DNA of 523 nt from Escherichia coli (GTDB lineage Bacteria; Pseudomonadota; Gammaproteobacteria; Enterobacterales; Enterobacteriaceae), in the NCBI RefSeq assembly GCF_003334765.1, contig NZ_QOWT01000116.1. One strand, written 5' to 3'. The translations under genes and the position numbers were made by a program. Positions 1-523 of this stretch are shown here, one piece after another; within the stretch, counting starts at the first letter, position 1, and each line of letters begins with the position of its first letter. The notes beneath the pieces were generated by a model. The model made no database searches, was not told where the DNA came from, and saw only the letters and a list, made by a program, of their open reading frames with translations.

Positions 1-351
1 GGTGGTCACTGCGATACCGCGATTGCCTCTGCGCTTTCCATCATCGTCGCGCCGCTGGTACGCGGTCGTATTCCGACGCTGGTGGATAACGTGCTGACCT
101 GCATCACCCCGGGCTCCAGTGTCGATATTCTGGTCACAGACCACGGCATCGCTGTTAACCCGGCACGTCCGGAGCTGGCAGAACGTCTGCAGGAAGCGGG
201 GATCAAAGTGGTTTCTATTGAGTGGCTGCGTGAACGTGCGCGTCTGCTGACCGGTGAGCCACAGCCGATTGAATTCACCGACCGCGTCGTTGCCGTTGTG
301 CGTTACCGCGATGGCTCGGTGATCGATGTTGTGCATCAGGTGAAGGAATAA
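1..351 (+). CDS. citF: Citrate lyase alpha subunit (citrate CoA-transferase), C-terminal fragment; 5'-partial, CDS continues upstream of the window. Stop codon TAA at 349-351.
   Basis: Frame 1 is open from base 1 to TAA at 349-351 (GGHCDTAIASALSIIVAPLVRGRIPTLVDNVLTCITPGSSVDILVTDHGIAVNPARPELAERLQEAGIKVVSIEWLRERARLLTGEPQPIEFTDRVVAVVRYRDGSVIDVVHQVKE*). I recognise this translation as the C-terminus of enterobacterial CitF from memory, not from a search. Codon usage is E. coli-like (CTG Leu, CGT Arg, GGC/GGT Gly, ATC Ile). It is immediately followed by citX, as expected for citCDEFXG. The ORF-track start at 82 is an internal GTG (Val) codon, not the true start. Confidence 0.9.
   Translation, partial: GGHCDTAIASALSIIVAPLVRGRIPTLVDNVLTCITPGSSVDILVTDHGIAVNPARPELAERLQEAGIKVVSIEWLRERARLLTGEPQPIEFTDRVVAVVRYRDGSVIDVVHQVKE
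342..348 (+). promoter_or_regulatory. Ribosome-binding site (Shine-Dalgarno, GAAGGAA) for citX, embedded in the last codons of citF
   Basis: GAAGGAA at 342-348 has its AGGA core at 344-347, leaving a 7-nt spacer (348-354) before ATG 355. This matches the anti-SD complement and sits within the canonical spacing range. It overlaps the citF codons AAG-GAA and the stop. Confidence 0.6.
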
Positions 352-354
352 GTC

Positions 355-523
355 ATGCACCTGCTTCCTGAACTCGCCAGCCACCATGCGGTGTCAATTC
401 CCGAGCTGCTCGTCAGCCGGGATGAAAGGCAAGCACGGCAACACGCCTGGCTCAAGCGCCATCCTGTTCCACTGGTCTCCTTTACCGTGGTTGCGCCTGG
501 GCCGATTAAAGACAGCGAGGTCA
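355..523 (+). CDS. citX: Apo-citrate lyase phosphoribosyl-dephospho-CoA transferase (holo-citrate lyase ACP synthase, EC 2.7.7.61), N-terminal fragment; 3'-partial, CDS continues downstream of the window.
   Basis: ATG at 355-357 is preceded by a Shine-Dalgarno at optimal spacing. The open frame runs to the window end, giving [57 protein letters not shown] recognise this as the N-terminus of E. coli-type CitX from memory, and its position directly downstream of citF matches the known operon order. It is absent from the supplied ORF track, presumably because it has no stop inside the window. Confidence 0.88.

Follow-up and report, generated by a model that had tools for sequence, protein, structure and literature searches.

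Among the 2,987 co-directional gene pairs of Escherichia coli, 707 belong to a class with intergenic distances of -8 to +6 nt, which are considered candidates for termination-reinitiation (PMC10666635). When the stop codons of three native E. coli pairs were moved from -1 to +2, +14 and +38 nt, reinitiation dropped by 5, 20 and 70 % at +2 nt (30-95 % retained) and by 80-100 % at +38 nt (PMC10666635). Coupling is most efficient at small distances, and both the Shine-Dalgarno (SD) sequence and RNA structure influence it (PMC12548453). The pairs hyfH-hyfI, ydbH-ynbE and menD-menH (Huber et al. 2019, 2023), for which coupling has been measured, are co-directional, overlap natively by 1 nt (-1 nt) and have the downstream gene's SD located within the preceding open reading frame (ORF). 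Coupling through RNA unfolding is represented by atpH-atpA, rpmI-rplT and the coat-lysis pair of MS2 (PMC12548453). The citF-citX pair of E. coli resembles the hyfH-hyfI type, in that the two genes are co-directional and the putative citX SD is located within the citF ORF, but differs in having a gap of +3 nt, which likewise places it inside the -8 to +6 nt class. Here the likeness is one of geometry, and the pair combines a subunit with a maturation enzyme rather than two subunits.

The position of citX relative to citF varies among the described citrate lyase loci. In the citC2D2E2F2X2G2 cluster of Salmonella, citX is likewise found between citF and citG, while in Klebsiella pneumoniae it occurs together with citW (citWX) at a separate locus away from citF (PMC2735749). 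Since citX sits apart from citF in K. pneumoniae, linkage between the translation of CitX and that of CitF is not a requirement of the pathway. A literature search for coupling experiments on citF-citX, performed also under the name of the operon, returned nothing specific to this pair.

The citF-citX boundary in the analysed window

The stretch of E. coli DNA analysed here, hereafter the window, is 523 nt in length and spans the citF-citX part of the citCDEFXG(T) operon. The following features were distinguished, with GAAGGAA at 342-348, TAA at 349-351, GTC at 352-354 and ATG at 355-357 read directly from the window:

1-351, plus strand: 3' end of citF, comprising the last 116 codons and the stop codon (open frame 1, TIGR01584, RefSeq)
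334-348, plus strand: last five citF codons, CAT CAG GTG AAG GAA (HQVKE), with the strongest synonymous-site constraint
342-348, plus strand: SD-like GAAGGAA for citX, with the core AAGGA at 343-347, 7 nt before the ATG
349-351, plus strand: citF stop codon TAA (direct reading)
352-354, plus strand: 3-nt spacer GTC, of constant length and variable sequence (comparison with K-12 and relatives)
355-523, plus strand: 5' end of citX, start codon ATG at 355-357 (translation, NF002383, TIGR03124, RefSeq)

The citF frame is open over positions 1-351, ends in the C-terminus ...VIDVVHQVKE and is truncated at the 5' edge of the window, while citX is stop-free over 355-522 and truncated at the 3' edge. 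When 5,426 complete E. coli genomes were searched with the window by megablast (at least 95 % identity), 5,422 gave matches, in all cases annotated as citF and citX in RefSeq. The 116-amino acid fragment of CitF, the citrate lyase alpha subunit, covers positions 376-492 of the 492 in TIGR01584 (E 2.6e-51), and its score of 175 bits falls below the curated NCBIfam cut-off (501 bits) only through truncation; a full-length CitF orthologue, the last 116 residues of which are identical to the window translation, scores 815 bits against this model. The product of citX is apo-citrate lyase phosphoribosyl-dephospho-CoA transferase, also called holo-ACP synthase, and its fragment of approximately 55-56 amino acids aligns with positions 1-56 of the citrate lyase holo-ACP synthase model NF002383 (E 3.6e-21). 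The full-length CitX orthologue scores 265 bits against NF002383 and 205 bits against TIGR03124, above the respective curated cut-offs of 158 and 105 bits. The gene names proposed in the first-pass annotation of the window are therefore upheld by both RefSeq and NCBIfam, and its coordinates for the motif, stop, spacer and start codon proved accurate to the base.

As the citX fragment aligns from the first position of NF002383, the ATG at 355 corresponds to the N-terminus of the family. The N-terminal sequence MHLLPE is furthermore kept in Escherichia and in most Citrobacter loci, and on the basis of this conservation and of the NF002383 alignment the ATG at 355 stands as the start codon. The next in-frame candidate, GTG at 391-393 (codon 13), was rejected, as it is not preceded by an SD and the NF002383 alignment begins at residue 1. 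A minus-strand ORF at 336-455 (39 amino acids, TTG start) was likewise discarded, being antisense to two well-supported genes and backed by no further evidence.

None of the complete E. coli genomes searched is identical to the window, with the best matches sharing 99.8 % identity. Strain GF131 differs from the window in one base only, a synonymous change at position 258, where the window has GAG and both GF131 and strain 746 have GAA. The K-12 genes citF (b0615) and citX (b0614) share the gene order, the 3-nt gap and the arrangement GAAGGAATAA...ATG with the window, and the 523 nt could be aligned without gaps, with sixteen substitutions (~97 % identical). One of these lies in the spacer, which is GCC in K-12 and GTC in the window, and the other differences are mostly at third codon positions. 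Of 5,421 complete E. coli genomes, 21 contain the 60-nt junction with GTC in exactly this form and nearly all of the others differ from it by one base, which makes the GTC spacer a minority allele in this species. It was observed both at the canonical dpiBA-citCDEFXGT locus of GF131 and at the second cit locus of strain 746.

Conservation of the junction and of the SD motif within citF

A single scan of species-representative genomes with CitX as the query yielded thirty-three loci for comparison. The arrangement AAGGAA-TAA/TAG-NNN-ATG, or a close variant thereof, with a gap of exactly 3 nt, is found in 29-30 of the 33 loci, including those of Escherichia, Citrobacter, Atlantibacter and other Enterobacteriaceae. 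The citF stop codon is TAA in thirty-one loci and TAG in two, and the spacer in the relatives is GCC, ACC, AGG or GCA, with its length unchanged. In three Serratia loci (L030-L032) CitF ends in Ala-Glu instead of Lys-Glu and the gap is 4 nt. Two of these have the sequence GCGGAG-TAA, containing GGAG, and one has GCAGAG-TAA, with a weaker GAG, and in each case the motif is still found 7 nt from the ATG despite the changed amino acid. A different arrangement was observed in Serratia microhaemolytica ZS-11, where a tandem array of the 15-nt unit TTGTCCAGTAACACA (L033 2833-2955; 8.2 copies, 90 % matches) is located between citF and citX, giving a gap of ~157 nt. The CitF C-terminus of this strain is LVQ in place of the usual VKE, and citX apparently starts at GTG 3001. 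Given that S. microhaemolytica tolerates such a gap, the tight junction is not obligatory.

The presence of an SD-like motif upstream of a start codon may be due to chance. The duplex between AAGGA and the 3' tail of the 16S rRNA (anti-SD) comprises 5 bp and is of moderate strength (-5.7 kcal/mol), being equalled or exceeded in anti-SD binding by three further sites in the window. An SD-consensus 5-mer is found 5-17 nt upstream of an arbitrary anchor at 1.8 % of the window positions and at 3.4 % in shuffled sequences, while a duplex of -5.7 kcal/mol or lower occurs at 7.8 % of anchors. Considered on its own, the motif is thus only mildly unlikely by chance, and for this reason the case for a functional SD rests on conservation. 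It is by conservation, and not by the motif, that the reading of the SD as a mere chance event, expected at ~2-8 % of anchors, is countered. Mean normalised synonymous entropy is 0.247 over the last five citF codons, compared with 0.593 overall, and among the 112 five-codon windows of the 116 terminal codons this one shows the least synonymous variability, as determined on 34 distinct related sequences with statistics that ignore shared ancestry. The lysine codon of the SD motif, from which the first G of the GGA core derives, is invariably AAG (29 of 29 sequences), whereas lysine elsewhere in the same segments is encoded by AAA and AAG in a ratio of 45 to 6. Together, the minimum in synonymous variability and the invariant AAG codon point to a citX SD which is real and selected at the nucleotide level, and which is more than a consequence of the protein sequence. 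The 3-bp gap and the placement of the SD in the final citF codons, as described in the first-pass annotation, are both recovered in this comparison, the latter with backing from codon usage.

Probable reinitiation and alternative routes to CitX

The most probable reading of these data, to which we assign a probability of about 0.72, is that the citX ribosome binding site (RBS) in the last citF codons is maintained by selection and that CitX is produced mostly by reinitiation after CitF on a single transcript. Under this reading, citF and citX would be carried on one mRNA, on which the putative citX RBS consists of AAGGA, a 7-nt spacer and AUG and is embedded in the last two citF codons. A ribosome terminating at the UAA at 349-351 would physically cover both the SD and the AUG, so that a free 30S subunit would have to wait for its departure. 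Most CitX would then come from ribosomes that, having just completed CitF, start again 6 nt further on with the assistance of the SD, with some additional de novo initiation of citX probably taking place on mRNA that is free of translation. Translational coupling of citF and citX is plausible, given that the gap of +3 nt is within the range which allows termination-reinitiation in E. coli, and the location of the citX SD inside the upstream ORF is that seen in coupled pairs. The translation of citX may from this geometry be inferred to depend on that of citF. The suggestion in the first-pass annotation that the arrangement is typical of coupled genes agrees with the membership of this gap in the -8 to +6 nt class (PMC10666635).

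Equal output of the two proteins is not obviously needed, given that CitF is a structural subunit of the lyase and CitX acts catalytically in maturation. Unequal amounts are plausibly required by the pathway, which would favour a second explanation, in which the genes are co-transcribed but CitX is made mainly by free 30S subunits binding to an accessible RBS, the short gap reflecting genome compaction and not coupling. The predicted absence of sequestration of the citX RBS is consistent with this, as is the long gap in S. microhaemolytica, and a conserved and selected SD would equally be needed by a stand-alone RBS. As the SD and AUG are predicted to be open, independent initiation could occur on untranslated mRNA. 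At a distance of 3 nt, however, the terminating citF ribosome would block the SD and AUG and delay de novo binding, and reinitiation is efficient at +2 nt in E. coli (PMC10666635). In addition, the spacer varies in sequence but keeps a length of 3 nt (4 nt in Serratia), which suggests that the distance itself matters. Predominantly independent initiation is thus considered unlikely, though it deserves some weight alongside predominant reinitiation.

Structural control of citX would call for the RBS to be closed in the mRNA. As in atpH-atpA, rpmI-rplT and MS2 coat-lysis, a hairpin involving the SD is predicted for citX, and it could be proposed that the citX RBS is closed by pairing of 339-348, which includes the SD, with 365-369 and 374-378, and that only ribosomes translating the 3' end of citF would open it. 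In the minimum free energy (MFE) fold of 336-382, the SD is base-paired to CUUCC at 364-368 (-10.7 kcal/mol, 48 % of the ensemble), and the SD-pairing fold is seen again in longer contexts. This hairpin is, however, no more stable than those of shuffled sequences (z -0.62; 50 of 200 shuffles as good). In an alignment of 23 junctions, 21 of which are distinct, there is no compensatory pair change among the distinct sequences, the covariation score does not reach the mean of the shuffles, and in 15 of the 21 the central A-U pair of columns 18-37 is broken. Furthermore, the whole-window partition function gives unpaired values of 0.55 for the SD and 0.75 for the AUG, against a window mean of 0.36. 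The SD-sequestering hairpin at 339-378, although it is the MFE fold, was therefore set aside as a candidate feature on account of its ordinary stability, its lack of covariation and its open state in the ensemble, and the modelling does not support a regulatory role for it. The stable and conserved inhibitory structure around the downstream RBS by which RNA-unfolding coupling is recognised is not found at citF-citX, where the hairpin is neither unusually stable nor covarying and the predicted state of the RBS is an open one, and control of citX by unfolding of this hairpin is accordingly judged very improbable.

The two genes are in the same frame, being separated by TAA and 3 nt before the ATG, and readthrough of the stop codon would thus produce a CitF-CitX fusion. 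That a fraction of ribosomes does so has next to no likelihood in our estimation. The in-frame arrangement can be read directly from the sequence and the 3-nt gap recurs in nearly all of the loci compared, but a gap of three nucleotides is in frame by arithmetic and not by design. The predominance of TAA among the citF stop codons also speaks against readthrough, as termination in E. coli is efficient at UAA when the next base is G or A, and the 4-nt gap in the Serratia loci L030-L032 breaks the citF-citX frame. No readthrough signal was seen at the junction. A more elaborate proposal would have rare UAA readthrough yield a fusion which tethers the prosthetic-group transferase to the lyase complex that it matures or, in a milder variant, have the 15-nt CATCAGGTGAAGGAA act also as a regulator site which sets the CitX:CitF ratio. 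If the milder variant were true, CATCAGGTGAAGGAA would be conserved beyond the needs of the SD as a regulator binding site. This proposal is regarded as a far-fetched one, and reinitiation after CitF is retained as the preferred source of CitX.

The first-pass annotation had also held that the junction leaves no room for an internal promoter or terminator. For the 3-bp gap this stands; beyond it the statement does not hold, as promoters can lie inside citF, and a promoter within citF would be compatible with the geometry. A pattern scan for sigma-70-like promoters and intrinsic terminators found none on either strand of the 523 nt, which is weak negative evidence considering that weak or non-sigma-70 promoters may escape such a scan.

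Operon context and significance

In the annotated regions of K-12, GF131 and 746, the genes lie on one strand in the order citC-citD-citE-citF-citX-citG, either separated by short gaps or overlapping. The distances in K-12 are 14 nt for citC-citD, -4 nt for citD-citE, 10 nt for citE-citF, 3 nt for citF-citX, -26 nt for citX-citG and 50 nt for citG-citT. Junctions tighter than that of citF-citX are thus present in the same operon, namely the 26-nt overlap of citX and citG (L002 7485-7510) and the 4-nt overlap of citD and citE, which is of the ATGA type (10488-10491). Standard conditions give hardly any transcription of the cit operon (PMC5888115), and existing ribosome profiling datasets are for this reason unlikely to be of help in following ribosomes across the junction.

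Some E. coli genomes carry a second cit copy, with the window matching at 5,467 places in 5,422 records. In strain 746 this copy is located at NZ_CP023353.1 909480-922002 (L001 1-12523), in surroundings that differ from those of the canonical locus, in a region which includes a GntR regulator, an amidohydrolase, an MFS transporter, citCDEFXG, an acnB paralogue and IS66 remnants, with citT and dpiAB absent from the region. The CitD and CitE proteins of this copy have the same protein accessions as those of the canonical GF131 locus. The second cit copy of strain 746 has the appearance of an accessory island that arose by recent duplication or transfer.

The junction is the ordinary citF-citX boundary of E. 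coli, already known and present in the annotation of all E. coli reference genomes, and the first-pass annotation was justified in treating it as expected operon architecture without novelty, its anatomy lying wholly within the tight-junction class. As this class holds about a quarter of the co-directional gene pairs in E. coli, the junction has little significance beyond its own locus. What is added here is a quantification of the selection acting on the SD inside citF, a negative result for a regulatory hairpin, and the identification of a rare GTC spacer allele. The junction nevertheless serves as a clean textbook example of an RBS that is contained in the final codons of the gene upstream. 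The invariant use of the rarer lysine codon AAG, and the switch to GCG-GAG in Serratia, show selection acting on the mRNA signal and the protein together. For the engineering of citrate lyase, recoding of the 3' end of citF, for example from AAG to AAA, would probably lower the level of CitX and hence that of the holo-enzyme.

Follow-up and report, generated by a model that had tools for sequence, protein, structure and literature searches.

The in-frame citF-citX junction of Escherichia coli is very probably an ordinary operon boundary with a coincidentally shared frame

We analysed a 523-nt stretch of Escherichia coli DNA (the window) in which the end of citF and the beginning of citX lie in one reading frame. 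We are highly confident that this junction is the ordinary boundary of two cistrons of the citCDEFXG(T) operon, with CitX made as a separate protein, initiation of citX probably coupled, and a shared frame without coding significance. The junction itself is already known, as it is annotated in thousands of genomes and its +3 distance is tabulated in a published survey. The result is of little importance in its own right, and its use is a negative one: the shared frame can be dropped as a candidate for recoding or fusion.

The initial annotation placed both genes in frame 1, with the TAA at 349-351 and one GTC codon as the sole barrier between them, and both the coordinates and the translation agreed with this. 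Frame-1 translation of positions 1-523 showed one stop only within 174 codons. The citF TAA (349-351), the GTC (352-354), and the citX ATG (355-357) follow one another directly, and with the TAA just one codon before it, ATG 355 has no in-frame start ahead of it. The features of the window are listed below.

1-348, plus strand: 3' part of citF (citrate lyase alpha subunit), last 116 sense codons; TIGR01584 profile match and RefSeq annotation under the match
343-347, plus strand: Shine-Dalgarno-like (SD) AAGGA for citX, within the final two citF sense codons (AAG GAA); duplex with the 16S rRNA 3' end, motif kept in orthologues
349-351, plus strand: citF stop codon TAA; read in the sequence, with a stop at the homologous position in 77 of 77 loci where citF precedes citX
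352-354, plus strand: 3-nt intercistronic spacer GTC (GCC in K-12); sequence comparison, spacer letters not conserved
355-523, plus strand: 5' part of citX, 56 codons from the ATG; CitX profile matches, and the annotated 183-aa CitX starts at 355

In the profile search, the upstream part of the window matched the citF model TIGR01584 at profile positions 376-492 of 492 (E 2.6e-51), and the downstream part matched two CitX models, both from profile position 1 (NF002383, positions 1-56, E 3.6e-21; TIGR03124, E 3.2e-12), which placed the two parts in the CitF and CitX families, respectively. The window scores stayed below the whole-protein cut-offs because the window holds fragments only, and the full-length genes are annotated citF and citX. 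By megablast, 5422 of the 5426 complete E. coli genomes contained the window at full length, under citF and citX annotations in every case, and in RefSeq the gap between the two genes is 3 nt in the best-matching E. coli genomes as well as in K-12. K-12 has GCC for GTC as its spacer and agrees with the window at all but 15 of 523 positions.

The best match to the window, at 522 of 523 bases, lies in E. coli strain 746 (NZ_CP023353.1, 910480-921002; our locus L001, 1-10523), and it is not the native dpiBA-citCDEFXG-citT locus. L001 is a second citCDEFXG cluster, flanked by an amidohydrolase gene, an MFS transporter gene, an acnB paralogue, and IS66 remnants, and this second cluster of strain 746 looks like an acquired island. 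Across E. coli, matching places exceeded matching records by 45, two places were on plasmids, and the native locus of another strain was 99.4% identical to the window. On the minus strand, the window carries an antisense ORF of 90 aa opposite citF (6-278) and one of 39 aa opposite the junction (336-455); with openness as the sole point in their favour, both look like the usual chance ORFs opposite G+C-rich coding sequence.

The genes of citCDEFXG(T) are contiguous and on the same strand, as in a co-directional coupled pair, and citCDEFXG is listed as a transcription unit in the supplement of PMC10666635. No promoter-like or terminator-like site was seen within the 523-nt window. All five junctions of the operon are tight (+14, -4, +10, +3, and -26 nt). 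When gene starts were compared modulo 3, one of the five junctions, citF-citX only, was in frame, against about 1.7 by chance with a prior of one in three for neighbours sharing a frame. Chance alone would thus account for the shared frame of citF and citX. In E. coli, citX runs 26 nt into citG in a different frame (L001 5881-5906, beyond the window), and elsewhere the two are often a single CitX-CitG protein.

For the cross-species comparison, one genome per species was scanned with a CitX alignment, which gave 80 loci, or 81 together with the E. coli locus L001. citF stood directly upstream of citX in 77 of the 81, and the citF stop and the citX frame were located in each of them. The results showed that the stop codon was kept in all 77 loci, while the frame offset was 0 in 37, +1 in 9, and +2 in 31. 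The spacer ranged from -4 to +29 nt, and 71 of the 77 loci fell between -4 and +8 nt. citX had no citF upstream in four loci (L063, L067, L078, and L081, from an uncultured bacterium, a Lachnospiraceae MAG, a Xanthobacteraceae genome, and Klebsiella grimontii). Klebsiella keeps citX apart from citCDEFG, and the four loci fit this arrangement.

The 3-nt in-frame spacer was invariant in 27 loci of the core Enterobacteriaceae plus Edwardsiella, comprising Escherichia, Citrobacter, Salmonella, Intestinirhabdus, Buttiauxella, Atlantibacter, Pluralibacter, Edwardsiella, and two further Enterobacteriaceae. Its letters turned over freely among orthologues (GTC, GCC, ACC, ATC, AGG, GCG, and CCG). Spacer lengths in other lineages were as follows.

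Serratia, seven species: 4 nt
Serratia marcescens group, three species (L032, L034, L037): 3 nt, in frame
Hafnia: 3 nt
Ewingella and a related Enterobacterales genome (AwEntero): 2 nt
Pragia: 3 nt
Budvicia: 7 nt
Tolumonas: 19 nt

The CitX N-terminus (MxxxxPxLA) is equally long in both Serratia groups, so the difference between 3 and 4 nt lies in the spacer itself. The junction is found near position 2480-2500 of each of the Serratia loci L026-L037. In the orthologous clade, there were at least four independent frame changes: within Serratia, between Hafnia and Ewingella/AwEntero, between Pragia and Budvicia, and in Tolumonas. The paralogous Klebsiella-type loci mostly showed TAATG or TGATG (-1) and ATGA (-4) overlaps, or spacers of 2 or 5 nt. 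Whatever the frame class, most loci had CitF ending at one and the same place, ...QVKE, and a few exceptions carried one or two extra residues. In L044 (Enterobacterales MAG), L062 (Sodalis sp.), and L071 (Martelella alba), CitF is two residues longer (K-E-D-D/A) and the stop abuts the start (TAAATG, TAGGTG, and TGAGTG), a 0-nt spacer that is also in frame; these junctions lie near 2470-2480.

Judged from these sequences, what is conserved is the proximity of the two genes together with the SD-like motif in the citF tail, and not the frame. The invariant 3-nt spacer in the 27 loci, taken alone, could be read as constraint. We infer that it stems from common descent and from the small chance of an indel in a target of only 3 nt, to which selection on the SD-AUG distance may add. 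The frame itself is not required, because sister lineages have 2- and 4-nt variants. The initial annotation had proposed aligning the junction for conservation of frame and spacing, and had taken a frame that varies freely among close homologues as evidence against a meaningful relationship. The alignment gave a divided answer, since the spacing did not vary in the 27 closest Enterobacteriaceae and Edwardsiella loci and did vary one step further out, in Serratia, Ewingella, and Budvicia. The view that the shared frame is most probably coincidental was borne out by the changing offset among orthologues and by the single in-frame junction among the five of the operon.

Fused CitF-CitX proteins were then sought in two protein collections. 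When CitX was compared with a word-indexed set of 5.8 billion proteins, none of the 120 closest matches listed was longer than 243 aa and none was a CitF-CitX protein. Against 1.84 billion representatives, no CitF-CitX was present among the best 150 of 2402 matches (E <= 0.001), and these 150 comprised CitX on its own, about 180 aa long, and proteins of 430-490 aa in which CitX precedes CitG. CitX-CitG fusions were common, with three representatives matching both the CitX and the CitG models, so the natural fusions of this kind to which the initial annotation referred do exist in many representatives. A synthetic query made of the CitF C-terminus, Q, V, and CitX, which would rank an E. coli-like stop-loss fusion first, found no such fusion among the 5.8 billion proteins and gave one distant double-domain match, P0277.

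P0277 (436 aa, with CitF and CitX Pfam domains) was rejected as a fusion. It comes from L083 2523-4582 (GCA_037975565.1, JBBCBH010005575.1), where citF homology is spread across four reading frames and the ORF passes into citX through a frameshift close to the citF end; the real junction, ...RQVKD TGA AC ATG, is out of frame. P0277 is an artefact of assembly indels, because citF spans four frames and the true junction is out of frame, and it gives reason for caution, as CitF-CitX "fusions" in databases can be assembly frameshift artefacts. P0131 and P0202 were also set aside, as their N-terminal extensions are unlike the CitF C-terminus, and so was P0069, in which the extension is C-terminal and unrelated. 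P0069 (243 aa, on a 3.7-kb Logan contig) joins CitX residues 1-125, at 99% identity, to an oligopeptide-transporter ATPase C-terminal domain (PF08352), and is most likely an assembly chimera or a rearrangement. A fused protein would need one uninterrupted ORF, and a stop stood between the genes in 77 of 77 loci. Neither a citF-citX fusion nor readthrough between the two genes was discussed in any open-access paper that we found.

Two readings that would give the shared frame a coding meaning can be weighed against these results. According to one, an ancestral CitF-CitX fusion was split by a nonsense mutation, and the shared frame is a relic of this gene fission. In-frame adjacency with a minimal spacer is the expected trace of a recent nonsense split, but fused CitF-CitX is absent from the best 150 of 2402 CitX representatives and from both word-indexed searches, CitF ends at ...QVKE in most loci of every frame class, a functional SD and an ATG are present, and the distant lineages mostly overlap, in frame +2. 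We regard fission as extremely improbable. The other reading holds that low-level readthrough of the UAA is functional and, through a CitF-Val-CitX fusion, keeps the holo-ACP synthase attached to the lyase complex. It has in its favour the matching frames, with only one stop and one codon between citF and citX, the in-frame 3-nt spacing that is invariant in 27 close relatives, and the precedent of an accessory-enzyme fusion in the pathway, CitX-CitG. Against it, the frame is broken in 40 of 77 species, Serratia congeners included, citX has its own SD and ATG, and the fusion-shaped query of 5.8 billion proteins returned no genuine CitF-CitX protein. The stop codon and the surrounding RNA speak against it as well.

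The stop codons at the 37 in-frame junctions were TAA in 30, TAG in 5, and TGA in 2; the junction of the window, too, has TAA and not a leaky stop codon or context. As for the base that follows, Poole et al. are said to have ranked G second-best after U in 1995. In E. coli reporters, mean readthrough of TAA amounted to 0.01-0.05% of the wild-type signal at every temperature tested, less than for the other two stops, and TGA leaked most in the reporter libraries; in this one reporter study, G after the stop lowered termination accuracy relative to T (PMC11126739). The initial annotation had called TAA followed by G an efficient termination context, which is right for TAA as the most accurate stop and is qualified, for the G, by this one study. 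Its statement that meaningful readthrough is unlikely agreed with the low leakiness of TAA, the stop in 77 of 77 loci, and the lack of a genuine fusion protein in our searches. The main text of a proteome-wide readthrough study does not mention citF. The frame conservation expected of programmed readthrough was not found across the 77 loci and was confined to the core Enterobacteriaceae and Edwardsiella, and no stimulatory downstream RNA element was detected (Rfam at E <= 1; fold of 300-410). Nothing in the citF stop context points to recoding. With the least readthrough-prone stop at the junction (0.01-0.05%, PMC11126739), TAA far more frequent than TGA at in-frame junctions (30 and 2 of 37), and no stimulatory structure or Rfam element, functional readthrough appears highly improbable. 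We give next to no credence to the related idea that the 3-nt in-frame spacing of Escherichia, Citrobacter, Salmonella, and Edwardsiella is kept so that rare readthrough or stop loss produces a CitF-CitX fusion; if true, such a fusion would put the holo-ACP synthase on the lyase complex during assembly.

The putative ribosome-binding site of citX lies inside citF. AAGGA (343-347) ends 7 nt before the citX ATG and forms a duplex of -5.7 kcal/mol with the 16S rRNA 3' end, so that the motif of the downstream gene sits in the 3' end of the upstream one, as in coupled pairs. It is a motif of moderate strength only, and anti-SD matches that equal or exceed it arise by chance at other sites of the window and in coding sequence. 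AAGGA(A/G) was present in 27 of 27 core 3-nt junctions and GGAG in Serratia, with one or the other in nearly all orthologous junctions. AAG is the rarer Lys codon in E. coli, and because it is retained in the citF tail, a constraint beyond coding is suggested. No Rfam match was obtained in the window at E <= 1, and the fold of 300-410 was not significant against shuffled sequence (z = -0.34). In the minimum-energy fold, at window positions 342-368, the SD region GAAGGAA pairs with CUUCC of citX codons 4-5, and such a hairpin, as modelled, could keep the SD occluded until citF is translated. This hairpin was set aside, given the fold z of -0.34 and pairing bases that differ in Citrobacter.

According to the explanation that we favour, ribosomes translating citF would terminate at the UAA (349-351) and release the alpha subunit of about 55 kDa, and citX would be made separately, as a protein of 183 aa, from its own AUG at 355. 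CitX has been purified as a 20-kDa protein. The AAGGA at 343-347 in the citF tail would serve the citX AUG, and with only 3 nt between stop and start, initiation at citX and translation of citF are probably coupled. We infer both the occurrence of this coupling and its route, which may be that terminating ribosomes re-initiate locally, that translation of citF prevents folding of the start site, or both. The shared frame would then be incidental, following from the chance length of the spacer, 3 nt.

The distance of +3 nt falls within the range of about -8 to +10 nt seen in coupled pairs. Such a range is taken as predictive of termination-reinitiation, and among the 2,987 co-directional gene pairs of E. 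coli, 707 have distances from -8 to +6 nt; native pairs of E. coli with distances of -8 to +10 nt showed coupling, for which the final 15 nt of the upstream gene were enough (PMC10666635). That survey, made independently, agrees with our comparison: its supplement lists the E. coli citF-citX pair with a distance of 3, and for the CitF-to-CitX COG pair it gives a median distance of +3 and quartiles of -3.4 and +10 from 105 gene pairs. For +3 nt spacers, published findings diverge. As cited in PMC10666635, a synthetic-operon study reported coupling about ten-fold lower at +3 than at -4, and a paper entitled 'Ribosome recycling is not critical for translational coupling in E. coli' (PMC7538156) questions a portion of the re-initiation model. 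Both would favour an uncoupled start, in which free 30S subunits begin citX de novo at its own SD and AUG and the short spacer merely reflects genome compaction, and the recognisable SD at a good distance suits such a start as well. Yet in 71 of 77 species stop and start keep a distance of -4 to +8 nt although the sequence turns over freely, and the coupling of native E. coli pairs at such distances through the last 15 nt of the upstream gene (PMC10666635) also argues against it. We consider an uncoupled start unlikely, and coupled initiation of a separate CitX is the explanation that we retain.

In comparison with known systems, citF-citX resembles the CitX-CitG (CitXG) fusions in pathway and in the adjacency of an accessory gene. 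CitXG, however, is a genuine single ORF with CitX N-terminal and CitG C-terminal, whereas citF and citX are separated by a stop in every genome examined with citF before citX, and E. coli citX and citG are themselves separate genes. Programmed readthrough sites likewise have a downstream ORF in the same frame directly past a single stop, but here the stop is UAA instead of a leaky UGA or UAG, no conserved downstream structure is present, the frame varies among orthologues, and citX carries initiation signals of its own and encodes an enzyme known as a separate protein. By the features that can be tested, citF-citX is neither a programmed readthrough site nor a fused protein. The closest likeness is to termination-reinitiation pairs (Huber et al. 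2019, 2023; PMC6728339, PMC10666635), with both genes on the same strand of one operon, a distance of +3 nt, and the SD inside the upstream gene; it differs from the commonest of these pairs by having no -4 (ATGA) or -1 (TAATG) overlap, and it was scored as not forming a heteromeric complex (PMC10666635). By its sequence features, citF-citX belongs with the closely spaced coupled pairs of operons, and coupling itself is predicted for it.

Follow-up and report, generated by a model that had tools for sequence, protein, structure and literature searches.

Escherichia coli K-12 carries citF (b0615) and citX (b0614) side by side, separated by a 3-nt spacer, with citT downstream and dpiBA divergent. 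The DNA investigated here is a stretch of 523 bp from E. coli, referred to throughout as the window, and it shares with K-12 the gene order, the spacer and the gene products. The two sequences are 97.1% identical, with 15 substitutions, and among the coding differences only one changes the amino acid (A/V at window position 446). K-12 also shares the compositional pattern of the window, with a GC content of 56.4% for citF and 58.3% for citX and a GC content at the first codon position (GC1) of 66-69%. Over these 523 bp, the window allele exceeds that of K-12 by 1.3 GC points.

Classical E. coli genomic islands are the other described system with which the locus can be compared. The likeness lies in a GC content off the genome mean, with a deviation of roughly 8 points for the window and roughly 4 for the operon. 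In contrast to the classical islands, which are tRNA-linked, integrase-bearing and strain-variable, the cit genes deviate towards high GC and do so at codon position 1, and the cit locus is core, syntenic over genera, and without tRNA, integrase or IS hallmarks. We consider it very likely that the 59% GC of the window is mainly due to the amino acid composition of the CitF C-terminus and the CitX N-terminus, and that it is ancestral, protein-driven and no marker of horizontal transfer.

Gene content of the window

The window is ordinary coding sequence over the citF-citX junction of the E. coli citrate lyase operon citCDEFXG (Table 1). Frame 1 of the plus strand is open from the first base to the TAA of citF (translation ...DGSVIDVVHQVKE, followed by the stop; C-terminal residues VVHQVKE), and the ATG of citX starts a second reading frame, which is open through the end of the window. 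The peptide of the citF part was aligned with positions 376-492 of the 492 positions of the TIGR01584 citF profile, its C-terminal end (E = 2.6e-51). The peptide of the citX part matched positions 1-56 of 185 in NF002383 (E = 3.6e-21) and also matched TIGR03124 (citX), whose product is apo-citrate lyase phosphoribosyl-dephospho-CoA transferase, alias holo-ACP synthase. The full-length proteins were assessed with a 99.8%-identical allele. CitF of the GF131 allele scored 815 bits and passed the TIGR01584 equivalog cut-off of 501, and CitX passed both TIGR03124 (265.9 bits, cut-off 158) and NF002383 (204.4 bits, cut-off 105). The RefSeq annotation under the megablast matches likewise reads citF and citX.

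The operon is of the type with the order citC-D-E-F-X-G, in which citX is a separate gene between citF and citG, as annotated in K-12, GF131 and strain 746. This order was also confirmed by tblastn in Escherichia, Citrobacter, Salmonella, Buttiauxella and other loci. The short spacer and the placement of the Shine-Dalgarno-like AAGGA suggest that translation of citF and citX may be coupled. When the window was searched against Rfam for structured RNA, no match was obtained at E <= 1. A 90-aa antisense ORF with a GTG start was observed wholly inside citF, and most likely it arises as a side effect of the GC-rich codons.

Table 1. Coordinates of features in the window and of the related loci discussed in the text
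Feature	Location	Strand	Remarks
citF 3' end (citrate lyase alpha subunit, citrate CoA-transferase)	window 1-351	+	last 116 codons and TAA stop (349-351)
Shine-Dalgarno-like AAGGA	window 343-347	+	within the last citF codons, 7 nt upstream of the citX ATG
citF-citX stop-to-start spacer	window 352-354	+	3 nt; spacing matches the K-12 and GF131 annotation
citX 5' end	window 355-523	+	first 56 codons (ATG and 55 more) and one extra base
Private synonymous G (GAG, Glu)	window 258	+	A (GAA) in all compared E. coli core and accessory alleles
Antisense ORF	window 6-278	-	90 aa, GTG start
K-12 cit operon	45-kb K-12 cit region (L002) 21632-26857		
K-12 citR/ybdO (b0603)	45-kb K-12 cit region (L002) 11717-12619		LysR-type regulator
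Accessory module	NZ_CP023353.1 908984-919870		E. coli strain 746
Surroundings of the accessory module	NZ_CP023353.1 850000-976000		composite island of more than 80 kb

Relatives of the window allele

The window carries a B2-like allele that differs from those of E2348/69 and NC101 at 2 positions, and many B2-type strains are 99.6% identical to it. The best matches (99.8%) comprise 13 records, namely 12 genomes with two copies of the operon and GF131 with its core copy only, and all of them differ from the window by one synonymous mismatch at the private G listed in Table 1. A is also the base at this position in the outgroups, namely E. albertii and two cryptic Escherichia lineages. No 100% match to the window was found among 5426 complete E. 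coli genomes, and an exact 42-mer with the private G was absent from JGI metagenome contigs.

Two further origins were considered for the window and rejected. For a recent gain of GC in its lineage, outgroup polarisation of the 15 differences from K-12 gave no clear direction. For a plasmid origin, eight PLSDB records match at 97-98%, all of which are non-mobilizable and most of which are 0.28-4.9 Mb in size; they probably represent whole or partial chromosomes that were entered as plasmids. The PLSDB records NZ_CP141089.1, NZ_CP134663.1 and NZ_OL790696.1 (4.8-4.9 Mb) carry the core cit locus and are probably chromosomes mislabelled as plasmids.

GC content against the genome background

An earlier note, made from the letters of the window, had counted about 310 G+C (around 59%), had supposed an E. 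coli-like host and a cit locus, and had called the composition of so short a stretch weak evidence. All of this was borne out. The exact base count is G 156, C 154, T 117 and A 96, giving 310/523 or 59.27% G+C, the best matches are E. coli sequences annotated as citF and citX, and the caution was justified. The GC is even along the window, ranging from 54% to 63% across 100-nt windows.

A binomial test against 50.8% gave p = 1.1e-4, and an empirical distribution of windows was used as a fairer null. The background consisted of seven K-12 MG1655 regions totalling 345 kb, six of 50 kb at arbitrary round coordinates and the 45-kb cit neighbourhood, from which 13,660 overlapping 523-bp windows were taken, so that the percentiles are independent of gene calls. 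These windows have a mean GC of 51.2% (sd 4.7), and 1.0% of them reach 59.27%, which puts the window at the 99th percentile, with the cit operon in or out. The window thus really sits at the edge of the host distribution. The upper ~1% of a genome still amounts to several dozen such windows, and the window is not exceptional.

The homologous 523 bp have a GC content of 57.9% in K-12, 57.2% in E. albertii, and 58.5% and 59.7% in two other Escherichia lineages. The whole citCDEFXG operon has 55.4% in both K-12 and GF131 and 55.4-55.5% in the accessory copy described below, against 49-51.5% in the operon flanks. Among operon-sized (5.2 kb) K-12 sample windows, 2.6% have at least 55.4% GC, and the maximum is 56.5%. 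At the level of genes, citE, citF and citX lie at the 93rd-99th GC percentile of 288 K-12 sample genes, a set that derives from greedy ORF calls within the 345 kb rather than from the full annotation and that includes at least one spurious antisense ORF, over citE. Undoubted core genes have a similar GC content, such as entA (58.0%), rlmH (58.3%), and tilS, astD and purD (about 58%).

In the same 45-kb K-12 region, the highest AT content by a wide margin is that of citR/ybdO (38.6% GC, 39.9% at the third codon position), at a distance of 9 kb from the operon. This gene looks compositionally more foreign than the cit genes.

Codon positions and amino acid composition

To locate the excess, the coding part of the window was compared with the sample genes by codon position. 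GC1, GC2 and GC3 are 72.7, 43.0 and 63.4%, against gene means of 58.4, 41.2 and 55.2% (sd 5.8, 4.9 and 7.1), which corresponds to an excess of 14 points at position 1 and 8 points at position 3. GC1 is above that of every sampled K-12 gene, and GC3 is at the 91st percentile and accounts for about a third of the excess. Both sides of the junction contribute alike, with 59.0% GC in the citF part (GC1 70.9%, GC2 43.6%, GC3 62.4%) and 60.1% in the citX part (GC1 75%, GC2 41%, GC3 64%).

The encoded peptide is enriched in Val (14%, 2.0x), His (2.0x), Pro (1.6x) and Arg (1.45x), and it is depleted in Lys (0.54x), Asn (0.30x), Phe (0.28x) and Tyr (0.21x), with no Met. Codons for the abundant residues begin with G or C, and a residue composition of this kind would push GC1 to about 73%. 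We infer that the high GC1 results from constraint on the proteins. When the peptide was back-translated with average E. coli synonymous usage, a GC content of 56.4% was obtained, which lies between the gene mean of 51.6% and the observed 59.8%. This indicates that roughly 58% of the excess is fixed by the amino acid sequence, the rest being synonymous choice.

The smaller share comes from the moderately high GC3 (63%), which is unconnected to codon adaptation at the level of expression. GC1 and GC3 are correlated over K-12 genes (r = 0.38), and regression predicts a GC3 of 61.8% at a GC1 of 72.7%, against the observed 63.4%. The GC3 of the window is about usual for E. coli genes of such GC1. 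Regional mutation bias or GC-biased gene conversion may contribute to the synonymous portion, ~40% of the excess.

The codon adaptation index (CAI) was calculated with weights built from 30 K-12 genes, comprising ribosomal-protein genes (28 listed), rpoA, tufA and fusA. A side observation concerns the split of CAI within one operon in K-12, where citX and citG have values of 0.33-0.34 (16th-21st percentile) and citE and citF have values of 0.58-0.59. The split between structural genes (citE, citF) and accessory or maturation genes (citX, citG) is consistent with different protein demand. It is also consistent with the overlap of citX and citG, which is 26 nt in K-12.

Conservation across species

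By megablast, 5422 of 5426 complete E. coli genomes have a match over 80% or more of the window. A scan for CitF with one genome per species yielded 80 loci, at 69 of which the stretch homologous to the window could be compared with the flank genes. It is richer in GC than the flank genes at every one of the 69 loci, by a mean of 6.6 points (sd 2.7). At the same loci, GC1 is raised by 10.4 points (positive in 97%) and GC3 by 6.2 points (positive in 91%). The loci range from Escherichia to Providencia, Sulfurospirillum, Paenibacillus and Clostridium, with a flank-gene GC from 28% (Clostridium) to 62% (Cardiobacterium), and the excess in E. coli and its near relatives (+5 to +11 points) is typical among them. 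Since the excess over the flanks is present at all 69 loci, the enrichment follows the protein and not a donor genome.

The gene neighbourhood is conserved as well. The core operon of K-12 and GF131 lies between dpiBA-dcuC-pagP and citT-rna-rnk, and besides E. coli and E. albertii, a dozen Citrobacter species and one Buttiauxella locus keep the order pagP-dcuC-dpiA-dpiB-citCDEFXG-citT-rna-rnk. In Salmonella enterica, the neighbourhood is complete or nearly complete in subsp. arizonae and for the most part retained in subsp. diarizonae, and Intestinirhabdus likewise retains most of it. As the neighbourhood is common to these genera, the cit locus is older than their divergence. Within ±20 kb of the core cit locus, no tRNA genes were detected with ARAGORN, and the annotations of K-12 and GF131 list neither an integrase nor an IS.

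An accessory citCDEFXG module

In the 12 two-copy genomes, the best match to the window is a second, accessory operon, which forms part of a larger module. Its gene order is a divergent GntR regulator, an Amidohydro_2 enzyme, an MFS transporter, citCDEFXG and an acnB paralogue, and the packing is tight, with spacers of 5 nt between the MFS gene and citC and 25 nt between citG and acnB. The three upstream genes have a GC content of 45%, and the cit and acnB genes have 51-58%. For the Amidohydro_2 enzyme, the best NCBIfam match is 4-sulfomuconolactone hydrolase with a score below the cut-off, and the enzyme is accordingly described as lactonase-like only. The full module is present in about 31 of the 5426 complete E. 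coli genomes, in addition to a few truncated copies. An Enterobacter genome carries the same module, which is 79% identical in nucleotide sequence across 8.4 kb and retains a remnant of the 5' end of acnB. Klebsiella oxytoca has a related cluster that contains, in addition, PrpF, an Iso_dh-family dehydrogenase, three aconitases, a CitMHS transporter and oadGAB. Literature searches on the composition of the cit operon and on the accessory module returned nothing relevant and no description of the module.

The accessory copy differs from the core operon in the 5' end of citC and the 3' end of citG, and it is without citT and dpiAB, being joined instead to the 45%-GC genes upstream and the acnB paralogue downstream. 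The C-terminus of its CitG resembles that of the Enterobacter module and not that of the E. coli core. Compared with the core cit operon of GF131, the first and the last 800 nt have 27 and 24 mismatches, respectively, but the central 3.6 kb has only 11, and the interior, window included, is 99.7% identical to the GF131 core allele. The clustering of mismatches at the ends suggests that gene conversion may have taken place between the core and accessory cit copies. The accessory copy of strain 746 is identical to the window except at the private G, as is the closest core allele. With an interior of such similarity, 523 bp cannot tell the core from the accessory copy. Both copies have the same sequence over the window, and the argument from composition is therefore unchanged whichever copy the window comes from.

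The module of strain 746 is surrounded by a composite island adjoining the gsp (T2SS) and kps group-2 capsule loci (Table 1). This island contains repeated CP4-like modules (CbtA/YeeU, antirestriction, Ag43), many IS remnants, a tyrosine integrase, sul2-ISCR2 and pap remnants. The IS elements around the accessory copy are IS3, ISL3, IS66 and IS21.

It is possible, though doubtful, that the window comes from the island-borne copy and that the module serves anaerobic catabolism of a tricarboxylate lactone (e.g., an isocitrate- or hydroxycitrate-type lactone). In such a route, the lactone would be imported, its ring would be opened, aconitase would isomerise the product to citrate, and citrate lyase would cleave the citrate. 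Both the substrate and the pathway are what we infer purely from the gene content.

Alternative explanations for the GC excess

The earlier note had offered a bias towards G/C-ending codons in a well-expressed operon as one source of the high GC, and the codon bias itself was confirmed: the GC3 of 63.4% is above the gene mean of 55.2%. High CAI values are also found in parts of the operon, with 0.575 for K-12 citE and 0.588 for K-12 citF (93rd-94th percentile) and 0.61 (96th percentile) for the citF part of the window. The link to expression did not hold, however. The ribosomal and elongation factor reference set has a GC3 of only 50.3%, which is below the gene mean and implies that strong codon adaptation in E. 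coli does not raise GC3 and is not the main cause here; among genes, the correlation between GC3 and CAI is weak (r = 0.30). The CAI is moreover not high throughout the window. For the citX part, the CAI is 0.29 (7th percentile), and 10 of its 55 codons have w < 0.1. This part contains the rare codons CTC (three times), CGG (twice), AGG, CCC and GGG, and yet its GC and GC3 match those of the citF part. With the larger part of the excess at codon position 1, we find it very unlikely that high expression and preferred G/C-ending codons explain the composition. A different account of the synonymous share alone, by GC-biased gene conversion or recombination, including exchange between the core and accessory cit copies, is somewhat less improbable, but still unlikely. 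Of the 15 sites at which the window differs from K-12, 10 have G/C in the window and A/T in K-12, and 3 show the opposite. A conserved interior with divergent ends is typical of conversion tracts, and the accessory copy has this form, its interior being nearly identical to the B2-like core allele. Polarisation with three outgroups gave a mixed picture, however, in which several K-12 A/T states are derived and several G/C states of the window are ancestral. Furthermore, the GC of this stretch is 57-60% in every Escherichia lineage, whether or not the accessory copy is present, and the difference between the alleles is small beside the 8-point excess.

Least probable of all, to the point of being hardly credible, is that the cit locus is or was a genomic island from a donor of higher GC. 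The GC of the operon, which is matched by few K-12 windows of its size and exceeds that of its flanks, could be taken as a sign of such an origin, and the second copy of the operon does occupy a real island with IS elements and an integrase. The core locus, however, is present in nearly all E. coli genomes rather than variably, its synteny is unbroken across several genera, and its flanks are free of mobile hallmarks. GC3 responds most strongly to genomic GC, and the signature of a donor is expected to be strongest there, whereas the excess is larger at GC1 than at GC3, which is the opposite pattern and one that depends for the larger part on the protein. The same excess over the flanks recurs in all 69 tested genomes. 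Even in the island copy, the genes that look foreign are the 45%-GC GntR, lactonase and MFS genes, and not the cit genes. The earlier note, which had proposed a check for an island, had held that an operon GC3 within the host range together with flanks lacking island hallmarks would speak against one. This is what was observed for the core locus, where the GC3 of the individual operon genes falls at the 42nd-89th percentile and the flanks within ±20 kb contain no tRNA gene, integrase or IS, so that the island reading is not supported. The suggestion in the same note that the composition is a signature of the cit locus survives as a property of the encoded proteins, given the GC1 excess and its recurrence in 69 of 69 species, and in no other sense.

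Implications

The accessory lactonase-MFS-cit-acnB module is the only item meriting further attention, and it is separate from the GC finding. What the window illustrates is that a stretch within the top 1% of local GC can be wholly ordinary. Its excess sits in the first codon position and is seen again in all orthologues, and the operon is core and syntenic. On this basis caution is advised: the GC content of a short window is poor evidence for horizontal transfer or for expression level.

Follow-up and report, generated by a model that had tools for sequence, protein, structure and literature searches.

A reading frame omitted from the open reading frame list of a 523-base Escherichia coli window is almost certainly the start of citX

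Does the reading frame that runs off the end of this stretch of Escherichia coli DNA belong to a real gene, and are the open reading frames (ORFs) that were listed for the same stretch genes at all? The whole stretch that we analysed, which we call the window, is 523 bases long. At a threshold of at least 60 amino acids, the mechanical ORF list for the window has two entries, 82..351 on the plus strand and 6..278 on the minus strand. To be listed, an ORF must have its stop codon inside the window; ORFs that cross an end of the window are left out. A preliminary description of the sequence had claimed that the 5' portion of citX is absent from the list, and indeed there is no entry for the frame of 355-523. 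It had put the omission down to the lack of a stop codon within the window, which is also correct, as the frame runs off the end and such ORFs go unlisted. More precisely, citX is omitted because its stop codon lies about 380 nt past the end of the window. Two further open frames that touch an edge are unlisted as well: plus-strand frame 2 from 344 to 523 (46 codons from the ATG at 386) and a minus-strand frame from 393 to 1 (129 codons from the ATG at 387). Being unlisted is therefore not specific to citX, and it is homology that singles citX out.

The window covers the citF-citX junction of E. coli, and it contains a single long plus-strand frame (frame 1) with one interruption. Frame 1 has no stop codon before the TAA at 349-351 and is then open from 352 to the end of the window. 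An overview of the features is given in Table 1.

Table 1. Coordinates of the genes, signals and open frames in the 523-base window.
Feature	Position	Strand	Length	Details
citF, 3' end (citrate lyase alpha subunit)	1..351	+		Codons 395-510 in 1-348; TAA stop at 349-351
Shine-Dalgarno-like GAAGGA	342..347	+		In the last citF codons (AAG GAA); GGA 7 nt from the citX ATG; putative ribosome-binding site
Spacer GTC, citF stop to citX start	352..354	+	3 nt	citX and citF share a reading frame
citX, 5' part	355..523	+		ATG 355; 56 codons without a stop (355-522); continues past the window end
citF-tail entry of the ORF list	82..351	+	89 aa	Artificial start at internal GTG 82 (CitF Val-422)
Shadow ORF	6..278	-	90 aa	In the ORF list; judged not to be a gene
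Spurious ORF, TTG start	336..455	-	39 aa	In the ORF list; spans the citF-citX junction
Shadow ORF	1..387	-	129 codons in the window	From the ATG at 387..385 (citX codons 11-12) to the left edge

The translation of 1-348 matches the NCBIfam model for citF, TIGR01584, with E = 2.6e-51 over profile positions 376-492 of 492. Its score of 174.8 bits is below the whole-protein cut-off of 501 bits because just 116 of the 510 residues of the protein are in the window. The match takes in the C-terminal end of the model and closes at the stop codon. The annotated start of citF is 1,182 nt upstream of base 1 of the window (in locus L001, citF is at 2819-4351 and the window is at 4001-4523). Thus, the listed plus-strand ORF is the tail of citF, mis-started at an internal GTG, as the preliminary description had it.

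To describe variation within E. coli, we compared nine alleles: the window, the copy on an island in strain 746 (see below), K-12, GF131, and five others that span the range of identity. Among these alleles, 25 sites are polymorphic in the citF part, and all 25 are at codon position 3 and are synonymous. The GC content by codon position is alike in the two parts of frame 1 (0.72/0.44/0.63 for the citF part and 0.75/0.42/0.64 for the citX part). One base of the window, G258, is absent from the eight other alleles; it lies in a GAG codon for glutamate and is synonymous in citF.

The 56-residue translation of 355-522 is significantly similar to CitX in the HMM libraries. It matches the NCBIfam subfamily model for CitX of enterobacteria (NF002383, E = 3.6e-21, profile positions 1-56 of 185), TIGR03124 (E = 3.2e-12), and the Pfam CitX family (PF03802, E = 4.7e-10). 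The scores of this fragment, which has only 56 of 183 residues, are 75.5 and 46.7 bits, as compared to the curated NCBIfam cut-offs of 158 and 105.25 bits; these shortfalls are expected because about 30% of the protein is in the window. The full-length CitX proteins of the loci one mismatch away from the window score above the curated cut-offs (265 versus 158 bits and 204 versus 105 bits). Full-length CitX also matches PDB entries 7dcm/7dcn ([quoted passage not shown]) with E = 6.5e-120. It belongs to a protein cluster of 2,969 members; the 15 members listed are all 183 amino acids long, and each of them except the representative bears a name from its source, which is always CitX or holo-ACP synthase.

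The genomic context of the frame agrees with these matches. By megablast, 5,422 of 5,426 complete E. coli genomes contain the window (95-99.8% identity), and all records listed from these 5,422 genomes are annotated as citF followed by citX. Strains 746 and GF131 each differ from the window at one base; their citX has 552 nt (183 amino acids), begins 3 nt past the citF stop codon, and overlaps citG by 26 nt. The 56 residues from the window are identical to the first 56 amino acids of the 183-residue CitX of these two strains, and codon 57 of citX begins at base 523. In the matching genomes, the frame has citF ending 3 nt upstream and is flanked by citC, citD, citE, citF, and citG. The best explanation, which we hold to be nearly certain, is that 355-523 holds citX codons 1 to 56, citX being the fifth gene of the E. 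coli citrate-lyase operon citCDEFXG(T), directly behind citF. The preliminary description had named this frame citX, and the family HMM matches, the RefSeq annotation, and the near-identical loci with a 183-amino-acid citX all bear it out. It had also proposed two observations that would speak against citX, namely a lack of similarity of the 355-522 translation to CitX proteins or a stop codon immediately downstream. Neither was found: the similarity is significant, and in loci one base from the window, the frame runs on to a stop after 183 codons.

Like the frame in the window, K-12 citX (b0614, EC 2.7.7.61, PDB 7dcm/7dcn) lies 3 nt after citF, is in frame with it, and is followed by an overlapping citG. 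K-12 CitX is identical to the translation of the window at 55 of 56 residues; the exception is a conservative change (A31 in the window and V31 in K-12). At the DNA level, K-12 is 97.1% identical to the window, with 15 differences; besides the one residue change, there are synonymous differences. The allele in the window is nearer to a group with ST131 (99.4% identity), GF131, and the island copy of strain 746 (both 99.8%) than to K-12.

A window that ends at codon 56 could also hold the beginning of a truncated or inactivated remnant of citX, so that the 56 codons would not be part of a working gene in the source genome. No exact (100%) match to the window was found among the complete E. coli genomes, which would fit a remnant; G258, however, is the sole mismatch to the best matches, and this only private change of the window is a synonymous one in citF rather than a change in citX. 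Every E. coli allele that we fetched has an intact citX of 183 codons. Furthermore, purifying selection is visible in the citX part: of its four polymorphic sites among the nine alleles, three fall at codon position 3, and the fourth produces A31V. We consider a remnant to be very improbable. Judging from its relatives, the source genome probably has an intact citX, of which the window holds codons up to the 56th.

CitX takes 2'-(5''-phosphoribosyl)-3'-dephospho-CoA from the triphosphoribosyl precursor and attaches it to a serine of the acyl-carrier subunit CitD in its apo form, which gives holo-citrate lyase. In the published descriptions of this system, CitG produces the triphosphoribosyl-dephospho-CoA precursor, CitX (EC 2.7.7.61) puts the prosthetic group on the acyl-carrier subunit, and citrate lyase is activated via acetylation by CitC (PMC10798043, PMC2735749).

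Where does the translation of citX begin? Because the in-frame codon at 349-351 is TAA, the stop codon of citF, ATG 355 is the earliest possible start of the open frame. The final two codons of citF include AAGGA (343-347). Ribosomes on citX would most likely be coupled to citF or re-initiate after it, because the ATG is 3 nt past the citF stop codon and the AAGGA is embedded in the end of citF. Scans of both strands of the window for sigma-70 promoters and intrinsic terminators found none, and hence there is no sign in the window of a separate promoter for citX or of a terminator after citF. An Rfam scan of both strands, with E up to 1, found no RNA family.

To see how this junction is arranged in other bacteria, we surveyed GTDB with one representative genome per species (approximately 100,000 bacterial and archaeal species). 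The query, a degenerate pattern built on the VRYRDGSV motif at the CitF C terminus, identified 46 loci with the 3' end of citF. A citX start on the same strand was found at 40 of the 46 loci, and 33 of these 40 starts are within -10 to +15 nt of the citF stop codon. Most of these loci, and most of those from Enterobacterales, have AAGGA(A/G)TAA and then a citX start 2-5 nt later. The in-frame spacer of 3 nt recurs in Escherichia, Citrobacter, Hafnia, Yersinia, Edwardsiella, and some Serratia and Vibrio loci. Across E. coli alleles, position 353 in the spacer is either T or C. Note that TAA GTC alone separates the in-frame citF and citX, so that read-through of the stop codon would fuse the two proteins.

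The frame also contains a second candidate start, the in-frame GTG at 391 (residue 13). If this were the true start of a real citX, then residues 1-12 would be an untranslated leader. The Pfam and TIGR03124 models of the CitX domain do begin at residue 13, and the distant homologues from Azospirillum, Klebsiella, Enterococcus, and Lactiplantibacillus align only from residues 12-15. But position 1 of the subfamily profile NF002383 aligns to residue 1, the residues MHLLPE are conserved in Escherichia and Citrobacter, and an ATG at 2-5 nt past the citF stop codon is kept in many genera. The deposited chain of PDB 7dcm comprises residues 1-183, which is also the length of the 15 cluster members mentioned above. 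And no purine-rich Shine-Dalgarno sequence precedes GTG 391 (the upstream sequence is AACTCGCCAGCCACCATGCG), whereas ATG 355 has AAGGA at 7 nt. A start at GTG 391 therefore has very little chance of being correct, and we rejected it, given the lack of a Shine-Dalgarno sequence and the preference of the subfamily profile and of the relatives for ATG 355. The geometry of the junction and its conservation argue strongly that citX is translationally coupled to citF and that ATG 355 is used.

What of the listed ORFs on the minus strand? The preliminary description had called the antisense ORF spurious. The frame at 6..278 has no match among the NCBIfam families, and a collection of about 15 billion proteins does not contain its exact sequence. 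Because this frame and citF share their third codon positions, codon-position analysis is not enough to discriminate it, and we used amino-acid variability instead. Among the nine alleles, 6 of 91 residues vary in the antisense translation, versus 0 of 116 in CitF on the same DNA. When the tail of citF was resampled with synonymous codons, a run of the observed length or longer arose in the frame of 6..278 in 29% of trials. The call made in the preliminary description is thus sustained for this ORF. The ORF at 336..455 on the minus strand has no NCBIfam match either, and 2 of its 40 residues are variable among the nine alleles. There were also no family matches for the plus-strand frame 2 run at 344..523 (ATG 386) or for the minus-strand run at 521..339.

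The longest antisense frame is the one that begins at 387. In whole genomes (K-12 and GF131), it extends to 464 amino acids and lies opposite almost all of citF (L002:7004-8398, on the plus strand of that locus and antisense to citF; L004:4993-6387, on the minus strand). Could it be a genuine overlapping gene, similar to nog1? Antisense gene nog1 was reported from enterohemorrhagic E. coli within citC of the same operon (PMC4683798), and the window, too, has antisense ORFs inside a cit gene; the 464-amino-acid ORF would be the main candidate and 6..278 the other. It is in its favour that K-12 and GF131 both have an ATG-started antisense ORF of 464 codons. Also, the codons TTA, CTA, and TCA are scarce in citF (1 of 81 leucine and serine codons in K-12) and in citE (0 of 50), as compared to approximately 14% in the neighbouring genes; the proportion in citG is 15 of 62.

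Other observations go against an overlapping gene. The frame opposite citF is broken elsewhere in E. coli, in strain SCPM-O-B-8794, in which the longest run is 335 codons; it has 5 stop codons in E. albertii and 5-10 in Citrobacter. Between K-12 and GF131, the 464-amino-acid product has 30 amino-acid differences, versus 3 for CitF. The product has no family match and is absent from the collection of 15 billion proteins, and antisense ORFs opposite citF are unannotated in every RefSeq genome listed. Fully open antisense frames appeared in 23-29% of synonymous resamplings of the citF part of the window. Finally, citF is mentioned neither in the nog1 paper (PMC4683798) nor in a 2020 preprint on embedded antisense overlapping genes in E. 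coli. Unlike nog1, the antisense ORFs of citF have neither conservation nor protein-level constraint, and we judge them to be shadow ORFs. That any of them is a genuine gene is extremely unlikely, and we rejected it: conservation of the frame and constraint on the protein were not found, and the family and collection tests were negative.

The antisense frames opposite citF and citE are long because the codons TTA, CTA, and TCA are nearly absent from these two genes. In K-12, citF and citE are at L002:7040-9491, and the antisense open frames are 464 amino acids (citF) and 348 amino acids (citE). Going by codon usage and by the absence of constraint at the protein level, we judge the 464-amino-acid frame to be a shadow ORF and a by-product of the codon usage of citF.

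Some E. coli genomes have two copies of the region, which raises the question of which copy the window comes from. A second citCDEFXG cassette is located on an island flanked by insertion sequences in 33 of the 5,426 complete E. coli genomes. In E. coli strain 746, the island is at NZ_CP023353.1 908984-919870 (L003:13505-24391). Nine of the ten best matches to the window are genomes in which the region occurs twice. For five of those genomes (including strain 746), we checked the matches against the coordinates of the island, and the best-matching copy is the island cassette. The cassette (5.2 kb) is 98.8% identical to the canonical GF131 cluster over 5,207 nt and 97.8% identical to that of K-12; homology to the canonical cluster extends from 6 nt into citC to 19 nt before the citG stop codon. 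Upstream of the cassette, the island encodes a GntR regulator, a lactonase-like amidohydrolase, and an MFS transporter. The amidohydrolase resembles 4-sulfomuconolactone hydrolase (E = 8e-40, below the cut-off). Downstream of the cassette is a full-length paralogue of AcnB.

The window has one mismatch to the island copy and one mismatch to the canonical GF131 copy (dpiBA-citCDEFXGT), and because it is one mismatch from each, its 523 bases cannot assign it to either locus. We regard it as improbable that the window is from the rare island copy of citCDEFXG, a possible undescribed tricarboxylate module, and not from the canonical dpiBA-citCDEFXGT locus. A literature search on the island found nothing relevant. 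Speculatively, the island could be a module that uses a tricarboxylate (aconitate, isocitrate, or their lactone) via aconitase and citrate lyase. Whichever locus is the origin of the window, the finding about citX is unaffected. Several matches to the window from the plasmid collection (NZ_CP141089.1, NZ_CP134663.1, and NZ_OL790696.1) are records of 4.8-4.9 Mb and look like misfiled chromosomes.

The arrangement of citX behind citF is shared with other clusters. Clusters from Citrobacter, Serratia, Yersinia, Vibrio, Gluconobacter, and Enterococcus faecium have the same citF-citX-citG order with a tight or overlapping citF-citX junction, and in Gluconobacter and E. faecium this order is found on plasmids. 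The CitX proteins of other citCDEFXG clusters range from 80% down to 28% identity. The N-terminal extension of 12 residues is specific to Escherichia and Citrobacter-like CitX. The citX of Klebsiella pneumoniae (citWX-citYZ cluster) belongs to the same family and has the same role in prosthetic-group synthesis (PMC2735749). However, the K. pneumoniae gene is unlinked from citCDEFG and lies behind a gene for a 2-hydroxycarboxylate transporter (locus L010), whereas citX of E. coli lies within the lyase operon. The record for this locus, the Klebsiella "plasmid" NZ_OP378649.1 (270 kb), has the housekeeping genes rluA and rapA as well as citX.

Overall, the junction of citF with citX and the function of citX in E. 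coli are already known from textbooks, and nothing here is biologically new. The preliminary description had rated its observation as an annotation caveat with no biological novelty, and we uphold that rating. When an ORF list requires a stop codon and the window is short, genes that are cut by an edge are lost, shadow ORFs are retained, and the tail of a gene is started at the first internal start codon. The lesson is one of method only: whether or not a frame has an entry in such a list does not suffice to separate real ORFs from spurious ones, which calls for homology or for gene calling that is aware of edges.
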